A DNA stretch of 64,000 nt from Dehalococcoidia bacterium (lineage in GTDB: Bacteria > Chloroflexota > Dehalococcoidia > Lucifugimonadales > JAGWBF01). The stretch lies in assembly GCA_034421095.1 (NCBI GenBank), contig DAOUKR010000007.1, positions 64,712 to 128,711 of the forward strand. Reading direction: 5' to 3'. The notes below the pieces were generated by a model that was not told where the DNA came from, ran no database searches, and was given only the letters and a program-made list of their open reading frames with translations. How positions within the stretch are numbered: position 1 is the stretch's first letter; every line of letters starts with the position of its first letter. Positions 1 to 64,000 of the stretch are shown here, piece by piece. Both the position numbers and the translations under genes were made by a program.

Positions 1-58
1 ATCCGCCAGGGCAGGACTTCTGGGGCACGAGGATGGCCATCGCTTTTTATGAGGTAGG

Positions 59-2344
59 TTATCGGCCCGGAGAGCCGCGGAAGTTAGACCGAGGTGGTGG
101 AGGCCTCCTGTTCTGACCAGGGCCAGACCTGGGGGGGCCACCTTGTCCACCACCGGGACGGCGGTCGCTGCGTTGTCCGGGGCCGCGGGAACCGAAAGCC
201 GGTGACCCGCCACCCTGGCGAGGTCTGTCCATCGGTCTGGGTGGCCTGCCCGGAGCATCCCCCGGGTTGCCGCCGCCGAAAAGAGCCTTACGGGAGAGGT
301 TGATTCTGCCCAAATGGTCTATTTCCTGCACCACAACCGTGATTTCCTGGCTTACCTCAGGCTCTTCATCCATCTCGCCCATCTCTTCCGTTCGTACCAG
401 CCCCTCCTTGCCGGGTAGTAGTTCCACGAATGCCCCGAAGTTTGTGAGCCGCATCACTTTGCCCGTGAAAATGTCCCCGACCTCAATGTCCCTGGTCAGT
501 CCGTCTATGCGGTCTTTGGCTCTCTGCAGCATGACGTCATCATGGGAGCCGATGGTCACGGTTCCGTTGTCTTCAATCTCTATCTCCACTCCCATCTCTT
601 CCTGCAAGGACCTGATATTTCGCCCTCCGGGGCCTATGATAGCGCCTATCTTGCTCACCGGTATCATCATTCGGACCATCTTGGGGGCGTAGGGGCTAAG
701 GCGAGACCGGGGAGTGGAGATTGCTTGCTGCATCTTGTCCAATATAAACAGGCGGCCCTCTTTGGCCTGTTCAAGGGCTTGCTCCAGCACTTCATAGGTT
801 AGTCCCTTGACCTTTATGTCCATTTGAAGGGCGTTAATTCCATCTACGGTGCCGGCCACCTTGAAGTCCATGTCACCCAGATGGTCTTCCATTCCTTCGA
901 TGTCGGTCAGAATGGCATGGCGGCCATTCTCCCCCATGATTAAGCCCATAGCTACTCCCGCTACGGGCCTTTTCAGGGGCACGCCGGCATCCATGAGGGC
1001 CAGCGTGCTGCCACATACGCTTGCCATCGAGGTACTGCCATTGGAGCTGAGCACCTCTGAGACCACCCGTATCGTGTAAGGGAACTCATCTTCGCTGGGT
1101 ACGGCCGCCTCCACTGCCCTCTCGGCCAGAGCGCCGTGTCCAACCTCCCGGCGGCCTGGCGAACCGACACGCTTGACCTCTCCGGTGGAGTAGGGCGTGA
1201 AGTTGTAATGATGCATGTAACGCTTCTTGTCATCGGGTCCGAGGGTGTCCAGGGTCTGTTTCATTGCCGTGGAAGCGAGGGTAGCAATGCTCAGGACCTG
1301 GGTCTGCCCACGGGTAAACAAGCCGGAGCCGTGGGTTCTTGGTAAGACTCCCACCTCGCAGCTTATGGGGCGTATGTCGGTCAACCCTCTTCCATCGGGT
1401 CTTATACCTTTGTCCAGGATGCGGGAGCGCATCTGATCCTTGAGGATGGACTCGAAGGTAGCAGCTATTTCGTCCCTCTGATACTGGTCCTCAAGCCTCT
1501 CAATGACTTCGTCGCCCAGCTGCCTTAGGGCGTGGTCTCGTTCGGACTTACTAGGCCCGGCCTCCAGGAGCTGGGACAGTCTACCGTTAAGGACGGTATT
1601 GACCTCCCCAACCATGTCCTGGTGGGAGTTTTCAGCCGGGAAGTTCATATCCGGCTTTCCAACTGCTGCGACCAATTCGTCAATCATATCTATGACTTGG
1701 CTGTTCGCGTCCTGAGCCTGGCGTATTGCAGTAAGTATCACACTCTCCGGTACTTCCGACGACCCCGCTTCCACCATCATCACGGCGTCTTTGGTGCCGG
1801 CTACCACGACACTCAGGTCTCCTTGCTCAATCTCATCATACGTGGGGTTTGCCGTGTAGATATTGTTGTGGTGGGAAATCCTAGTGGCGCCTATGGGGCC
1901 AAGAAAGGGGATTTCCGATATGGCGAGAGCGGCCGACGCCCCTATTATGCCCAGTGTCTCCGGGGGATTCTCTTTGTCCACGGAAAGGACGGTGATGATT
2001 ATCTGGGTATCGTTGTGGAACCCCTTGGGAAACAGGGGACGCAATGGCCTATCGGTGAGTCTACCGAAGAGAATGGCTTCTTGACCTGGGCGCCCCTCCC
2101 TTCGGAAGAAGCTGCCGGGTATCCTACCGGCCGCGTAGAGTCTCTCCTCGTAGTCTACCGTAAGGGGTAGAAAGTCTATGTCAGGGCGAGCCTGTGAAGA
2201 CACACACGCCGAAACCAGGACTATCGTATCGCCGCAACGTACTGTGACCGCGGCGTTGGCCTGAGCAGCGTATTTCCCGGTTTCTATGGTAATGTTCTTG
2301 GTACCTATTTCTCGTTCAACAGAGTATTGCATGGTGAAAGCCAA
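59..2344 (-). CDS. pnp: Polyribonucleotide nucleotidyltransferase (PNPase)
   Basis: 761 aa; FFRREGRP, RTHGSGLFTRGQTQ, SNGSTSMASVC and GDMDFKVAGT motifs; KH and S1 domains; directly downstream of rpsO. Confidence 0.98.
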   Translation of the reverse strand: MAFTMQYSVEREIGTKNITIETGKYAAQANAAVTVRCGDTIVLVSACVSSQARPDIDFLPLTVDYEERLYAAGRIPGSFFRREGRPGQEAILFGRLTDRPLRPLFPKGFHNDTQIIITVLSVDKENPPETLGIIGASAALAISEIPFLGPIGATRISHHNNIYTANPTYDEIEQGDLSVVVAGTKDAVMMVEAGSSEVPESVILTAIRQAQDANSQVIDMIDELVAAVGKPDMNFPAENSHQDMVGEVNTVLNGRLSQLLEAGPSKSERDHALRQLGDEVIERLEDQYQRDEIAATFESILKDQMRSRILDKGIRPDGRGLTDIRPISCEVGVLPRTHGSGLFTRGQTQVLSIATLASTAMKQTLDTLGPDDKKRYMHHYNFTPYSTGEVKRVGSPGRREVGHGALAERAVEAAVPSEDEFPYTIRVVSEVLSSNGSTSMASVCGSTLALMDAGVPLKRPVAGVAMGLIMGENGRHAILTDIEGMEDHLGDMDFKVAGTVDGINALQMDIKVKGLTYEVLEQALEQAKEGRLFILDKMQQAISTPRSRLSPYAPKMVRMMIPVSKIGAIIGPGGRNIRSLQEEMGVEIEIEDNGTVTIGSHDDVMLQRAKDRIDGLTRDIEVGDIFTGKVMRLTNFGAFVELLPGKEGLVRTEEMGEMDEEPEVSQEITVVVQEIDHLGRINLSRKALFGGGNPGDAPGRPPRPMDRPRQGGGSPAFGSRGPGQRSDRRPGGGQGGPPRSGPGQNRRPPPPRSNFRGSPGR

Positions 2345-2373
2345 AGACCTCTCAAAATACGGAGTAAAGTCTT

Positions 2374-2411
2374 AGAAAAACAAGATAGCCCCGACAGGTC
2401 GGGGCTATCTT
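2374..2411 (-). terminator. Intrinsic terminator-like hairpin between rpsO and pnp
   Basis: Perfect 13-bp inverted repeat AAGATAGCCCCGA/TCGGGGCTATCTT (2382-2411) with 4-nt loop, followed by GTTTTTCT on the minus strand. Confidence 0.75.
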
Positions 2412-2671
2412 CGCAAGCCTAGCCTGCTTATCAGGGCGCGGTATCTCGCTACGTCTTCCCGAGTTAAGTAGTCTAGGAGGCTTCTTCGCTGCCCCACTAG
2501 TTTCAGGAGGCCGATTCGTGAGTGAACATCCTTGTGGTGGTATCTCAGGTGCTCTGTCAGCCCTCTAATCCGTTCTGTTAAAAGGGCTACCTGGACCTCC
2601 GTGGACCCCGTGTCCCCGTCGTGTTGCTGGAAGTCACTTATAATGCGAGCTTTGGTGTCTTTATCTATCAT
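2405..2671 (-). CDS. rpsO: 30S ribosomal protein S15
   Basis: 88 aa; [43 protein letters not shown]. Confidence 0.98.
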
Positions 2672-2706
2672 GCCTCCCCGGCCTTTTCCTAATACCTTCA
2701 GGTGAG

Positions 2707-2735
2707 ATTATAACACACACCCAGACCACCTGCAA
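2707..2735 (-). promoter_or_regulatory. Sigma70-type promoter for rpsO
   Basis: Minus strand TTGCAG (2735-2730), 17 bp spacer, TATAAT (2712-2707). Confidence 0.55.
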
Positions 2736-2805
2736 TTGAGAAATATGGACTATAATAAACTCACCTTGAAGTAGGCTCCGATATTGATGAGGAGGCAAAT
2801 CTCCC

Positions 2806-3780
2806 ATGACCGAGCAGAAGGTTAATCAGGAGCAAAAACAGCCAGGGATCCAGGGGTCTCCAAAGTACCTTTGGCACTCCGGGTCGCTGGTGGAGTGGGA
2901 GAAGGCAACTATCCATATCTCTATGCTTGGCTGGACTGCTATTTCTTCCGTCTTCGAAGGTATTCGTGCCTATTGGAACCCTGACCATCAGGAGCTATAT
3001 ATTTTCCGGCTTGATGCTCATCTAAAGCGGCTTTTCCAGTCCATGAAACTCATGCGTATGACCTCTCCATACTCCAGTGAGGACCTGACCCGAGCCATAA
3101 CCGATTTGCTGAGGGCCAATGAATACCGATGCGACGTATACATTCAGCCCCTTGCCTACTTCGGAGGGGGCATTCCGGGTTATCTTGCGGTGCTCGAGCA
3201 GCCTGGTGAGCTGGTCATAACGGCGCGCCCGGCCCCCTCCAATTTGAGCACGTCCAAGATAGCTCATTGCAACGTCAGTAGCTGGACGCGCATTTCCGAT
3301 AACGTGATGCCGCCAAGAGCAAAGGCCATTACCAACTACCAGAACAGTCGTTACGTCTCCACCGAGTCCCAGATTAACGGGTATGACTTTGGCATTATAT
3401 TAAATGAGTCCGGCAAGGTGTCGGAGGCAAGCTACGCGTGTATCTACATTATTCGTGATGATGTGGCTATCACCCCTCCGGTGAGCGCCGGCATCCTGGA
3501 GAGCATTACACGGGAGGTAGTCAGGGAGCTACTGGAGCAGGATATGGGGGTGTCCGTGGTAGAGCGGGACGTGGACCGGACGGAGCTATACGTCGCTGAC
3601 GAGGCCTTTATCTGCGGCACCGCAGTGGAGTTGCAAGCTATTGGAAGCGTAGACAGGTACAAAGTGGGCACTGGAGAGATGGGAAAGGTCGTTTCAAGGT
3701 TGGCAGGACTGTTTGACAACGTGGTCCGAGGTTCCGACCCCCGATATGCCGAATGGTGTACACCGGTGTATAGACACTGA
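2806..3780 (+). CDS. PLP-dependent class IV aminotransferase (branched-chain amino acid aminotransferase-like)
   Basis: VFEGIRAY, HLKRL, AKAITNY (PLP lysine), ILESITR, EAFICGTA; some IlvE specificity motifs diverge, so ilvE symbol withheld. Confidence 0.85.
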   Translation: MTEQKVNQEQKQPGIQGSPKYLWHSGSLVEWEKATIHISMLGWTAISSVFEGIRAYWNPDHQELYIFRLDAHLKRLFQSMKLMRMTSPYSSEDLTRAITDLLRANEYRCDVYIQPLAYFGGGIPGYLAVLEQPGELVITARPAPSNLSTSKIAHCNVSSWTRISDNVMPPRAKAITNYQNSRYVSTESQINGYDFGIILNESGKVSEASYACIYIIRDDVAITPPVSAGILESITREVVRELLEQDMGVSVVERDVDRTELYVADEAFICGTAVELQAIGSVDRYKVGTGEMGKVVSRLAGLFDNVVRGSDPRYAEWCTPVYRH

Positions 3781-3856
3781 GACCCTCAGAAACAGACTAC
3801 GTCCCGGCTCAGGTTAGAAGCCTAGGGCCGTTAGTAGACTTCTACCGCAGCAGTTC

Positions 3857-4984
3857 TCACCCTCCGGCAGTAAGTGCCTGCTCCAAATCTGATGTAAGAT
3901 CGTCCGCATTTTCCAACCCTACGGAAACCCTCAGCAGGTCGTCGGGAGTGCCGCTCTCCGGTCCCTCAATTGATGCTCGGTGCTCTATGAGGCTTTCGTA
4001 GCTACCCAAACTAGTGGCCCTGACAAAGAGCGAGGTGCCGGCGGCAACCCTGAATGCCGCTTCTCTTCCTCCTTGTACCCTGAAAGAGAGCATACCGCCA
4101 AACAGGTCCATTTGCCGGCGAGCGACGTCATGGCCGGGATGACCCTTCAACCCTGGATAGTAGACCTCCAGGACTTTGGGATGACCGTTAAGGAATGTAG
4201 CAACCTTGTCAGCGTTTTCCGAGTGGGCCCGCATACGGTAAGGCAGAGTACGGATACCCCTGAGAACCAGCCAGCAATCAAAGGGAGACGGGACTGCTCC
4301 GCCTTGCTGCTGGATCCTGCTAATCTCTTCGAATAGTCCGTCCTGTCGGGCAGACACTACCATCCCTCCGGTTACGTCCCCGTGGCCTCCCAGGTACTTG
4401 GTGGTTGAATGGACTACCAAGTCGGCCCCAAGGTCGATGCACCTCTGGAGCGCCGGACTGGCCCAGGTATTGTCGCAAAGACAGGTAATTCCCCGCTGGC
4501 GGGCGACCTCTGCCATCGCTGCAACGTCAGTGATCTTCAGCAAAGGGTTCGAGGGAGTCTCAATTATCAAGAGCCTTGTGGAGGGAATAATTGCTTGCCG
4601 GACCGCATCAATGTCCGTCATGTCCACGAATGAGGTGTCCAGATTCCACCGGGCCATCACCTCTCTGAGTAGACGAGCGGTACCGTGATAGATGTCCCGA
4701 GGAGCGATGACATGGTCTCCGGGGGATAGGGACTGGAAGACGCTCATGATGGCGGCCATCCCAGAACCGAATGCTGCTGCGGCAGCTCCTCCCTCAAGGT
4801 CTCGGACACATTCTTCCAAGAGTTTTCGCGAAGGGTTGCCGGAGCGCCCGTACACAAACCCATGTGGGTACGACCCGTCTGCCTCGCGCTCAAAAGTGGT
4901 GGACATGTGTATCGGTGGAGCGATAGCGCCTGTAGTGGGATCGACAGAGCGCCCGCTGTGAACGGCGATAGTCTCGATATTCAT
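3857..4984 (-). CDS. Cystathionine gamma-synthase/beta-lyase family (Cys/Met metabolism PLP enzyme)
   Basis: YGRSGNP, FGSGMAAI, IETPSNP, DNTWASP, HSTTKYLGGHGD, LRVSVGLE. Confidence 0.92.
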   Translation of the reverse strand: MNIETIAVHSGRSVDPTTGAIAPPIHMSTTFEREADGSYPHGFVYGRSGNPSRKLLEECVRDLEGGAAAAAFGSGMAAIMSVFQSLSPGDHVIAPRDIYHGTARLLREVMARWNLDTSFVDMTDIDAVRQAIIPSTRLLIIETPSNPLLKITDVAAMAEVARQRGITCLCDNTWASPALQRCIDLGADLVVHSTTKYLGGHGDVTGGMVVSARQDGLFEEISRIQQQGGAVPSPFDCWLVLRGIRTLPYRMRAHSENADKVATFLNGHPKVLEVYYPGLKGHPGHDVARRQMDLFGGMLSFRVQGGREAAFRVAAGTSLFVRATSLGSYESLIEHRASIEGPESGTPDDLLRVSVGLENADDLTSDLEQALTAGG

Positions 4985-5070
4985 TGGTCGCCCCCTAATA
5001 ACGTCTGATGCAAATTAGCCCTTTGTCCATCGTCCTTTGTTGCGAGCCACCTGGGAGAACAGGAAAGATT

Positions 5071-5108
5071 AAGAGCCTGCCTCCGCACTTGATACGGGGC
5101 AGGCTCTT
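5071..5108. repeat. REP-like palindrome
   Basis: AAGAGCCTGCC(5071-5081)...GGCAGGCTCTT(5098-5108) enclosing CCGCACTTGATACGG; core recurs at about 7561 and 52096. Confidence 0.7.
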
Positions 5109-5230
5109 CGATGGAACGATGATCCGGTTATCGCACCCGCCCTGGCCTTGCCACATTATTCTGTCCAGGGCGGTGAGCGTAAACGTTCGGGTGAATTGGA
5201 AAAGTCAATGGCTGCTACGTACGCCAGACT

Positions 5231-6223
5231 CTAGTTGGGAGTCCACAGCAGCGCCCGTATCTCGCCAAACTCCTTGTCCAGTTTTTGCCACGAGTCGCCG
5301 GCATCTTCACTAACATATACGTAGCCGTTTGTGCTGTTTGCCACTACTCTATTAGGGTTCGACGGATGAGTGGCAATCCAGTATATATTTGAGTTGGACT
5401 TTACCGGCAGCGTCAGGGCTTCCCAGGTCTTTCCCCCGTCCCTTGAGCGCTGGACGGTCCCCGTATTTCCGGGTATCGAGTCTCCGTTGCCGACGAAGAC
5501 TGTGTTCGGATCGTCGGGCTTGATGGCGGCGGCTCGGCAATAGGAGAACCGGTCATCTTCGTGGAATTTGGGGAACTCGTGATAGTCCCAGCTTTCGCCC
5601 TCGTCGGTAGTGGAGAATACTCCTGTAGGGCCCGGCGCGTAAATCCGGGTCTGTTGGCCTATCGCAATCTTGATGTCGTGAATGTCGGTGTGAATCGGCT
5701 CCCAGCCAGGGTCGGGCATCTGTAGCCAGCTGTCGCCTCCGTCGAGGCTTTTGTATACACCGCCCCACTCGAATCCGGCCCAAACGGTATTGTGGTCCCG
5801 GGGGTCAACTACTATGGCGGTCGCCTTTGGTGCGAAGCCTCCCAACTCCGGAGCGATGTCGATGGCCATCTTTTCCCAGGTCTTGCCCTTGTCCCTGCTG
5901 CGGAAGACGCCCGGAGGGCTAATCCCGCCGAAAAGGGTATTGGGGTCGCCGGGGTGAAACGCCACTGACCACATTCTGAATCCGTCCATGGGTGAGTCCA
6001 GTTTCTCCCAGGTCTCTGCGTTGTCTTCGCTGAGATAGATGCCGACGTCTGAGCCGGCCAGAATACGGTGAGGGTTGCTCGGGTCACAGGCCAACGACCT
6101 GACCTGGTTTTCACCCGGACTGGGGAAAGGCCATCCGACTTTTCGCCAGCTTTCCCCGCCATCGGGGCTGTGCCAGACTCCCCCACCAATGGTGCCAAGA
6201 CAAATAGTGAAGTCATTTGCCAT
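5231..6223 (-). CDS. BNR/Asp-box repeat beta-propeller protein (WD40/YVTN-like), function unknown
   Basis: Repeated S-x-D-x-G-x-(S/T)-W boxes (SPDGGESW, SEDNAETW, SRDKGKTW, SLDGGDSW, STDEGESW, SRDGGKTW, SEDAGDSW); no signal peptide. Confidence 0.85.
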   Translation of the reverse strand: MANDFTICLGTIGGGVWHSPDGGESWRKVGWPFPSPGENQVRSLACDPSNPHRILAGSDVGIYLSEDNAETWEKLDSPMDGFRMWSVAFHPGDPNTLFGGISPPGVFRSRDKGKTWEKMAIDIAPELGGFAPKATAIVVDPRDHNTVWAGFEWGGVYKSLDGGDSWLQMPDPGWEPIHTDIHDIKIAIGQQTRIYAPGPTGVFSTTDEGESWDYHEFPKFHEDDRFSYCRAAAIKPDDPNTVFVGNGDSIPGNTGTVQRSRDGGKTWEALTLPVKSNSNIYWIATHPSNPNRVVANSTNGYVYVSEDAGDSWQKLDKEFGEIRALLWTPN

Positions 6224-6385
6224 GGTTATCTCCTCCTATCTTTGGCATTTCATACCATTACATAATATGGTATGGCACTATAATAGCCCAAGTTTTGGGG
6301 AAATGCTACTCTTGTACGTCCATTGTGTTATAATCCCCCGTGAAAGTTGCTTCAAGAGGACGAGACTAGAGGGAGAAGAACTGAC

Positions 6386-7471
6386 ATGAAGATCGCTGTA
6401 TTGGGTGCTGGTGCCATGGGTGGCATCGTTGCCATCGGGCTTCACCGAGGCGGCAACGACGTGGTGATTATTGACCCCTGGAAGGCCCACGCAGAGGCCA
6501 TTCGTACCACAGGCTTTCAGATGACCGGGTACTACGGCGGTCAACCGGTGGAATGGCGTGGCGTGATGCCAGCGATACACATAGATGAGCTTGACCAACT
6601 TGAAGATAAGCTAGACGTGGTGTTCGTGTCTGTGAAGGGATACAACACCCGTTGGTGTGTGGAGCGCATCAGACCCTATCTCGCCGATAATGCCATGGTG
6701 GTATCCGTTCAGAACGGTATTAACGAGCCGACAATCGCAGAGGTCGTCGGGCCGGAACGGACCATCGGGTGTGAAACGTTGATGGGGGGCCAGACCTGGG
6801 AGCCAGGGCATATACATCGCACCCAGGGCGGAAACCCGGCGGCGATGGACTACATGATTGGCGAATACACCGGCGGGGTAACTCCCAGGGTCGAACGACT
6901 GGCCGAAATCATGGCCGCTAGCGTGGGCACCTGCGGGGTTTCCGACAGCGTCATGGACGAGGTTTGGACCAAATTCGTGGTGAACTGCGGCGGTAACTTG
7001 CTTGCGGCCGTCACGTCCTGGGACAGCCGGGAGTTGGGGCTTAATCGCACGGCACGTGTAAGGTTCAATCTACAGGACGAGGCCATCACCGTGGGCGAGC
7101 AGCTGGGTATAAAGTTCGGTAATTTCGCCGGCAGCGTAGGTGTCATCCTGACCCCGGAGGATATAAAGCAGGCGGCCCGTGGAGAGCGCCCGGAACTTGA
7201 GGAGCAGGTGTATGAGCAGGCCAAGAACTCCGTCGTAGTGACTCGCCCATCCACGCTGCACGATGCTCTGAGAGGTACGCCAATGGAAGTTGAGCAGCTC
7301 AACGGATACGCCGTGCAGCAAGCCGACAACCTGGAGGTGCCAGTTCCCTATAACCGGGCGCTGGTGCGAGTAGCCAGGCTGGTCAACGACCACACCATCC
7401 GACCATACCCGTCCAACCTGGCCCTGTTCCACGAGTATATTCAGGAAGAGTTGGCAGCAATTAACCGGTAA
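6386..7471 (+). CDS. Ketopantoate reductase family protein (PanE/ApbA-like)
   Basis: KIAVLGAGAMG Rossmann motif, VSVKGY, SVQNGI, WTKFVVNC, STLHDALRG, EVEQLNG; ATG 6386 after GGAG. Confidence 0.85.
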   Translation: MKIAVLGAGAMGGIVAIGLHRGGNDVVIIDPWKAHAEAIRTTGFQMTGYYGGQPVEWRGVMPAIHIDELDQLEDKLDVVFVSVKGYNTRWCVERIRPYLADNAMVVSVQNGINEPTIAEVVGPERTIGCETLMGGQTWEPGHIHRTQGGNPAAMDYMIGEYTGGVTPRVERLAEIMAASVGTCGVSDSVMDEVWTKFVVNCGGNLLAAVTSWDSRELGLNRTARVRFNLQDEAITVGEQLGIKFGNFAGSVGVILTPEDIKQAARGERPELEEQVYEQAKNSVVVTRPSTLHDALRGTPMEVEQLNGYAVQQADNLEVPVPYNRALVRVARLVNDHTIRPYPSNLALFHEYIQEELAAINR

Positions 7472-7513
7472 GACAGGTTTCTCTGACTCCCTGGAACGCT
7501 CCGAAAAACGCAA

Positions 7514-7600
7514 TTCCGGCGTAGGCCGGAATCCGGGAATTTTGGGAGTCTGAATACTGGCCCCGTATCAAGCATGGGGCGGTCTCATCGCCAGTATGGC
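7514..7600. repeat. Composite REP-like element with nested palindrome
   Basis: TTCCGGCGTAGGCCGGAA hairpin (7514-7531), then ATACTGG...CCAGTAT arms enclosing CCCCGTATCAAGCATGGGG; lies between convergent genes. Confidence 0.65.
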
Positions 7601-7664
7601 AGGTTGCCGTTTCCAATTTGTTCAGAGTTCTCCTTGATTTATGTACCGGGCAACTCTGGCGGGA

Positions 7665-7979
7665 CTACTTGCTCCAGCCCGAGTCCGGCGGGAATACGGT
7701 GTTACAGACCCGCCTGATAGGCTCAGCGGCGTGCCAGTCTTTGACGGTTTCCCTCCATTTTAGATAATGTGGCGCCTCACGATGGGCTGCAATCGCCGCG
7801 TCGTCCCGGTACACCTCATATAGATGAATCCGGTTGGAGTCTTCCGTGTCCTCCACCACATCGAACCTCAGACACCCCGGCTCGTTCTGTACCGAGCCTC
7901 TGGCATCGTCCAGCATCGCCTCCATGAAGGCATCCTTGAACTCGGGTTTAATCTGAATAGTGACAACTAGAGCTTTCAC
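7665..7979 (-). CDS. Antibiotic biosynthesis monooxygenase (ABM)/LsrG-like protein
   Basis: NEPGCLRFDV, LYEVYRDDAAIAAHREAPHY; GTG start 7979 after GAGGAGG. Confidence 0.85.
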   Translation of the reverse strand: MKALVVTIQIKPEFKDAFMEAMLDDARGSVQNEPGCLRFDVVEDTEDSNRIHLYEVYRDDAAIAAHREAPHYLKWRETVKDWHAAEPIRRVCNTVFPPDSGWSK

Positions 7980-8129
7980 GTCGCCTCCTCTTGCAGTGAG
8001 AACTTGAGCACAGTTATCCCTTGTATGTGCGGGCTGATTATACACCGATGATGCACCTTTGACGAGGGGCTATTTCGTACGTTGTGATAGATGGTCATAC
8101 CTTGCTTTATCCTGTAGGTAGTACTGAGC

Positions 8130-8957
8130 CTATCGTTGATACAGTCCCACACGCCGCAGGGTATAAGCGTCGGACGCCATAATTTCGGGTATTCGTGGCG
8201 AGAGACTGTGGAAATCATCGTTCACGGCATCCAACAAACGACCACTCAACGTTCCTGAGGCGTCGCTTGCCAGAAACACCGCCAATTCTACCGCCCGCTC
8301 CATGGATGCACCCTGGCCACTTGTCACGCGCACCCCGGTTTCGTATAGCTCGGTGTCCCCTATATTTGCGGCTGCATCCCGGGTCTCTTCCCACATCCTG
8401 GTGTGAATAGAGCCGGGGCTCATGGCGTTGACCCGTACGTTCGTCCTCTTCAACTCTTCCGCAAGGGTCTCTGTGAGACTGACCAGCCCCGCCTTGGATA
8501 CGCTGTATGCCGACATGTTGCGTCCCCCCACACCCGACATATTGACAATCTTGCCGCTGTTCCGGGATAGCATTGTTGGAAGCACCGCCCGGCAGCAGAG
8601 GTAAACGCCAAAGACGTTTACCTGAATTGTGTTGACCCAGCGGGACGTGTCGGTATCCTGGATCGCTGCCACAGGTCCAATGACTCCCGCATTGGCTACC
8701 AGAATGTCTATAGTGGAATACTGGTCCAGGGTTTGCCTTACAATGTCGTCTACCTGTGCAGGGTCGGTCACGTCCGCAGTGATTATGCAGGTCATAGCGC
8801 CCAATGATTCAGCCTGCCGGGCTGTCTCCTCCAGCTCGTTCTGACTGCGGGCTGATAGCGCTAGTCGTGCTCCCTCTCTCGCGTAACCCAGCGCGATGGC
8901 CCGTCCGATCCCCCGGCCAGCTCCGGTTATCAGTGCCACACGGTCCTTTAGCTGCAT
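8130..8957 (-). CDS. Short-chain dehydrogenase/reductase (SDR)
   Basis: TGAGRGIG, ANAG, YSVSK catalytic YxxxK, NAMSPG. Confidence 0.93.
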   Translation of the reverse strand: MQLKDRVALITGAGRGIGRAIALGYAREGARLALSARSQNELEETARQAESLGAMTCIITADVTDPAQVDDIVRQTLDQYSTIDILVANAGVIGPVAAIQDTDTSRWVNTIQVNVFGVYLCCRAVLPTMLSRNSGKIVNMSGVGGRNMSAYSVSKAGLVSLTETLAEELKRTNVRVNAMSPGSIHTRMWEETRDAAANIGDTELYETGVRVTSGQGASMERAVELAVFLASDASGTLSGRLLDAVNDDFHSLSPRIPEIMASDAYTLRRVGLYQR

Positions 8958-9128
8958 CGCATAAGCTCTCCCGTTCCAGAGTTCTGGTCCTAGCCGCTAC
9001 CTTAGGGTTCCTTTACATTATACGCATTATATATATCGATAATAATGGCGTACATATCCCCCGAAGAAGTCATTAACTATGTCCTGCATTTCAGGAAACC
9101 TTTGGAAATGGTTTTGAAGAAAAACCTA

Positions 9129-9157
9129 TTGACAACCCACCGGTAATCTGATATGTT
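9129..9157 (+). promoter_or_regulatory. Sigma70-type promoter upstream of the ABC operon leader
   Basis: TTGACA (9129-9134), 17 bp spacer, TATGTT (9152-9157). Confidence 0.65.
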
Positions 9158-9164
9158 ATCTGAC

Positions 9165-9392
9165 ACCCCAAGTAACCCAGTTCCAATGGCCATACCGACG
9201 GCAAAGCTGTCGCCGGCGTCGTCAGCCCTAGCGCTGCGAGGAGTCTAAAGGAGGCCATAGCTTTAGGAGATGAACCTGAACGGTGCTAAGATACCTCGAC
9301 ACAACAGTCGGGGGGAGGCAGCCAGGAGGTTGAGACCCGGGAGCTATAGCCTTTAATAAGGCGGTGGCCAGCGGAGCAAAGCTACTTGGGGT
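9165..9392 (+). ncRNA. Candidate structured 5' leader/cis-regulatory RNA, unclassified
   Basis: Perfect 10-bp closing helix 9165-9174/9383-9392 with several nested helices; starts at the predicted TSS; about 325 nt from TSS to start codon. Confidence 0.45.
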
Positions 9393-9490
9393 TTAGGTTT
9401 GCCCCAGGGGTTGCGGTGAGGTGCGCTATCCCAAGTGGTCCACAAGAGGAAGTGGATACACCCAAGAGAAAGGACTGTGGAGGTACAAAC

Positions 9491-11434
9491 ATGTCAAAAG
9501 GTTGGTTACTTAGACACAGGTTCCTGGCATTCGTGCCGCTCATGCTGGTTCTGATTGTGGCTGCAGCATGCGGCGGTGACGACGCAACCCCGACAAGTGC
9601 GCCACAACCGACGGCCACGACAGAGGGCATGATGGAGGAAGATCCCACGGCCACGGTGGCAGTAGGCGCTCCAACAGCCACGCCGGTCCCGGAGCCAACG
9701 CGGGCTGAGGACACACCCACACCCGTCGCCACCGCGACACCGGTGCCCATACTGGAAACCCCCTATGACCACATGATGCAACCCTGGTTCAAAGAGGGGA
9801 AGCAAGGCGGCGGCATCATACCCATGACCCATGGGGCCTGCCACGTTGACTACTGGGACCCCCACCAGTCCACTATCGCTTGTGGATCGGCGGGATTCTC
9901 CCCGGTGTTCAGCCAGATCATGATGTGGAACCACACGAACCCTTCCGAGCTGGTAGGTGACCTGGCCCAGCGTTGGGAGTGGTCGGACGATGGCATGAAG
10001 CTCACCATCACGATACATGAGGCCATGTGGTCTGACGGTGAGGCCCTTAATGCCGACGACGTGGTATTCAGCTTGGACCGGATGGTAGACCCGGTGCCGC
10101 CCAAGCCAAGGGCGCAGAGCATCAACCCGTACTACGAGAATTCAGAGGTGATAGACGACAGGACGCTGGTGATAAACACCAAGGTCCCCAACCCGCCCGG
10201 GCTTCTCCAGTACCTGGCCCTCGACTACATGAAGATAATGCCCAAGCACATACCCGAAAACGAGGGCTTTGATCTCACCAACGACGAGGGCAAGAGAATG
10301 TTGGGCGAGTTCAACCTCATACCTGAGAATATTGTGGCCTCCGGTCCCTTCCTGGTGGACGAGTACATTCGTGGAGAGAGCTATCGTCTAATTAGGAACC
10401 CCAACTATTTCAAGGAGGGGCTGCCTTACCTGGATGGGTTCAATAGCATCAAGATGGCTGACAGGACCGCGATGATAGCTGCCTTCGATACCGAAGCGAT
10501 TTATATGTGCAACCAGAGCGGCGCCTGCGGTCTGGATGCGAAAGCGGCCATAGAATTGGAAGACCGGTGGGCGGGCAAAGTGAACATCCACTGGCTGCCA
10601 CCCTCCGCCTTCGACCACCTGTTGTTGAACTTCACCAGGCCCCCCTTCGACAACGAAGACCTGAGAAAAGCGGTGTACATCGGCCAGGACCGCCTGTGGA
10701 TGCTCCAGAAAGAGGCGGCAGGCAGGGGCAGGCTGGGCACACCCTTCTATCCTGAGACCTGGATGACTCCTGACAATTCCGTGGTAGCCACGTGGCCCGG
10801 CTTCCGGTACGTTGACAATGATGGCAACCCGGTGCTGGACTACTACCAGGGACAAGAAGTGGGAGTGGACATCCACAAGGACCCCCGTGACATAGAGATG
10901 GCCCAGGAGTTGATGAAGAAGCACGGATACAACGAGGATAATCTCCTGAAGATAGAGTTGTCCTGCTCCGCGTCAACTTCAGGCAGGGAGTCCTGTTCGC
11001 TGGACAAGCAGATGCTGGAGAGCATATACATAGACGTTGAGATTGTGGCACAGGAGAGCAGCGCCAGGTTCGCCGACATCCGAGCCGGAAAGTACGACAT
11101 GATGGAGAACACTCACGGGGCGAACCTGATTTCGGCTGACGACGTGTTCATCGCCGTCTACCTCCCCAAGGGAGCGAAGAACTTCCAGGACTGGGACCAT
11201 CCTGAGATACAGAGACTCTTCCAGGCCCAGTTCCAGGAGCCGGACATTGCGAAGCGCCAGGAGCTAGTCTGGGAGGCTGGTGACCTCATCCGGTCGGGTA
11301 TCTCCCACTGGGCCGCCACGGCCTGGCAGGAGAGGTGGATTCAGCCGGTGAGCACCAAGATAAAGAACTTCTTCCCGGCCCAGACGGTGCAGCTGAGCAT
11401 GCAGCACGAGGCCATCTGGTTCGATGATTCCTAA
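9491..11434 (+). CDS. ABC transporter substrate-binding lipoprotein, family 5 (DppA/OppA-like)
   Basis: Lipobox AAAC, P/T-rich linker, GDLAQRWEWSDDG, ASGPF, RNPNYFKEGLPYLDG, PPFDNEDLRKA; ATG 9491 after GGAGG. Confidence 0.92.
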   Translation: MSKGWLLRHRFLAFVPLMLVLIVAAACGGDDATPTSAPQPTATTEGMMEEDPTATVAVGAPTATPVPEPTRAEDTPTPVATATPVPILETPYDHMMQPWFKEGKQGGGIIPMTHGACHVDYWDPHQSTIACGSAGFSPVFSQIMMWNHTNPSELVGDLAQRWEWSDDGMKLTITIHEAMWSDGEALNADDVVFSLDRMVDPVPPKPRAQSINPYYENSEVIDDRTLVINTKVPNPPGLLQYLALDYMKIMPKHIPENEGFDLTNDEGKRMLGEFNLIPENIVASGPFLVDEYIRGESYRLIRNPNYFKEGLPYLDGFNSIKMADRTAMIAAFDTEAIYMCNQSGACGLDAKAAIELEDRWAGKVNIHWLPPSAFDHLLLNFTRPPFDNEDLRKAVYIGQDRLWMLQKEAAGRGRLGTPFYPETWMTPDNSVVATWPGFRYVDNDGNPVLDYYQGQEVGVDIHKDPRDIEMAQELMKKHGYNEDNLLKIELSCSASTSGRESCSLDKQMLESIYIDVEIVAQESSARFADIRAGKYDMMENTHGANLISADDVFIAVYLPKGAKNFQDWDHPEIQRLFQAQFQEPDIAKRQELVWEAGDLIRSGISHWAATAWQERWIQPVSTKIKNFFPAQTVQLSMQHEAIWFDDS

Positions 11435-11644
11435 GTAGAGGCGACCAGAGAGAGTTCACGGATTGAATGTGGGCCGGCCTGGGGTTAGTTGATTCTGACC
11501 CCGGGCCGGCCCCAACTACAAGGCCATCGCGAGAATCTTGGCGCTTTGGATTCCCGCTTCTGGAGGCCCTTCTTATCACTTCCAGGAGCCTTCCTCCCGC
11601 GGTATTCCGAACGGAGCTAACGGGAAACAGTGACCAGTTAACCA

Positions 11645-11719
11645 GTCATACTGGCGAAAGCCAGTATCCAGACTCTCCAAGTCGGCAGGTCCTTAGACCC
11701 TCGCTACGCTCGAGGTGAC
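11645..11719. repeat. Hybrid REP-like element
   Basis: GTCATACTGGCGAAAGCCAGTATCCAG (matches 53774) plus AGACCCTCGCTACGCTCGAGGTGAC (reverse complement matches 15420). Confidence 0.7.
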
Positions 11720-11854
11720 AATAAGAAGACCTTGCCCGTTTACTCAAACATCTGGGTTGACAGAGTGCCGTATTGGGGGTAGACTTTTCACACCACCCGG
11801 AATAGTGACTTGAATGAATCCAATTTCATAGCAAATGGAGTAGTATAAAGCGCT

Positions 11855-12808
11855 ATGGGCGTGTACGCGATAAAACGGGTCCTCCTTTTCATCCCCACCT
11901 TGCTCTTGATGTCCATCCTGATATTTGCCCTTCTGCGCATTCTCCCCGGAGATCCGGCGGAGGTTATGATGGGCGAGGAAGGGGCCAGGTTCACCGAGGC
12001 GGACCTTGAGCGGATACGGGCGGAAATCGGCACCGACAAGCCCCTGTATGCCCAATACGGGGTGTGGATTGCGAATATATTCCAGGGCGATTTCGGCAAG
12101 TCTTTCTACTATAGGGTCCCTGTCTCCGACGACCTCAAGCTCAGATTCCCCACAACCATGGAGTTGGCTATCCTGGCCAGCATTATTGGTGTCATAGTAG
12201 CCGTGCCTCTGGGGGTCTTGTCCGCCGTAAAGCAGGATACCTGGATAGACCATGTGGTCAAGGTATTTAGTATTGGCGGCATAGCCATGCCCAACTTCTT
12301 TGTGGGTGTACTCATAGTCTTGGGTTTAGCTGTGATATTTGGATGGTCACCGCCTATACTTTATTCCCATATATGGGACGACCCGCTGACCAATTTGCAG
12401 CAGATGATATTCCCCGCCCTCGCCCTTGGCTATGGTCACATGGCCTTCATAGCCCGAGTGACCCGGTCCTCCATGCTGGAGGTGATGAGGGAAGACTACA
12501 TCAGGACGGCCCGGTCCAAGGGACTTGCGGAGTACCTCGTCATCTTCAGACACGCGGTCAAGAATGCCTTTTTGCCCGTAGTTACCGTATCCGGCTACCA
12601 GTTCGCGCGTACCATCGGTGGTACGGTGGTTATCGAGACCATATTCCTGGTGCCTGGAATAGGGAACTTCCTTGTAATCAGCGTACTTCACAGAGACTTC
12701 AACGCTATTCAAGCAACCTTCCTCATAATAGCTGTATTCGTCGTGGTCGTAAACTTGCTTGTTGATCTGCTGTATGGTTGGCTCAACCCAAGAGTCCGCT
12801 ACGCGTAA
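11855..12808 (+). CDS. ABC transporter permease (DppB/OppB-like)
   Basis: LPGDPA, GDFGKS, RSSMLEVMREDYIRTARSKGL (EAA loop), RHAVKNA. Confidence 0.93.
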   Translation: MGVYAIKRVLLFIPTLLLMSILIFALLRILPGDPAEVMMGEEGARFTEADLERIRAEIGTDKPLYAQYGVWIANIFQGDFGKSFYYRVPVSDDLKLRFPTTMELAILASIIGVIVAVPLGVLSAVKQDTWIDHVVKVFSIGGIAMPNFFVGVLIVLGLAVIFGWSPPILYSHIWDDPLTNLQQMIFPALALGYGHMAFIARVTRSSMLEVMREDYIRTARSKGLAEYLVIFRHAVKNAFLPVVTVSGYQFARTIGGTVVIETIFLVPGIGNFLVISVLHRDFNAIQATFLIIAVFVVVVNLLVDLLYGWLNPRVRYA

Positions 12809-12834
12809 GTGAAGATTTAACTCTGAGAGGGGCC

Positions 12835-13755
12835 ATGATTTCGGTAAGTAGGACGTCTTCAGTCACCACAGAAATACTCAGGGGTGTCCAGGATAAGTCT
12901 TATGTGGCGTTGAGAGAGGCCCTGCGTTTTTGCAGGCGGAAGCCCATGGGAGCCATTGGCCTCGGAATACTCCTTCTACTTATCCTGATAGCGATATTCG
13001 CTCCGGTCATAGCACCCCATGACCCCGAGGAAATCTTTGGCCTGGATGCCGATTATTCCGCTCCAACCGGTAGTCTTCTCCTGGGTGGAGATAACGTCGG
13101 CCGTGATGTTCTGTCCAGAATCTTCTACGGTGCTCGAATATCCCTGTTCGTTGGCCTCATTAGCATATCAATTGGAGTTACATTGGGGTCGTTGCTGGGC
13201 CTCATAAGTGCCTATTTCGGGGGCACTGTTGACATGGTCATCCAGCGCCTTGTGGACATCTTCATGGCAATTCCCGGAATCATCCTCGCCCTGGTGATTA
13301 TGGCCTCCCTTGGGTCATCCTCCATTACTAACGTCATCATTGCCCTTGTGTTCGTCCTGACGCCGGCGTCCATTCGTACTATACGCTCTCAGGCGCTGGC
13401 GGTGAGAGAGATGGACTATGTCCTTGCAGCCAGAGCTGTGGGCGCAACCGACTGGCGTATCATCTTCCGGCACATGGTCCCTAACTGTTTCGCCATCTTT
13501 ATGATAGTGTTCACCATCTACCTGGGCTATGCGATTCTGGTAGAGGCCTCCCTTAGCTTTCTCGGTGTGGGTCTGCCTCCCAACGTTGCCAGCTGGGGCA
13601 GTATGTTGAACGATACGAAGGAAGCCTACATATTTGGGACTTGGTGGTTGCCCTTCTTCCCGGGCATCGCCATATCTCTGGCCGTGTTTGGAGTGAACCT
13701 CTTTGGCGACGCCATGCGGGACGTTCTCGACCCACGTCTGAGAGGGGCCAACTAG
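12835..13755 (+). CDS. ABC transporter permease (DppC/OppC-like)
   Basis: LGGDNVGRDVLSRI, DYVLAARAVGA, EASLSFLGVG, GDAMRDVLDPRLR. Confidence 0.93.
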   Translation: MISVSRTSSVTTEILRGVQDKSYVALREALRFCRRKPMGAIGLGILLLLILIAIFAPVIAPHDPEEIFGLDADYSAPTGSLLLGGDNVGRDVLSRIFYGARISLFVGLISISIGVTLGSLLGLISAYFGGTVDMVIQRLVDIFMAIPGIILALVIMASLGSSSITNVIIALVFVLTPASIRTIRSQALAVREMDYVLAARAVGATDWRIIFRHMVPNCFAIFMIVFTIYLGYAILVEASLSFLGVGLPPNVASWGSMLNDTKEAYIFGTWWLPFFPGIAISLAVFGVNLFGDAMRDVLDPRLRGAN

Positions 13756-13888
13756 AGAAGAAGGCTCGGCAGCTGCCCGCACTGACCCTCACTCAAGTGG
13801 GGGGATATGGGCAGCTACTCAGGCATGGTTCCTTCCTCTACGATCGTGCTTGGTGAGTATTGCAATCTGACCTCTTTCCTGACAAAAT

Positions 13889-14770
13889 ATGGGCATGAGA
13901 ATTGGAGCCTTTGAAATAGATGAGCCGTTGCCAGAGTTGAGGGAACCTCATGCTCTGGTAACGTTGCGACCCTGGGTGGATGTTGGCCGGGTTGGCCGCC
14001 AAACTCTAATCCGTCTCGAAAGACACCTTGACGCTCGGGAAATCGGCAAACTGGCTCGCCCCGGCAACTTCTACGACCTCACCCGCTATCGGCCCAGGAT
14101 TATGAACGTAGGTGCTGAGCGTCGTGTGACCATCCCCAACACCACTGTCCTCTATGCCAAGCGTGAGCAACCCCCGGACCTTTTGTTCCTTCATATTCTG
14201 GAACCCCACGCATTCGGCGAGGACTATTGCGACTCCGTCCTGGAGCTTCTCAAGCATTTTCAGGTCAAACAGTACACCCAGGTAGGAGGCGTGTCCGATG
14301 CGGTGCCCCATACACGGCCCCTCCTGGTGACCGGAATCGTCCCAGAAAGGGAAAGTAAGCTGTACGGGATACAGCGCAGCAACTATCAGGGGCCTACCAG
14401 CATTACCTATCTCATTCCTCAGGAAGCGGCCAGCCTGGGGGTGGTGACCATGAACTTCCTCGTTCGGTTGCCCCACTACGCCCAACTAGATGAGGATTAC
14501 GCCGGGGTTGCCAAACTACTGGAAATTCTGTGTGACATGTACGATTTGCCATCTGACTTGATAGATAGCGGGCGTGGCCAGCAGCAATACCAGCAGATAG
14601 ATGCCGCCGTGGCCCGTAATCCTCAGGCCAAAAGCCTGGTCCAGCAACTTGAGACGGGCTACGATGCCGTGACCAGTCAGTCCAATGAGGAAAGCGCGGT
14701 GTCCTTCTCGCCCGAGGTTGAGCAGTTCCTGGAAGAGATGGACAAGCGCTTGGGAGAGGAGCAAGGCTAG
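13889..14770 (+). CDS. PAC2 family (proteasome assembly chaperone-like) protein
   Basis: PWVDVG, FYDLTRYRP, EPH, VGGVSDAVPHTRP, YQGPTSI, RLPHY. Confidence 0.85.
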   Translation: MGMRIGAFEIDEPLPELREPHALVTLRPWVDVGRVGRQTLIRLERHLDAREIGKLARPGNFYDLTRYRPRIMNVGAERRVTIPNTTVLYAKREQPPDLLFLHILEPHAFGEDYCDSVLELLKHFQVKQYTQVGGVSDAVPHTRPLLVTGIVPERESKLYGIQRSNYQGPTSITYLIPQEAASLGVVTMNFLVRLPHYAQLDEDYAGVAKLLEILCDMYDLPSDLIDSGRGQQQYQQIDAAVARNPQAKSLVQQLETGYDAVTSQSNEESAVSFSPEVEQFLEEMDKRLGEEQG

Positions 14771-14784
14771 CCCAATCTTCGACC

Positions 14785-15315
14785 CTAAGGGGCCTTGCCC
14801 GCGTTGTAGTCCTCGAAGGCCAGCCGGGCATATCGCATAAAGATTCCGCCCCCTGGGGCTGCAAGGGGGCCATTGACGGCGAGACAGGCGATGACGTACT
14901 TTGTGCCCGGCTGCGTGTCCCTGGTTATTAACACGCGCTGAGGTACATTAAACCCCGCAACGGCCCCGGCCTGCCTATTGCACTCATCGTTTATCCAGAT
15001 TTCGCCATAATCGTCTATGCAGGTCTCAAAATGCATCGGTAATCCTCTCACATCCATGCCATGCACCTGCTCTGGCACTGTGATAGTGATACGATACCAG
15101 CCGAATGTGACTCCTTTGGACCGGCCTTCCTGGATAGACTCGCAAATTTCCCATCCTGAATCATCGTAGTCGGCGAGCCGTGCAGGGCTACCTTCAATTT
15201 GGGCCACCAGCCCTTCATTGACCTCTCCAGGGACCAGTCCCTGAGCGAACCTCCATTGTGCATTCGCCAGTTGTAGGTCGTCCGGGTTCTCAAGGTCCAA
15301 GTCTACTCTAATCAT
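14785..15315 (-). CDS. Hypothetical protein; stand-alone galactose-binding-like jelly-roll (GH2 N-terminal-like) domain
   Basis: YDDSGW, FGWYRITITVP, IDDYGEIWINDE resemble sugar-binding jelly-roll motifs; RBS GGAGG before ATG 15315. Confidence 0.6.
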   Translation of the reverse strand: MIRVDLDLENPDDLQLANAQWRFAQGLVPGEVNEGLVAQIEGSPARLADYDDSGWEICESIQEGRSKGVTFGWYRITITVPEQVHGMDVRGLPMHFETCIDDYGEIWINDECNRQAGAVAGFNVPQRVLITRDTQPGTKYVIACLAVNGPLAAPGGGIFMRYARLAFEDYNAGKAP

Positions 15316-15419
15316 TGTACGTCCTCCACAGCCAAAGATAGGGATTGACTCGGATGAATTATACAAGTCTGCATCAGTAGTGTACAGGTAATGTGTGTCC
15401 CGGTGCAGGTTCTTCCATC

Positions 15420-15519
15420 GTCACCTCGAGCGAAGCGAGAGGTCTAAAATGATTGTCTGCATTGGCGTCCCGGTTGCGAGACTTTTTAGATTTCTCGTCG
15501 CTCCGCTCCTCGAAATGAC
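15420..15519. repeat. REP-like/MITE-like paired palindrome
   Basis: GTCACCTCGAGCGAAGCGAGAGGTCT ... AGATTTCTCGTCGCTCCGCTCCTCGAAATGAC with GTCA/TGAC termini. Confidence 0.7.
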
Positions 15520-15623
15520 AGATATGTGGGGGAGGTCTGTCTTCACATAACGTTGGGAATGAAAAGGTTCTATTCCCGGTGGCTATGGTGGCCTGGATGT
15601 AAGATAATATACCCACAGGGAAA

Positions 15624-16442
15624 GTGTCCAAATTTGTTGGGAGGATAGCTGATATGCGGGAGAACAGGGTCAAGAGGGTCATGAGAGAGGGTGGGCTTGG
15701 CATAGCCGGCTACGTGTCCTTTGCCGACCCGGCATTGGTGGAGATTATCGGGCTTGCAGGGTTCGACGGGGCCTTCATTGACATGGAGCATACCAGTTTC
15801 GACCTCAATATGATTGAGCGAATGATACGAGCAACGGAACTTGTGGGGATAACTTCTATCATCAGAGTGCCGGATAACGACGCCAAGCTCATCTTGCGAA
15901 TCCTGGACATGGGCGGCCAGGGAATTATTGTACCCCACGTTGACGGCGTCGAGGGTGCAAGAAAGGCGGTGGAGGCGGTCCGCTACGCACCTCTGGGAGC
16001 AAGGGGCGGCGCAGGCAATACCAGAGCCGCCCAATACGGGGCAGTGCCATGGAGAGAGCATGTGCGGAGCTCTAACGACGAGATACTACTTTCGGTCATG
16101 GCTGAGGATGAGAAGGCCATTAGCGAGGTCGAGGCGATTGCCTCGCTGGAGGGTGTGGACGTGGTCGGGCTTGGGCCCACCGACTTGTCCGAGTTGTTGG
16201 GTGTCATTGACCCTCAAGACCCTCGCTTGCGGCGGAAAGTGGACGAAATTGCTTCCATAGTGCGCAGGGTTGGAAAGGCCAAGCTCTCGATTCCAGTGAA
16301 CCACTCGGCGCTGCCTCTGACGGCTCGAGACCTCATGGACCTGGGCGCAGGATATACCCACGTCGGCCCTCCGCCTACTACCGTTGTAATGAATGCCCTC
16401 AGGGACTCGGCAAAGCGCATCCGAGAGGAGTTGGGCAAGTGA
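15624..16442 (+). CDS. HpcH/HpaI aldolase family protein
   Basis: GFDGAFIDMEH, IIRVP, LDMGGQGIIVPHV, GLGPTDLS. Confidence 0.9.
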   Translation: MSKFVGRIADMRENRVKRVMREGGLGIAGYVSFADPALVEIIGLAGFDGAFIDMEHTSFDLNMIERMIRATELVGITSIIRVPDNDAKLILRILDMGGQGIIVPHVDGVEGARKAVEAVRYAPLGARGGAGNTRAAQYGAVPWREHVRSSNDEILLSVMAEDEKAISEVEAIASLEGVDVVGLGPTDLSELLGVIDPQDPRLRRKVDEIASIVRRVGKAKLSIPVNHSALPLTARDLMDLGAGYTHVGPPPTTVVMNALRDSAKRIREELGK

Positions 16443-16471
16443 GTTTGACATAACGTGTAGGAGGACTCGCT

Positions 16472-16834
16472 ATGCATTGCATTGAAGAACAGCTTTCCAA
16501 AAGTCGCACCATCGCCGTGGTTGGGGTTTCTCCCAATCCACGGCGGGACAGCCACCGGGTGGCGAAATACTTACAGGGGCAGGGATATAGAATTATCCCT
16601 GTCAATCCGATGGTGGAACAGGTGCTGGGTGAGAAGAGTTACCCAGACCTGAAGTCGGTTCCTGAACCGATTGACATGGTGGACATCTTCAGGCGTTCCG
16701 AGTATGTTTCCGATATAGTGGATGAGGCCATTCAGGTCGGCGCCAAATACATCTGGATGCAGGATGGAGTTGTTGATGAAAAGGCGGCAGATGTGGCCCT
16801 TGGTGCAGGTCTGCTGGTGGTGATGAATAATTGA
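16472..16834 (+). CDS. CoA-binding domain protein (YccU-like)
   Basis: IAVVGVSPNP, IIPVNP, VDIFRRSE, IWMQDG. Confidence 0.92.
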   Translation: MHCIEEQLSKSRTIAVVGVSPNPRRDSHRVAKYLQGQGYRIIPVNPMVEQVLGEKSYPDLKSVPEPIDMVDIFRRSEYVSDIVDEAIQVGAKYIWMQDGVVDEKAADVALGAGLLVVMNN

Positions 16835-16881
16835 ACCCTCAGAGAGCACAGCCGCCGGTTCGGTGGCAAAGCTTAGAGCAC

Positions 16882-17940
16882 CTATCGAAAATGGGGCATC
16901 ACCTCGCTGGCGAATAGCTTCATGGCATTCATTACCCGGGAATGTTCTATCAGCCCACCCTGGTTGAAAAAGCAGATAATCTCGGACGGCTGGAGGTCCT
17001 CCTGGAGCGCTTTAATCTTCTCAACGCACTGGGAAGGGTCCCCGCAGATGGCTATGTCGTTGCGCCAGTCGTCTAGGGTCATCCCCTTGAACCTGGCCTG
17101 AGTCTCCTTGACCCGCGGATTGGCTGCGATGGCCCGCTGCATGGCCGGGGTGTCGTAGCTGGATAAGAGGGCGTTGAGAAAATTGTTCACGCTTGCCTCT
17201 GGGACCACCCTGGCCTCTTCGGCGTCTCCGGCAACGAAAACAGGCATGTTCACTGACAGTTCCATAGTGCTGACATGATGCCCGCTTGCTGCCAGCGTCT
17301 GCCGGTACACTTTGACCCCGTCTCGAAGGGCGGGCATCGGCACCACGAACGGGGAGATAAACATATTATGTCCCAGATTTCCCACCATCTCGAATGTGTC
17401 GGCACTGTTCGAGGCGATGCGTATGGGAGGGTGGGGCTTCTGGACGGGTTTGGGCACTATCCGAAGGTCTTGGGCACTGTGGTACTTGCCCACGAAGGAG
17501 AACTCCTCGTGGGTCCAGGCTTTTATGACAAAGTCGAGATACTCCACGAACCGCTCACGGTTCTCCTGAATGGGAATATTGAATCCCTGGAAGTGGGCTG
17601 GCATGGCACCCCGACCCACCCCGAACTCCGCCCGTCCATTGGAAAGCACGTCCAGGGTGGCTATGTCCTCGGCAATTCGGACGGGATTATGAAGGGGCAG
17701 CAGGTTCACTGCCACACCCAACCGTATCTTCTTGGTGCGTTGGGCGGCTGCTGCGGCCACCATCAAGGGGGAGGGCGTCGTGGAAAACCTGGAGTCGAAA
17801 TGAAGCTCTGCGAACCACACATTGTCGAAGCCAAGCTCATCGCCCAGGTCAATTTGCTCCAGGGTATCCTGATACCTTTGCACCGGTGATTGCCAGTCGG
17901 CGCACGGTATCATGTAAAACAGTCCGAATTTCATCTCCAT
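16882..17940 (-). CDS. Luciferase-like (LLM class) flavin-dependent oxidoreductase
   Basis: GFDNVWFAELH, RLGVAVNLLPLHNPVRIAEDIATLDVLSNGRAEFGVGRG, PKPVQKPHPP, FASEVMPHF. Confidence 0.93.
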   Translation of the reverse strand: MEMKFGLFYMIPCADWQSPVQRYQDTLEQIDLGDELGFDNVWFAELHFDSRFSTTPSPLMVAAAAAQRTKKIRLGVAVNLLPLHNPVRIAEDIATLDVLSNGRAEFGVGRGAMPAHFQGFNIPIQENRERFVEYLDFVIKAWTHEEFSFVGKYHSAQDLRIVPKPVQKPHPPIRIASNSADTFEMVGNLGHNMFISPFVVPMPALRDGVKVYRQTLAASGHHVSTMELSVNMPVFVAGDAEEARVVPEASVNNFLNALLSSYDTPAMQRAIAANPRVKETQARFKGMTLDDWRNDIAICGDPSQCVEKIKALQEDLQPSEIICFFNQGGLIEHSRVMNAMKLFASEVMPHFR

Positions 17941-17950
17941 GACTCCTGGG

Positions 17951-19585
17951 CTAGAGGGGTATGTTCCCGTGCTTCTTTGGAGGCAGGGAATCTCTCTTGT
18001 TCTGAAGCATATCCAGGGCCCGGATAACCTGTGGGCGTGTCTCCCGGGGGTCTATCACGTTGTCCAGATATCCCTGGCTGGCTGCCACGTAAGGATTGGC
18101 AAACTTGTCCCGGAACTCCTCAATCAGGCTGTTTCGTCGCTCTTCGGCGTTCTCCGCCTTGGAGAGCTCATCGCGAAAGACAATGTTTACGGCCCCATCC
18201 GGTCCCATCACGGCAATCTCGGCAGAGGGCCATGCCAGATTGATGTCACCTCTGAGGTGCTTACTGCTCATAACGAGGTAGGCCCCGCCGTAAGCCTTGC
18301 GAGTCATCACGCTTATCTTGGGCACGGTGGCTTCGGCGTAGGCGTACAGCAGCTTAGACCCGTGCCTGATGATTCCTCCGTACTCCTGTTCGGTGCCTGG
18401 CATGAAACCGGGCACATCTACAAAGGTTATGATAGGTATGTTGAAGCAATCACAGAAGCGCACGAAACGAGCGGCTTTCACCGATGCGTTAATGTCCAGG
18501 ACTCCCGCAAGATAGGCCGGCTGGTTGCCCACTATGCCTACGGCTTTCCCGGCAAGCCGGGCAAAGCCGACGACGATGTTGGGGGCGAAGTCCTGGTGGA
18601 CCTCCATGAAATCGCCGCCATCCACGACCCTTATCACTATCTCGCGGATGTCATAAGCCCTGTTGGGTTCCTCGGGCACGATAGACAACAGGCTATCATC
18701 GGTACGGCCCGCCTCATCAAAACCCTGCACTGTGGGAGGGTCATCCATATTGTTGGACGGGAGAAAACCCAGGAGCCTGCGTACCTGGGCCATGCATTCT
18801 TCCTCCGAATCCGATATGAAGTGGGCCACACCACTTCGGCTGCCGTGAGCAAGTGCTCCCCCCAGACTCTCGTGGGTCACGTCCTCCCCTGTCACTGCCC
18901 GTATGACGTCGGGGCCGGTGATGTACATCTGGCTGATGCCCTGAACCATAAAGATGAAGTCGGTGATTGCGGGAGAGTAAACCGCCCCGCCTGCGGAGGG
19001 ACCCATAATGACCGAAAGCTGAGGGATTACCCCAGACGCCAGGGTGTTTCTCAGGAAGATTTCGCCATAAGCGCCCAGGCTAAGCACCCCCTCTTGAATG
19101 CGTGCGCCCCCGGAATCGTTGAGACCTACGACTGGACAACCTGTCTTCATCGCCAGGTCCATCACCTTGGAAATCTTTTGACCCACAACCTCAGATACGG
19201 AACCGCCCAGGACAGTGAAGTCTTGGGAGAACACAAATATCTGCCGTCCGTCAACCTTTCCGTAGCCCGTTACCACGGCATCGGATAATATCTTTCTGTC
19301 TGCCATGCCGAAGTCCGTGGCCCGGTGGGTGACGAAGGGATCTATCTCCTCGAAAGTACCTTCGTCAAGCAGCAAGCTTATCCTCGTTCTGGCAGAGAGC
19401 TTTCCTTTGTCGTGCTGTTGCTGGATACGTCTCTCACCGCCGCCCAGCCGGGACTGTTTCCTCATTTCTTCCAGCTGCTCCAGTTTCGCATTCGTAGCCG
19501 GTTCGGCGTCCACGGCTACTAGCTCCTGGGACTGGGCATCATCATGGCTCTCCGGCTTCGCGTCCATATCCCGTTCGACGGTCAT
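17951..19585 (-). CDS. pccB: Acyl-CoA (propionyl/methylmalonyl-CoA-type) carboxylase carboxyltransferase beta subunit
   Basis: QQHDKGKLSARTR, DSGGARIQEG, GPSAGGAVYSPA, DVPGFMPG, KKHGNIPL. Confidence 0.88.
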   Translation of the reverse strand: MTVERDMDAKPESHDDAQSQELVAVDAEPATNAKLEQLEEMRKQSRLGGGERRIQQQHDKGKLSARTRISLLLDEGTFEEIDPFVTHRATDFGMADRKILSDAVVTGYGKVDGRQIFVFSQDFTVLGGSVSEVVGQKISKVMDLAMKTGCPVVGLNDSGGARIQEGVLSLGAYGEIFLRNTLASGVIPQLSVIMGPSAGGAVYSPAITDFIFMVQGISQMYITGPDVIRAVTGEDVTHESLGGALAHGSRSGVAHFISDSEEECMAQVRRLLGFLPSNNMDDPPTVQGFDEAGRTDDSLLSIVPEEPNRAYDIREIVIRVVDGGDFMEVHQDFAPNIVVGFARLAGKAVGIVGNQPAYLAGVLDINASVKAARFVRFCDCFNIPIITFVDVPGFMPGTEQEYGGIIRHGSKLLYAYAEATVPKISVMTRKAYGGAYLVMSSKHLRGDINLAWPSAEIAVMGPDGAVNIVFRDELSKAENAEERRNSLIEEFRDKFANPYVAASQGYLDNVIDPRETRPQVIRALDMLQNKRDSLPPKKHGNIPL

Positions 19586-19694
19586 ATTTACCTCCCAGAC
19601 GCACCTTAAGACATCGGGGTTATGGGCTAGATTGGCTCCATGCTAACAGAAGCTGGTAGCTGGTGCAAGGCGAGGGTATGAGTGTTAGAATGAG

Positions 19695-20621
19695 TTGGAG
19701 AAAACATGCTTCCGGGCCACCCTCTTGTGGAGCTTGCACATCGTGACAACCGGGCAACAAGGACAACATGCTACCACCTGCCGAACAAAAACCTTCCTCT
19801 GGGGGGAACGTACCTATCTGATGGGAGCGGTCAACGTCACCCCCGACTCCTTCTCCGGGGATGGCCTTGGCTATGACGTAGATGCCGCAGTGGCCAGGGC
19901 GCTTCTGATGGAATCGGAGGGTGCCGATATAATTGATATAGGTGGGGAGTCCACCCGACGGTATAACAACCAGCCCGGAGCGGTCCGGGTGAGTGCCGAG
20001 GAGGAATTGAGGCGGGCTGTACCCGTAGTTGAGCGTCTCTCCGGTGAGCTATCTATCCCCATAAGTATAGATACCTACAAGGCAGAAGTAGCCAGGCGCT
20101 GTCTTGATGCAGGGGCGGCTATGGTGAACAACATCTGGGGTGTTGACCCGGGTCAGGATATGCTGCGCGTGGTGTCGGAGTACGCTGTACCTTACGTTCT
20201 GATGCACAACCGGACAGGACACGAGTATGGGGACTTGATACCTGACATAATTGAGTCCCTCAAGGCCGCTGTGGATGATGCTCTTGAGGCGGGCATTTCA
20301 CCTGAGAACATCATCATTGACCCGGGTATCGGGTTTGGCAAGGTAGCAGACCAGAGCCTTGAAATCGAGGGCAGAATTGCCGAATTCAAGGCGCTTGGAT
20401 TTCCGGTGCTGGTCGGCCCTTCACGCAAGTCCCATATAGGGCTGGTTCTTGGGGGTCTGCCGCCCGAAGACCGGCTGGAAGGCACCGCCGCCGCCGTAGC
20501 TCTCTGCATCGCTGGTGGTGCCGACATGGTCCGGGTACACGATGTAAAGGCGATGGCGAGAGTAGCACAGGTGAGCGATGCCATCATCAGAGGTTGGAGG
20601 CCCAAGGGATGGGGCAGGTGA
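19695..20621 (+). CDS. folP: Dihydropteroate synthase
   Basis: NVTPDSFSGDG, DIGGESTR, ISIDTYK, IDPGIGFGK, SRKS, VRVHDV; true start may lie downstream of the TTG at 19695. Confidence 0.95.
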   Translation: MEKTCFRATLLWSLHIVTTGQQGQHATTCRTKTFLWGERTYLMGAVNVTPDSFSGDGLGYDVDAAVARALLMESEGADIIDIGGESTRRYNNQPGAVRVSAEEELRRAVPVVERLSGELSIPISIDTYKAEVARRCLDAGAAMVNNIWGVDPGQDMLRVVSEYAVPYVLMHNRTGHEYGDLIPDIIESLKAAVDDALEAGISPENIIIDPGIGFGKVADQSLEIEGRIAEFKALGFPVLVGPSRKSHIGLVLGGLPPEDRLEGTAAAVALCIAGGADMVRVHDVKAMARVAQVSDAIIRGWRPKGWGR

Positions 20622-21145
20622 TGGTCTATCTGGGCCTGGGTTCCAACCTTGGTGACAGGGAAGCGAACCTTCGCCACGCCCTGGAGCTTCTTTCGGGTGA
20701 TATAACCCTGGAAAAGGTTTCATCAATCTACGACACCGACCCCTGGGGCTACGAGGACCAGCCCAGGTTTTTGAACTGTGTGTGCGGTGGGTGGACGTCT
20801 CTGAGTCCCAGCGAACTGCTGGCTATGGTCAAGGATGTGGAGAAGACCGTCGGCAGGGAGCCAAGCTTTCCAAACGGCCCGCGCACAATAGACGTGGACA
20901 TCCTGTTCTATGAGCGGCAGAGCGTCATAGAGGCGGAGCTTGAGATTCCCCATCCTCGGCTGGCTGAAAGGGCATTTGTGTTGGTCCCGCTGGCTGAGAT
21001 AGCGGGAGATCACCATCATCCGGTCCTTAGACTAACTGTGAAGGAATTGCTGCGTAGTATGGGGACTGGAGACGGAAGTACCGGCAGCTTGACCGGAGGA
21101 GTGAGATGGTGGGCGCCACCCATTTCTGTCCAGGGAACGTCCTGA
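20618..21145 (+). CDS. folK: 2-amino-4-hydroxy-6-hydroxymethyldihydropteridine diphosphokinase
   Basis: YLGLGSNLGDR, FLNCV, GPRTIDVDIL, IPHPRLAERAFVLVPL; start overlaps the folP stop. Confidence 0.95.
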   Translation: MMVYLGLGSNLGDREANLRHALELLSGDITLEKVSSIYDTDPWGYEDQPRFLNCVCGGWTSLSPSELLAMVKDVEKTVGREPSFPNGPRTIDVDILFYERQSVIEAELEIPHPRLAERAFVLVPLAEIAGDHHHPVLRLTVKELLRSMGTGDGSTGSLTGGVRWWAPPISVQGTS

Positions 21146-21209
21146 GCAGGGTGGTGAGTCGGTCCCCGGAGAAGAAAAGAGAGACAATGCCCTGAGGGTT
21201 CGGAAGGAG

Positions 21210-22796
21210 TTGGCGGTGAGCAATCAGGATACTGAAGCGGCCCAAGCCTATCACGAGTCCACAAAGCTTTCCTATATCAACCTGCGCAACAAGCCCCCGA
21301 TTTACAAGTCCTACGACGAACTCCAGGTTTTTCCCCTTCCTACCGACTTTTCCATGTCCAAGACCTCAACTCTGGATGCAGTTGCTGGCGTAGGCCCGGG
21401 AGACGTGGCAGCCTTTGACATTGGTCTGCTTGCTCGGTGCTTGTTTTACTCCGTCGGACTTGTCAGGAAGGGGGTCTTCCCAAAGGCAGGGGAGGTGCGT
21501 TTCCGAGCTGCGGCTTCCGCGGGAGGGCTGTATCCGATAGAGACCTACCTGGTATGTAAGGATATTCCAGGGTTGGAGGCAGGAGTTTACCATTTTTCCC
21601 CGAGGGACTTTGCCCTTAGACAGTTGCGTAAAGGCGACTACAGGAGCGAGCTTTACGGGGCTACCGGCGAGGATAGCTCTGTTTCCGGATCCCCCGTTAC
21701 CCTTATTTTTACGTCCATTTTCTGGAGGAGTGCCTGGAAGTACAGAGCTCGCTCTTACAGGTACTGTTTCTGGGACAACGGTACTATCCTCGCCAATTTG
21801 CTGGCGACGGTTTCGACAGAGGGGTTGCAGGCGCGGGTGATAGCTGGATTCGTGGACGATCAGGTGAACTCGCTGCTAGGGGTTGACGGAGAGATGGAAG
21901 CGAGTCTATGTATGGTCACGTTGGGTGGGGAACATGATTCCCGGTCAGGCTCAAGCCAGTTGACAGTAGCACCGCTCTCATCCGAATCGGAACTCCCTCC
22001 CGATGACATGATTGATTACCCTGAGATACGCCACATGCACACCGCTTCGATGTTGGGTACGGCGGAGAAGGTTGTGTCCTGGCGGGGTGTCATGCCTTCA
22101 GAATCGCCTCAGATCAGGACTCCATCTTATTCCCTGGAGAGCGCTGGGGGTAGTAGCAGGGAGGTGAGTAAACTGGGAGACGTGATTCTTGGTCGTGGCT
22201 CCACCCGGCGTTTCGCTCCTGTCTCTATATCTCGGATGCAGTTCGATTCCATAGTTGACTACTCTACCAGAGGAGTCCCGGCGGACTTTCTGGGACCCGG
22301 TGGAACAAGCTTGTTGGACATCTATATGATTGTCAACTCTGTGGATGGGCTTTCCGCCGGAAGCTACTTCTTCTCCCAGGAGCGAAGGAGCATGGAACAG
22401 CTTCAGGACAGGGACCTGCGCATGGAGGCCGGACACCTGTGTTTCGAGCAGGCTTTGGGGGCCGACGCCAGTGCGGTGGTCTTCTTTATGGCTGACCTGG
22501 AGCGAATATTTCGTCGCTTCGGAAACAGGGGTTATCGTGCTGCTCAACTGGAGGCGGGTACCATTGGAGGCAAGATGTACCTCTGTGCCCATTCCCTGGG
22601 GCTAGGGGCCAGCGGCCTTACATTCTACGACGATGACGTCACCGATTTCTTCTCTCCCCACTCCCAAGGCAAAAGTCCCATGTTTGTTGTTGCACTGGGA
22701 GTAACGGACAAGATAAACCGGGTGCGACCATTCAGGTCTCGGGTGGGCGTTCTGCTTGACGCCTTGTCTCGTGGGGCGGAGGGAGGAAGCCGGTAA
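21210..22796 (+). CDS. SagB/ThcOx-type nitroreductase-fold protein with two FMN-binding domains
   Basis: Domain 1: AAASAGGLYPIETY, YRARSYRYCFWDNG; domain 2: RGSTRRF, YRAAQLEAG, FYDDDV. Confidence 0.85.
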   Translation: MAVSNQDTEAAQAYHESTKLSYINLRNKPPIYKSYDELQVFPLPTDFSMSKTSTLDAVAGVGPGDVAAFDIGLLARCLFYSVGLVRKGVFPKAGEVRFRAAASAGGLYPIETYLVCKDIPGLEAGVYHFSPRDFALRQLRKGDYRSELYGATGEDSSVSGSPVTLIFTSIFWRSAWKYRARSYRYCFWDNGTILANLLATVSTEGLQARVIAGFVDDQVNSLLGVDGEMEASLCMVTLGGEHDSRSGSSQLTVAPLSSESELPPDDMIDYPEIRHMHTASMLGTAEKVVSWRGVMPSESPQIRTPSYSLESAGGSSREVSKLGDVILGRGSTRRFAPVSISRMQFDSIVDYSTRGVPADFLGPGGTSLLDIYMIVNSVDGLSAGSYFFSQERRSMEQLQDRDLRMEAGHLCFEQALGADASAVVFFMADLERIFRRFGNRGYRAAQLEAGTIGGKMYLCAHSLGLGASGLTFYDDDVTDFFSPHSQGKSPMFVVALGVTDKINRVRPFRSRVGVLLDALSRGAEGGSR

Positions 22797-22856
22797 GCTG
22801 GTCGGGAAAGGGTTGTGGCATAATTTCAGGGTAACGAGTCAGGCTTTAGCAGGAAG

Positions 22857-23663
22857 CTAGCTCTCGACTTTTTCAACTATGTAATGCAATGTCCCTCTGG
22901 GTACGGTAATGTGGACCTCTTCGCCCATCATCTTGTCCAGAAGGGCCTTCCCTACAGGGGAGATGCTGGAGATTCTGCCCGTGGCGGGGTCCGCTTCCCT
23001 TGAGTCTACCAGGGTGTAACAGACCTCCTTGCCGCTGCTCACTTCCCGAAGGGTCACCTTTCTACCAATCTTGACTTGCTGTCCATTCGCAGTGTTTTGA
23101 TCGTCTGCCACGACTGCGTTGATCAGGATTCCCTCCAGCTCCTTCAGGCTGGACTCGATAAGGCCCTGACGCTCCTTGGCGGCGTCGAGTGGTGCGTTTT
23201 CCCTGAAATCTTTGTCTGCCATAGCCCGTTGGATGTCGGCTATGACGTTAATCCGTTCTTCTTTGAGCATCTCCAGGCGGGACTGGAGGTTGGCGTATCC
23301 TTCGGCGGTGAGCTCCGCACGTTCCATTGCCGACTTGAAATATACGCGCCTGGAACCTTTCTTTGCCTTGGACACCTTCAGGTGAGGGGCAAGGCTAACG
23401 CTGGTCAGCTTCCTCTCCCGGAGGTAGGTCAGGAAAGATTTCACAGGCTTCAGCTTTTTGGCCGAGTCTGCACCCCAAATGCTGGCTGACTCTCCATACT
23501 CAGCTATCTCAGAGGGGGTTAGCTGGGATATGGCTCTATCTCTACCGCACCATTGGATGAAGCGGTTAAGCTCTTGTTGTCCTTCACGCTGCTCCTCTCC
23601 TTTAAGCCTGGGCAAGTACTGATCGTAGGCTTCCTTTAGAGAATGGCCTTGCTCTACAGACAA
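22857..23663 (-). CDS. greA: Transcription elongation factor GreA with an N-terminal extension of about 100 aa
   Basis: LTAEGYANLQSRL, DFRENAPLDAAKE (two acidic tip residues), EADPATGRISSISPVGKALL. Confidence 0.9.
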   Translation of the reverse strand: MSVEQGHSLKEAYDQYLPRLKGEEQREGQQELNRFIQWCGRDRAISQLTPSEIAEYGESASIWGADSAKKLKPVKSFLTYLRERKLTSVSLAPHLKVSKAKKGSRRVYFKSAMERAELTAEGYANLQSRLEMLKEERINVIADIQRAMADKDFRENAPLDAAKERQGLIESSLKELEGILINAVVADDQNTANGQQVKIGRKVTLREVSSGKEVCYTLVDSREADPATGRISSISPVGKALLDKMMGEEVHITVPRGTLHYIVEKVES

Positions 23664-23665
23664 CT

Positions 23666-26011
23666 TCAGCTCTCCTTTCCAACGACTAATCCAAGTTTGG
23701 CCAGGACGCTCTGGCTATCTTGGGACGATTCAAGGCCCCATTCCAATCCCAGTTCGTACTTTTCCTGAAGCTGGCTTATGGTTTCAGGGCCCGGAAGATT
23801 ACCTTCGCCCAGATGTTGGACCAACTCTGGTAGCGAATTGTAGGCCTGGTCTACATTCCAGTAAAAGGACAATAGCCAGGCCAGTTCCCGTTCGTTGATC
23901 GGGCTGGGAATTATTCTGAGGTCCAGGATGTTGTTATTAACCTTGGTATATCTCAGGATACCGGCTTTGTCCTGGGCATCTCTACCGTAATGTCTTCTGC
24001 GGTTCAGTTCTTCGACTCTCCGCTTATATTCCGCCTCACCATATATCTCCCGGGGTAGCCACTCCGACCGGAGGTCCACTACTTCATCCCCGTTCTGGTT
24101 CACTATGGCTACAGCTATGTCCGAACCCAGTACGCTGTCATATTCAAACTTCACAGCATTGCGCAGCAAGGCTTCCTGTAGCATCAGCGTCAGGTCTCTC
24201 TGAATCTTCCTGTATTGTGACCCACTGGCATCGTCATTGGTATCGGCGCCGACCCCACCTGTGTTGAAGGCGTAATACTCCTGGGGTATCCCTCCGTCGG
24301 CCATCTCATGCAGTATGTTGTACATGAGATTGGCGTTCTCATCTTCCAGACCGATAATGAACGGGTCGGAGAAGTATTCCACATACGGTCTGCCTATAGC
24401 ACCTATAGCGGCCCCCATCTGAACTGCCTCACCATACATCAGGACTCTAATGTATTGCTCAAGGCCGAGACGCCTCAAGGGTGGTATCACGGTGTTTTGT
24501 CGCATCACTGCCTGCCAGAATACTCGGTCGGTGTTCTCCATAGGCACATGGACGGAATCTTCCATTTGGCCGTTGGTGATTGCCTCCATCAGGTGGGCAG
24601 CCCCCTTCCGGTTCAGGAGGCGAGGCCGAGAAAGGATCATACGCATGTTGCGAACTGGATTTCGGAGATAATTGGGTGTGCTGTCGTCAACGTTGACAGG
24701 GACGTTCTCCAGGGTTTCCTGGGGGTTTGGAGTCTCTTCTGTGCCCCTGAGAACATCGTAAGTTATAGGGTCGTCTTTCTGAGTGAGACCGAATGGTACG
24801 GCGTACAGGTTGTTCTCAGTTCCGTCTATGCCGTGGGAAATCCTTACGTGCCTGCCTCCGCGCGTTGTCTCCTTGACCTCCTGCAGAGGCTGGAGAAGGA
24901 CGATGTCATCGTTCATTGGGTAGACACCCTCTTGTGGGTCCGTCACGAGGTCGAGGTGTTTGGCAAGGACGCTATTTGCCAACTCGATCATTATGGTGAG
25001 GGTGCTCTTCCCATGCAATGAAGGGCCGATTGTGACAAGTGCCGTGTTTGTCATGGTGTTATCCAGAGTCTTGATCCGCGCCATGCTAAGAGCGGCTTGG
25101 ACTGCAAGCCCATTGGCCTGTTTAACCTGAAACATCGCAATGGATAATGGGCCCATTTTGTGCTCACCAACATAGTCAAATCCCAGGTGGAGAGATAGAC
25201 CTTTGGTGGGGGCTTTGAAGACCAATTGGGTGAGCTTAGCCTCTCTAACGCGGTCCTTAAGGTCTTCCGGCATGTCGAGATGCTCAAGCCACCTTGGGAT
25301 TGAGACTTCCAGAATATTGGGGGTTTTGTGGCGTTCTAAGTCCGGCATGTCGAACGTCAGTTGTCGCCACATATATGGGGCCTGAAGGTAGTCGGTGCCG
25401 AAGAACAGTTGTCGAGCATGGAATGAACGTCCTGGCGCATCACAAATTTGCCTGTCGGATTGGATTATTGGAGGCTGGTCATCCTGCTCATCTGATGCCG
25501 AGTCGCCGTTAAATTGGCGATTCATAAACCTGTTGATATAGACGAATACTTCGGCAAAAATGGCTTGATTGGCCTCACTGAAAGCCAGAGCGTCCCGGTT
25601 TTTGGCGAAGCCATCAATGAAATACTGGGTAAGGTCGGGCCGGCGTGCTACTCCCAGCTGGCTGAAAAAGGCCAGACCGCCGTTGTCCAGGCGAAACGCC
25701 ACACCCGGCCCGGCTCGGCCTGCAGCCTTTCCCTCGTCGTTGGCCTTTTGTGCTTCTTCGTCAATTTCTCTGGCCTCTGCGAGGATTTCCTCCTGCTTTA
25801 CTTGAGGCATGTCTTGGATAATGGTCATGTGGCTGGTGAGCCATTCGTCTGGGGGATTGAAAAATTTGCTGTTCGGCGCTTGACCCTGACTTGCTAGAGC
25901 TACCAGTTCGTCTAGTTCCCTCTCGAAAGCAGGATTGATAGGTGGCCCGGCGAGAGGAGGGACTTGCCCTGAGCCATGTCCGAGGGGTGGCTCCTGAACG
26001 CTCTCTGGCAT
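23666..26011 (-). CDS. Divergent ATP-dependent PEP carboxykinase-fold protein
   Basis: GFDYVGEHK, P-loop GPSLHGKST, NDD, RNMR, IPPL, YFSDPF, FNTGGVG in PEPCK order; 781 aa; catalytic competence uncertain. Confidence 0.7.
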   Translation of the reverse strand: MPESVQEPPLGHGSGQVPPLAGPPINPAFERELDELVALASQGQAPNSKFFNPPDEWLTSHMTIIQDMPQVKQEEILAEAREIDEEAQKANDEGKAAGRAGPGVAFRLDNGGLAFFSQLGVARRPDLTQYFIDGFAKNRDALAFSEANQAIFAEVFVYINRFMNRQFNGDSASDEQDDQPPIIQSDRQICDAPGRSFHARQLFFGTDYLQAPYMWRQLTFDMPDLERHKTPNILEVSIPRWLEHLDMPEDLKDRVREAKLTQLVFKAPTKGLSLHLGFDYVGEHKMGPLSIAMFQVKQANGLAVQAALSMARIKTLDNTMTNTALVTIGPSLHGKSTLTIMIELANSVLAKHLDLVTDPQEGVYPMNDDIVLLQPLQEVKETTRGGRHVRISHGIDGTENNLYAVPFGLTQKDDPITYDVLRGTEETPNPQETLENVPVNVDDSTPNYLRNPVRNMRMILSRPRLLNRKGAAHLMEAITNGQMEDSVHVPMENTDRVFWQAVMRQNTVIPPLRRLGLEQYIRVLMYGEAVQMGAAIGAIGRPYVEYFSDPFIIGLEDENANLMYNILHEMADGGIPQEYYAFNTGGVGADTNDDASGSQYRKIQRDLTLMLQEALLRNAVKFEYDSVLGSDIAVAIVNQNGDEVVDLRSEWLPREIYGEAEYKRRVEELNRRRHYGRDAQDKAGILRYTKVNNNILDLRIIPSPINERELAWLLSFYWNVDQAYNSLPELVQHLGEGNLPGPETISQLQEKYELGLEWGLESSQDSQSVLAKLGLVVGKES

Positions 26012-26369
26012 CTGAGATTACCTCCTACTGGGATTGTCAGGGCGTCTCATCGTTGGTGTTATTGACAGTATTCTAAGGTATTCTTATCAAGAATACCAGC
26101 ATCCTGCAATCATGGCAAAGAGGTATGAAGGTCATAATTCCGTGTCTTTATTGACCAATATTTACGTCTAGGGCATCAGACTTCTCTTTGGCCCATAACT
26201 TTGAGCCGTATCTGCATTGAGGCTTCTTACGATTTGTGAAAGATGACAAAGGAAAGGCAAGAGTGGGTTTTCGTAACCTGTGCAGTTGCTTTGTGATACC
26301 CAGAAAATGGCTGCCCGGTAATGCCCAGAGCCTGTAAATTTGAACTTGTATCAGGTACAATATAAGTGT

Positions 26370-27074
26370 ATGGCTATCCTCGCCATAGTATCCAATAACG
26401 AACGGAATGCTCAAAAGTACATCCAGGCCGTAGCTGGACATGTCCAGACCCGACTGGTCACTCCGCAAGACATGTTCGCCCCACCGGAAGCGTTGCTTTC
26501 AGATGCCGGTGGCCTTCTGCTTACCGGAGGACCGGACGTAGACCCCGTCAACTATGACGAACCACGGGATAGTGAGGCGGGTCTGGAGCTTGCGGAGGCG
26601 CTTGATACCCTGGAGTTCGGGCTGCTCCGATATGCTTTGGAACACGATATGCCAGTGCTGGCGATTTGTCGTGGTATGCAGCTTTTGAACGTGGCATTTG
26701 GTGGCAAGCTGCTCCAGGATATACCCGGCCATAAGGCGGAGCTTAAAGAGGGGCATTGGGAATCTGTGCATCACTCCATCTATATTTCACCGGGGAGCAA
26801 GCTGGCAGCGATCCTGGGGATGGGCGGCTTTTTCCGGGTCAACAGTCGTCATCATCAGGGCTTGCGGGAGGCACAGAAATCTCCCAGGCTGCTGGCATCG
26901 GCCTACTCAATGGATGACGCCATTATTGAGGGATTGGAAAGCCCGGAGCACACCTGGGTAGTGGGTGTTCAGTGTCACCCGGAACGCCGTGATGAAGTGC
27001 CAAAGGCTTTCGCCAACCTGTTCTTGGCCTTCACAGAGCGGGTGGAAGGGTACAAACAGAATACGAATTCCTAG
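26370..27074 (+). CDS. Class I glutamine amidotransferase-like, peptidase C26 (PuuD-like gamma-glutamyl hydrolase)
   Basis: LLLTGGPDVDP, AICRGMQLLNV, VNSRHHQG, GVQCHPE. Confidence 0.92.
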   Translation: MAILAIVSNNERNAQKYIQAVAGHVQTRLVTPQDMFAPPEALLSDAGGLLLTGGPDVDPVNYDEPRDSEAGLELAEALDTLEFGLLRYALEHDMPVLAICRGMQLLNVAFGGKLLQDIPGHKAELKEGHWESVHHSIYISPGSKLAAILGMGGFFRVNSRHHQGLREAQKSPRLLASAYSMDDAIIEGLESPEHTWVVGVQCHPERRDEVPKAFANLFLAFTERVEGYKQNTNS

Positions 27075-27120
27075 CTCCAAGACATTGGGACATTAGAACA
27101 AATATCATAAGGAGTCACAG

Positions 27121-29718
27121 ATGGTAACGCTAACTCCTTCGAGTAACATCCAACCGATTAGAATAGAAGAAGAGATGCGTAGCTCCTATCTAAGCTACGC
27201 CATGAGTGTCATTGTCGCAAGGGCACTGCCGGACGTGCGCGACGGGCTGAAGCCGGTCCAGAGGCGCATCCTTTATGCCATGCACGAGCTGGGCCTACGA
27301 CCTGCCAGTGCTTACAAGAAAAGCGCCCGCATAGTTGGTGAAGTCCTGGGCAAGTATCACCCCCATGGTGACGCCCCTGTGTATGATTCCCTGGTACGAA
27401 TGGCTCAGGGGTTTTCCATGCGGTATACACTGGTGGACGGGCAGGGCAACTTTGGAAGCATTGATAACGACCCTCCAGCGGCCATGCGCTACACCGAGGC
27501 ACGCCTGGCGTCTATCTCCGAGGAACTCCTGGCAGACATAGAACTAAACACCGTGGACCTTACCGAGAACTTTGACGGCTCTCTTGAAGAGCCTACGGTC
27601 CTGCCTGGGCTGCTCCCCAATATGCTGGTCAACGGCGCTTCAGGAATCGCCGTTGGGATGGCTACCAACATACCACCCCACAACTTGTCTGAGGTCTGCG
27701 ACGCGGTGTGTTATCTCGTAGACCACCCGGACGCCGTGGTCGAGGAACTGATGGCCCGGGTACACGGACCCGATTTCCCCACGGGAGCCATCATACAGGG
27801 GCGCTCCGGCATTGTAGATGCTTACACAACCGGTCATGGCCGGGTGGTCATGCAGGCTAGAACTGAGATTCAAGAGCTTCGCGGAGGCAGACAGCAGATA
27901 ATTGTCAGTGAGATACCCTTCCAGGTGAACAAAGCTTCCCTGGTGGAGAAGATTGCCCATTTGGTACGGGACAAGAAGATTGAGGGTATCTCCGATGTGA
28001 GGGACGAGTCGGACAGGCAAGGGCTACGGGTGGTAGTGGAGTTGAAACGGGATGCTCAGGCTGAGATTATACTGAACAATCTCTACAGGCACACGGCCCT
28101 GCGGTCCTCCTTCAACGTGATTATGCTAGCTTTGGTAGATGGACAACCCCAGGTATTGGGCCTGAAGCGTGCCCTCCAACTGTATATTGAGCACCGGCGC
28201 GTGGTCATTACCCGCCGTTCCGAGCATCTACTGAAGCAGGCGAGAGACCGTGCCCACATTGTGGCGGGTCTCCTGCTGGCCCTGGACCGTATGGATGAGG
28301 TAATAGCCATTATCAGGGCCTCCCAGGACGCCACCACCGCGCGTGGCAATCTGATGACCGCCCTGAGTCTGACTGAGGTCCAGGCTCAAGCCATCCTTGA
28401 TATGCAGCTAAGGCGTCTCGCTGCCCTGGAGAGGGAAAGGCTGGAAAAGGAGTACCAGGACCTGCTCAACACTATAAGCGACCTGGAATCTCTACTAGCT
28501 GACCCGGCAAGAGTGCTTGCGGTAATTAAGGAAGACGCGAGAAGACTGAAAAAGCGGTACGGCGACCCAAGGCGTACGGAGATACAAGACGAGGAAGCCG
28601 CTCACCACACCATCGAGGAGTTAACACCACACCAGGATGTTGTGATTACTCTCAGCCAGAGAGGCTACATCAAACGTATACCTACCTCTACTTACAAGAT
28701 CCAGCATCGGGGAGGCAAGGGTGTCCGAGGCATGACGACCCGGGAGGATGACGCCTTGCAAGACCTGCTGGTAGCCGATACTCACGACACAGTGCTGTTT
28801 TTCACCAACAAGGGCCGCGCCTATCCGCTGAGATGTTTCAACATCGGCGAGGATAGCTCGCGCACCACTAGGGGCACATCCATCATTAACATGCTGCCTA
28901 TTGCCGATGGGGAGCGGGTCAACGCGTTGCTAGCAGTGCCCGACCTCAAGGAGCGGGGCAACGTGTTCATTCTAGCCACCCGCCGAGGCCGGGTAAAAAT
29001 GTTGCGTCCGGGGGACCTAGCGGGGATACGTTCCAATGGCCTGATAGTGATGAACTTGAAGGAGGGTGATGAAGTGGTCTCCGCTCGGATAGTTAAGGAG
29101 GGCGGCGATGCTATTCTGGTGACGGAAAAAGGGCAGTCCATCCGCTTTGCTGTATCTGATGTGCGGCAGTCAGGACGCCAAACCCAGGGAGTACATGGCA
29201 TCAAACTGGCCCCAGGAGACCGAGTAGTCGCGATGGATGTGGCCCTTAACAACGGGTTCCTGCTCACCGTCAGCTACCACGGATATGGCAAATGCACCGT
29301 ATTGAACAAATATCCGCGTCACCATAGAGGAGGCTCAGGCGTACGTACTCTCCGCGTCAGTGAGACCACTGGTCCGGTGGTCGGCGCCAGGGTGGTGAAT
29401 GAGTCTGAGAACCAGGAGATTATGTTGATCTCGGCCAAAGCCCAGGTGATACGGGTAAGCCTGCAAGACTTCCGAATGGTGGGGCGCAACACCCAGGGAG
29501 TGCGCATCTGGCGCGACAAGCAAGCCGACGATCATGTCGCCTCCTTGACCTGCCTTATGCCCCAAGCTAGGGAGGGTGATCCCCTACCTTGCTTGCCAGA
29601 TACGGACATAGATTTGAGAGACGGTGGAAGCAGCGGCCACAAAAACAAAGAGGCAAAAAAGGTAAATGACGGGAGCCTCAATGGGAATGTTAGTCAGGGA
29701 ACCTTTGAGAATTTCTAA
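27121..29718 (+). CDS. gyrA: DNA gyrase subunit A
   Basis: [28 protein letters not shown] catalytic Tyr, GyrA-box QHRGGKG, beta-pinwheel repeats. Confidence 0.97.
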
Positions 29719-29981
29719 GAGGATGTTTTCGAAGGTGTTGCCCCCGGCTTCCCCCCTTGGCGAGACTTTTGCATAACCCCTTCCATCATGGCCGGGGGAA
29801 GGAGCGTCCATCCTTGCTCCCATGATGGGGATGAAATGCCCGGACCGCAAGCTGCCAACCTCCGCACTCATTTTTGAATCACGTCCCAGGACAGACTCTA
29901 ACATCGGAGTGCGGAGCACCTTCCCCCACCGGAGAGAAGGCACCTCTCCGGAACGGGTTGAAGTGGGACGGGGATGACTAT

Positions 29982-31358
29982 ATGAAGAGTTCGCAGGAGT
30001 ACACAGTGGGATATGAAGGGACGACTACTGAACAGCTTGCCGATGAGGTAAAAGCGCTTCGGCGGCGTGTTGCTGAGTTGGAGTTGTCCGAAGTTCAGCT
30101 TATAGAGGCGGAGAAGGCGCTGCAAAGGAGCGAGGCCATCGAGCGGCGCTTGGCTGAAGAGAACGAGCTTCTTGCCAGGATTGGTCGAATTATCAGCTCG
30201 TCCCTTGACGTGGACGACGTGTACGAACAGTTTGCCGAAGAGGTCCGTAACCTGGTGCCAATTGACCGCATCGCTATCACAGTGTACGATCCCGAGAACA
30301 AAGCATGGAACCTCGCCTATGTATGGGGCTTGGAATCGAAAGAGTTTCTGCCCGGAAGCCTTATTTCATCTGCCCGCTCGGTCACCGCTGACGTTGTCAA
30401 GAACCGCTCAAGGTTCGTGTTCCTAGCCAGTGACAGGAACATAGTGGAGACTCAGATGCCCAGGATGATGCCCCTTTTTAACGTTGGGCTTCGGACATTC
30501 CTCTGGGTCCCTTTGATTTCCAATGATGAGGTTATAGGTGTTCTGACCCTGGCTTCTACCAACGTCAATGCCTATCCGGACGATGTTCTGGACCTCGTTG
30601 ACCGGGTGGGGACCCAGATTGCCGGCGCCATTGCCAGTTCCCAACTCTATTCCCAGATTAAGAGAACGCAAGAGGAGCTTAAGAGGTCGAATTCTGAGTT
30701 GGAGCAGTTCGCTTATGTGGCGTCCCACGACTTGCAGGAGCCGCTACGGATGGTCACGAACTACGTGCAGATTCTTGCGGATGATTACAAAGGCAAACTA
30801 AGTGACGATGCCGATAGGTTCATTGAATACGTTGTGGACGGGGCCGGCCGCATGAGAACGCTCATAGATGACCTGCTGTCCATCTCTCGGATAGGGAATC
30901 AGGGACGGGCATTCGAGCCTACCGACTGTAATGACGTTCTGCGGCGGGTTATTGCCAATCTGGAGACGACGATTGATAATAATGGAGCAGTGGTGACTCA
31001 CGATGTTCTGCCCGTAGTGAACGGGGACGCCGTCCAACTTGCCCAACTCTTCCAGAATCTGATTAGCAACGGAATCAAGTTTCGCAGAGAAGAGATGCCC
31101 CACGTTCATGTTTCCGCTGAGAAGAAAGACGATGAATGGGTCTTCTCGGTCTGCGACAATGGGATTGGAATTGCGCCGAGGCACTACCAGCGCATCTTTC
31201 TGATGTTTCAGCGTTTGCATGGCAGGTCCGAATACTCTGGCACTGGCATTGGACTGGCCCTTTGCCAAAAAATCGTACAGCGTCATAGAGGACGTATCTG
31301 GCTGGAATCAGAAGAAGGTAAAGGTTCGAGCTTTTATTTTACGGTGCCATGTATATAG
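29982..31358 (+). CDS. GAF-domain sensor histidine kinase
   Basis: Coiled coil plus GAF, H-box ASHDLQEPLR, N-box QNLISNGIKF, DNGIGI, GTGIGLA. Confidence 0.92.
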   Translation: MKSSQEYTVGYEGTTTEQLADEVKALRRRVAELELSEVQLIEAEKALQRSEAIERRLAEENELLARIGRIISSSLDVDDVYEQFAEEVRNLVPIDRIAITVYDPENKAWNLAYVWGLESKEFLPGSLISSARSVTADVVKNRSRFVFLASDRNIVETQMPRMMPLFNVGLRTFLWVPLISNDEVIGVLTLASTNVNAYPDDVLDLVDRVGTQIAGAIASSQLYSQIKRTQEELKRSNSELEQFAYVASHDLQEPLRMVTNYVQILADDYKGKLSDDADRFIEYVVDGAGRMRTLIDDLLSISRIGNQGRAFEPTDCNDVLRRVIANLETTIDNNGAVVTHDVLPVVNGDAVQLAQLFQNLISNGIKFRREEMPHVHVSAEKKDDEWVFSVCDNGIGIAPRHYQRIFLMFQRLHGRSEYSGTGIGLALCQKIVQRHRGRIWLESEEGKGSSFYFTVPCI

Positions 31359-31381
31359 GACGGATAAGGAGGTGAGGTATC

Positions 31382-31828
31382 ATGGGAACCCTCGGAACGC
31401 CCATTGAGATACTGTTAGTAGAAGACAATCCGGGAGACGTGGAGCTGATTCAGCGCGCCCTTAGAAACTCGGATTATCACTACAACCTGACTGTGGCGGT
31501 AGACGGCGAGGAGGCTATGACTACATTGCGCCAGCGGGGGCAGAGCTTTCCTCAACCCCTCCCAGATTTCATCTTGCTAGACCTGAATCTGCCCAGAAAG
31601 GACGGCCGTGAGGTGCTGTCGGAGGTTAAAGCGGACCCTCAACTGCAGAGTATCCCGGTTATCGTACTGACCACCTCAAAAGCTGAACAGGACCTTCTGG
31701 ATTCCTACGAGGCGCACGCTAATAGTTATGTCGTAAAGCCGGCTGATGCAAGGGAGTCTGAGATGATAATGAGCAAGATACTGGACTACTGGCTCAACAT
31801 CTCCTTGCTACCCAGAAACATTGGATAA
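31382..31828 (+). CDS. Single-domain response regulator (Rcp1-like)
   Basis: ILLVEDNPGD, ILLDLNLP, VLTTS, YVVKP; adjacent to the kinase. Confidence 0.93.
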   Translation: MGTLGTPIEILLVEDNPGDVELIQRALRNSDYHYNLTVAVDGEEAMTTLRQRGQSFPQPLPDFILLDLNLPRKDGREVLSEVKADPQLQSIPVIVLTTSKAEQDLLDSYEAHANSYVVKPADARESEMIMSKILDYWLNISLLPRNIG

Positions 31829-31839
31829 AGGGGGAAGGC

Positions 31840-32367
31840 TTATACCTGGTCACTCATTACGTTCTTGAACCACTTGCTTTCAAAAAACAGTAGAGGCTCC
31901 TCCCCGGAACCCCGGTACACTTCCTTTACCTCGCCAATATAGATTGTGTGGTCTCCATACTCGTGAGAAGCCACCACGTCACAGCCGAAAAATGCCAGGA
32001 CTCCATTCAGGGCGGGGACTCCGCAACCCGTAGTGATGGAATAGTCGTACTCCACATCCCCTTTCCGGTCCTCAGGCTTCCTGGCAAAATATTTGCCTAC
32101 GTCTTCCTGCTTGCCGCTAAGAATATTGACGCCAAAGCAGCGGCGGCTCTCCATGTACTTGTAGGTGTTGGTATTGTGGGCAACGCAAATAAGCACCAGG
32201 GGGGGCTCCAGGCAGACTGAAGTAAAGGAGTTGGCACTCATTCCATGCAAACCATCATCATCGTCCAGTGTGGTCACCACCGTGACCCCTGTTGCGAACT
32301 CTGACATGCACCTTCTGAAATCGTCTTTAGTAACCAAGATACCACCTTCACTTGAGTTTGCAGACAT
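31840..32367 (-). CDS. Flavin reductase family protein
   Basis: FATGVTVVT, NSFTSVCLEPPLV, GDHTIYIGEV, PLLF; true start probably about 30 nt downstream. Confidence 0.93.
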   Translation of the reverse strand: MSANSSEGGILVTKDDFRRCMSEFATGVTVVTTLDDDDGLHGMSANSFTSVCLEPPLVLICVAHNTNTYKYMESRRCFGVNILSGKQEDVGKYFARKPEDRKGDVEYDYSITTGCGVPALNGVLAFFGCDVVASHEYGDHTIYIGEVKEVYRGSGEEPLLFFESKWFKNVMSDQV

Positions 32368-32610
32368 TATATCTGAAACGGGGTGTTTACTCTAGCCCCA
32401 CTTCAACACCCGCAATATTTTTATATTTGCAAGGACTTACATTATGGCTAAATGGTATCGGTGTGACAATGGAAAGACCCTGTCAAAAGACCCTTGGTGG
32501 GTTGCTCAGGGCCGGCGTGTGTGCTAATTTGGTGGTGTAAGCCCTTATAGCGACGACCCCGGCGCATTTGCTTTGATAGCTTGTTCCCAGTTTGTTTCAA
32601 GGAGTCTAAG

Positions 32611-33486
32611 GTGGAACTACTCAGGAGCCTTGTGTTCGTGCCCGGCAACCGCCATGACATGTTGGAGAAGGCCAGGGATTTCGACGCTGACGTTATCATG
32701 GCAGACCTGGAGGACTCGGTCCCTCCTGCCGAAAAGCTGAATGCCAGGCAGATTGTGAAAGACTTAGCCCCCAGCCTATCCCAACGAGGCCGGAAGGTTA
32801 TGGTCCGGCTTAACTCCCTGGATACGGGGCTAACTCGTGACGAGCTATCGGCCCTGATTGGACCCCATCTCTACGGCGCAAGTTTAGGGAAGGTGGAGTC
32901 TACCTGGGATATAATGGAATGGAGCAGAATGGCCGTCGCCCTGGAGAAGGAGACTGGACTGGAGCCGGGTCACTTGAAGCTCATTCCCTGGATAGAGAAC
33001 TCCAGGGCCGTCATGAGGGTCTATGACATAGCCCTTGCCTCATCCAGAATCGTGGGGCTGGCATTTGGGGCTGAAGATTACACCGATGACATGGGCGTAC
33101 AGCGCACCGATACTGGCGATGAGGTGTATTTCCCGAGGGCTGCGGTTGCCGTAGCAGCCAGGGCGGCAGGCGTGGCCGCCTTGGACAGCCCATACGTGCG
33201 GTTCCGGGACGAGGACGGCCTGAAGATGGATATAGAATCGGCTCTAAAGTTGGGTTATAGGGGCAAGTTTGCGATACACCCCGCTCAGCTTGACATAATC
33301 AATGACATGTTCAGTCCGTTGCCCCAGGACATCGAATATGCCCGCAGAGTTGTAGAGGCTTGGGATGAGGCCGAAAATTCTGGTAGAGGCTCGACATCTC
33401 TCGACGGTAGAATGATAGACGTGCCGGTGGTAAAGCGCGCCAGGAATCTACTGGCGCTGGCGGATGCCATTGCGCGGAGGGAGTAG
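32611..33486 (+). CDS. CitE-like CoA ester lyase (HpcH/HpaI aldolase/citrate lyase family)
   Basis: RSLVFVPGN, DLEDSV, VRLN, LAFGAEDY, GKFAIHPAQ, GRMIDVP. Confidence 0.92.
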   Translation: MELLRSLVFVPGNRHDMLEKARDFDADVIMADLEDSVPPAEKLNARQIVKDLAPSLSQRGRKVMVRLNSLDTGLTRDELSALIGPHLYGASLGKVESTWDIMEWSRMAVALEKETGLEPGHLKLIPWIENSRAVMRVYDIALASSRIVGLAFGAEDYTDDMGVQRTDTGDEVYFPRAAVAVAARAAGVAALDSPYVRFRDEDGLKMDIESALKLGYRGKFAIHPAQLDIINDMFSPLPQDIEYARRVVEAWDEAENSGRGSTSLDGRMIDVPVVKRARNLLALADAIARRE

Positions 33487-33499
33487 CAGGAGGTGAGGG

Positions 33500-33868
33500 T
33501 TGCCCTCTGATAGAATAATCCTTGAAGGGATGCAGTTCTATGGCTATCATGGCGGCAGCTCTGAAGAGCGCTCCTTGGGCCAGCCTTTTCAGGTAGACAT
33601 GGAGGCTGAGCTTGATCTTAGCGTCGCCGGGAAGTCGGATAACCGAGACGATACGGTGAGCTACACTCACCTGTACCGGGTTGCCAAGGAGGTGATGGAA
33701 GGGGAGCCAAAGTACCTTCTTGAGGCCCTTGCAGAGGAAATTGCCAGATGCTCTCTGGGGGCCTTTCCTATTCGGGCAGTCAGAGTAAGGGTGAAGAAGA
33801 CCCGCCCTCCCATCAAGGGAGCGGTTCTTTCAGGGGCGGCCGTGGATGTTTACCGGGCCAGGTGCTAA
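33500..33868 (+). CDS. folB: Dihydroneopterin aldolase
   Basis: FYGYHG, EERSLGQPFQVD, DTVSY, LLEALAE, VRVKK. Confidence 0.93.
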   Translation: MPSDRIILEGMQFYGYHGGSSEERSLGQPFQVDMEAELDLSVAGKSDNRDDTVSYTHLYRVAKEVMEGEPKYLLEALAEEIARCSLGAFPIRAVRVRVKKTRPPIKGAVLSGAAVDVYRARC

Positions 33869-33898
33869 AAGGTCGGGCCGAGCCGTCCGGGCTCCCTC

Positions 33899-35155
33899 TT
33901 ACTCGCGCGGCGCTGCCACTCTTTCGGAAGCCAGCTTGTTGACGTAGACTTGCCCCTCCTTCATTACCAGCTTGATACGGCTCTTTTCCTGCAATATGGT
34001 GATGTCGGAAAGGGGGTCGCCGTCCACTACCGTCAGGTCTGCGGCCTTCCCTTTTTGGACTGTGCCAATCTCCTTCTCCAGACCGAGACATTCCGCGGCC
34101 CAGCCTGTAGCTGCAACCAGGGCCTGCATGGGTGTCATGCCGGCGGTTACCAAGTGCTGAAGCTCCTCGGCGTTGTTTCCGTGGACCCAACCTCCTGCAT
34201 CGGTCCCGGCCACTACCTTTACCCCTGCGGCCAGCGCGCGTTGCATACTCTCCACGTGATGCTCACGTAGCGCGCGAGATCTGGCTTGCCCATGAGGCGT
34301 GCCCTTTGCCCCGTGAAATTCGTAGACCGTGAAAGTGGGAACGAAGAAGGTGCCTTTGTCGGCCATCATCCTGACAAGCTCCGGGTCCTCGTCCAGGTAC
34401 GTCCCATGCTCTATGGAGTTCGCACCGGCTTCAATGGCCGTCCTCAGTCCGGGGCCACCCAGCGCATGGCACATGGCCCTTCTTCCCAGGGCGTGAGCCT
34501 CATTCACCAGAGCCTCGACCTCGTCACGCCCAAACTCCACGTCTTTGGGGCCATGTCCCGGTCTGGAGCTTGCCCCGCCGGTTGTAGCAAACTTGATTAC
34601 GTCCGCGCCCACCATTACCATCTCCCGTACCTTGGTGCGCACCTCGTCCACCCCGTTCGCTATTCCTATAGGGAGGTGTGGGTCTATCAGAGGTTGGCAA
34701 TGGCCTGAAGGACTGGTCCTATCCGCGAGACCCCCTGTGGGAGAGATAGGTCCAGTTGCTACAACAAGGCGCGGACCTGGTATAAGTCCCTCTTCTACGG
34801 CCAGTTTGAATCCCGCATCCAGCCAGCCGGCGTCCCGAACTGTTGTGTAGCCCGTTAAAAGGGTCTGCTCTAACACTCTGGCGGTCCGTATGGTCTGCAC
34901 GGTCCTGGGCTCATTTAGTCCCCATCGTCCGACGAGGTCGTATCCGTGGGAGACCAGGTGGTCGTGACAGTCAATGAGTCCGGGAAGCAGTGTCATACCG
35001 GAGACTGGGATAATTTCAGCGTCAGGAGGGAAGGCAACCGCCTCTTGAGGACCGACTGCATGTATGATGCCGTCATCATTCACGAGCACCGCAGTGTCCG
35101 GCACGGGAGGACTTCCTGTGCCATCTATAAGGGTTGCACCTAGTAGCACCTTCAT
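33899..35155 (-). CDS. Metal-dependent amidohydrolase (Xaa-Pro dipeptidase-like)
   Basis: PGLIDCHDH, GYTTVRDAG, DVIKF, CHA, IEHG, AGTDAG, GKAADL. Confidence 0.92.
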   Translation of the reverse strand: MKVLLGATLIDGTGSPPVPDTAVLVNDDGIIHAVGPQEAVAFPPDAEIIPVSGMTLLPGLIDCHDHLVSHGYDLVGRWGLNEPRTVQTIRTARVLEQTLLTGYTTVRDAGWLDAGFKLAVEEGLIPGPRLVVATGPISPTGGLADRTSPSGHCQPLIDPHLPIGIANGVDEVRTKVREMVMVGADVIKFATTGGASSRPGHGPKDVEFGRDEVEALVNEAHALGRRAMCHALGGPGLRTAIEAGANSIEHGTYLDEDPELVRMMADKGTFFVPTFTVYEFHGAKGTPHGQARSRALREHHVESMQRALAAGVKVVAGTDAGGWVHGNNAEELQHLVTAGMTPMQALVAATGWAAECLGLEKEIGTVQKGKAADLTVVDGDPLSDITILQEKSRIKLVMKEGQVYVNKLASERVAAPRE

Positions 35156-35252
35156 GGACGCCCCCCTGTTTCAAAAATTGCAACTTTGGTATGCCTGAAT
35201 CTTATCGGAGGATGATAATCTCGTTGATTTTGTCAGTCATAGTATAAGCGAA

Positions 35253-35285
35253 AGCTCCCTGGATGACTACCCAGGGAGCTTCTGC
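35253..35285. terminator. Hairpin, likely terminator
   Basis: AAGCTCCCTGG...CCAGGGAGCTT inverted repeat followed by a T-rich tract. Confidence 0.5.
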
Positions 35286-35347
35286 TTGTTCTCTGGTAAG
35301 GCCCCTTCCCGGTCCTGGCAAGGGGGCTTGCTTGATAGGCTATCTTG

Positions 35348-36505
35348 TTATTGGGCCCTGCTCCTGCTGAGACGGAAGGCGAATAGACCGCCCGCGAGGA
35401 AGAACGCTCCTACCACGAGGCCCATCAAAGCAATGCTTGAGTAACTGATGCTGCCGAAGGTGTCTCCCGGCTTTGGAGGGGCAGGCGGTATCTCTATGTT
35501 GTAGGTACCCATGGCTTGGGCTGCCAAGTACGTTTGCATTGCGCCTTTCCCGTCGGCACCGGACCCATTGAGGGCCCATTCAAGCATTGCCGCTGCGTTT
35601 CCTAGCATGATTCTGGCTGCATCGAAGTCTTCAACTTCCAACGCACCTAGGGCCAAGTCCCGGGCCTGCCCGGCCATCATGTCGGTCTGGCTGGCCGATT
35701 CCATGACTTCCCCGGCGTACATGGCAATCATATCGCCCCTGGCGGCGCCTGCGGCGGCCATTCCCGCCTGAGTCCCGGCGTCGGCTGCGTAGCTGAGGAC
35801 GCCAAAGCCGTCACCAGGGTTCTGTGTCTCACCGTCGCCGTTCAGGTCGCCGGCGTTCTCCCCTTCCATGCCCTCAATGATGTTGACCACGTGCTCGGCG
35901 TGTGCCTGGACTCCCGCCAGATTAGACGCTTCTGAGGCCAGATTGGCATGTTGGAGGGCGACCATGGTCTGTTCTCTGAGACCCACGGCGGTGCCCTTGG
36001 CGGTGCCCTCGTGGAAGCCGGACATGTACTCTGGGTTACCCTCTGCGGAGAACACGAGATTTCTGATCTGGGCTATCGTCCCGGCAGGGAACGTATAAAC
36101 CAGGGCGATCTCTTCGGAGGGGCCTGGGTCATCGTCGGGTACTGGTTCTATGGTGACGGCAAAGGTGTTGAAATCGGCGAAGAGGTTCTCTCCGGTTGGC
36201 TCGTCGTCGGACATTAGCATGAAGGTATGGCTAATCATGCCGTCGGAGTCTGCGTTGAGTATGCCGGTGCTCTCCTTCCGCTCCCCGGAATCGCTGACGA
36301 ACCAGCCTTCATACGCTTGGCCCTCCGGGAGAGACGACACGTTCATAATGTGTATAGTGGCTTTATCACTCATGTTGCCGCTCTCATCGCTGTCCATAAT
36401 AGTGACTGTGCCCGAGTCCGAATCTGCCAGGGCTAACGTCAGGGGGATGAGCAAAGAGAGTATTCCCGCCGCCAAGAGAACCGGAAAGACCTTATACCAA
36501 GACAT
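35348..36505 (-). CDS. Exported, C-terminally anchored protein with anti-sigma RskA-like domain
   Basis: N-terminal signal peptide; LPEGQAYEGW and FAVTIEP resemble the RskA C-domain; C-terminal PPAPPKPGD, hydrophobic helix and basic tail. Confidence 0.6.
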   Translation of the reverse strand: MSWYKVFPVLLAAGILSLLIPLTLALADSDSGTVTIMDSDESGNMSDKATIHIMNVSSLPEGQAYEGWFVSDSGERKESTGILNADSDGMISHTFMLMSDDEPTGENLFADFNTFAVTIEPVPDDDPGPSEEIALVYTFPAGTIAQIRNLVFSAEGNPEYMSGFHEGTAKGTAVGLREQTMVALQHANLASEASNLAGVQAHAEHVVNIIEGMEGENAGDLNGDGETQNPGDGFGVLSYAADAGTQAGMAAAGAARGDMIAMYAGEVMESASQTDMMAGQARDLALGALEVEDFDAARIMLGNAAAMLEWALNGSGADGKGAMQTYLAAQAMGTYNIEIPPAPPKPGDTFGSISYSSIALMGLVVGAFFLAGGLFAFRLSRSRAQ

Positions 36506-36604
36506 GGCGCCTCCTTTACTTTGAGACCATCTATCTGTAAGCCGCTTTGCTGTACGCTTTCCGTTGTCTATAGTTCGCAGGATGCAACCTGCAAACTGCA
36601 CCAT

Positions 36605-36633
36605 AGTATAAGCATTTTTTTTACTCCTGACAA
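36605..36633 (-). promoter_or_regulatory. Sigma70-type promoter
   Basis: Minus strand TTGTCA (36633-36628), 17 bp spacer, TATACT (36610-36605); supports start 36505 over 36604. Confidence 0.55.
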
Positions 36634-36804
36634 GTCTTTATAACACCAGATAGCAACGAAATTCCGTAGTGTTGTGACTTGGAAGCAAAAGGGTTATCAT
36701 CTTTTCAGTACCTTACCTATGGTTTGGCCCTATGGTTTGGGATACGTATACTGGTGACCTGGGTTAGCATAATATAAAAAGGTTTATTTTTCGAGAGGTG
36801 TGAC

Positions 36805-38298
36805 ATGAGCAGCGAGTATGACGTATTGGTCGTGGGCGCAGGAAATGCTGCGCTTACCGCCGCAATTGCCGCTCTGGAAAATGGCTCTAAAGTCCTGGTT
36901 TTGGAAAAAGCCCCGGAATACTTTCGTGGAGGTAATACTTACTTCACAGGCGGTATCATCCGATGTGCCTATAACGGCATCGAGGACATCAAGTCCCTTG
37001 TTCCGGATATGTCCCCTGAAGAAGAGCAGTCCGTGGATGTGGGCAAATATACTCAGGACGATTTCTATAGCGACCTCATGCGGGTAACGGGAGGACTTGC
37101 GGACCCTGAGCTTGCCCAACTGTTGGTAGGACAGTCACATCCCACTTTGTTATGGCTGCGTGAAAGAGGTGTACGGTTTGTACTCTCATTCGGCAGGCAG
37201 GCATTCAAGGTGGGTGACAGATACCGGTTTTGGGGCGGCCTGGTGGTGGAGTCAGTGGGCGCGGGTAAGGGCCTTTCCGACCAGCAGTTTGACGTTGCCG
37301 AAAGGATGGGGGCGGAGATTCGGTATCAGACCAAAGGGGTCAAGCTCCTCCAGGATAAGAAGGGCCGCGTATCGGGAGTCACAGTCCAAGGCCCCGATGG
37401 ATTTGAAGATATTTCTGGCAAGTCTGTTGTACTTGCCAGCGGCGGGTTCGAGTCGAACGCCGAGATGAGAGCCAGATACCTCGGCCCAGGCTGGGAGTTG
37501 GCCAAGGTGCGTGGGATACCGTACAACACGGGAGACGGCATTCGGATGGCGCTGGATATAGGTGCGCAACCCCACGGCCACTGGAGTGGATGCCACGCAG
37601 TGGCCTGGGACTTGAACGCTCCTCCCTATGGCGACAGGGTTGTCACGGAGCTTTATCAGAAGCACTCCTACCCCTTCGGCATCATAGTGAACGTCCACGG
37701 CAGGAGGTTCGTGGATGAGGGAGCGGACTTCCGCAATTACACCTATGTCACCTACGGACGGGAGATATTGCGCCAGCCTCAGAACGTGGCTTTCCAGATC
37801 TTCGACGACAAGGTGAAGCATCTTCTGAGAGAGGAGTACCGCATTCCCCAGGTGACCATGGCTACTGCCAACAGCATAGAGGAGTTGGCCGACAGGCTTG
37901 ACATCGACAGGGATGGCCTTGTCCAAACCGTGAGGGAGTTCAACGCCGCGGTCCAGGATAGGGAGTATAATCCCACCGTCCTCGATGGGAAGGGCACCGA
38001 GGGGATTGAGCCTCCCAAGACCAACTGGGCACTCCCCATAGATACGGCCCCCTTCTCGGGCTATGCGGTGACCTGCGGCATTACCTTCACCTTCGGCGGA
38101 CTCAAAATCAACAATCGGGGTGAGGTGCTGGACTGCGAGGAGGCCCCTATTCCGGGTCTTTATGCTGCCGGCGAGCTGATTGGCGGCCTGTTCTACTACA
38201 ACTACCCCGGCGGCTCCGGTCTCACGGCGGGAGCGGTGTTTGGGAAAATTGCCGGGGAGAACGCAGCCAGACACGTGGCGACGCTGGCCAAGGATTGA
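36805..38298 (+). CDS. tcuA: FAD-dependent tricarballylate dehydrogenase TcuA-like
   Basis: VVGAGNAAL, RGGNTYFTGG, LASGGFESN, GCHAVAWD, FVDEGAD, GITFTFGGL, YPGGSGL. Confidence 0.75.
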   Translation: MSSEYDVLVVGAGNAALTAAIAALENGSKVLVLEKAPEYFRGGNTYFTGGIIRCAYNGIEDIKSLVPDMSPEEEQSVDVGKYTQDDFYSDLMRVTGGLADPELAQLLVGQSHPTLLWLRERGVRFVLSFGRQAFKVGDRYRFWGGLVVESVGAGKGLSDQQFDVAERMGAEIRYQTKGVKLLQDKKGRVSGVTVQGPDGFEDISGKSVVLASGGFESNAEMRARYLGPGWELAKVRGIPYNTGDGIRMALDIGAQPHGHWSGCHAVAWDLNAPPYGDRVVTELYQKHSYPFGIIVNVHGRRFVDEGADFRNYTYVTYGREILRQPQNVAFQIFDDKVKHLLREEYRIPQVTMATANSIEELADRLDIDRDGLVQTVREFNAAVQDREYNPTVLDGKGTEGIEPPKTNWALPIDTAPFSGYAVTCGITFTFGGLKINNRGEVLDCEEAPIPGLYAAGELIGGLFYYNYPGGSGLTAGAVFGKIAGENAARHVATLAKD

Positions 38299-38307
38299 GG
38301 TGCCAGT

Positions 38308-39459
38308 CTACCGCAGCCCTCTGAAAAAGGTCCGCATATCCTCCACCAGCAATTCAGGCTCCTCCAACGAGGCGAAGTGGCCCCCTCTTGGCATGGTGCT
38401 CCACTGCTGAAGGTTGAGAGAGCGCTCCGCCCACTCCCTCGGCGGTTTGAACAACTCCTTCGGAAAGGTGGCTACTGCGCAGGGGACTTGAACGCGGTCG
38501 CCCTGCTCCAGAAACCAGGGGCTGCGCTGGGACTCGTAGTAGAGTCGGGTGGAAGAGCCGATGGTCTGGGTTGCCCAGTAGATTGTGATGTTGGTGAGAA
38601 GCTCGTCCTTGGTGAAGCGGCTTTCCACGTTGCCGTCGCAGTCGCTCCATGAGCGCCACTTTTCCACAATCCAGGCCGCCAGTCCGGCCGGGGAATCATT
38701 CAGCCCGTAGGAGAGGGTCTGGGGCTTGGTCCCCTGTATGTGGGCATATCCGCCCTCATCCTGACGCCATCGCTCGCGCTCCTCAAGGAACACCTTCTCC
38801 GCCTCGTTCAGTTCGCGAGTACCCGGACCTATGTATGGTTGAGCGCCGCCGACTAGGGTTATGTGGATGCCCTTTACGACCTGAGAGTAAGTGTATCCCA
38901 GGCGGGCAGTTACGCTTGCACCCCAATCTCCGCCCTGAGCAACGAACTGCTGATACCCCAACTCTTCGGTCATTATCTTCGCCCAGATGTCCGCGATTCG
39001 CCAATAGTTCATCCCCGGCTGCTGGGGGCGGTCCGAGAACCCGAATCCCGGCCCCGACGGGACAACCACGTCGAAGGAGTCCGCCGGGTCTCCACCGTGG
39101 CTGGCCGGGTCGGTGAGCAGGGGTATGATTTTGACCATCTCGAAGGGGTTCTTGGGCCATCCGTGGGTGATGACAAGGGGGAGGGGATTAGGCCCCTTGC
39201 CGCGCTCGTAGATGAAGTGAATGCCCAGACCGTCAATGTTCGTGCGGTACTGGTCAAAGGAGTTGAGCATCTCCTCTTGTGCCCGCCAGTCAAACCGGGT
39301 CCGCCAGTATTCGGTTAGCTCTTTCACGTATGCGAGATTGGACCCATAGTCCCACCGGGAGTCGTTGATTTCATCCGGCCACCGGGTGTCAGCCAGACGC
39401 TCCCGAAGGTCTTCCAGAGTCGAGTCCGGGACGTGTACATTGAACGGTTGAATAGCCAT
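38308..39459 (-). CDS. Epoxide hydrolase (alpha/beta fold with EHN domain)
   Basis: WRTRFDWR, THGWP, PSGPGFGFS, QGGDWG, LNDSPAGLAAWI, GGHFASLEEP. Confidence 0.93.
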   Translation of the reverse strand: MAIQPFNVHVPDSTLEDLRERLADTRWPDEINDSRWDYGSNLAYVKELTEYWRTRFDWRAQEEMLNSFDQYRTNIDGLGIHFIYERGKGPNPLPLVITHGWPKNPFEMVKIIPLLTDPASHGGDPADSFDVVVPSGPGFGFSDRPQQPGMNYWRIADIWAKIMTEELGYQQFVAQGGDWGASVTARLGYTYSQVVKGIHITLVGGAQPYIGPGTRELNEAEKVFLEERERWRQDEGGYAHIQGTKPQTLSYGLNDSPAGLAAWIVEKWRSWSDCDGNVESRFTKDELLTNITIYWATQTIGSSTRLYYESQRSPWFLEQGDRVQVPCAVATFPKELFKPPREWAERSLNLQQWSTMPRGGHFASLEEPELLVEDMRTFFRGLR

Positions 39460-39844
39460 TGTCCGAGTCCTCCTGTTAACGTTGCGGTGAGCTTATCTAT
39501 CATGCCGGCCCTGTCACGGTTCCGGGTAATTAGCGACCTGGACCTTAGGAGCGGGGTTTATTGAAACAAAGGAGAGTGGTAGGCCAACGTCTACTATACT
39601 AAGAACTTTTCACTGGGAGGTCAAGCTGTAGGCCTTTGACGGTCTCTGCGGGAACCTGGAGGGCGCTCTCCAGCTTTGCATTGGCCGTCTCGGATTGTAC
39701 GAGCATGACCCCTAAAGCGCTTGACGGAAGGCCGCCGCCCACACAAGTTTGAAGGAAGGGCAGCAGGCCCGGCGTCCCCATTCGCCGGGAGATGTCCGAG
39801 CCTTTTCCCAAGCGTGTGGCGCTATCGAAGGCCCCGATGTGTAA

Positions 39845-39968
39845 GAGGGTGTTTGCAAAGCCCCTTCTCCCCTTGCGGGAGAAGGCTGGGATGAGGGGTA
39901 TCACCCTCACCTCAATCCTCTCCCATCAAGGGAGAGGAGGCTTGGGACGCCACTTTAGAAACACCCTC
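39845..39968. mobile_element. 124-bp non-autonomous MITE, IS5-family (IS1031-like) ends
   Basis: Terminal inverted repeats GAGGGTGTTTGCAAAG / CTTTAGAAACACCCTC (14 of 16 match), flanked on both sides by TAA; internal REP-like hairpins. Confidence 0.7.
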
Positions 39969-40036
39969 TAAGGCAGATATGATAGAATGCAGCATTGGGG
40001 TTGAGTCCATGGGATTCAGATGTTCTTGAGGGATGA

Positions 40037-43000
40037 GTGATGTATTTTGACCGGCGACTGTTCAGTCTCACACGGGGCGTCCGGCTTCAGATACTGTTTG
40101 CATCACTGCTTGGGTTAACGGCAGTGGGCGCCGGGGTCGCGCGGCTCGCCGTGTCGGGGGTTGTAATCTATCGCGTTCTGACTGGTCAGGTGGGCTTCTC
40201 CGACTTGGCCCTTCCGCTGGTGATAATCGCCGTGCTTATCGTGGTGCGAGGGCTGTTCCAGTACTGGCAGTATGCGGTCAACCATCATACCGCCAACATA
40301 GTGAAAATCAGGTTGCGCCAGAATGTTTACGAACATGCCCTGCACCTGGGCCCCGGATACTTCGACCGGAATCGTACCGGCGACGTGGTGCTCACCCTGG
40401 CAGAGGGCATCGAGAGGCTGGAGACCTTCTTTGGCCAGTACCTCTCCCAGCTCATCGTGTCCGCAGTGGCCCCGCTGGGTATCTTCATCTACATGGTGAC
40501 CCTGGACCCGGTGATTGCGCTGATTTTCCTGGCCTTCGCTGCCCTCACTCTGATTGTACCGGCAATGTTCCACTCCTGGAACCGGGTGAGCAGCTACCGG
40601 AGACGCCAGTCCTACGGCGCTCTTGGGTCCGACTTCCTGGACAGCGTCCAGGGCTTGGCGACACTGAAGGCCTTCGGCCAGAGTGTCCATCGGGGCAGGG
40701 CGCTGGCCGAGCGTGCCCACAATCTTTACAGGAGCACGATGGGAGTGGTCGCGGCCAATGGCGCCACCAGTGCGGCATCCATCTTCTTCATGGTTGTTGG
40801 CGCCGCCGTCGCCCTGGCCGTGGGAGCGGTCCGGGTCAGCAACGGAGACATGGAGCTTCGTCCGCTGCTGATTGTCCTCATGCTTGGCGTCGAAGTTTTC
40901 AGGCCAATGCGGGAGCTCACCAACCTTTACCACCAGGGGATGGCGGTGCTCTCGTCGGCCCAAAGCGTCTTCGGAATCCTGGATGAGCAGGTCACGGTCC
41001 GGGACCCGGAGCGGCCGGCCCAACCCCCGTTCACCAGGCTGCGGCCAGAGGTCTCCTTTGAGGAGGTCAGTTTCGGCTACCAGGGGGGTCACAGGCCGGC
41101 CCTTGAAAATGTTTCCTTCCAACTCAGAGAGGGGGAGACCCTTGGCGTAGTTGGCGCCAGCGGGGCAGGAAAATCAACTCTCGTGTGGCTGATGTACCGG
41201 TTCTATGATCCCCAGGCTGGGGCCATCAAGCTGGGAGGCCACGATCTGAAAGACCTCCCCCTCGATGTGCTTCGAGAGAACATATCCGTTGTCACCCAGG
41301 ATACCTACTTATTCCACGGGACCGTCGCGGACAATCTGCGGTTCGGTAAGCCCGACGCAACCCAGCAGGAGTTGGAGGCCGCAGCACGGGCCGCCAACGC
41401 TCACGAATTCATAGAGCACCTCCCTCATGGGTACGAAACAGTGGTGGGAGAGCGCGCCGTCCGACTGTCGGGGGGACAGCGACAGCGTATAGCCATCGCG
41501 AGGGCCCTTCTGAAAGACGCTCCGGTTCTCCTCCTGGACGAAGCGCTATCCAGCGTTGATGCCGAGAATGAGGCGCTGATACAGTCCGCTCTCGACCGGC
41601 TGATGGAGAACCGGACCACCCTTGTGATTGCCCATCGCTTGTCCAGCGTCATTAACGCCGACCGCATCCTGGTACTGGACCAGGGACACGCAGCCGAAAT
41701 CGGCAGCCACGCCGAGTTGATAGCGGCGGGCGGAACTTACGCGCGGCTGATGGAGCAGCAGACGAGGCTGGGAGTGGGCGACATCTCTACCGTTGCAAAC
41801 CGACCCGCCGGGCCGAATCTAGCAGGCCACCACCAGCCGGACTTGCCCCATCTCTCGACGGGACACGGACATCATCATCAGGCACCGTCCCACCCCACGT
41901 CCCATCATCATCCCACCCACGTCAAGGTACGTTCCCTTTCGGTATGGGTCAGGCTCTTCGGACTGGTTAGCCCTGTGAAGTACCAGTTCCTGATTACCCT
42001 CACACTGGGCCTGCTCCATCACGGCTCCGTCGTTGTATTGGGGGCGCTGAGCGCACTCCTGGTTGGTGCGGTCTTCAGTGGCGAGCCACTGGGCACGCTG
42101 GTGATGTTGGTATGCGTGTTCGCACCGGTCTCGGCGCTGCTCTTTTTCCTGGAAACCTGGCAAGCTCACGACATGGCCTACAGGTTGCTTGCCCGTATGC
42201 GCGTTGATATATATAACAAGCTGGATGGGTTGGCGCCCTCGTACATGGTCCGTCGTCGTTCTGGTGACTTCGTGAGCGTCGTGGGCGGCGACGTGGAGAC
42301 CGTGGAGTTCTTCTTTGCCCACGCCATATCGCCGATGATCGTCGCAGTGCTGGTCCCTGGTGGACTGCTCATCGCCCTGGCGGTAATCTCTTGGCCGATT
42401 GCCGTCGTCCTGGCCCCATTTCTCATTGCCGTGGCCGTTAGCCCCTTCTTTGCCAACAACCGGATCGAGCGGCTGGGCAACGAAATCCGCGGCCGCATGG
42501 GCGACATTCACGCCTTCATGGTAGATAGCATTCAGGGTATGAGGGAGATCGTAGCTTTTGGCCGTGGCAGGGATAGGAATGAAGAGCTGACACGAAAAGG
42601 CTGGGATTACGCAAGCCACCTGGTGAGGTTCCAAAAGTCCCAGGCATCTCAGATTGGCTTCATGGAGGCCATGATGGGTCTCGGCGGCCTGGCGGTGCTG
42701 TCAATGGGTGTGTGGCTGGTACTGGACGGCCAGATGGAGAGGACGATGCTGCCGTTAGTCAGCGTGTTGGCCCTGTCCGCCTTCAGTCCGGTCACTGAAC
42801 TGGCCCGCACCATGAAGCAGATGATGGAGACCCTGGCATCCTCGCGGCGAATCCTGGAGATTCACGACGAGCCGGTGCCGGTAAGAGACGGCCCAGGTGT
42901 GGCGGCCCAGGCCAACGGAGACGGGGACTCGCCGCCGTCGGTGGACTTCTCGGATGTCGTGTTTGCCTACAGCGATGCCGACCCTCAGGCCCTGGATGGA

Positions 43001-43690
43001 GTCTCCTTCAAAGCCGGTGCGGGCCGGACCATCGCCATCGTCGGGCGCTCCGGGGCTGGCAAGACCACCTGCGCCTACCTGATTATGCGCTTCTGGGACC
43101 CCCAGAGTGGGGCCATACGTCTGGGAGCCCACAGGCTGGACCGTTTCCTGCTGGATGACCTGCGGGGCGAAATCGCCCTCGTTGCCCAGGACACTTACCT
43201 GTTCAACAGCACAATACGTGAAAACATCAGGCTCGGTCGCCACGACGCCACGGACCTGGAGGTGGAGGAGGCAGCCAAGCAGGCGAACGCCCATGACTTC
43301 ATCATGTCCTTCCCTGAAGGGTACGACACCTTCGTAGGTGAGCGGGGGATGCAACTCTCCGGCGGCCAGCGGCAGCGTATTTCCGTCGCCAGGTCTATCC
43401 TGAAGAACGCTCCTGTCCTGGTCCTGGACGAGGCGACTTCACACCTTGACGCCGTCAGCGAGGCTATAGTCCGTGATGCCTTGGACCGGCTGATGGGTGA
43501 CCGGACTACGGTAGTCATCGCCCACAGACTTTCCACCATCCGTAACGCCGATACCATACTGGTGCTGGATGAAGGTCGGCTGGTCGAGCAGGGAACCCAC
43601 GAAGAGCTTCTCGCCAAGGGCAGTCTGTACGCTCAACTGGCGGCGACCCAGATAGTGGCAAGCGGTCCTCACTCCCACCATCACCATTAG
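40037..43690 (+). CDS. Fused ABC exporter (TMD-NBD-TMD-NBD; CydD/CydC- or IrtA/B-like halves)
   Basis: Two Walker A (GASGAGKS, GRSGAGKT), two LSGGQ, two LDEA, two IAHRLS; His-rich linker; HSHHHH C-terminus. Confidence 0.9.
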   Translation: MMYFDRRLFSLTRGVRLQILFASLLGLTAVGAGVARLAVSGVVIYRVLTGQVGFSDLALPLVIIAVLIVVRGLFQYWQYAVNHHTANIVKIRLRQNVYEHALHLGPGYFDRNRTGDVVLTLAEGIERLETFFGQYLSQLIVSAVAPLGIFIYMVTLDPVIALIFLAFAALTLIVPAMFHSWNRVSSYRRRQSYGALGSDFLDSVQGLATLKAFGQSVHRGRALAERAHNLYRSTMGVVAANGATSAASIFFMVVGAAVALAVGAVRVSNGDMELRPLLIVLMLGVEVFRPMRELTNLYHQGMAVLSSAQSVFGILDEQVTVRDPERPAQPPFTRLRPEVSFEEVSFGYQGGHRPALENVSFQLREGETLGVVGASGAGKSTLVWLMYRFYDPQAGAIKLGGHDLKDLPLDVLRENISVVTQDTYLFHGTVADNLRFGKPDATQQELEAAARAANAHEFIEHLPHGYETVVGERAVRLSGGQRQRIAIARALLKDAPVLLLDEALSSVDAENEALIQSALDRLMENRTTLVIAHRLSSVINADRILVLDQGHAAEIGSHAELIAAGGTYARLMEQQTRLGVGDISTVANRPAGPNLAGHHQPDLPHLSTGHGHHHQAPSHPTSHHHPTHVKVRSLSVWVRLFGLVSPVKYQFLITLTLGLLHHGSVVVLGALSALLVGAVFSGEPLGTLVMLVCVFAPVSALLFFLETWQAHDMAYRLLARMRVDIYNKLDGLAPSYMVRRRSGDFVSVVGGDVETVEFFFAHAISPMIVAVLVPGGLLIALAVISWPIAVVLAPFLIAVAVSPFFANNRIERLGNEIRGRMGDIHAFMVDSIQGMREIVAFGRGRDRNEELTRKGWDYASHLVRFQKSQASQIGFMEAMMGLGGLAVLSMGVWLVLDGQMERTMLPLVSVLALSAFSPVTELARTMKQMMETLASSRRILEIHDEPVPVRDGPGVAAQANGDGDSPPSVDFSDVVFAYSDADPQALDGVSFKAGAGRTIAIVGRSGAGKTTCAYLIMRFWDPQSGAIRLGAHRLDRFLLDDLRGEIALVAQDTYLFNSTIRENIRLGRHDATDLEVEEAAKQANAHDFIMSFPEGYDTFVGERGMQLSGGQRQRISVARSILKNAPVLVLDEATSHLDAVSEAIVRDALDRLMGDRTTVVIAHRLSTIRNADTILVLDEGRLVEQGTHEELLAKGSLYAQLAATQIVASGPHSHHHH

Positions 43691-43761
43691 GACTGTCGGG
43701 TGCTGGTACGTCCTGAATGAGGCTGAAGAAGCCCAGGACGACACACCCACGGAAATACGCT

Positions 43762-44000
43762 TCAAGGGCTTCTGCGTTTATCAGGGTTACTGTGGCAAAG
43801 CCAGGGTACTGAGGGCGATTCCCTGAACTTCTCGGCCCTTATAGGGCTGTCCTGGACCATGGGTTTGGTGTAGCGCATGATCGTCCGGCCGGGGCAAACC
43901 GACGTATCATCAACGAAGGAGCGGATGAAGGCCCGTGACCAGGTGAGTTTACTCTCCCTCAACAAGTGGCCCATCTCCTAGGTGGTAGGCCTAAGTCGAC
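43762..44000 (-). pseudogene. Probable C-terminal relic of a large serine recombinase
   Basis: *EMGHLLRESKLTWSRAFIRSFV...IMRYTKPMVQDSPI resembles my recollection of Chloroflexota recombinase-family C-termini; in-frame TAG just upstream; no catalytic domain nearby. Confidence 0.35.
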
Positions 44001-44278
44001 GGTAGGCAGAACCATCTTTGATATACTCCTGGGGTTTATCTGGTCCTGGGCACATGGACCCTGTAGAGAGATCCGAGTCTCTTGGCGTCCACCAGACTTG
44101 TTAAATATATAACCTTCACCTTGAGGCCCGTTCTGGACCTGTAGTCAGTCCTAGCTGTGCCGCATTATACGGAAGCCATCTGCTTGGTTGTGCTAGAATG
44201 TCCATGGAATGTAGCTGCCCGCCGGACAGACGCATCATGTTCCGACGTGCCAAAGGCACGTATCAGCAAGGCTGGCCG

Positions 44279-44860
44279 ATGTTCAAACTGGTTGCTCCGC
44301 GAGACCTAGGCCCGATCCCTGCCGCTGCTACCACGGCCTTCGTGGCCCTGGCTATTTTTGCCTGGACGGAGAGAACCGTCCTCGTTGACCCGGAGGGGAT
44401 GTCAGTTCCTTACTGGCCCTGGAAACTGTGGCAAATTAGCCCGTTGCTGATGGGGCTCGGCGGTGTCTGGTGGGTCTGGATGAGCACCCGGCGAGTCTCC
44501 TGGATGCGCAGCCTGGCGCTGGGCATATTGGCTCTCGTAGTGCTCGCCAACGGATACAGCGACATGTTCGGCGAGCATCGGGGTGACGTGTGGCGCACCG
44601 TCAACCCGCTGTTCATCGGCTCTTCAAGTGTGGCGGTGGTGGCCCTATGGCGCTCTGGGAACACTACTGGGCGAGTGGGGGCGGTGGTTTCAGCGGCGGT
44701 GGGAGTCTTGGTTTTCGCAAATGCATACTTCGTCGACGACGGGGTTGTCTGGCAGATACTGAACCCGGTGCGAATGCTTACGGCACTGGCCTGGGCCGCC
44801 GGCGCTAGTCAGGTCAACGTTGCCACGGCCGAAAGTGGTGAGTCGTTGGGAGATGGCTAG
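44279..44860 (+). CDS. Hypothetical multi-pass membrane protein
   Basis: About six hydrophobic segments; internal repeat (YSDMFGEHRGDVWRTVNPL / FANAYFVDDGVVWQILNPV). Confidence 0.6.
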   Translation: MFKLVAPRDLGPIPAAATTAFVALAIFAWTERTVLVDPEGMSVPYWPWKLWQISPLLMGLGGVWWVWMSTRRVSWMRSLALGILALVVLANGYSDMFGEHRGDVWRTVNPLFIGSSSVAVVALWRSGNTTGRVGAVVSAAVGVLVFANAYFVDDGVVWQILNPVRMLTALAWAAGASQVNVATAESGESLGDG

Positions 44861-45767
44861 CACCGCTGTTGCACCGTAGGTGTACGACCGAGACGTCATT
44901 GACTTGGCGTAGCCCCGTATGGGAACAGGATTTCCGTAGTGCCGGTGACAGGGCCACAGGTTTACCAGAGTCCTAAACGGGGACCTGAATCACGTCCACC
45001 AAACTTGACAAAATCTAGAGCCTTGGTGATTAGAGTCACGTTGGCGTTGTAATCGTCACTCATTCTACCCCATCCTTGATGGCCAACAGACTAGCCCCCG
45101 CAAGACATTGTAGTGACTTTCCGGTTGTTCGTCATCGCCTCAACACAAGCTTATTCCAGTCGGCAAGTCTCCCGAGGGAAATTAGATTGGTAGTGGCCCA
45201 CCGGCAACATTCTTGTGTCCTTGACAAGACGCCGCGTTGTATTGGTATCCTCGAACGCCTCCTGAGCGATTGCAAGTTATCGCTCAATAATGCCCAGTAT
45301 ACCTGGTGAGCTCCAATAATCTTGGAGGCGGATGAGGAGGTGCTACCGTCGGAGTTTTGTCCTGCGCCCGCCCTTTCGAGGAGGCATTGGCCGTACCTGA
45401 TGGGCATGCTCGCCTCGGCCTTTGCGACTTGACTTCCTCCGCGGAACGATCGCAACAGTATTGAGAGAGGAGACCTGGGCTGAGGTGCGGTGCCTCGTTA
45501 GCGACGAAGCAATTGTCAACGACACATCAGTGGATAGCGGCGCACTTATAAAGTCTGCTATCGACCAAGGGACGCCCGAGATCTTTCAGGTCTTGCTGGA
45601 CGCCGGGATCAACCCTGCATGCGCCCATGAATAGGATTACACACTGCGTCACCGAACTGTCGCTGTTGGCAACGCCGACTAGGTCCTACTGTTGACAGGC
45701 GTGTGTCCAGACCAACTGAACGACGTGCAGCAGGATATGAGCATATTCGGCTACGACCGGACGCCGC

Positions 45768-47405
45768 TCAGGGTGTTGACAGGTTATTCTCCTCCTTGGT
45801 CATGAACTCCAGCAGAGCGGGCTGCCCAGTGGCCATCGCTCCCTGGGCGCGCTTGATGGCGGGGATAATCTCCTTGGGGTCCTCGACTCTCTCACCGTAA
45901 GCGCCCAGGGCCTTGGCAATGTTGGCGTACTCGCCGTAGAGGTTGGTAAAGCCGAACTTCTCGGCGGCCACAGGGTAGTTCCTGTCGTAACCACTCAGCA
46001 CGTGATTATTCAGGACCATAATAAGGATGGGAATCTGAAGCCGCGTTGCCGTTTCAATGTCCATGCCCGCCATTCCTATAGCAGCATCTCCCATTATGGC
46101 GGCCACCAGCTTATCGGGTGCGGCCAATTTGGCACCCATAGACAGCCCCAGGGAGTAACCCAGTTGGCTGGAGTTGCCCCAGCCCAAATAGCCCCGGGGT
46201 GTGATAGCCTCATAGAACGGGATGGTCTGGTCTCGCGGATGGCCGGAGTCGTGGGTCAGGATGGTCTGGGTGCGGTCCACCGTCTGCATGAAGTCCCATA
46301 TCACACGATAGGGATTTATGGGAACCTCATCGGAGGTCAGAAGAGGCATCCACCCCTCCAGCCATTCATCCTTCATCTTCTTGATTTCCTGAGCTACCAC
46401 TCCATCGCCCCTCTTGCCGTCGGGCCCCGCCTGCCTGTGCACCTCCTCGATAAGCTGGGGGAGGACCAGGCCCGCATCGCCAACGACGGCGTGATGGATT
46501 TGATGCTCCTTATTAAGGTCTTGCACGTCAACGTTGCACTGTACCAGCGTCTTACCACTCGGCACTCCCATAGATGCCAGGTTGGTGGTGAAGCTGCATC
46601 CGATACCGAAGACCAGGTCTGCCCTGTCCAAGAAATGTCGGGATGCCCTGGTCCACGTGCGCGCCCCGGTACCCAATGCAAGGGGATGGTCCTCTGGGAA
46701 GGCACTTTTGCCCGTGTTGGTGGTCATCACAGGGGCATTCACCAGTTCGGCAAACTCCCGTAGTTGCTCAGATGCCTCGGCCCACAGGACTCCTTGACCC
46801 GCATAAATCACGGGCCTATCAGCATCAAGAATGGCCTTGACCGCGCCAGCAATATCGCTGGGGTCGCCGGCGCTCCTGTATCCTTTGACGGGCCTGTAGT
46901 TGAATGCCACCTCGCTTATCTCTTCCATGGCTACATCGCCGGGCATCTCCAGCATGACCGGGCTGCCCCTGCCCGACCGGAGAAAGGTGAAGGCCCGCCG
47001 CATCATCTCGGGAATGCGGTCGGCCTGGTTAATCTGGGACGCCCATTTTGTAATGTTACGGTAGGACTCTACCGCCAGGAAGTCCGGGGGTTGACCAATT
47101 TTGTTCCGGGGAGCGCCTCCGGGAAGCACAAGTATCGGAGTAGACTCGGCATGGGCATGAGCAACTCCGCCGAAGGCGTTCTCTATGCCGGGACCATACT
47201 GGGTAACGACAACGCCTATTCGTCGCCCATTGGACGCCCGGCTATAACCGTCGGCCATGTTCACCGTTGTCCGCTCGCTCCGGGACATGATGGGCTTGAT
47301 TCCGGCGATGGCGGCCTCTTCAATCAAAGGGTTGGACGGATAGCAAAATACATATTCGGTTCCTTCCATGTGTAGAATGTTGGCTAAAGCTGTGACACCA
47401 CGCAT
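45768..47405 (-). CDS. Thiamine pyrophosphate-dependent enzyme (acetolactate synthase-like)
   Basis: RSERTTVNMADGY, QYGPGIEN, GDAAIGMAG...LNN ThDP motif; RBS AGGAGG. Confidence 0.92.
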   Translation of the reverse strand: MRGVTALANILHMEGTEYVFCYPSNPLIEEAAIAGIKPIMSRSERTTVNMADGYSRASNGRRIGVVVTQYGPGIENAFGGVAHAHAESTPILVLPGGAPRNKIGQPPDFLAVESYRNITKWASQINQADRIPEMMRRAFTFLRSGRGSPVMLEMPGDVAMEEISEVAFNYRPVKGYRSAGDPSDIAGAVKAILDADRPVIYAGQGVLWAEASEQLREFAELVNAPVMTTNTGKSAFPEDHPLALGTGARTWTRASRHFLDRADLVFGIGCSFTTNLASMGVPSGKTLVQCNVDVQDLNKEHQIHHAVVGDAGLVLPQLIEEVHRQAGPDGKRGDGVVAQEIKKMKDEWLEGWMPLLTSDEVPINPYRVIWDFMQTVDRTQTILTHDSGHPRDQTIPFYEAITPRGYLGWGNSSQLGYSLGLSMGAKLAAPDKLVAAIMGDAAIGMAGMDIETATRLQIPILIMVLNNHVLSGYDRNYPVAAEKFGFTNLYGEYANIAKALGAYGERVEDPKEIIPAIKRAQGAMATGQPALLEFMTKEENNLSTP

Positions 47406-47523
47406 CAGGGGCCTCCTTGCAAGCAGAGTTCTTTCTTTACTGTCTTCACTGTATAATGCTACCATAACTTACGGGTCCCGTGGCCTTTGCCACATGGATA
47501 CGGCAGTACAATCAACCCGGAAC

Positions 47524-48615
47524 CTATGTGTTGAACAGGAAGTTTATGATGTCTCCGTCCTGGACTGGGTAACCGCGTCCCTCGGCTCGGAGAACACCTC
47601 GGCGGCGCGCCTCTGCCATGCTGCCAGAGAGCGCCAAGTCGTCGTAGGATATGACCTCGGCGCGAATGAATCCCCGCTCTATATCGGAGTGTATAACACC
47701 CGCCGCCTTTACTGCGGGAGTGCTCTCCGGTATGCTCCAGGCCCGCACCTCGTCGGGCCCCATGGTCAGGAAAGATACCAGGCTGAGCAGACTGTACGAT
47801 AGCCTAATCATGCGGTCCGCACCCGCCTCCCCGGCTTTTAACGACCCCCTGAAATTCTCTTCCTCTTCGGGGTCCATCTGTGCCAGCTCTTCCTCCAGCT
47901 TTCCGCACATAACCGTACATCCCACTCGGGGGGAGTTGAGTCTCAGAAGCATTTCTTCTTCAATCTCAAGCAACCGTGGAATGCGCTCCTCGTCAATATT
48001 TTGCAAGATGAGCATGGGTTTGCCGGTGAGGAACTGGTAGCCGCTAATCACGTGCTCTTCATCAGGCGCCAAGGCTTGCTCACGGATTGGGATGTCCTGG
48101 GATAACGCCTCCTTTAACCTCTCGATTAGTGCCGCCTCACTTTGTATACGGCTGCGTTCCTGAGATCTGGCGCCCTTGAGTTCCGACGTCAGCCGTTCCC
48201 AACGGCGTTCAAGTATGGTCAGGTCCGAGAAAGCGAGTTCCAGGTTCATGTTGGAAATGTCACGATAGGGGTCCGGATACCCCTCCACGTGTGGCACCGA
48301 CGGGTCGTCGAAGGCACGTACCACGTGGAGCAGAGCGTCACAGGATTGCAGAGAGTTCAAATAACGACCACCAAGGTCGCCGCTTCGTCCCAACCCTTCC
48401 GGCGCACCCGGTATATCTATGTACCGTACTTCGGCAGGCACAACGCGTTTAGGATTGACCATAGAGGACAGGAAATGGAGGCGTGGGTCGGGCACTTTGG
48501 CAACGCCGATATTTGGCTTGGCTGAGGCATCGCCGGCCTCGGCATGTCCTCTGGTGAGGGCGTTGAACGTTGTTGTCTTGCCACTTTTGGGCAAGCCGAT
48601 GATTCCCAATTCCAT
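47524..48615 (-). CDS. ychF: Redox-regulated ATPase YchF
   Basis: GIIGLPKSGKTT, DIPG, HVVRAF, FLTMGPDEVRAW, AGVIHSDIERGFIRAEV, DGDIINFLFN. Confidence 0.95.
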   Translation of the reverse strand: MELGIIGLPKSGKTTTFNALTRGHAEAGDASAKPNIGVAKVPDPRLHFLSSMVNPKRVVPAEVRYIDIPGAPEGLGRSGDLGGRYLNSLQSCDALLHVVRAFDDPSVPHVEGYPDPYRDISNMNLELAFSDLTILERRWERLTSELKGARSQERSRIQSEAALIERLKEALSQDIPIREQALAPDEEHVISGYQFLTGKPMLILQNIDEERIPRLLEIEEEMLLRLNSPRVGCTVMCGKLEEELAQMDPEEEENFRGSLKAGEAGADRMIRLSYSLLSLVSFLTMGPDEVRAWSIPESTPAVKAAGVIHSDIERGFIRAEVISYDDLALSGSMAEARRRGVLRAEGRGYPVQDGDIINFLFNT

Positions 48616-48909
48616 CAGGCACCTTTGCTACCCGGTATATTGAAGATATGGGTAGGCGGCTGCCATTTTACGCTCATAGTGGCTGTCACGCAACCGGCGA
48701 GTTGCATCAACGGCAAGGTAGCTTTCAACCTTCTCCTGGTGTACAATACGAGCCGAAGAACCATGCGACCCTTGCCGTGTGTCACTTCACCATTTTCGCA
48801 CCCTTCGGCTTCGGTGTTGCACGATTCTGCGCCCTTCATCTGATGCCCTGCTATTAGCACCGGGCGATTTTGAGAAATGTATTACTGTGGAGCTAGTAAG
48901 GAGTAGACA

Positions 48910-50670
48910 ATGACTACTTTTATGGGCCAGAACACTTCCATCAAGACTGAGACAGACGTCGCCATACCCATGAGAGACGGTGCGCGGCTATACGCCGACG
49001 TTTACCGGCCCGATACCTCCGAGAGGGTTCCAGTCCTGCTGCAACGCACTCCTTACAACAAGAACATGCCCGCCGCCCGCGGCTCTGTTCTGGACGCATT
49101 GCGGGCCGTTTCTCACGGCTACGCGGTGGTAATTCAGGATACCAGGGGCCGCTACGCCTCCGATGGAGAATTCTACCCATTCCGGGATGAGATAGATGAC
49201 GGCTACGATACGGTGGAATGGTGCGCCTCCCAGCCCTGGAGCAGCGGCAAGGTTGGAATGTACGGGCGTTCCTATACTGGCGCTACCCAGTGGCTCGCCT
49301 CCCTTTCCCGTCCGCCGTCCCTGGCCGCCATAGTCCCCGGTATCACCGCGTCTGACTATCACGAAGGCTGGACCTACCAAGGCGGAGCCTTTGAGTTGGG
49401 CTTCGCCGTCTCCTGGACCCTTTTGCAGCTTACCATGGCTAATTTGGCAACTCACTATCGTGGCAGTCAGGTCCCATCAGAGACGCGAGACAATCTGCTG
49501 AAGGCAGTAGATGGCTTGGAGGAGACCTTCCGATTCGTGCCACCAAAGGACTTCCCTCACCTCAAGGATGGCCTGGCCCCCTATTTCTACGATTGGCTTG
49601 CCCACCCGAGTGCTGACGACTACTGGAAACGCTGGCGCATCGAAGACCACCATGGCGAGATAGCAGTCCCCGCCTTACATATAGGGGGATGGCACGACAT
49701 CTTCCTGAAGGGCACCTTGAGAAACTTTCAGGGCATGAGGGAACGGGGTCCCACGGACAGTGTCCGTAAGGGTCAGAAGCTAATCGTGGGTCCCTGGCAT
49801 CACGGCGCCGGTACGGATGTGTCCGGCGAGTACTACTTCGGGCTTATGGCCAACGAGGCGGCCATAGACGTTCCCGGTGCCCATCTCCGGTGGTATGACT
49901 ACTGGCTGAAGGGCATTGACAATGGCGTACTGGACGAAGCCCCGGTCCGTATATTCGTGATGGGGGATAACGTCTGGCGCTACGAGCAGGAGTGGCCCCT
50001 GGCCCGTACCCAATATACACCCTACTACTTTCACAGTGACGGAAAGGCCAGCACCTTGAATGGGGATGGCAGCCTGTCGCCGGAACGACCAGGCTCTGAG
50101 CCGCCCGACGTATACCTCTACGACCCCAGGTCTCCGGTGCCCACCAGGGGCGGCGGGCTTTGCTGCAACGCCGGATTTCTCCCCGGAGGTCCCTTCGACC
50201 AGCGCAGCATAGAGTCCCGACCCGACGTGCTGGTCTACACGACTCCGGCCCTTGAGCATGACCTGGAAGTCACCGGCCCTGTCAACGTTACGCTGTATGC
50301 GATCAGCTCGGCCCCGGACACCGACTTCACCGCCAAGCTGGTGGACGTATCCCCGTGCGGCTGCTCAAGAAGCCTTACCGATGGCATCATACGCGCCCGC
50401 TACCGGGAGACCCTGGCAGAATCGAAGCTGATTGAGCCGGGCAACGTCTACGAGTACACCATAGACCTGGTAGCCACCAGCAACGTTTTCAAGGCGGGTC
50501 ACAGTATAAGGGTGGAAGTGTCCAGCAGCAATTTCCCGCGCTTCGACAGGAACCCCAATACAGGCGGTGAGCCTTGGGAGGAGAGCGAGCTGCGCCCCGC
50601 CGTTCAGACCATTCTGCATAGCGACCAGTATCCCTCCCACATAACCTTGCCCGTCATACCCGGTGGGTAG
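48910..50670 (+). CDS. CocE/NonD family hydrolase
   Basis: MRDGARLYADVYRP, QDTRGRYASDG, GRSYTG nucleophile, GGWHD, GPWHH, SSSNFPRFDRNPNTG. Confidence 0.93.
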   Translation: MTTFMGQNTSIKTETDVAIPMRDGARLYADVYRPDTSERVPVLLQRTPYNKNMPAARGSVLDALRAVSHGYAVVIQDTRGRYASDGEFYPFRDEIDDGYDTVEWCASQPWSSGKVGMYGRSYTGATQWLASLSRPPSLAAIVPGITASDYHEGWTYQGGAFELGFAVSWTLLQLTMANLATHYRGSQVPSETRDNLLKAVDGLEETFRFVPPKDFPHLKDGLAPYFYDWLAHPSADDYWKRWRIEDHHGEIAVPALHIGGWHDIFLKGTLRNFQGMRERGPTDSVRKGQKLIVGPWHHGAGTDVSGEYYFGLMANEAAIDVPGAHLRWYDYWLKGIDNGVLDEAPVRIFVMGDNVWRYEQEWPLARTQYTPYYFHSDGKASTLNGDGSLSPERPGSEPPDVYLYDPRSPVPTRGGGLCCNAGFLPGGPFDQRSIESRPDVLVYTTPALEHDLEVTGPVNVTLYAISSAPDTDFTAKLVDVSPCGCSRSLTDGIIRARYRETLAESKLIEPGNVYEYTIDLVATSNVFKAGHSIRVEVSSSNFPRFDRNPNTGGEPWEESELRPAVQTILHSDQYPSHITLPVIPGG

Positions 50671-50811
50671 GGCAAAAGGGGGGCAGTCGCTCAGTGGTGT
50701 CGAGGTATGGGTGTCTTGTGTTGGGGATTCTGCTGTCCCTCATCTTTCTGGCGGCCCTACTGACGTGCAGGATAAGAGGTTTCCCTGTGTAAACGGCCCT
50801 GGCAGCCTCTA

Positions 50812-51285
50812 TTATCCCGCCATCTCCAGGAACTTACGCCGGATTTGGTCGGCCTCCAGGGTTATTTTCAAGTAGCCCTCCTCATCGGCACTAAAGGATG
50901 ATTCCTGTTGATGGGCCTCCTCGGCCAGGCGGGTGATTAGCTCTTTCAGCCTGGGACCAGGGGTATTGTCAGCCGCCCTGCGTGTCGTTGGGTCCGCCGT
51001 CTCCCTCAAGATGCGCTCTATCTCCGTAGCGAGCATCTCCTGCTCGACGGCCTTTCTCTGCATGTCGCCGATAACGTTGAGATGTCTGCCCAGGTAGCAG
51101 CCGCCGAAGTACATGACATCGTATTCCTGCCCCTCCAGCGTGTCCGTTCCCTGTGCTTTGGGTATTAGCTCGTGTTCTACCAGATAAGCCTTGACGGCCT
51201 CATCCTCCGAGTCGGAGTGATCCTTGTTGAAGGCCAGGAATATGGAGTACATAAAGAACTCTTTGGGTTCCACCCTTATGCGCAT
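50812..51285 (-). CDS. Hypothetical protein
   Basis: 157-aa ORF with RBS-like GGGG and protein-like composition (YFGGCYLGRHL); no family recognised. Confidence 0.7.
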   Translation of the reverse strand: MRIRVEPKEFFMYSIFLAFNKDHSDSEDEAVKAYLVEHELIPKAQGTDTLEGQEYDVMYFGGCYLGRHLNVIGDMQRKAVEQEMLATEIERILRETADPTTRRAADNTPGPRLKELITRLAEEAHQQESSFSADEEGYLKITLEADQIRRKFLEMAG

Positions 51286-51312
51286 CTCTTGCCCCTAGAC
51301 ATTCATACTTAA

Positions 51313-51498
51313 CTAGGTCGCCACCACTGTTATCAAGGTTGCCAGTGCCGTTATCAAGGCAGCGACTACCGCTCCGATAATTCCGAAGCCTACCCACAGC
51401 AACTTATCCACTTTGCTCTCGAGGCGGTCTAGCCGTCCATTTGTTTGCCGCTGTCCTTCAATGAGCTCCCCGATGGTCTGTGCTGTTGTTGTCTCCAT
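51313..51498 (-). CDS. Small coiled-coil plus single transmembrane helix protein
   Basis: QTNGRLDRLESKVDK heptads followed by a hydrophobic C-terminal helix of about 25 aa. Confidence 0.6.
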   Translation of the reverse strand: METTTAQTIGELIEGQRQTNGRLDRLESKVDKLLWVGFGIIGAVVAALITALATLITVVAT

Positions 51499-51568
51499 CA
51501 CAGGTTTCTCCACATATACTAGATTCACTGTAACAAAACCGGATTAGAGTTTCAACTTTTGCCTAAAT

Positions 51569-52006
51569 TTATTCTCCTGATGTGTGATTTCGTACATGAT
51601 TCCTATTCAGAAGCTGTCTTTCAGATTTGAGAGTTGGTACCTGGCAGCCGGGTAGGCGGTAGCGGTTCCCGGCTACCCAGCGATAGGCCGCTCTGCCAGC
51701 GAGTCCCATTCCGGGAAGCCAGAAGACGGGCGCTAGAGGCAGCAGCGGTATCAACCGCAATGACAGCTTCCTGAAGGCGTAGTACCCTTCGTAAAGATTG
51801 CCCTGGCCGGTATCCAGGTAGGCTGCGCGGTCAAGGTCGTCCCAGGACAGCCCATGGGGAGGCTCCTTCAAGCTCTGGAAGGGAGTCCACGTGACCTGAC
51901 CGAAGAGGTCTAATCGGGAGAGCCATCGTACCGTTCTGGTACATAGGCCGCAGTTCCCGTCATAGTAGAGGACCCATTCCTGCACGTGCTGCGTTCTCTT
52001 TCCCAA
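51569..52006 (-). CDS. DCC1-like thiol-disulfide oxidoreductase (DUF393)
   Basis: YYDGNCGLC (DxxCxxC), AYRWVAGNRY. Confidence 0.9.
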   Translation of the reverse strand: MGKRTQHVQEWVLYYDGNCGLCTRTVRWLSRLDLFGQVTWTPFQSLKEPPHGLSWDDLDRAAYLDTGQGNLYEGYYAFRKLSLRLIPLLPLAPVFWLPGMGLAGRAAYRWVAGNRYRLPGCQVPTLKSERQLLNRNHVRNHTSGE

Positions 52007-52043
52007 GCTGCCCCCGCAGTTGCTCCGCAGTTGCTCTAAGACA

Positions 52044-52205
52044 TCCCCTCCCTCGACGGGACCCGCCTCGGCGTGCAGGAAGGATTGAGAGCCTGCCCCG
52101 TACTCGACCTGTCTGCCGACAGGCAGGTATGGGGTGAGGGTGATTCATCTGATGCCCCTCATCCCGGTCCCCCTCCTGTGGAAGAGAGGGAGCCTTGGAA
52201 ACACC
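52044..52205. repeat. Mosaic of nested REP-like palindromes
   Basis: TCCCCTCCCTCGACGGGA, then GAGCCTGCCCCGTACTCGA[CCTGTCTGCCGACAGGCAGG]TATGGGG, then GTGAGGG...CCCCTCATCCC. Confidence 0.7.
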
Positions 52206-52211
52206 ACCCGG

Positions 52212-53258
52212 CTAAAGGCCAGCTTGCTCCAGGACCCGGTCTATGTTGGAAGGGTCGGGCTTGAGCCTGCCAGCGTCTATTTCTTGCATGGCGGCGGTGA
52301 CGGCGGCGCTTGCAGGCGTGGGGACGCCGGCTTCCTGTCCTTTCCGCACCACGTAGCCGTTCATGTAGTCTATCTCAGAGCGTCGGCCCTTCTTCACGTC
52401 CTGCGCCATGGAGGAATGCCAGTTGACCCTACCCTTCCGTCCCTGCAAGCTGGCGTCAATCTCCTCAAAGACGTCGCCCTCGTTGGCTCTGGCCCAGGTA
52501 TCGGCGTCGAAGCCCCCTACAGGCTCGACGGCGTAGTTGAGGGCCTGGCCTACCAGGACCGTCTCACGGGCTAGGTGAATGCGCAGGGTGCGCGCGCCCG
52601 GGTCCTCGCTCATGTCGTTGGAACCAAGCCCGGAGATGCCGCCTACCGGGTTGCCCATAGCGTTCTGGGCCAGCTTGGCCCATCTCTCACCCCAGATGTT
52701 GGTGGTCACCTTTGCGCCGTCTATACAGCTGAGCATACTGACCAGATGCTCGACCCTCGGGGTGATTCTCCCGTTGGTCTCGCCCACCCGGAAAACGTCA
52801 TGGCCGTGGTCCCTTCCCGGCTCTCCGCCCCTGTTGACGTGTCCCGGCTCCCACAGGGCGACCTCTATGTGGGACATCACACAGGGCACCTCCCTCTCGT
52901 AGCCCACGATGGAGGCGATAAGCTCGTCGTTCATGCAGTTCTGGGAGCAGACCAGGTAGCCCGTGGGCTTCAGGTAGCGCTTGATGAAGTGGGTAGCCCA
53001 TTCGGTGTCGTAAGACTTCACGGCGACGAAAGCTATGTCAAAAGGCTCGTCAATGTTCTGGGCTTCGGTCAGGTGCAGCGCCTTCACAGGGACAGTAAAG
53101 TCTCCCTGGCTGCCGCTGGCCCGAATGCCCACACTTTTTATCTTGTCAACGTGCTCGGGCCACTGGTCAATGAAGGTTATGTCCTCGCCCTCTCTGGTGA
53201 GGAAGGCTCCGATGTAGCTTCCGGCGGCGCCGGCCCCCATGATGCCTATCCTGGTCAT
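52212..53258 (-). CDS. Ketopantoate reductase family protein
   Basis: IGIMGAGAAG, VAVKSYDT, SQNCMN, WAKLAQN, SSMAQDVKKGRRSEIDYMNG. Confidence 0.9.
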   Translation of the reverse strand: MTRIGIMGAGAAGSYIGAFLTREGEDITFIDQWPEHVDKIKSVGIRASGSQGDFTVPVKALHLTEAQNIDEPFDIAFVAVKSYDTEWATHFIKRYLKPTGYLVCSQNCMNDELIASIVGYEREVPCVMSHIEVALWEPGHVNRGGEPGRDHGHDVFRVGETNGRITPRVEHLVSMLSCIDGAKVTTNIWGERWAKLAQNAMGNPVGGISGLGSNDMSEDPGARTLRIHLARETVLVGQALNYAVEPVGGFDADTWARANEGDVFEEIDASLQGRKGRVNWHSSMAQDVKKGRRSEIDYMNGYVVRKGQEAGVPTPASAAVTAAMQEIDAGRLKPDPSNIDRVLEQAGL

Positions 53259-53283
53259 GCTATCTCCTCCAGACGTTCAGGGG

Positions 53284-53679
53284 TTATTCTTCCAAGTTCA
53301 CCACGATATTGTCCGGTGCCCGGGACAACACGGCCTCGGCGGGCTCGTCAGTCACGTTTGCTTCGATGTGGTGGAGATGTGCCGGCACGAAGATGAAGTC
53401 CCCTGGCCCGCCGTCTACATACTCTTGAAAGCCCTCACCATAGTAGACGCGCACGTGTCCGCTAAGGACGTATGCGGCGGTCTCGGCCTCCCCGTGATGA
53501 TGGGGAGGCCCTTTCGTGTTGGGAGCACAGGTGACAAGCCCCAGCCAGACCTTTTTGGCTCCCGTCGTCTGGGCGTCAACGCCAGGGCGGCGTTCCATCC
53601 CGCGAGTTTGGGCCGTGGTGCTGGCAGGCTGGGTCCCTTTTACTACCCTCACTTCTTTGCCTTCGATGGAAGTGCTCAT
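53284..53679 (-). CDS. Cupin domain protein
   Basis: PHHHGEAETAAYVLSG, GDFIFVPAHLHHIE. Confidence 0.92.
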   Translation of the reverse strand: MSTSIEGKEVRVVKGTQPASTTAQTRGMERRPGVDAQTTGAKKVWLGLVTCAPNTKGPPHHHGEAETAAYVLSGHVRVYYGEGFQEYVDGGPGDFIFVPAHLHHIEANVTDEPAEAVLSRAPDNIVVNLEE

Positions 53680-53773
53680 GTCACCTTCCCGTTCCTTCAG
53701 TGGATTTCTTTCCCTTTAGCCATCTCTATGGTTTCGCCCTCCAATGGTGCATCCAGGAAACCCCTGAAAACCC

Positions 53774-53841
53774 GTCATTCTGGCGAAAGCCAGAATCCAG
53801 AGTTGAAGTGGGGATGGAATCCGGCTCAAGGCCGGAATGAC
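53774..53841. repeat. REP-like paired palindrome
   Basis: GTCATTCTGGCGAAAGCCAGAATCCAG ... TGGAATCCGGCTCAAGGCCGGAATGAC. Confidence 0.75.
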
Positions 53842-53911
53842 CGAGAGGGGCGACCCTTGCGGGTGTCCAGGTTGCCATTCCCCATGGGGGAATTGCTAGG
53901 GTCAACACCTT

Positions 53912-54811
53912 CTAAGTCCTGATGCTCTCCAGTTTCTTCACAACGTCACGGGTGGAGACAATATGTTTGTCCAGTCCCATCTCCTTGGGCGAGAAGCCGA
54001 GGGCCAGGCCCACAAGCTGGGGCAGGTGCAGGATAGGCATGTCTATCTCGGCCCCCTTGTGCTTCTCGGCGTCGGCCTGCTTGCCGTCAAGGTCAAGGTG
54101 GCAGAGAGGACAGGGAGTGACCATGCAGTCGGCGCCGTTTTCCCGTGCCTCAAGGGTGTGGGTGCCGCACATCTCCAGAGAGCTCTCCTCGTTGGCGGTG
54201 AGGATGGGGAAGCCACAGCACTTGCCCCTGCCCGATATCTTGGTCACCTCTCCGCCCAGGGTCTCTATGGTGCTTTCCAGAACGCTCTTGCGGCTCTCGA
54301 AACCCTTGGGGACCATAAGCTCGGGGGGGCGACGCAGGTAGCAGCCGTAGAAGGGCGCGACCTTAAGCCCGGTGAGAGGACTTACGACCATCTCCTTCAG
54401 GTTGTCAAGGCCGTACTCCTCGTCCAGCACCCACAGGAAGTGCTTCACCTCGACTGTTCCCTTGTACTCCAGCCCTTCCGAGGCGAGGTAATCCCTGTTG
54501 ATGCGCTCCCGGTACTCGGGGTCGGACTTGAGGCGATGGTTAGCCTGGGTGAACACACCCTGACAGGTGCTGCAGATAGTAACCATCATCATCCCTATCT
54601 GCTCAACCTTGGCCAGAGTGCGGGCGTTAATGGGGTCTGATACCTCTTGGCTCAACACGCCCGCTCCGCTGCAACCCACGTCCCTCAACTCCAGCAGTTC
54701 GATATTAAGTTTGGCGGCCACCTTCCGCGCAGCAGGATACAATTCCGGGCACCCGCCCTTGGAAACGCAGCCGGGGTAAAACGCATACGCCATTACTTTC
54801 CCCCCTTCCAT
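53912..54811 (-). CDS. HdrB-like CCG-domain protein (SdhE-type subunit of non-classical succinate dehydrogenase/fumarate reductase)
   Basis: YPGC, CSGAG, TICSTC, FYGC, KCCG, TPCPLCH; operon with sdhA and sdhB. Confidence 0.88.
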
Positions 54812-55758
54812 TTCTCGAATATGTCGGAAATCTGTCGTGCTCCTTCTCTCTTCGGATGGAGCAGGTAAGGCAGGGGCCTTTTCCCTTTTTTGAATGCCTT
54901 CAGGGCCAGGGGCAATTGCTTCAACTGCCTTTTGATGTTGGTGAGTCCTTCGGTCTCCACGGCCAAGCGGGCCTCGTCCAGCCAGCCGTGGGCCTTTACC
55001 GATGCGGCAAAGCTCCTGTAATGGTTCCTTACCGTGGGTATTGAGGGACTGCCGATGTTCTCCTTGATGGCCCGGTCACGCAGTTGAAAAATACGTTGAG
55101 TGGGGTCTATCCCCTTGGGGCAGTGCTCACTGGCCTCGAAACAGTGGCAGCAGTCCCACAGTCCGTGTTTGTCGCCCAGCTTGCTCAACCGCTCAGCAGT
55201 CTTGCTATCGCGTGGGTCGGCAACTGCCCGGTAGCCTTTGGTCAGGGCGGCTGGTCCCATAAATTTCTTGTCCACCACCATAGTGGTGCAGCCCTCGTCA
55301 CACAGCCAGCACATGGTACAACTCATAACCTTCCGCAAGTCCTGTATGACCTCGTTGGGCACTATATTTTCCCGTTCCCGTTGGGTATCTCCGGGAACTA
55401 TCCAGGGTTCCGTGGCTTTGTACTTGTCATAAACCATTGAGTCCATGTCGTACATCATGTCTTTCAATCTGCCTATCAGGCGGATTGGCTCGACGGTGAC
55501 CTCGCCGTCCTTGGCGACCTTGCCAACGTTTGTGGCGCAGGCTATGTTGTTGCGGCTGTTAATGCGCATGGTGCAGTCGCCACAGAAACCGGTGCGGCAG
55601 GTGCCCCTAAAGGCGAGGGTGCTGTCCTGCTCCTCCCTTATCCGCACCAGAGCATCCAGAATGGAGGCGTCTTCCTCAATGTCCAGGAGATAAGACTGAA
55701 ACTCTCCTTTGCCATCGTTGGACGGGTCATATCGGTGGACCTTAAAGGTAACCTCCAT
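54793..55758 (-). CDS. sdhB: Succinate dehydrogenase/fumarate reductase iron-sulfur subunit
   Basis: CRTGFCGDC...C [2Fe-2S], [23 protein letters not shown]; C-terminal extension. Confidence 0.9.
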
Positions 55759-55760
55759 TG

Positions 55761-57431
55761 CTAAGTCCTCCTTTCCGGCTGCCACTGAGTTATTACAACA
55801 GGCTTATGGGTTAGCGTTGGTCCGTCCGGGCCGCAAGAGGCGATGGTGTGACGTAGCCAGTTGGTGTCGTCCCTGTCGGGGAAATCGGTCCGGTAGTGGG
55901 CGCCGCGGCTTTCCTGGCGTGCCAGGGCGCTGGCAACAATGACCTGGGCCACGTCCAGCATATTCCCCAATTCCAGGTAGGTTGAGAGGGATGGATTGTA
56001 GGCGCCACCTGCGCTTGGGATACCCACTCGTGCGTACCGCTCCTTCAGGTCACCGATTCTATCGGCCATCATCTGCAGTCCGTCTCCGCTCCGGTACGTG
56101 CCTACGTTTTCGTGCATGTTCAATGCCAGATCACGGCGTAGAGAGCCCACGGTGTCCTCTCCGCCGTTCCGGGTGGCTATCTCCCTTGCTCGCCTCTCTT
56201 CGTCCACCAGCAAGGACTCGGATGCCCGCGGCATCTGGGTGGCTCTGGCGTAGTTTACCGCTGCCTCCCCGGCGCGCCTGCCAAAGACCATACACTCCAA
56301 CAGGGAATTGCCTCCCAGGCGGTTGGCCCCGTGGACTCCCAAGCAGGCACATTCCCCGGCAGCATACAGTCCGGGCATAGCGGTAGCACCCCGGGCGTCT
56401 ACCTGTATTCCCCCGATTGGACGGTGCATCGCTGGCTGCACCGGCACCAGTCCCTTCCCGATGTCAATGCCTGCTAACCTACTCACCAGGAGCCGAGTCT
56501 CGGGCAAGCGGTCCTCTGTTCGGGCCGTATCCAGGTGTCGGAAGTCGAGGAAAACACATCCATCCTCACCTCTCTCGGCCAGTATTTCCGTCTCTATGGC
56601 ACGACTGCACGTGTCCCGTGCCGCCAACTCCATTGAATGGGTGTCATAAGATGCCATGAACCTGTCACCGGCATTGTTGACCAGGTAGGCTCCTTCCCCG
56701 CGGGCCGCCTCGGTAATTACCACCCCGCTACCTTTGAGAGTTGTGGGGTGATACTGGACCATCTCCATATCCATCAGAGGGACACCGGCTCTATACGCCA
56801 GCGCAACTCCGTCGGCGGTAGACGTATAGGCGGAGGTACTGGGTTGGTACATCCGCCCCATGCCGCCGGCAGCCAGGACTACCGCTTTGGCGTGCAACGG
56901 CTGAAGTTTACCGGAGGATAGCTCCTGGGCTATGACCCCCCTGCACTCTCCGTCCTCGACCAGAAGGGATGTGACGAACCACTCGTCGTAGGTCCGGACC
57001 TGCCATCTTAGTATCTGCTCGTAGAGGACCTGGAGGATGATGTGGCCCGCGGAGTCGCCCACGTAGCAAGTGCGAGGCCGAGAAGAGCCTGCGAAGGGCA
57101 TCACGTCGATGCGTCCCTCACTGTCCCGGCTGAAGATGACTCCCATGTGCTCCAGGTTAATTACATCCTGGATACCTTCCCGGCACAGAATCTCTACGGT
57201 GTCCTGGTCAGACAAATAATCGCCCGCTTTGATGGTGTCCTCGGCGTGGGACTGCCAGGAGTCACCGGCACCCAGGGCGGCGTTGATACCGCTTTGAGTA
57301 CCCGACGAATGGCTTCTCAGAGGATGCACCTTGGAGGCCAGAGCCACGTCAGCGCCGGCAGCTTTAGCAGCAATGGCGGCACGCATTCCGGCGAAGCCGC
57401 CGCCAACTACTATCAGGTCATGCTCCGGCAT
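55761..57431 (-). CDS. sdhA: Succinate dehydrogenase/fumarate reductase flavoprotein subunit
   Basis: GGGFAG, RSHS (FAD His), QYHPT, ITEAARGEG, LAARD, HGANRLGGNSL, RQESRGAH. Confidence 0.92.
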   Translation of the reverse strand: MPEHDLIVVGGGFAGMRAAIAAKAAGADVALASKVHPLRSHSSGTQSGINAALGAGDSWQSHAEDTIKAGDYLSDQDTVEILCREGIQDVINLEHMGVIFSRDSEGRIDVMPFAGSSRPRTCYVGDSAGHIILQVLYEQILRWQVRTYDEWFVTSLLVEDGECRGVIAQELSSGKLQPLHAKAVVLAAGGMGRMYQPSTSAYTSTADGVALAYRAGVPLMDMEMVQYHPTTLKGSGVVITEAARGEGAYLVNNAGDRFMASYDTHSMELAARDTCSRAIETEILAERGEDGCVFLDFRHLDTARTEDRLPETRLLVSRLAGIDIGKGLVPVQPAMHRPIGGIQVDARGATAMPGLYAAGECACLGVHGANRLGGNSLLECMVFGRRAGEAAVNYARATQMPRASESLLVDEERRAREIATRNGGEDTVGSLRRDLALNMHENVGTYRSGDGLQMMADRIGDLKERYARVGIPSAGGAYNPSLSTYLELGNMLDVAQVIVASALARQESRGAHYRTDFPDRDDTNWLRHTIASCGPDGPTLTHKPVVITQWQPERRT

Positions 57432-57622
57432 ATCAGGCTCCCCATGCGTGCTCTGTTGTGGTGTAGTTCCGTGGAGGATGGTCCCTTACCCGGCCCTCCA
57501 GCCGTACTGGGCAATTATATGATTAGCTTGAGAGACTGTCAATTTACCAACTGGAAACCTGTATCTGATATAATAATTGTTCTTCTCTTCCCGGAACAAG
57601 TCCACTCGTCGGGTTTGCTTGA

Positions 57623-58726
57623 ATGACAGACATACAACGCATCTCCACCGACCCCGTAGCCGGAGAGGAATTGCCTTCCATTACTCAGGCCGAACGGGAG
57701 CGCCTGCTCTCTGACCTCTTGAGAGGCGTTTCCAGGACGTTCTACCTGACCCTGCGAGTGCTGCCCAAAAGTCTTCGCGAGCCGGTGGGCCTGGCCTACC
57801 TGCTTGCTCGCGCCGCCGATACTATTGCCGACACACAGTTGTTGCCGCCACAGGAACGTCTGAGGCACCTCCTGGCCTTCAGAAGCTTGGTCGAAGGCCC
57901 GGCAACGATGAGAGCGCTGCAAGAGATTGGAGCGGCCCTGACGGACAAGCAGTCCAGGGCAGACGAGAGGGCGCTATTGACCGCGCTGCCTGAAGCCTTC
58001 TCGTTGCTGGAGGCGTTATCCGAGGAAGACCGTACTCGTGTAAGGTCTGTGGTCGTGACCCTCACCCAGGGCATGGAGACAGACCTGACCATCTTCCCAC
58101 CGGAGGACTCCGGCCAGCTTGTGGCGTTCAAGGACCTTGAGGAGCTTGACAGTTACACCTACTACGTGGCCGGATGCGTGGGCGAGTTCTGGACGACTAT
58201 TACGATGGCCCATACGCCCGCGCTCAGAGAATGGGATGCGGGGTACATGTCGGAGACCGGCGTCCGGTTTGGCAAGGCGCTCCAACTGACCAACGTTCTC
58301 CGCGACGTGCCGAGGGACTTGCGTATCGGACGGTGCTACCTGCCCGAGACCGAGCTTTCCCGTGTCGGCCTTACGCCGGAAGCGCTGCTAAGCCCCTCAT
58401 CGGGCTACAAGGCTCGACCTGTCCTTCTAGCAGGCATAGAGGCGGCCCTGGAGCACTACCGAGCAGCGGAGCAATACCTGCTCTCCATACCGGGGCGTTG
58501 TCTGCGCCTTAGACTGGCAGTCCTTTGGCCGCTCCTCATTGGACTCGCAACTCTTTCCAGGCTTGCGCATAATGAGGCGTGGCTTGACCCTGCCAGACCG
58601 TCAAAAGTCAGCCGTGGGTGGGTCTATCGCACGATGGCTCTCTCGCTGCCCTGCGTGTCTTCCGACCGGCTTCTGCGTGCCTGGATAACACGCCTTCGGA
58701 AGCAGGTCGAGACGGCCCTTCACTGA
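57623..58726 (+). CDS. Squalene/phytoene synthase family protein
   Basis: VSRTF, RAADTIAD, YYVAGCVGEF, GKALQLTNVLRDVPRD, GRCYLP. Confidence 0.88.
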   Translation: MTDIQRISTDPVAGEELPSITQAERERLLSDLLRGVSRTFYLTLRVLPKSLREPVGLAYLLARAADTIADTQLLPPQERLRHLLAFRSLVEGPATMRALQEIGAALTDKQSRADERALLTALPEAFSLLEALSEEDRTRVRSVVVTLTQGMETDLTIFPPEDSGQLVAFKDLEELDSYTYYVAGCVGEFWTTITMAHTPALREWDAGYMSETGVRFGKALQLTNVLRDVPRDLRIGRCYLPETELSRVGLTPEALLSPSSGYKARPVLLAGIEAALEHYRAAEQYLLSIPGRCLRLRLAVLWPLLIGLATLSRLAHNEAWLDPARPSKVSRGWVYRTMALSLPCVSSDRLLRAWITRLRKQVETALH

Positions 58727-58748
58727 ATTCCCAAGGAGGTATGGAAGT

Positions 58749-60350
58749 ATGACGGCCCAGTCAAATGATATGGTGGATGTCCTGGTTATCGGCGCCGGTG
58801 CTTCCGGCGCAGCCCTGACCTGGAGCCTCTCACAGGCTGGAATCCAGGTGTTGTGCTTGGAGCAGGGAGGGTGGCTCGACCCAAAGGCGTTTCCAGTGAC
58901 CGAACATGAATGGGAAGTCCACTGGCAGACCGATTTCAACCCCGACCCCAATTTCAGAAAGCTACCCCAGGACTATCCGGTAAATAACCTGGAGTCGGTA
59001 ATCGCTCCCTACATGTACAATGCCGTGGGTGGCAGCACCATACACTGGGGTTCCCATTTCCCACGCCTCCACCCCTCGGACTTCCGGGTGCGCACTCTGG
59101 ACGGTGTTGCCGACGATTGGCCCCTGACCTACCACGAGTTGGAGCCTTACTTCGACCTGAACGACAGGCAGATGGGAACGTCCGGGCTGAACGGCGACCC
59201 CGCCTACCCACCCAAGCCACCCAGACCCAACCCACCCCTTCCCATAGGCAGTCTGGGCGAAGTCCTGGCCAAGGGGTTTGACAAGCTGGGATGGCACTGG
59301 TGGTCTTCCGACAGCGCCGTTATTTCAAAGGAGTACGACGGCAGGACTCCAAATCTGGGGACCGGAATTAGGTCGCCATCCAGCGTGGACGTTAGCTACT
59401 GGCCCAAGGCTCTCAATAACGGGGCTGTCCTCCGTCCACACACCAGAGTCAGGGAAATCACGGTGAGCGCGGATGGCATGGCCCACAGTGCCATCTACTA
59501 CGACGCGGACGGTCGAGTCCAGGAGCAGACGGCCAGAGTGATTGTGCTCGCCTGTAACGGTATCGGGACCCCGCGCCTGCTCCTCAATTCACGGTCCCCC
59601 CTCTTTCCGGACGGGCTGGCCAACAGCAGCGGACTGGTGGGCAAGAACCTGATGTACCATCCCTCCGTCGGCGTTATCGGCGTGTTCGACGAGCGGTCCG
59701 ACGGCTACGTTGGCCCCATGAGCAGCACAATGTTGAGCCAGCATTTCTATGAGTCCGACCCGGCCCGGGGTTTTGTCCGCGGCTACGAGTTCCAGGTGCT
59801 GAGGGGCATGGGCCCGGTGGCTACAGCCAACGGCGGCTGGGCCAGACACCCCGTACCTTGGGGGCCCGAACACCATCGCCAGTTTGACGAGCTATCCGCC
59901 CACAGCATCGGCATAGTTGTCATGTCCGAAGACCTGCCCGAGGAGCACAACGACGTCACCCTGGACTCGGACCTCCTGGACAGCAATGGCATTTCGGCCC
60001 CCAGGGTGCGCTACAAGATGAGCGAGAACACCACCAGGATGCTGGCTCATGGGGTTGACCGGGCCAGGGAGGTTATGGAGGCGGCGGGAGCCAGGAAGGT
60101 CATAGGAGACGCCGGTAAAATAATTGGCGGTTGGCACCTTCTGGGCACGGCCCGGATGGGAGACGACCCCCGGACTTCAGTGGTGGACCGTTGGGGCGGA
60201 AGCCACGACGTGAAGAACCTGTTCATAATAGACGGCAGCATCTGGGTCACGGCGGGCGGTCTCAACCCCACTCCCACCATCCAGGCCCTAGCTCTGAGGA
60301 CGGCAGATTACCTGAAAGGCGAGGGGCGCTACCGGATAACGGGCAAGTAG
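58749..60350 (+). CDS. GMC family oxidoreductase
   Basis: IGAGASG, AVGGSTIHW, GIGTPRLLL, HLLGTARMG, NPTPTIQALA. Confidence 0.92.
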   Translation: MTAQSNDMVDVLVIGAGASGAALTWSLSQAGIQVLCLEQGGWLDPKAFPVTEHEWEVHWQTDFNPDPNFRKLPQDYPVNNLESVIAPYMYNAVGGSTIHWGSHFPRLHPSDFRVRTLDGVADDWPLTYHELEPYFDLNDRQMGTSGLNGDPAYPPKPPRPNPPLPIGSLGEVLAKGFDKLGWHWWSSDSAVISKEYDGRTPNLGTGIRSPSSVDVSYWPKALNNGAVLRPHTRVREITVSADGMAHSAIYYDADGRVQEQTARVIVLACNGIGTPRLLLNSRSPLFPDGLANSSGLVGKNLMYHPSVGVIGVFDERSDGYVGPMSSTMLSQHFYESDPARGFVRGYEFQVLRGMGPVATANGGWARHPVPWGPEHHRQFDELSAHSIGIVVMSEDLPEEHNDVTLDSDLLDSNGISAPRVRYKMSENTTRMLAHGVDRAREVMEAAGARKVIGDAGKIIGGWHLLGTARMGDDPRTSVVDRWGGSHDVKNLFIIDGSIWVTAGGLNPTPTIQALALRTADYLKGEGRYRITGK

Positions 60351-60465
60351 CCGCAGCCGGGCGCGGCGGGCGGCCCTTGACTCCCCCTGGGAGCGACCCT
60401 ATAATCGTTTCATCGCCGGACGGGTCACCATTGGAGACGCAGCCCGGCACGTGAAAGGAGGTGTC

Positions 60466-61896
60466 ATGGAAAAGGCCGATATACCTTATCTTTCCGCTAC
60501 GGAGCTTTCGGGACTCATAAAGAGCAAAGAGGTGTCTCCCGTAGAGGCAGTGGAGGCCTACCTGGAGCGCATTGACCGCCTTGACCCTACCCTTCACGCT
60601 TATATAACCGTAACTCGTGATGAGGCCCTTCGGGCCGCCAGGGAATCGGAGGAGGCCCTGGCCCGGGGCGAGTACCGTGGCCCCCTGCACGGCATCCCGG
60701 TAGCCGTGAAGGACCAGGCTTACACCAAGGGGATTCGCACAACCGTCGGATCCCTCTTCTACAAGGACTTTGTCCCGGATATTGACGCCACCGTGATAGA
60801 GAAGCTCAGAAGTGCCGGGGCCATTCTCCTGGGCAAGCTGAACCTTGCCGAGTTTGGCACAACCGGCACTGTCCAGCCCTACGGCACGGCCCGCAACCCC
60901 TGGAACCTGGAGTATCACACCACCGGTTCCAGCACGGGCGCGGCTGCAGGAACGGCGGGTTTCCTGTGCGCCACCTCCCTCGGAGAGGACACCGGCGGCT
61001 CCATACGCGGCCCGGCAGCCGCGTGCAGCCTCGTGGGACTCAGGCCGTCCTGGGGCAGGGTGAGCAGGTACGGTGTAAGGCCGGGTGTGTGGTCCATGGA
61101 CCACATGGGCCCAATGTCCCGCACGGTAGAGGACTGCGCCATAACCATGCAAGCTATAGCCGGACACGACCCGAAAGACCCCTATACCTGGAATACTCCC
61201 GTCCCCGACTACCGGGCGGCCCTGAGCGGCGATATAAAAGGGTTGAAGGTGGGTGTGGTCAAGGAAGTGACCGACGGCGAGATGATACACCCGGAGGTGC
61301 GCGACCTGGTTATGAATGCCGTTGGGGTGCTTGGCGAGTTGGGCGCATCGGTGGAGGAAATCTCCATCCCCCTTTCCGCGGAGGCTTGGACTATTCTCGG
61401 CCCCATCAGGATAGAGGCCCCTCTACAGTACAAGAATTTCCTCCAGAACCGTCTGCAAGAGATTGGACATGACAATCAGATTGCCTACCTTGTTAACAGC
61501 GTTCTGCCTGCCCAATACTATTACAAGGCCCAGAAGCTGAGGACCATCCTGCGCAATCAGGTTATTGAAGCCCTGGAAAACGTGGACGTGTGGGTGATGC
61601 CGACCTCCGGGGCCACTGCCGGGAAGATTGCGCCACCGGGCACTCCCATTAACAGGATTGACAGCCCGGAGAAGGCTCCCTTTGTCGGTAAGGGAAGCGC
61701 CACTCTCGTGACTGCCATGGCCAGCGTGTCCAGCACCCCCGCCATCAGCGTTCCCTGCGGCTTCGGCTCCAATAACCTGCCGGTCGGATTGCAGATAGGG
61801 GGGAGAAACTTCGACGAGAGCACCGTACTGAACGTGGCCTATGCCTACGAGCAGGCCACTCCCTGGCATACCATGAGGCCGCCGCCACCGATATAA
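60466..61896 (+). CDS. Amidase signature family protein (GatA-like)
   Basis: PLHGIPVAVKD, GKLNLAEF, TTGSSTG, GEDTGGSIRGPA, LPVGLQI. Confidence 0.92.
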   Translation: MEKADIPYLSATELSGLIKSKEVSPVEAVEAYLERIDRLDPTLHAYITVTRDEALRAARESEEALARGEYRGPLHGIPVAVKDQAYTKGIRTTVGSLFYKDFVPDIDATVIEKLRSAGAILLGKLNLAEFGTTGTVQPYGTARNPWNLEYHTTGSSTGAAAGTAGFLCATSLGEDTGGSIRGPAAACSLVGLRPSWGRVSRYGVRPGVWSMDHMGPMSRTVEDCAITMQAIAGHDPKDPYTWNTPVPDYRAALSGDIKGLKVGVVKEVTDGEMIHPEVRDLVMNAVGVLGELGASVEEISIPLSAEAWTILGPIRIEAPLQYKNFLQNRLQEIGHDNQIAYLVNSVLPAQYYYKAQKLRTILRNQVIEALENVDVWVMPTSGATAGKIAPPGTPINRIDSPEKAPFVGKGSATLVTAMASVSSTPAISVPCGFGSNNLPVGLQIGGRNFDESTVLNVAYAYEQATPWHTMRPPPPI

Positions 61897-62036
61897 AGGC
61901 CGTTAGCACCACCAAGCCGGACAAAATCAAGGCCCTTCACGTTGAGCCTCAGGTTGACACTATAGATGAGAGGCTTTTGGACTAAACTATTTTACCGACA
62001 CCGCCTAGAACATATCAATGGAGACCAGAGTTTGGC

Positions 62037-62537
62037 ATGAATAAAGGATACGAGCACGACGGGGAATACAACCGGATGAGGGGAGAATACCTTGGCTTGA
62101 TGGCGAGTCTGGAATTCAATTTGACCTTTTTGTTGGTCGAATGGCTGGATGTGGAGAATCATCGGGAAGATTTCCGTAAGTGGTTCATTGAGGCACCCAT
62201 ACCATTCCGTGCGAAAGTGGTTTTGTACGAATCTGTAACCAAGAACAACACCATGCTTGATCAGTTTGGCGATATTCCGGCGCAGATGCGAGAGTTCTAT
62301 AGTTTCCGTAATACTCTGGCTCATTCCTTCCGGCAATCGGGGAATATTACGACATCGAAGGGCATGGAAGTATCGGGTGAGCAGGCTTCATTGGAGGTTT
62401 TGCAAGATAAGCTGGAACGGTTGGCAGTCTTGGATAATTTGATCTTGAACCTTCTGGGTTGTGCGATTGAGGGACCTCCCGTGCCGGTATTCACTGACGA
62501 CTTTGCCGATTGGCCATATGGGGTGTTCCTTCCTTGA
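62037..62537 (+). CDS. Hypothetical protein, AT-richer than its neighbours
   Basis: 166-aa ORF; FRNTLAHS resembles an R-x4-H motif; no confident family. Confidence 0.55.
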   Translation: MNKGYEHDGEYNRMRGEYLGLMASLEFNLTFLLVEWLDVENHREDFRKWFIEAPIPFRAKVVLYESVTKNNTMLDQFGDIPAQMREFYSFRNTLAHSFRQSGNITTSKGMEVSGEQASLEVLQDKLERLAVLDNLILNLLGCAIEGPPVPVFTDDFADWPYGVFLP

Positions 62538-62684
62538 TTTGACATAGGACTTATGCAGTTGGAGCCAATTTTTTAACTGGATAAGCTTACCAGCAAGCGC
62601 AATTTCGTATCCAAGTGTGTAACTCCTATGACAGCCATGTGCGCTTCTTTGGGGACAACACCGGAGTTATACCAAGGTCTCCCA

Positions 62685-64000
62685 CTATGGAACCAGCCGA
62701 TAGATGCCGTCGTTGCGGGAGAGGACGTACAGGTTGAGGTACAGGTCCTGGCCGAATGAGGTGATTGACAGTTCCGAGTCGGCCAGGAGCATGTGCTCCG
62801 TGACTGAGCTACCGTCGTACCGGAGGCCCCAGATTCTCCCGGAGCAATAGTCACCGTACACGTAGGCACCCAGCAATGACGGTATGCCCCGGCCGCCGTA
62901 GATGTACCCGCCGGTGACCGAGCAGTTGCCGTCTGAGCGGCTGTACTCCGCAACGGGTAACTCCAGGCCGGCCTTGTCGCAGTCGGAGGGCGGAGAGAAG
63001 CACTGTGTCCCTTCCATAACATTCCAGCCGTAGTTCAACCCCTTCTTCACCACGTCCACCTCTTCCAACCTGTTCTGCCCCACGTCCGCTACCCATAAGG
63101 CTCCGGTACGCTCGTCGAAGGAGAAGCGCCAGGGATTGCGCAGCCCGTAGGCCCATATCTCCTCCCGTGCGTCTGGCACGCCAACCAGTGGATTGTCCAG
63201 TGGTATTTGGTAGCCCCGGCTGTCGGACGCGTCCTTTACGTCTATGCGCAGTATGGAGCCGAGAAGGGTGCCGGCGTTCTGCCCGTTGCGGTGAGGGTCG
63301 CCACGACTGCCCCCGTCTCCCAAGCCGACGTACAGGTAGCCGTCAGGCCCGAAGGCAATCTGCCCGCCATTGTGGTTGGAGAAGGGTTGGGCCACCTGCA
63401 TGATGACCGTCTCACTGTTGGGGTCAGCTGTCTTTGGATCATTCGGGCTGACGGAGAATCGGGACAGCACGGACCGTCTGGGACTTGCTGCGGAATAGTA
63501 GACGTAGAAGTACCCGTTGTACTTGTAGTCCGGGTCGAAGGCCAAGCCGAGCAGTCCCTCCTCGTTGCCGCCCTCGTTAACGCGATCGCCGATGTCCAGG
63601 AAGGTATCAGCTTCAGTTACCCGATGGTCGTCGGGGAAAACGCGAACGTATCCTTCCTGCTCCGTGACAAATATGTGGTCATGCCCGTCATCGGGCTGGA
63701 CCAGGTTGGTCAACCGCTGGAAGGTCAGATTGGGAAAGGCGCGCTCGACGTTCATGGTCTGTAATGGTCTGGGCGCTAGTCTTCCCTGGTTGCTGGCAAC
63801 CAACGCTAGGTCAAAGATGTCCACCAGTCCGTCGCCGTTGGCGTCCGCGCGGGGCTGATTGACGGGACGAAGGCCAAAGCCGGCGACCACGATACCCAGG
63901 TCATGGGCGTCAACGAATCCGTCCTCGTTGATGTCTCCCACGTCCTCGTAGAGAGCGTTGTCGTTGGCGGAAGCGGGACTTACGGACACCCTCAATACGC
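62685..64000 (-). CDS. PQQ-dependent sugar dehydrogenase (GSDH beta-propeller) with N-terminal dockerin-like domain; 5' end probably outside the window
   Basis: EGLLGLAFDP, NHNGGQIAFGPDG, YGLRNPWRFSFD, DVGQ, SVTGG; paired DINEDG and DANGDG Ca-binding loops. Confidence 0.88.
   Translation of the reverse strand, partial: VLRVSVSPASANDNALYEDVGDINEDGFVDAHDLGIVVAGFGLRPVNQPRADANGDGLVDIFDLALVASNQGRLAPRPLQTMNVERAFPNLTFQRLTNLVQPDDGHDHIFVTEQEGYVRVFPDDHRVTEADTFLDIGDRVNEGGNEEGLLGLAFDPDYKYNGYFYVYYSAASPRRSVLSRFSVSPNDPKTADPNSETVIMQVAQPFSNHNGGQIAFGPDGYLYVGLGDGGSRGDPHRNGQNAGTLLGSILRIDVKDASDSRGYQIPLDNPLVGVPDAREEIWAYGLRNPWRFSFDERTGALWVADVGQNRLEEVDVVKKGLNYGWNVMEGTQCFSPPSDCDKAGLELPVAEYSRSDGNCSVTGGYIYGGRGIPSLLGAYVYGDYCSGRIWGLRYDGSSVTEHMLLADSELSITSFGQDLYLNLYVLSRNDGIYRLVP

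Follow-up and report, generated by a model that had tools for sequence, protein, structure and literature searches.

The DNA analysed here is a stretch of 64,000 nucleotides from a Dehalococcoidia bacterium contig (the window), to which the closest genomes are Dehalococcoidia MAGs. It carries a gene on the + strand for a family-5 extracellular solute-binding lipoprotein of 647 aa (9491..11434), which had been predicted to belong to a family-5 ABC uptake operon. This assignment was sound: the protein matches Pfam SBP_bac_5 with an E-value of 8.5e-55, a lipoprotein-type signal peptide is present at the N-terminus encoded from ATG 9491, and 3' of the gene are two permease genes (11855-12808 and 12778-13755; BPD_transp_1 in Pfam), themselves followed by a PAC2-family gene. 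The neighbour scan identified no ATPase gene adjoining the binding-protein and permease genes, there is no regulator gene beside the operon among the scanned neighbours, and no further binding proteins were found among the window's other large reading frames scanned against Pfam. The solved structures related to the binding protein are all distant, and their ligands are varied. A 420-nt spacer with a hairpin repeat lies 3' of the binding-protein gene, and a short-chain dehydrogenase gene (8130-8957) is divergent from it. Dehalococcoidia such as this one have not been brought into culture, and have many binding-protein-dependent importers of unassigned substrate; to our knowledge, almost nothing has been established about how such importers are regulated in Dehalococcoidia. 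Between the promoter and ATG 9491 lies a leader of 326 nt (9165-9490). Being conserved and unclassified, with a promoter mapped by homology and a fold open to testing, it offers an entry point to post-transcriptional control in this group.

Transcription is predicted to begin at about 9164-9165, as deduced from the position of a sigma-70-type promoter on the + strand (9129..9157; 10 of 12 matches), the sole promoter-like site recovered by a promoter scan across 8800-9700. As originally predicted, this consists of a -35 box, TTGACA (9129-9134), separated by a 17-nt spacer from a -10 box, TATGTT (9152-9157), the latter being preceded by an extended -10 TG (9149-9150). Each of the ten full-length orthologous loci retains the TTGACA, TG and TAYNNT motifs; within the -10 box, positions 1, 2 and 6 never vary and substitutions are confined to positions 3-5, as would be expected if the promoter is functional. 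An inverted repeat read from the sequence ahead of the -35 box, ATTTC-N12-GAAAT (9088..9109, + strand), is a candidate transcription-factor operator. It is exact, or has a single mismatch, in most orthologs, where the flanking spacer has diverged, and is missing in L012. The conservation of this repeat suggests that a transcription factor may also control the same promoter, providing an input at the level of DNA.

Downstream of this promoter, the leader is predicted to fold into a 5' domain of 228 nt (9165-9392), followed by a 3' segment that extends to the ribosome-binding region. The 5' domain would be closed by a 10-bp helix, P1, which starts at the predicted +1. The original prediction paired ACCCCAAGTA (9165-9174) with TACTTGGGGT (9383-9392), and these are perfectly complementary; in the RNA, ACCCCAAGUA, lying at the predicted 5' terminus, would form the 5' strand and pair with the 3' strand UACUUGGGGU. 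Bases 9385-9391 of the latter can alternatively pair with CCCCAGG (9402-9408), and the shorter alternative pairing previously put forward, between TGGGG (9387-9391) and CCCCA (9402-9406), is present. Every one of the nested pairings and hairpins in the original prediction was likewise found in its place. Within P1 lies the weakly supported helix P1b, of which the 5' strand is UGGCCA (9187..9192) and the partner is at 9365-9370, followed by hairpin P2 (9195..9216), formed by CCGACGGCA and UGUCGCCGG, for which the first description had given an alternative register, CGACGGC-AAA-GCTGTCG (9196-9212). Hairpin P3 (9217..9241) has an imperfect stem and the loop CCUAGC.

The remainder of the 5' domain is occupied in the consensus fold by the P4 arm (9243..9362). 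Its outer pairings join GUCU (9243-9246) to AGGC (9359-9362), and GGCCAUAGCUU (9253-9263) to GAGCUAUAGCC (9341-9351), the second of these including the pairing of GGCCATAGCT (9253-9262) with AGCTATAGCC (9342-9351), which has a single C.A mismatch. Its inner helices join CCUG (9275-9278) to CAGG (9323-9326), and GGUGC (9282-9286) to GCAGCC (9318-9323), and the further pairings TTAGG/CCTGA and GGT-TGAG-ACC are also present. The arm ends in hairpin P6 (9292..9313), in which CCUCGAC (9294-9300) pairs with GUCGGGG (9307-9313). This hairpin buries an invariant anti-SD-like segment, UACCUCGAC (9292-9300), for which the other possible partner is GUGGAGGUA (9477-9485). A second candidate SD-occluding segment, CCCC (9402..9405), lies beyond P1, and could pair with the GG-GG of GGAGG, leaving the A bulged. 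The further hairpins that had been anticipated before the GGAGG ribosome-binding site are Q2 (9407..9432), formed by GGGGU/AUCCC with an inner GCG/CGC, and Q3 (9435..9461), formed by GUGGUCCAC/GUGGAU-AC around a purine-rich loop. The almost invariant ribosome-binding region (9467..9493) contains AGAAAGGA (9467-9474), GGAGGU (9479-9484) and the start codon (ATG 9491-9493), with the SD GGAGG (9479-9483) situated 7 nt ahead of ATG 9491; both purine blocks are presumably complementary to the 3' tail of 16S rRNA.

The leader set comprised ten full-length sequences (the window, L005, L006, L012, L014, L010, L009, L016, L002 and L008) and two partial ones (L011 and L001). All fetched loci have the same gene order, of dehydrogenase, spacer, promoter, leader and binding protein, and the promoter, leader and fold are conserved across the set, partial loci included. 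The binding-protein relatives form four close clusters with 83-99% identity, the next step down being ~41%. In nine full-length sequences, the invariant share of columns is 51% in the leader, compared with 33% in the spacer upstream of the -35 box; the corresponding proportions in the adjacent gene are 34.5% at fourfold-degenerate sites, 44% at third codon positions, and 77-86% at first and second codon positions. Between the window and the distant orthologs, 70-72% of leader positions are identical, compared with 46-49% of those in the spacer. The near-invariant parts of the leader are the P1 strands, the block at 9262-9300, which is the most conserved of the 5' domain in the conservation profile, and the last 60 nt, whereas variation is free at 9225-9252 and 9302-9330. 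This conservation partly reflects recent common ancestry, as there are just about four or five lineages, from one narrow clade.

Several other identities for the leader were rejected. A potential leader peptide, encoded by a 20-codon frame (9186-9248), does not survive in the L002 group. A second frame, open from TTG 9386, might have represented an N-terminal extension of the binding protein, but is broken in orthologs by indels of 1, 2 and 5 nt. As these are not multiples of three, the leader is non-coding. Nothing in the window corresponds to an 84-aa gene called in L008. A dispersed repeat of the REP or MITE type, which had been raised as a possible identity, was discounted when a repeat finder, BLAST and a covariance model revealed no second copy in the window.

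The predicted fold is more stable than expected from composition. The minimum free energy (MFE) of the whole leader is -133.8 kcal/mol (z -3.35), with one of 100 shuffles equally good, and that of the 5' domain alone (9165-9392) is -102.7 kcal/mol (z -5.27), unmatched by any of 200 dinucleotide shuffles. A perfect 10-bp helix anchored in the first 3 nt arose in only 10 of 20000 shuffles. Among the orthologs, the fold of L009 has a z of -5.20, and that of L002 a z of just -2.2. The common architecture of P1, P1b, P2, P3, P4 and its inner helices, P6, Q2 and Q3 is the own MFE structure of six of nine orthologs; P1 is not in that of L002, L008 and L010, in which forcing it costs 2-7 kcal/mol. P2 is formed in 7-8 of nine single-sequence folds, and Q3 has a pairing probability of 0.8-0.99 in 8-9 of nine orthologs. 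The RNAalifold consensus energy of the 5' domain has a z of -4.0 in a sequence-only MAFFT alignment and of -4.6 in a structure-aware alignment, built with pairing-probability profiles, with none of 200 column shuffles equalling it. For the 3' segment, the consensus fold is only weakly better than column shuffles (z -1.4 to -2.2). The possibility that the RNA is encoded on the minus strand was rejected, as the reverse complement folds worse than the + strand and G.U pairs make up 11% of paired cells.

The original prediction proposed that homologous leaders should be collected and their covariation tested, and the orthologous loci provide such evidence for P2 and P3, but not for P1, P1b or P4. 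Across P2 and P3 (9195-9241), six of 19 pairs change on both sides, and the covariation score is equalled by 15 of 500 shuffles. In P2, three pairs are changed on both sides among orthologs, with 93.5% of cells paired; in P3 there are three double-sided pairs, including a change from C-G to U-A (L009 and L016) and one from CAGC/GCUG to UAGC/GCUA (L005). The P6 stem is retained as its loop varies from 3 to 6 nt in length, with one compensatory change from C-G to U-A (L012) and U.G/U-A changes elsewhere, and Q3 exhibits one compensatory change from U-A to C-G (L014), alongside A-U to G.U in L012 and L001. Changes in Q2 are one-sided only. Where both columns of a predicted pair vary, four of five are compensatory, as against 7.3% of all variable column pairs (Fisher p 1.4e-4), but covariation over the whole structure is no better than that of shuffles in the full MAFFT alignment.

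The helices around the junction are less informative. P1 is essentially invariant, with changes that are mostly wobble-compatible and one mismatch in L002, and is therefore uninformative either way. All four substitutions seen in the partner of the P1 3' strand keep the pairing but, as transitions facing G or U, they too carry no information. In P1b, the L002 group can pair only after a slip in register, L016 carries a C.A mismatch, and no change is compensatory. The alignment of the P4 arm fitted to its covariance model (R1) has 95.7% of cells paired and zero double-sided pair changes; in the outer stem of P4 in L009, read by hand, G-C pairs are replaced by A-U and G.U, and the C.A mismatch is repaired to C-G. 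Hence the P1-closed multi-branch domain, as originally envisaged, is a conserved fold that surpasses shuffles, and rests on thermodynamics and sequence conservation rather than on double-sided covariation in P1, P1b and P4.

These data bear on whether the leader has any function as RNA. Common ancestry or DNA-level signals might explain its conservation, with the fold being incidental to a G+C-rich sequence. Such an explanation would fit the closeness of the orthologs, whose binding proteins are 84-99% identical, the rate of change in much of the 5' domain, which is about synonymous, and the lack of significance of covariation over the whole structure. However, it does not account for a leader conserved above both the adjoining spacer and fourfold-degenerate sites, for the excess of fold stability and of the consensus fold over shuffles, or for the compensatory changes in P2, P3, P6 and Q3, and we regard it as very improbable.

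The leader does not correspond to any known RNA family. The original prediction found no recognisable riboswitch motif, and suggested a search of Rfam; Rfam 15 contained nothing at gathering score across the whole 64-kb window. Searching 8950-9560 at an E-value of 10 or less returned three matches, each with an E-value above 1 and to a eukaryotic family, which represent noise, and five ortholog loci had nothing at an E-value of 1 or less. In the literature, no paper was found that describes a riboswitch or structured leader of this kind from Dehalococcoidia or Chloroflexi. A resemblance to the TPP riboswitch, through the motifs GAACCUGA and UGAGACCC, was also rejected. TPP riboswitches have an invariant UGAGA in J3/2, located 5' of the ACCUGA pyrophosphate-sensor helix, whereas the TPP-like GAACCUGA and UGAGA of the leader are in the wrong order, the UGAGA site varies between orthologs (UUGAGA, UUAAGA and GCGAGA), and there is no match to RF00059. 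The leader is a genuine, conserved, folded RNA, single-copy in the window, that matches no known family. Structured cis-acting 5' leaders are a kind of element that is already known; at present this one is another orphan structured 5' UTR, and a candidate for RNA-motif catalogues.

The means by which such an RNA could affect expression are constrained by its surroundings. There is no terminator-like site in 8800-9700, which led to the rejection of a terminator-based attenuator, and implies that any control would act on translation. RNAalifold proposed that the UACCUCGAC region pairs with the SD, and both strands of this pairing are essentially invariant. The pairing of CCCC with the SD is predicted in about half of orthologs; with P1 forced, its modelled probability is about 0.64 for both the window and L009. 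In models of platform-only constructs from six group-A sequences, the openness of the SD was 0.33-0.60 if the 3' strand of P1 was free, and 0.20-0.25 if it was blocked; the same models of group-B sequences found no such effect of the P1 3' strand, and the addition of 20 nt of coding sequence alters the modelled openness. Full-length ensembles had no consistent difference in SD accessibility across orthologs between P1-on and P1-off states. Of the expression platform originally predicted, the alternative helix is present, and a CCCC-SD pairing also exists; the modelled opening of the SD is inconsistent across orthologs. A relay from P1 to the alternative hairpin, and then to the SD, is therefore plausible but tentative.

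The interpretation we favour, in which our confidence is about even, is that the leader acts in cis, most likely tuning the translation and stability of the binding-protein mRNA. It would do so after transcription, according to how the 5' domain is folded: P1 and the alternative hairpin (9385-9391/9402-9408) would compete, and the outcome would decide whether C-rich segments were free to pair with the SD GGAGG (9479-9483), with CCCC (9402-9405) being the likelier occluding segment, and UACCUC (9292-9297) the less likely. The level of SD occlusion would then set the amount of binding protein translated, and the base-paired 5' end may shield the mRNA from 5'-end-dependent decay. The trigger that flips the fold may be a metabolite, a protein, or nothing at all.

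Were the trigger a metabolite, the leader would be a new, lineage-restricted class of riboswitch, with the 228-nt domain as its aptamer. The ligand might then be the compound transported by the importer, a downstream metabolite, or a product of the neighbouring oxidoreductases, and expression would be turned off when the ligand stabilised P1, preventing the 9385-9391/9402-9408 hairpin and leaving CCCC to occlude the SD. A leader that bound a ligand would also point to the substrate of the transporter. The size and architecture of the 5' domain do resemble those of large aptamers, with several stems, a helix that closes the domain from its 5' end, and a highly conserved internal block (9262-9300). 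Its position, on the sense strand in the 5' UTR and downstream of the promoter of an uptake gene, is also apt, as is the mutually exclusive pairing of the P1 3' strand, the reduced openness of the group-A SD once that strand is unavailable, the absence of a match to a known family, and an operon with no adjoining regulator gene among the scanned neighbours. Translational cobalamin and TPP riboswitches (RF00174 and RF00059) likewise occur in the 5' UTRs of uptake genes, among them those for ABC-importer binding proteins, with a large multi-stem domain closed by P1, an alternative partner for the 3' strand of P1, a downstream segment complementary to the SD, and no terminator.

The leader nevertheless differs from these families in having no Rfam match even at an E-value of 10 or less, in its occurrence at one orthologous locus, in junction helices without covariation, and, for cobalamin, in that no B12 box was seen on reading it. 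Among the genomes and loci searched, the element precedes a single orthologous gene and is confined to a narrow Dehalococcoidia clade, and those relatives of the binding protein with 30-40% identity that could be read (L007 and L003) have leaders that are unrelated to it and shorter, at about 120-130 nt. The helices of the presumed aptamer junction lack compensatory support. The aptamer is usually the conserved part of a riboswitch, yet here the 3' segment (9380-9490; ~100 nt, including Q2, Q3 and the strong SD) is more conserved than the 5' domain, so the presumed platform and aptamer have the reverse of the usual pattern. The inconsistency of the modelled switching and the absence of a terminator also argue against such a class, and the inverted repeat conserved ahead of the -35 box points to control by a transcription factor already in place. 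We therefore consider a metabolite riboswitch to be unlikely. Of the original proposal of a riboswitch or structured leader, the conserved and folded structured leader is supported; since none of the findings demonstrates metabolite sensing, it is best treated as a lead and not as a new riboswitch.

Alternatively, the leader could be a constitutive structural element that senses nothing, with its paired 5' end and compact fold stabilising the mRNA and its strong SD driving translation, thereby yielding the excess of binding protein over permeases that ABC importers need. Known stabilisers in 5' UTRs, such as the E. coli ompA and B. subtilis aprE leaders, are short hairpins, and have in common with this leader pairing from +1, a stable structure before a strong ribosome-binding site, and a highly expressed envelope protein. 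Consistent with such a role are P1, positioned from the predicted +1 onwards, the great stability of the fold, and a ribosome-binding region more conserved than any other part of the leader. Other binding-protein genes in related genomes have ~120-130-nt leaders behind TTGACA-type promoters, and the 420-nt hairpin-repeat spacer after the binding-protein gene would fit differential stability within the operon. However, a simple 5' hairpin is enough to protect an mRNA, and this leader contains a 228-nt multi-stem domain and a conserved linker of about 100 nt; neither that domain and its conserved blocks, nor the conserved C-rich complements of the SD, would be explained by stabilisation without sensing. 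We consider a purely constitutive leader as unlikely as a riboswitch. The favoured reading, of a cis-acting leader tuning both translation and stability, gives these C-rich segments a role in occluding the SD.

The pyrimidine-rich SD complements, UACCUC and CCCC, are conserved in a manner reminiscent of RNA thermometers such as ROSE and fourU elements. Thermometers, however, keep the SD inside a short, local hairpin, whereas the candidate partners in this leader are 75-190 nt upstream of it; about half of orthologs, and no more, are predicted to form the SD pairing, and no thermometer in Rfam was matched.

The distribution of the element was assessed in several collections. A genome scan identified two leader-bearing loci. 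Recurrence before other genes was not detected with the R1 covariance model of the P4 arm, which found orthologs only, with no other copy in the window or in 15 loci. Exact-pattern scans of JGI metagenome contigs were empty, but this absence means little, as the JGI contig of L011 contains both patterns and was nevertheless missed in the scanned collection.

Finally, there is a further likeness, by analogy only, to the oppA and dppA mRNA leaders of peptide-transporter binding proteins, which are controlled by the small RNA GcvB, and to CsrA-type sites, which are GGA loops. Like the former, this is the 5' UTR of a family-5 binding protein with a C/A-rich 5' end, and GGA occurs both in the SD and in the Q3 loop. 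L014 departs from the CsrA-type arrangement in having no GGA in this loop, which is otherwise present in that of every ortholog.

The transporter cluster associated with the leader (window 11855-14770) comprises a binding protein and two permeases, with no adjoining ATPase genes. The position after the permeases is instead occupied by a PAC2-family gene (window 13889-14770), and a gene of the same family likewise follows the transporter genes in the orthologous loci L005 and L006. In the ortholog L009, a DDE transposase gene (4198-4944) lies at the position held by the permease genes in other loci; its promoter, leader and binding-protein gene are all intact.

The same 90% protein cluster as the window's binding protein also includes a protein of 893 aa, encoded at L013 1501-4182, in which a trypsin-like protease domain is fused to the binding-protein domain. 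This gene is at a different locus, which contains no copy of the leader; here too a PAC2 gene is adjacent, as is a BrnT/BrnA toxin-antitoxin pair.

Upstream of the transporter promoter, an inverted repeat, ATTTC-N12-GAAAT (window 9088-9109), is located approximately 20 bp from the -35 box. Most orthologs retain it, either identical or with a single mismatch, in a spacer that otherwise diverges; it is absent from L012. The repeat may act as an operator or an activator site common to the promoters of the transporter and the divergent dehydrogenase. At the 3' end of the leader, the ribosome-binding region (window 9467-9484) contains AGAAAGGA and GGAGGU, which together have the appearance of a split, extended Shine-Dalgarno sequence. 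Each block is invariant, and each is presumably complementary to the usual 3' tail of the 16S rRNA; the upstream block, AGAAAGGA, might serve as a ribosome standby site.

A 25-nt hairpin repeat with a GAAA loop, GTCATNCTGGCGAAAGCCAGNATCC, occurs at window 11645-11669 and 53774-53798, and at 3958-3971 in L006. A stem pair that is A..T in one window copy is T..A in the other, a compensatory difference. The stretch separating the binding-protein gene from the first permease gene, unusually long at 420 nt, holds one copy. The repeat may be a REP-like hairpin that stabilises mRNA.

The two pattern scans of metagenome contigs were empty. The JGI contig Ga0416809_053626 (L011, with a partial leader) contains both DNA patterns within bases 200-260, yet it was returned by neither, so a lack of hits in that collection is not evidence of absence.

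Elsewhere in the window, a long plus-strand reading frame (17939-19288) overlaps a minus-strand carboxyl transferase frame (17951-19585; Pfam E-value 3e-195), and the plus-strand frame is probably spurious.

What the first reader, a model, noticed from the sequence alone, without database searches (positions are those of the whole stretch)
22857..23663. GreA fused to a tyrosine-recombinase core-binding (SAM-like) DNA-binding domain
The first roughly 100 aa (SLKEAYDQYL...ELNRFIQWCG...LTPSEIAEY...KKLKPVKSFLTYL...LAPHLK) follow the four-helix pattern of XerC/D and phage-integrase N-terminal core-binding domains. The rest is an intact GreA with acidic tip residues (DFREN). A DNA-binding module on a secondary-channel factor could target transcript cleavage to particular DNA sites or structures. 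I recall similarly long GreA proteins in Dehalococcoidia but no functional study.
Basis: partly seen in the sequence, partly recalled or inferred. Interest (0 to 1): 0.6.

Follow-up and report, generated by a model that had tools for sequence, protein, structure and literature searches.

The report
GreA with an integrase-type N-terminal domain
This gene encodes a normal-looking transcript-cleavage factor (GreA) that carries, in front, a small domain borrowed from site-specific recombinases; it is conserved across Chloroflexota, is the only Gre factor in some of them (including Dehalococcoides mccartyi), and nobody appears to have studied what the extra domain does.

Summary
Window 22857-23663 on the minus strand is a 268-aa ORF with a TTG start and an AGGAG Shine-Dalgarno. 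Residues about 113-267 are a complete GreA, with both Pfam domains above cut-off and the acidic tip pair D152/E155.

Residues about 5-98 form a four-helix domain homologous to the core-binding (SAM-like) domain of tyrosine recombinases:
- hhalign against certified integrase SAM-like domains: 97.9 %, E 3e-13.
- VIA-align: Z 12.1 to 3nrw, with ranks 1-22 all recombinase core-binding domains.
- Foldseek gives the same picture.

Pfam alone misses the domain (17 bits against a cut-off of 27).

The fusion is a family of more than 300 clusters at 50 % identity. It occurs in 35/39 sampled genomes of the same class and patchily elsewhere in the phylum. In D. mccartyi and other streamlined genomes it is the only Gre gene. 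Where a short paralogue co-exists, that paralogue has usually lost the acidic tip, in 19 of 22 cases.

So the long form is most likely the housekeeping cleavage factor. The basic N-domain (pI about 9.2) and the very basic flexible linker most plausibly tether it to nucleic acid near RNA polymerase. DNA binding is inferred, not shown.

I rate it a new variant of a known kind. I found no functional study. This scan has noted the same fusion on another genome.

The parts
22857..23663 (-). Whole gene for the long GreA: 268 aa, TTG start at 23663, stop codon at 22857-22859
   Evidence: Orthologues of 258-273 aa with the same start position.
23672..23676 (-). Shine-Dalgarno AGGAG, 8 nt before the TTG start and inside the 3' end of the upstream gene (stop at 23666-23668). 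Translational coupling is possible.
23370..23663 (-). N-terminal domain, aa 1-98: a four-helix bundle (helices 9-19, 23-39, 50-61, 67-83) plus the LAPHLK segment. It is homologous to the tyrosine-recombinase core-binding (SAM-like) domain.
   Evidence: AF2 pLDDT 78.5 and pTM 0.68. VIA-align Z 12.1 to 3nrw, ranks 1-22 all recombinase core-binding domains. Foldseek. hhalign 97.9 %. Profile against PDB.
23322..23369 (-). Flexible, very basic linker, aa 99-114 (KAKKGSRRVYFKS...). Predicted disordered.
   Evidence: pLDDT below 50 for residues 99-114. Median linker pI 10.8 over 110 members. K96 and K99 are basic in 98 % and 95 % of members.
23109..23321 (-). GreA N-terminal coiled coil (aa 115-185, PF03449), the part that enters the RNAP secondary channel in known Gre factors
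23199..23210 (-). Coiled-coil tip D152-F-R-E155, equivalent to E. coli GreA D41 and E44, the catalytic acidic pair
   Evidence: Alignment to 1grj. D and E are kept in 129 of 130 full-length members that were recovered through the N-domain alone.
22860..23108 (-). GreA C-terminal globular domain (aa 186-268, PF01272), the RNAP-docking domain in known Gre factors

Best explanation
The gene encodes the main, housekeeping transcript-cleavage factor of this SAR202/Dehalococcoidia-type bacterium. It is a catalytically competent GreA. Its coiled coil should enter the RNA polymerase secondary channel and stimulate cleavage of backtracked RNA through D152 and E155. An ancient gene fusion added a tyrosine-recombinase core-binding domain to the N-terminus. 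The junction sits exactly where recombinases have their interdomain linker, so GreA stands where the catalytic domain would be. The N-terminus of a Gre factor lies at the base of the coiled coil, outside the channel. The four-helix domain therefore hangs outside RNAP on a disordered, lysine/arginine-rich linker of 16 to about 35 residues. I infer that the domain and linker bind duplex DNA of the elongation complex with little or no sequence specificity. That would raise the local concentration and residence of the factor on transcribing or backtracked polymerase. What is shown: the two-part anatomy, the homology of both parts, the conserved catalytic tip, the basic character, family-wide conservation, and sole-Gre status in some genomes. 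What is inferred: DNA binding, tethering, and the geometry on RNAP.
For: - GreA part: PF03449 and PF01272 are both above cut-off. The protein aligns end to end with E. coli GreA 1grj at 1.8e-17, with D152/E155 on D41/E44.
- Tip conservation: D and E are kept in 129 of 130 members that were selected only through the N-domain.
- N-domain fold: VIA-align gives Z 12.1, rmsd 2.3 A over 95 of 104 residues to 3nrw. Lambda Int, XerD, XerA, XerH, IntI and Tn1549 Int fill ranks 1-22, followed by a drop to unrelated folds. Foldseek's top ~20 hits are the same set.
- N-domain homology by sequence: the profile hits 3nrw over its full length at E 0.009. hhalign against certified SAM-like domains gives 97.9 %, E 3.4e-13 over 93 columns, with K75-S76-F77 on the integrases' invariant R-S-F. 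Across 401 genomes, the six non-GreA hits I fetched and examined all lay on Pfam-certified Phage_int_SAM domains.
- Charge: median pI is 9.2 for the N-domain, 10.8 for the linker and 6.1 for the Gre body. Family-wide basic columns are R34, R43, K70, K75, R82, H94, K96 and K99, on helices 2 and 4 and the linker.
- Independent domains: linker pLDDT is below 50 and whole-protein pTM is 0.46, against 0.68 for the N-domain alone.
- Housekeeping role: it is the sole Gre gene in G021 (D. mccartyi, complete genome), G008, G159, G114 and G087.
- Short paralogues: where one co-exists, 19 of 22 lack Asp at the D41 position. This genome's own short copy has G and D there.
- Separate lineages: long and short Gre domains split on one branch with SH-aLRT 100.
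- Context: the neighbours are housekeeping genes (gyrA, folK, folP) with no mobile-element genes.
Against: - No experiment or complex model shows that the N-domain binds DNA.
- Isolated recombinase core-binding domains are generally weak DNA binders on their own (my knowledge, not tested here).
- The domain fails Pfam's gathering threshold (17 bits against 27).
- The most strongly conserved residues are mostly hydrophobic core (L32, F35, W38, F77, L78, L91). The conserved surface could equally serve a protein partner.
- I had no model coordinates, so I could not check that the basic residues form a single face.
- The reach from the secondary-channel rim to DNA is argued from general knowledge of Gre-RNAP structures, not computed here.
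- All NCBIfam GreA equivalog models score below their cut-offs, so the Gre part is itself divergent.
Confidence: 0.55

Rival explanations
1. The N-domain is a protein-protein adaptor. It would dock on a lineage-specific surface of Chloroflexota RNA polymerase or on another factor, much as the N-terminal helical bundle of eukaryotic TFIIS recruits partners. It would not bind DNA.
For: The invariant residues are mainly core. A few conserved surface residues (E31, R34, Y56, H94) could form a protein interface. The domain is attached by a flexible linker, as an adaptor would be. Recombinase core-binding domains also make subunit contacts (my knowledge).
Against: High pI of the domain and the linker. 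The conserved basic columns align with the conserved Arg positions of real integrase SAM-like domains. No partner gene is conserved next to it.
Confidence: 0.2
2. The N-domain confers site- or structure-specific targeting. The factor would act mainly at particular DNA sequences or at branched or damaged DNA such as transcription-replication conflicts.
For: Core-binding domains contribute to sequence recognition in recombinases, and recombinases handle branched DNA (my knowledge). Helix-2 and helix-4 residues are highly conserved across the phylum.
Against: It is the only Gre factor in complete, streamlined genomes, which argues for a general role. It has a housekeeping gene context. I did not search for a candidate recognition motif.
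Confidence: 0.1
3. The basic N-domain and linker bind RNA at the mouth of the secondary channel. The RNA could be the 3' segment extruded from deeply backtracked complexes, or nascent RNA. This would give a GreB-like ability to handle long backtracks.
For: The linker is very basic and lies immediately before the coiled coil. Many of these genomes carry no other cleavage-competent Gre factor.
Against: The homologous domain in recombinases is a duplex-DNA major-groove binder (my knowledge). I have no evidence for RNA binding.
Confidence: 0.1
4. Annotation artefact: the true start is internal and the N-terminal ~100 codons are not translated. The D. mccartyi CBDB1 record is annotated this way, at 170 aa.
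For: One public record (CAI82903.1) is annotated at 170 aa.
Against: The N-terminal region is conserved at the protein level down to about 30 % identity in more than 300 clusters, with invariant W38, G40 and F77. It folds confidently. It has its own Shine-Dalgarno. Other D. mccartyi records are 265-266 aa.
Confidence: 0.02

Closest known systems
Canonical GreA (E. coli GreA, PDB 1grj; Pfam PF03449 + PF01272)
   Same: Residues 113-267 align end to end with it. Both domains and both catalytic acidic tip residues are present.
   Different: It has an extra 112 N-terminal residues: a four-helix domain and a basic linker. All NCBIfam GreA equivalog models score below their cut-offs. It forms a paralogue lineage separate from the short Gre proteins of the same class.
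Core-binding (SAM-like) domain of tyrosine recombinases (Pfam Phage_int_SAM_1/_4; 3nrw, lambda Int 2oxo/1z1b, XerD 1a0p)
   Same: The four-helix fold and the sequence profile match, including the conserved basic-S-F motif of helix 4 and the LAxHL segment at the domain's end.
   Different: No recombinase catalytic domain follows; GreA takes its place. The domain is below Pfam's gathering score. DNA binding is untested.
Long GreA fusions of Chlamydia and spirochaetes (NCBIfam NF004969 'transcript cleavage factor/unknown domain fusion protein'; NF011309)
   Same: These are also Gre factors with large N-terminal additions.
   Different: Only the Gre part matches, and far below their cut-offs: 41 bits against 697, and 78 bits against 714. 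Those proteins are 700-900 aa with unrelated N-terminal regions.
Eukaryotic TFIIS (functional analogue, not a homologue)
   Same: It shares the overall logic: an N-terminal helical bundle, a linker, and an acidic hairpin that enters the polymerase pore or secondary channel (my knowledge; acidic tips noted in PMC7749167).
   Different: The folds and ancestry are unrelated. TFIIS domain I is a protein-interaction module.
HelD (secondary-channel arm fused to DNA-handling motor domains)
   Same: A Gre-like two-helix arm that enters the secondary channel is combined with other modules in one polypeptide (PMC7749167).
   Different: HelD dismantles complexes and is not a cleavage factor. It has no SAM-like domain.
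Gfh1 (Thermus anti-cleavage Gre homologue)
   Same: It gives a similar match to the Gre part (5e-14 to 1e-13).
   Different: Here the D/E tip of active GreA is kept. It is the SHORT paralogues of this class that have lost it, and those may be the Gfh1-like ones.

Membership tests
GreA/GreB family | N-terminal coiled-coil domain (PF03449) above the gathering score | tested here: met
   62.1 bits against 24.5, aa 118-185
GreA/GreB family | C-terminal globular domain (PF01272) above the gathering score | tested here: met
   80.7 bits against 26.9, aa 195-267
GreA/GreB family | Two acidic residues at the coiled-coil tip (E. coli D41, E44) | tested here: met
   D152 and E155 align to them. Kept in 129 of 130 family members.
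GreA/GreB family | NCBIfam GreA equivalog score cut-off | tested here: not met
   Best is NF001263 at 134 bits against 145. All others are also below cut-off. It is a divergent subfamily, not an equivalog by NCBI's rule.
GreA/GreB family | Stimulates endonucleolytic transcript cleavage by RNAP | not testable with these tools
   Needs an in vitro assay.
Tyrosine-recombinase core-binding (Phage_int_SAM) domain | Pfam gathering score for a Phage_int_SAM model | tested here: not met
   PF13495 scores 17.2 bits against 27. 9 of 26 family members give sub-threshold hits.
Tyrosine-recombinase core-binding (Phage_int_SAM) domain | Profile-level sequence homology to certified SAM-like domains | tested here: met
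   hhalign 97.9 %, E 3.4e-13, 93 columns. The family profile finds Pfam-certified SAM-like domains in genome searches. 3nrw at E 0.009.
Tyrosine-recombinase core-binding (Phage_int_SAM) domain | Four-helix core-binding fold | tested here: met
   Z 12.1, rmsd 2.3 A, 95 aa to 3nrw. Ranks 1-22 are all recombinase core-binding domains. Foldseek TM 0.67-0.71. The fold is predicted, not solved.
Tyrosine-recombinase core-binding (Phage_int_SAM) domain | Binds duplex DNA | not testable with these tools
   Only the basic pI and the conserved basic columns are available.
Tyrosine recombinase (whole enzyme) | Catalytic domain PF00589 with the R-H-R-Y active site | tested here: not met
   No PF00589 match. 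GreA follows the linker. The protein is not a recombinase.
Chlamydial / spirochaetal long GreA fusions (NF004969, NF011309) | Full-length match above the curated cut-off | tested here: not met
   41 bits against 697 and 78 bits against 714, over the Gre part only

The most novel reading that the evidence does not exclude
The recombinase-derived domain would make this Gre factor a DNA-riding, or DNA-structure-sensing, cleavage factor. It would hold on to the duplex, or to branched or distorted DNA at stalled polymerases and transcription-replication conflicts. It would then deliver the catalytic coiled coil to RNAP only there. That would be a mode of Gre recruitment unknown in other bacteria and the default one for a whole phylum. 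The tip-less short paralogue would act as its competitor or regulator in the secondary channel.
Probability: 0.12. Interest if true: 0.8.

Novelty: new variant of a known kind. Interest (0 to 1): 0.55.

Why it matters
Gre factors are thought to find RNA polymerase purely through the secondary-channel rim. A phylum-wide Gre factor with a nucleic-acid-binding-type module would show a second way of recruiting or retaining a proofreading and anti-arrest factor. In several genomes this factor is the only one, so the question is not marginal.

It is also a clean case of a mobile-element DNA-binding module being taken into the core transcription machinery.

On the practical side, public annotation calls these proteins plain GreA. 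At least one reference strain (D. mccartyi CBDB1) has the gene annotated without the extra domain, so proteomic and functional work can miss it. The idea can be tested with two recombinant proteins, full-length and lacking the N-domain.

Tried and rejected
- Direct Pfam and NCBIfam scans of the N-terminal part gave only sub-threshold hits. Profile and fold methods were needed.
- The search for related loci with the diverse N-domain alignment failed because no conserved 7-10-column stretch was available. The single-sequence run returned only 8 close Dehalococcoidia MAG loci.
- Proteins of odd length that carry the N-domain (P0057, P0073, P0080, P0197) were checked for other architectures. P0057 and P0073 start a Gre coiled coil and then diverge, so they are probably frameshifted or chimeric contigs. 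P0080 continues into a Memo-like segment. I found no convincing alternative fusion partner.
- I hoped the D. mccartyi acetylome paper (acetyl-K17 of GreA, PMC7918482) would show that the N-domain is expressed. I rejected this because the CBDB1 record is annotated at 170 aa, so K17 is numbered on the truncated form and says nothing about the N-domain.
- The link to the upstream PEPCK-like gene is only local. That gene is present in 2-3 of 8 related loci.
- No terminator-like or promoter-like site was found at the 3' end.
- My first tally of tip residues in long forms was circular, because I had selected the sequences by the motif. I redid it without the filter.
- Six literature searches, with GreA, Gre factor(s) or core-binding domain combined with Phage_int_SAM, Chloroflexota taxa, N-terminal extension, domain architecture and similar terms, found no description of this fusion. 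The library lacks most subscription journals.
- Occurrence outside Chloroflexota could not be tested. Named cluster members were only Dehalococcoides and SAR202.

Full report
**1. The observation**

Window 22857-23663 holds a 268-aa ORF on the minus strand with a TTG start. An AGGAG lies 8 nt upstream of the start, inside the last codons of the preceding gene. That gene's TGA stop ends 2 nt before the TTG.

Pfam places GreA_GreB_N at aa 118-185 (62.1 bits) and GreA_GreB at aa 195-267 (80.7 bits), both well above cut-off. phmmer against PDB sequences aligns aa 115-267 with E. coli GreA 1grj (1.8e-17). D152 and E155 fall on the catalytic D41 and E44. NCBIfam's GreA equivalog models all score below their cut-offs (best 134 against 145). 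The Gre part is therefore a divergent subfamily.

**2. The N-terminal domain**

On its own it gives only a sub-threshold Phage_int_SAM_4 hit (17 bits against 27). Several further lines of evidence agree that it is a recombinase core-binding domain.

- *Predicted fold.* AlphaFold2 with a 26-row alignment of N-domain-only fragments gives a four-helix bundle with helices at 9-19, 23-39, 50-61 and 67-83 (pLDDT 78.5, pTM 0.68). In the full-length model the linker 99-114 has pLDDT below 50, and the two halves behave as independent domains.
- *VIA-align.* The model was aligned to all 48,161 PDB representatives. 3nrw, an integrase N-terminal domain, ranks first (Z 12.1, rmsd 2.3 A, 95 of 104 residues). 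Ranks 1-22 are all tyrosine-recombinase core-binding domains: lambda Int, XerD, XerA, XerH, IntI, Tn1549 Int, MrpR and SroF. Unrelated folds then follow at Z 6.8 and below. The tool warns that helical bundles can reach Z of about 13 by chance. What makes this convincing is the monopoly of a single family over 22 ranks together with coverage of the whole domain.
- *Foldseek.* It gives the same list (3nrw TM 0.67/0.71).
- *Profile against PDB sequences.* An HMM of the family hits 3nrw over its full length (E 0.009).
- *Genome search.* The same profile was searched in 401 genomes of the phylum. Apart from the GreA fusions it gave a handful of weak hits at per-genome E of about 1e-6. I fetched six of them. 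Four are tyrosine recombinases with PF00589 plus Phage_int_SAM_1/_4 above threshold. Two are SAM-like plus MerR proteins. In all six the profile match lies on the SAM-like domain.
- *Profile-profile comparison.* hhalign of the GreA N-domain family against those six certified SAM-like domains gives 97.9 % probability, E 3.4e-13, over 93 columns. K75-S76-F77 falls on the integrases' invariant R-S-F. The LAPHL segment falls on the end of the integrase domain. The fusion point is therefore the recombinase interdomain linker, with GreA where the catalytic domain would be.
- *ESM-Atlas.* Feature neighbours are also Phage_int_SAM clusters. Scores are 0.88-0.90, which is a lead only.

**3. The family**

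The N-terminal 112 aa alone find 308 representatives (50 % clusters) at E<=1e-3. Nearly all are 260-280 aa or are contig-end fragments. Fifty 90 % clusters lie close to the query, and all of them carry both Gre Pfam domains. I found no convincing alternative partner.

In whole genomes the domain was found as follows:
- 6 of 6 sampled genomes of the same order;
- 35 of 39 of the same class;
- about 52 of 355 from other classes of the phylum, after discounting the weak integrase-type hits.

These tallies include two unpublished genomes (G227, G344). They contribute only to the counts, and no sequence from them is used. Named relatives are Dehalococcoidia MAGs, SAR202 and Dehalococcoides mccartyi. 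I could not test other phyla.

**4. Which Gre factor is it?**

A PF03449 search of 61 genomes of the class shows a typical pattern of one long-frame and one short-frame Gre gene. This genome fits that pattern: the second copy is on contig 12 (L001 1498-1968, minus strand).

Fourteen genomes have a single match, and in 13 of them the open frame is of long-form size. Five of these are 97-100 % complete (G021, G008, G159, G114, G087). In each, the N-domain hit lies directly upstream in the same frame. G021 is D. mccartyi. In those organisms the long form is therefore the only Gre factor.

All but one of 130 full-length members, selected only through the N-domain, keep the D/E tip. By contrast, 19 of 22 short paralogues from the class lack Asp at the D41 position. 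Typical tips are GGTANN or SAQNN, and this genome's copy has G and D. One of the three short forms that keep an acidic pair (D..D) comes from G045, a complete genome that has only a short form.

A quick maximum-likelihood tree of Gre domains separates the two groups on one long branch with SH-aLRT 100. It used 34 long forms (every second representative plus five near relatives) and all 22 short forms. It is unrooted and has no outgroup. The careful search did not finish, and P0090 sits on a long branch. The result is compatible with a single ancient fusion but does not prove one.

**5. Context**

In related genomes the gene sits between gyrA plus a class-I glutamine amidotransferase on one side and a double nitroreductase, folK and folP on the other. 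The 781-aa PEPCK-like gene immediately upstream in this window is present in only 2-3 of 8 related loci. There are no mobile-element genes nearby.

**6. Mechanism**

*Shown:* the anatomy, the homology of both parts, the conserved catalytic tip, the flexible linker and the charge pattern. Median pI is 9.2 for the N-domain, 10.8 for the linker and 6.1 for the Gre body. Conserved basic columns are R34, R43, K70, K75, R82, H94, K96 and K99.

*From established knowledge of Gre-RNAP complexes* (for example GreB-RNAP entries 6ri7 and 6rin, listed): the coiled coil enters the secondary channel tip first. The N-terminus is therefore at the channel mouth.

*Inferred:* the N-domain hangs outside RNAP. 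Between helix 4 (ending at residue 83) and the Gre helix (starting at residue 120) lie 16 disordered residues within a span of about 35. I estimate roughly 55-120 A if that span is extended. From there the domain would bind duplex DNA of the elongation complex non-specifically and raise the occupancy of the factor.

I put about 55 % on this reading. The rivals are a protein adaptor (about 20 %), site- or structure-specific targeting (about 10 %), RNA binding at the channel mouth (about 10 %) and an untranslated extension (about 2 %).

**7. Novelty**

Public records name these proteins simply GreA. The precomputed Pfam annotation shows only the two Gre domains. The D. mccartyi CBDB1 entry is annotated at 170 aa, without the domain.

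Six literature searches found no description or functional study of the fusion, though the library lacks most subscription journals. Gre factors with other N-terminal additions are known in Chlamydia and spirochaetes (NCBIfam models), so this is a new variant of a known kind.

Noticed in passing
L001:1498-1968 (-), own genome contig 12; also L033-L052: The second, short (~156 aa) Gre paralogue of this genome has Gly and Asp where E. coli GreA has D41 and E44. 19 of 22 short paralogues sampled from the class lack the first acidic residue, and many lack both. They may be non-cleaving, Gfh1-like secondary-channel factors.
   Followed up: partly
L024:1250-2341 (+) and L025:1061-2128 (+): Proteins of 355-363 aa in other Chloroflexota combine a Phage_int_SAM_1 domain with a MerR-type HTH and have no recombinase catalytic domain. 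This is another non-recombinase use of the core-binding domain in the phylum.
   Followed up: no
Public record CAI82903.1 (D. mccartyi CBDB1), seen through P0205: The CBDB1 greA (presumably the cbdbA743 of PMC7918482) is annotated at 170 aa, while other strains' identical-cluster proteins are 265-266 aa. The start was probably called too far downstream, which hides the N-domain from proteomic searches.
   Followed up: partly
window 23666-26011 (-): The 781-aa PEPCK-like gene ends 2 nt before the greA start, and the greA Shine-Dalgarno lies inside it. The adjacency is only local: it is present in L003 and L004 and partly in L007. This gene is already the subject of another finding of this scan.
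   Followed up: partly
window 21210-22796 (+): A 528-aa protein with two nitroreductase-family stretches (SagB-like size) is convergent with greA. It is conserved at this position in 7 of 8 related loci.
   Followed up: no
P0080 (315 aa, metagenomic): The N-domain and the start of the Gre coiled coil continue into a Memo-like domain. This is probably a chimeric or frameshifted contig rather than a real architecture.
   Followed up: no

Follow-up and report, generated by a model that had tools for sequence, protein, structure and literature searches.

A long-form phosphoenolpyruvate carboxykinase-like protein of SAR202-type Dehalococcoidia with two replaced M1 ligand positions

The closest described systems are the ATP-dependent phosphoenolpyruvate carboxykinases (ATP-PEPCKs; PckA, EC 4.1.1.49, PF01293), represented by the E. 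coli (1AQ2/1AYL), Thermus thermophilus (1J3B) and A. succiniciproducens (1YVY) enzymes, the GTP-PEPCKs (EC 4.1.1.32), such as rat cPEPCK (2QEW) and M. tuberculosis Pck, and a subfamily of short PEPCKs of the Clostridia/Acidobacteria/Korarchaeota type (NF006821), which comprise about 510-540 amino acids and are found in Heliobacterium, Desulfoscipio, Thermoanaerobaculia and Elusimicrobia. The M1 metal site ("site 1") of both ATP- and GTP-PEPCKs has been described as Lys/His/Asp (PMC4370629). This manganese site is regarded as a fixed element of catalysis, irrespective of the nucleotide that is used. A large family that is under strong purifying selection, has lost two of these three ligands and yet keeps the rest of the active site is therefore either a natural experiment in rebuilding such a site or an indication of new chemistry on this scaffold.

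The long-form protein analysed here represents such a family. It belongs to the SAR202-type Dehalococcoidia, which are uncultured heterotrophs of very high abundance in the deep ocean; their central carbon metabolism has been inferred only from annotation. Databases label the long form as 'phosphoenolpyruvate carboxykinase (ATP)' or as 'hypothetical', based on a marginal Pfam match, and metabolic models of SAR202 for gluconeogenesis and anaplerosis thus rest on a putative assignment. A literature search for the long-form family, for SAR202 PEPCK and for new PEPCK classes retrieved nothing specific and no biochemistry of any member.

The long-form protein and its family

The gene is located in the window, i.e., the whole 64-kb stretch of DNA that was analysed, and has the following features:

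23666..26011, (-) strand: long-form PEPCK-like gene, 781 amino acids (ORF translation)
25697..26011, (-) strand: N-terminal extension, approximately residues 1-105, lacking in short PEPCKs (alignment)
25640..25645, (-) strand: R123-R124 in GVARRPD, R-loop Arg corresponding to R65 of E. coli (alignment with GRSPKD and SRSA)
25154..25174, (-) strand: YVGEHKM with Y280, E283, H284, K285 and M286 (alignment and translated coordinates)
25097..25099, (-) strand: Q305, counterpart of the Mn ligand H232 (MAFFT alignment)
25001..25027, (-) strand: P-loop GPSLHGKST, residues 329-337 (alignment and translated coordinates)
24905..24910, (-) strand: D368-D369, equivalent to E. coli D268/D269 (alignment)
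24641..24652, (-) strand: RNMR, with R457 equivalent to E. coli R333, the substrate/phosphate Arg (N455/R457 aligned to N331/R333)
24356..24436, (-) strand: candidate omega-loop lid, residues 526-552 (conservation, model confidence and alignment)
24188..24265, (-) strand: nucleotide-base region NTGG...YRKIQRDLT (alignments with E. coli PckA)
23669..23986, (-) strand: C-terminal extension, approximately residues 676-781, missing in short PEPCKs (alignment)

Alignment and the AF2 model (pLDDT 83, pTM 0.86) reveal an ATP-PEPCK fold with helical extensions at both termini and four internal insertions. With 241 residues more than E. coli PckA (540 residues), the protein comes close to the surplus of about 250 that had been predicted, and it exceeds its nearest short relatives by approximately 270 residues. 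Three helices are predicted in the N-terminal extension (H27-42, H55-60 and H70-92). The C-terminal extension is also modelled as helical (helices H707-773), with low confidence at residues 683-686, and contains a DKAGILRYT loop in which D681-Y688 are invariant.

The 35 best Foldseek matches of the model are ATP-PEPCKs (E 4e-21 to 2e-18, target-normalised TM 0.65-0.73), followed by GTP-PEPCKs with the same fold at a lower TM of 0.5-0.56. The two-domain PEPCK fold is recovered with 1j3b, 1yvy, 1aq2 and others (E ~1e-21, prob 1.00, TM 0.68-0.73), which bears out the PEPCK fold originally predicted, and the order of the motifs is that of ATP-PEPCKs. At the sequence level, the protein is no more than 13-16% identical to solved PEPCKs, and a sequence search of the PDB, using the protein and the family profile as queries, gave no match; the link to the solved enzymes is made by fold comparison and by alignment through intermediates only. 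The Pfam scan detected PEPCK_ATP alone, which leaves DUF4914 unsupported as an alternative assignment, and PF01293 passed its cutoff narrowly (28.2 versus 26.5 bits). With NF006821 the protein scores 120.5 bits over residues 174-674 (E 8e-35), which is below the NCBIfam cutoff of 369. The marginal Pfam pass and the score far below the NCBIfam cutoff count against an active ATP-type PEPCK, the reading that is preferred below.

Short PEPCKs are the nearest full-length relatives, with identities of 29-32% and E values as low as 1e-26, and share the motifs DYVGE.K, DDIVL, GTENNFY, PFIIG and LNTG and the GL.[LIV]. strand with the long form. In contrast to the long form, they retain His232, the P-loop GLSGTGKTT and K288, and are devoid of the extensions and insertions.

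The long-form family is present in at least 297 species genomes, all of them from Dehalococcoidia/SAR202, with 65-93% identity between members. Its dN/dS values of 0.09-0.16 indicate purifying selection. No paralogue or canonical pck was detected by tblastn within the 64-kb window, using the long form and E. coli PckA as queries, or within 86 loci of family members. In the PEPCK tree, the long form sits on a very long stem of approximately 5.7 substitutions per site that carries a tight crown, a pattern which is typical of a change in function and which also counts against the preferred reading.

The altered M1 site

The original prediction had described a PEPCK-fold protein in which two Mn2+ ligands seem to be lost, and the motifs were found in the translated window where it had placed them. 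When aligned by MAFFT via intermediate short PEPCKs, K213 of E. coli PckA corresponds to M286 and H232 to Q305, the respective strands reading GLAVQAALS in the long form, GLGLHAGSK in short PEPCKs and IASMHCSAN in E. coli. The third ligand, D269, is kept as D369, and the Asp-Asp pair is invariant across long forms, short forms and E. coli. As Lys213 is replaced by Met and His232 by Gln, two of the three M1 ligands are gone.

Both replacements are conserved over the whole clade. GEHKMG and PMNDD(I) are each present in all 201 family sequences examined, and the strand around Q305 was matched by a loose pattern in 199 of them, with Gln every time. GPSLHGKST, NP[VT]RNMR and GV.RRPD were each found in 200 of the 201; the one or two sequences outside these counts are those in which the loose pattern gave no match at all. 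These features are fixed over the 201 sequences; the substitutions reflect neither chance nor sequencing error. The absence of two M1 ligands in every member, together with the replacement of K288 by V405, likewise counts against the preferred reading of an active PEPCK-type enzyme.

An ordinary ATP-PEPCK, whose Lys and His ligands would have been missed through misalignment, is scarcely credible. The low identity of 13-16% to solved PEPCKs leaves room for a register error, and hhalign against E. coli PckA alone indeed differs from MAFFT by five residues in the His strand, pairing H232 with A311. In neither register, however, are the ligand positions occupied by His or Lys; no His occurs anywhere in the strand G301-I313, and Met follows the GE.K motif in 201 of 201 sequences. 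In addition, the register is fixed by the close match between GLAVQAALSMARIKT of the long form and GLGLHAGSKSLRIKT of P0168.

A Met at the position of K213 arose independently in an Elusimicrobia clade of otherwise canonical short PEPCKs, which carry the motif [ACVT]-K-M and keep both the His and GLSGTGKTT. Judged from the sequences of this clade, Lys213 is dispensable in nature. Among the Foldseek matches, the title of PDB entry 2py7 reports the E. coli K213S variant crystallised with ATP-Mg2+-Mn2+. Joint inheritance of the K-to-M exchange with the Elusimicrobia clade was considered and rejected, since the tree puts the long form outside the short subfamily and not nested within this clade, albeit in a position that long-branch artefacts could affect. 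A ligand-swap rule, according to which His or Cys occupies position 211 whenever 213 is Met, was suggested by H284 and by the CKM motif of P0168, but was discarded because Elusimicrobia also contain AKM, VKM and TKM.

Two invariant His residues are specific for the long-form family and either of them could rebuild the metal site. H284 is located within GEHKM at the position of E. coli M211, beside the catalytic Lys, while H333 occupies the fifth position of the P-loop, equivalent to E. coli T252. In the GTP-PEPCKs, the corresponding P-loop position is occupied by a hyper-reactive Cys, which may ligate Mn2+ in the holoenzyme. The two loops share the pattern x-P-S-x-[C/H]-G-K-[T/S], with FPSACGKTN in GTP-PEPCKs and GPSLHGKST in the long form. 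In M. tuberculosis Pck, the loop spans F269-N277 and contains the reactive C273 and T276 (PMC4370629). The GTP-PEPCKs, on the other hand, retain the Lys/His/Asp M1 site and possess a guanine Phe triad, whereas the long form displays the ATP-type NTG...T motif and is closer to ATP-PEPCKs in both structure and sequence.

Retained residues and possible activities

Apart from the M1 site, the catalytic residues of ATP-PEPCKs are largely present. By MAFFT, R65 of E. coli corresponds to R123, Y207 to Y280, K212 to K285 and R333 to R457, all of which are invariant in the family; the neighbouring R124 is invariant as well (38 sequences for R123 and R124). The P-loop residues S250 and K254 are conserved as S331 and K335, and the Mg ligand T255 is replaced by S336. 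Thus, the kinase-1a P-loop with its Lys and Mg-binding Ser and the kinase-2 Asp-Asp are in place, although the loop differs from GLSGTGKTT at three positions. As had been predicted, the P-loop, the Asp-Asp pair and the Arg333-like RNMR are retained. Invariant or nearly so are R123, Y280, E283, K285, S331, G334, K335, S336/T337, D368, D369, E399, E435-N436, N455, R457, N583-G585 and T608.

In the nucleotide-base region, N583-G586 corresponds to NTGW, K602 is aligned to R449 and T608 to T455; N583, T584, G585, G586 and T608 are invariant in the family. Adenine and ribose are reportedly contacted by R449, I452, T455 and K288 in E. coli PckA. Of these, K288 aligns to V405 of the long form.

The candidate lid is equally conserved. 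Its columns Y526-F551 are invariant, the model falls below a pLDDT of 50 at residues 529-552, and both hhalign and MAFFT align it to a 28-residue region of E. coli PckA. An invariant stretch of 27 residues with such low pLDDT is consistent with a mobile lid, as known from the omega-loop lid of PEPCKs, which is ordered only once substrate binds (PMC8100219, PMC12529880).

These features lead us to favour, by a narrow preference, an active and lineage-specific long-form member of the ATP-type PEPCK superfamily with a rebuilt M1 site. Such a remodelled PEPCK-type enzyme is the most likely state of the protein, while new chemistry is possible and a pseudo-enzyme unlikely. The gene would be a core, single and stand-alone gene of SAR202-type Dehalococcoidia. 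We infer that its product catalyses a nucleotide-dependent phosphoryl transfer that is coupled to decarboxylation or carboxylation, with oxaloacetate/PEP or a very similar 2-oxo/enol dicarboxylate as substrate. Catalysis would proceed via the conserved R-loop Arg, the Tyr, the Lys, the P-loop, the Asp-Asp pair, the Arg and a mobile lid. In the enzyme-bound M1 site, the Lys and His would have been given up for Met286 and Gln305 while Asp369 stays, and we infer that Gln305 and/or one of the two His residues, H284 or H333, serve as replacement ligands. The metal preference of such a rebuilt site would differ from that of the classical Mn2+ site.

A neofunctionalised PEPCK-fold enzyme is a weaker but serious candidate. 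It would act on another 2-oxo acid or enol, use a phosphoryl donor other than ATP or perform a different chemistry, and its rebuilt metal site would contribute, along with the six insertions and extensions, to a new pocket or oligomer. The long stem and the tight, highly conserved crown fit this possibility, as do the invariant changes K213 to M, H232 to Q and K288 to V, the invariant P-loop GPSLHGKST, the approximately 240 additional residues with the invariant DKAGILRYT loop and the NCBIfam PEPCK score far under its cutoff. In addition, SAR202 genomes are known for expanded families of catabolic enzymes. Yet the residues R65, Y207, K212 and R333, by which the E. coli enzyme binds oxaloacetate, PEP and CO2, are retained and invariant, and the gene is single-copy and has no conserved catabolic neighbour, which suits an enzyme of central metabolism better than one of a specialised pathway. 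The original prediction had left a choice between a nucleotide-binding pseudo-enzyme and a kinase with new chemistry; the latter stays alive as a rival, owing to the long stem and to the changes at the metal and nucleotide positions, while the former is not supported.

Tentatively, the long form might even constitute a fourth functional kind of the PEPCK fold, in addition to those that use ATP, GTP and PPi. A His/Gln/Asp instead of a Lys/His/Asp metal site would imply a different metal requirement, possibly along with another phosphoryl donor or another 2-oxo acid as substrate. In SAR202, which ranks among the most abundant groups of bacteria in the dark ocean, such an enzyme would provide the only link between PEP and oxaloacetate, and in some lineages it might be co-expressed with a DNA-targeted GreA.

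The greA neighbourhood

Three features concern the gene borders and the downstream greA:

26090..26118, (-) strand: promoter-like TTGCCA-17-TATTCT upstream of the PEPCK-like gene (consensus scan only)
23661..23685, (-) strand: gene junction GGAAAGGAG, TGA, 2 nt, TTG of greA (sequence)
22857..23663, (-) strand: long GreA, 268 amino acids (Pfam, NCBIfam)

The promoter-like site matches the consensus at 9 of 12 positions and has a TG extension, a consensus match that says nothing on function. At the junction, the TGA stop of the PEPCK-like gene (23666-23668) is separated by 2 nt from the TTG at 23663 with which greA starts, in line with the distance originally noted. The 3' end of the PEPCK-like ORF contains a Shine-Dalgarno-like sequence, GGAAAGGAG, and a terminator scan detected no terminator between the two genes. 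Because of the 2-nt gap and the ribosome-binding site within the upstream ORF, greA is probably co-transcribed with the PEPCK-like gene in this genome.

The original prediction took this arrangement as a sign of a functional link, in which a nucleotide-binding pseudo-enzyme would act as a sensor together with the unusual GreA and pass a metabolite signal on to transcription. The loss of two metal ligands, the translational coupling to greA in this genome and the additional conserved N-terminal domain of the adjoining GreA are compatible with such a sensor. The same-strand greA downstream of the gene in 11 of 81 species-level loci, which belong to roughly five lineages in the gene tree and are more clustered than label shuffles, points in the same direction. 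However, the remaining 70 loci have unrelated neighbours and no greA within 10 kb, and where greA is present, the gaps range from 2 to at least 136 nt. The loci of P0076, a widespread variant of 759 amino acids, and of P0030 are likewise without an adjoining greA. Moreover, greA is a housekeeping gene that is found beside unrelated genes in many bacteria, and the invariance of all other catalytic and substrate residues, the P-loop and the candidate lid under purifying selection is unlike what is seen in known pseudo-kinases. A sensor of this kind is thus highly improbable. The original prediction had itself named a lack of conserved adjacency to greA as speaking against it, and the adjacency is indeed largely not conserved.

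Clustering of the ORFs within +/-10 kb over 80 loci revealed no partner common to more than 17 of them, and the 17-locus group, with a GATase-like gene and gyrA, represents plain synteny. As there is no family-wide neighbour, a metabolite-to-transcription link is unsupported, and the pairing of the PEPCK-like gene with greA is local synteny in a minority of lineages and not a functional module.

The long GreA itself carries an additional N-terminal domain of approximately 112 residues in front of a complete GreA with coiled coil and C-terminal domain. GreA_GreB_N (PF03449) matches residues 118-185 (E 5.6e-17) and GreA_GreB (PF01272) residues 195-267 (E 8e-23), and the protein reaches 134 bits with the NCBIfam GreA models. 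The extra domain is foreign to the GreA/GreB family and is conserved across eight aligned orthologues, in which the coiled-coil tip DKDFRENAPLD is invariant.

The PEPCK-like protein and its metal site

The protein studied here (the long form) comprises a PEPCK core and about 240 extra residues, as delimited by alignment and model.

Features of the long form
23666-26011, minus strand: PEPCK-like ORF, 781 aa (ORF call)
Residues ~1-105: N-terminal helical extension (alignment, model)
Residues ~676-781: C-terminal helical extension (alignment, model)
Four insertions (alignment, model): one follows the P-loop, one the Asp-Asp motif, and the other two lie in later loops

By sequence, the protein is a marginal match to Pfam PEPCK_ATP (28.2 bits, cutoff 26.5) and scores 120.5 bits against NCBIfam NF006821, far below the model cutoff of 369; searches with the protein or the family profile matched no PDB chain. 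An AlphaFold2 model, built from an alignment of 38 family sequences, reached a mean pLDDT of 83 and a pTM of 0.86. Since the top Foldseek matches of this model in the PDB are all PEPCKs, the whole PEPCK fold is present in it. ATP-dependent enzymes rank first (Thermus 1j3b, Anaerobiospirillum 1yvy, Actinobacillus 1ylh, E. coli 1aq2/1ayl, Trypanosoma 1ii2; E ~1e-21 to 1e-18, TM 0.65-0.73 normalised on target), and GTP-dependent enzymes follow (TM 0.5-0.56). The family-specific C-terminal extension (23669-23986, minus strand) includes an invariant DKAGILRYT motif (residues 681-689) in a low-confidence loop, which might contribute to the active site or to an oligomer interface.

Residues were mapped by aligning E. 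coli K-12 PckA (NC_000913), the long form, three family members and the seven nearest short PEPCKs.

Residue mapping, E. coli PckA to long form (alignment)
R65: R123
Y207: Y280
E210: E283
K212: K285
K213: M286
H232: Q305
S250: S331
K254: K335
T255: S336
D268/D269: D368/D369
K288: V405
R333: R457
NTGW: N583-G586
T455: T608

At M1, the enzyme-bound Mn2+ site, the E. coli ligands are K213, H232 and D269 in the numbering of Tari et al. 1997; the PDB titles 'Lys213Ser' and 'Asp269Asn' among the Foldseek matches support this numbering. Metal site 1 of PEPCK is formed by Asp, Lys and His (PMC4370629), and two of these three ligands are absent from the long form (K213 to M286, H232 to Q305), as the original prediction had claimed. 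The close agreement between GLAVQAALSMARIKT of the long form and GLGLHAGSKSLRIKT of its nearest short relative, P0168, fixes the register of the His strand. When hhalign was run against E. coli PckA alone, the strand moved by five residues and H232 came to lie opposite A311. The strand offers no His at the H232-equivalent position under either register, and it is thus very unlikely that a misalignment hides normal Lys and His ligands.

Conservation and rarity of the metal-site changes

Roughly 1000 database proteins, each 755-785 aa long and 65-93% identical to the long form, make up this large and tight family, whose gene is present in at least 297 species-representative genomes; all 80 loci listed belong to Dehalococcoidia/Chloroflexota MAGs, several of them labelled SAR202. 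One representative stands for the entire full-length family once a library is clustered at 50% identity, and the next full-length match is a 539-aa short PEPCK with 32% identity. Both ligand substitutions are conserved throughout the clade: GEHKMG occurs in 201/201 family sequences examined, and Gln occupies the His strand in all 199 of these 201 that matched the pattern. PMNDDI is likewise found in 201/201, while GPSLHGKST, NP[VT]RNMR and GV.RRPD are each found in 200/201. Pairwise dN/dS between the gene and three relatives is 0.09-0.16. Residues 526-552, which align with the E. coli lid region, are near-invariant, yet have a pLDDT below 50, as expected for an omega-loop lid that becomes ordered only on substrate binding (PMC12529880; PMC8100219). 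Motif conservation, dN/dS and the lid pattern argue for a working enzyme over a decayed one. A pseudo-enzyme or sensor working with GreA, as originally proposed, is unlikely.

Of 120 proteins related to the nearest short PEPCK, 19 (several labelled Elusimicrobia) form a clade that carries [A/V/C/T]-K-M, and thus Met at K213, and retains His232 and the canonical GLSGTGKTT P-loop. Its members (P0168 and P0286-P0305, mostly from Elusimicrobia MAGs) are ~525-560 aa long and otherwise canonical. A maximum-likelihood tree places this clade within the short subfamily, beside Clostridia/heliobacteria and Acidobacteria types, and the long form outside on a stem of ~5.7 substitutions per site, where long-branch effects are possible. 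Because the two are separate, Lys to Met has arisen at least twice, and the short clade represents a second, independent natural loss of the K213 ligand. Metal can also be bound in the absence of this Lys, since the E. coli K213S variant was crystallised with ATP-Mg2+-Mn2+ (PDB 2py7, a title among the Foldseek matches).

In contrast to short PEPCKs, only the long form has Gln at the H232 position, and two new invariant His residues are likewise confined to it: H284, at the E. coli M211 position and two residues ahead of the lost Lys, and H333, at the E. coli T252 position and fifth in the P-loop. GTP-PEPCKs have a hyper-reactive Cys where the long form has H333; in M. tuberculosis, the P-loop F269-N277 includes C273 and T276 (PMC4370629). 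The long-form P-loop, xPSx[H]GK[S], is nearer to the GTP-type FPSACGKTN than to the ATP-type. As a lead only, structures by Holyoak and co-workers reportedly show that the GTP-PEPCK P-loop Cys can reach the M1 metal. The M1 site of the long form may be rebuilt from Asp369 plus Gln305 and/or H284 and H333, which would imply a changed metal preference.

Probable function

The most likely reading, to which we give roughly even chances, is that the long form is an active, remodelled PEPCK-type enzyme that serves these bacteria as their housekeeping PEP-oxaloacetate enzyme. The main rival, in which the PEPCK fold has taken on another substrate, phosphoryl donor or chemistry, is possible though tentative; it draws on the long stem in the PEPCK tree, on the changes at the metal and nucleotide contacts and on the extra segments. 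The literature searched yielded no biochemical or structural work on the family. A sponge-symbiont study detected expressed anaplerotic-type transcripts from a MAG of the Chloroflexi order UBA3495 and did not name the enzyme (PMC8941161). Because SAR202 bacteria matter ecologically and the metal site of PEPCK is supposed to be invariant, the long form is worthy of enzymatic and structural interest.

The greA neighbourhood

Features of the gene pair
22857-23663, minus strand: GreA-family gene, 268 aa, starting 2 nt past the PEPCK-like stop
26118-26090, minus strand: promoter-like TTGCCA-17-TATTCT upstream of the PEPCK-like gene

The predicted 2-nt gap is present in the window: the junction reads GGAAAGGAGAGC-TGA-AG-TTG, which places a Shine-Dalgarno-like stretch inside the 3' end of the PEPCK-like ORF. 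A terminator scan of the window found no terminator-like site between the two genes, and a convergent gene 3' of greA, ending at 22796, limits the unit to two genes, which are probably co-transcribed in this genome. The encoded GreA is complete (coiled coil, acidic tip DKDFRENAPLD, C-terminal domain) and carries an extra N-terminal domain of ~112 aa (residues 1-112), conserved in eight aligned orthologues with an invariant ELNRF.QWCGR.R motif; in Pfam, this domain yielded only a weak match to Phage_int_SAM_4 (E 0.09).

This gene order is shared by a close relative (85% identity), and two more distant members (68-71% identity) carry unrelated genes downstream. Of the 81 loci compared (80 species loci and the window), 11 have greA downstream on the same strand. 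The spacing is 2-3 nt in the clade of the window, 12-13 nt in another clade, and 53-136 nt or longer in three other lineages; the other 70 loci lack greA within 10 kb. On the gene tree, whose backbone is unresolved, the 11 loci fall in about five places and cluster more than shuffled labels, a pattern that would fit a single ancient arrangement with many later losses. The pairing is not a family property and nothing indicates functional coupling. Of the original prediction, the loss of metal ligands stands and extends to the whole clade; the pseudo-enzyme and the link to GreA are not supported.

The commonest retained neighbours, shared by 17/80 loci, are an upstream, divergently transcribed GATase/peptidase-C26-like gene and gyrA (26340-29718, plus strand), a case of simple synteny and not of a functional link; every other neighbour occurs at 17 of the 80 at most. 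In the closest relative (contig L008), whose PEPCK-like gene is 93% identical, tblastn recovered the greA homologue at 5651-6453 in two pieces (residues 1-174 and 174-268), and its ORF ends after 175 aa, owing either to a frameshift or to misassembly of that MAG.
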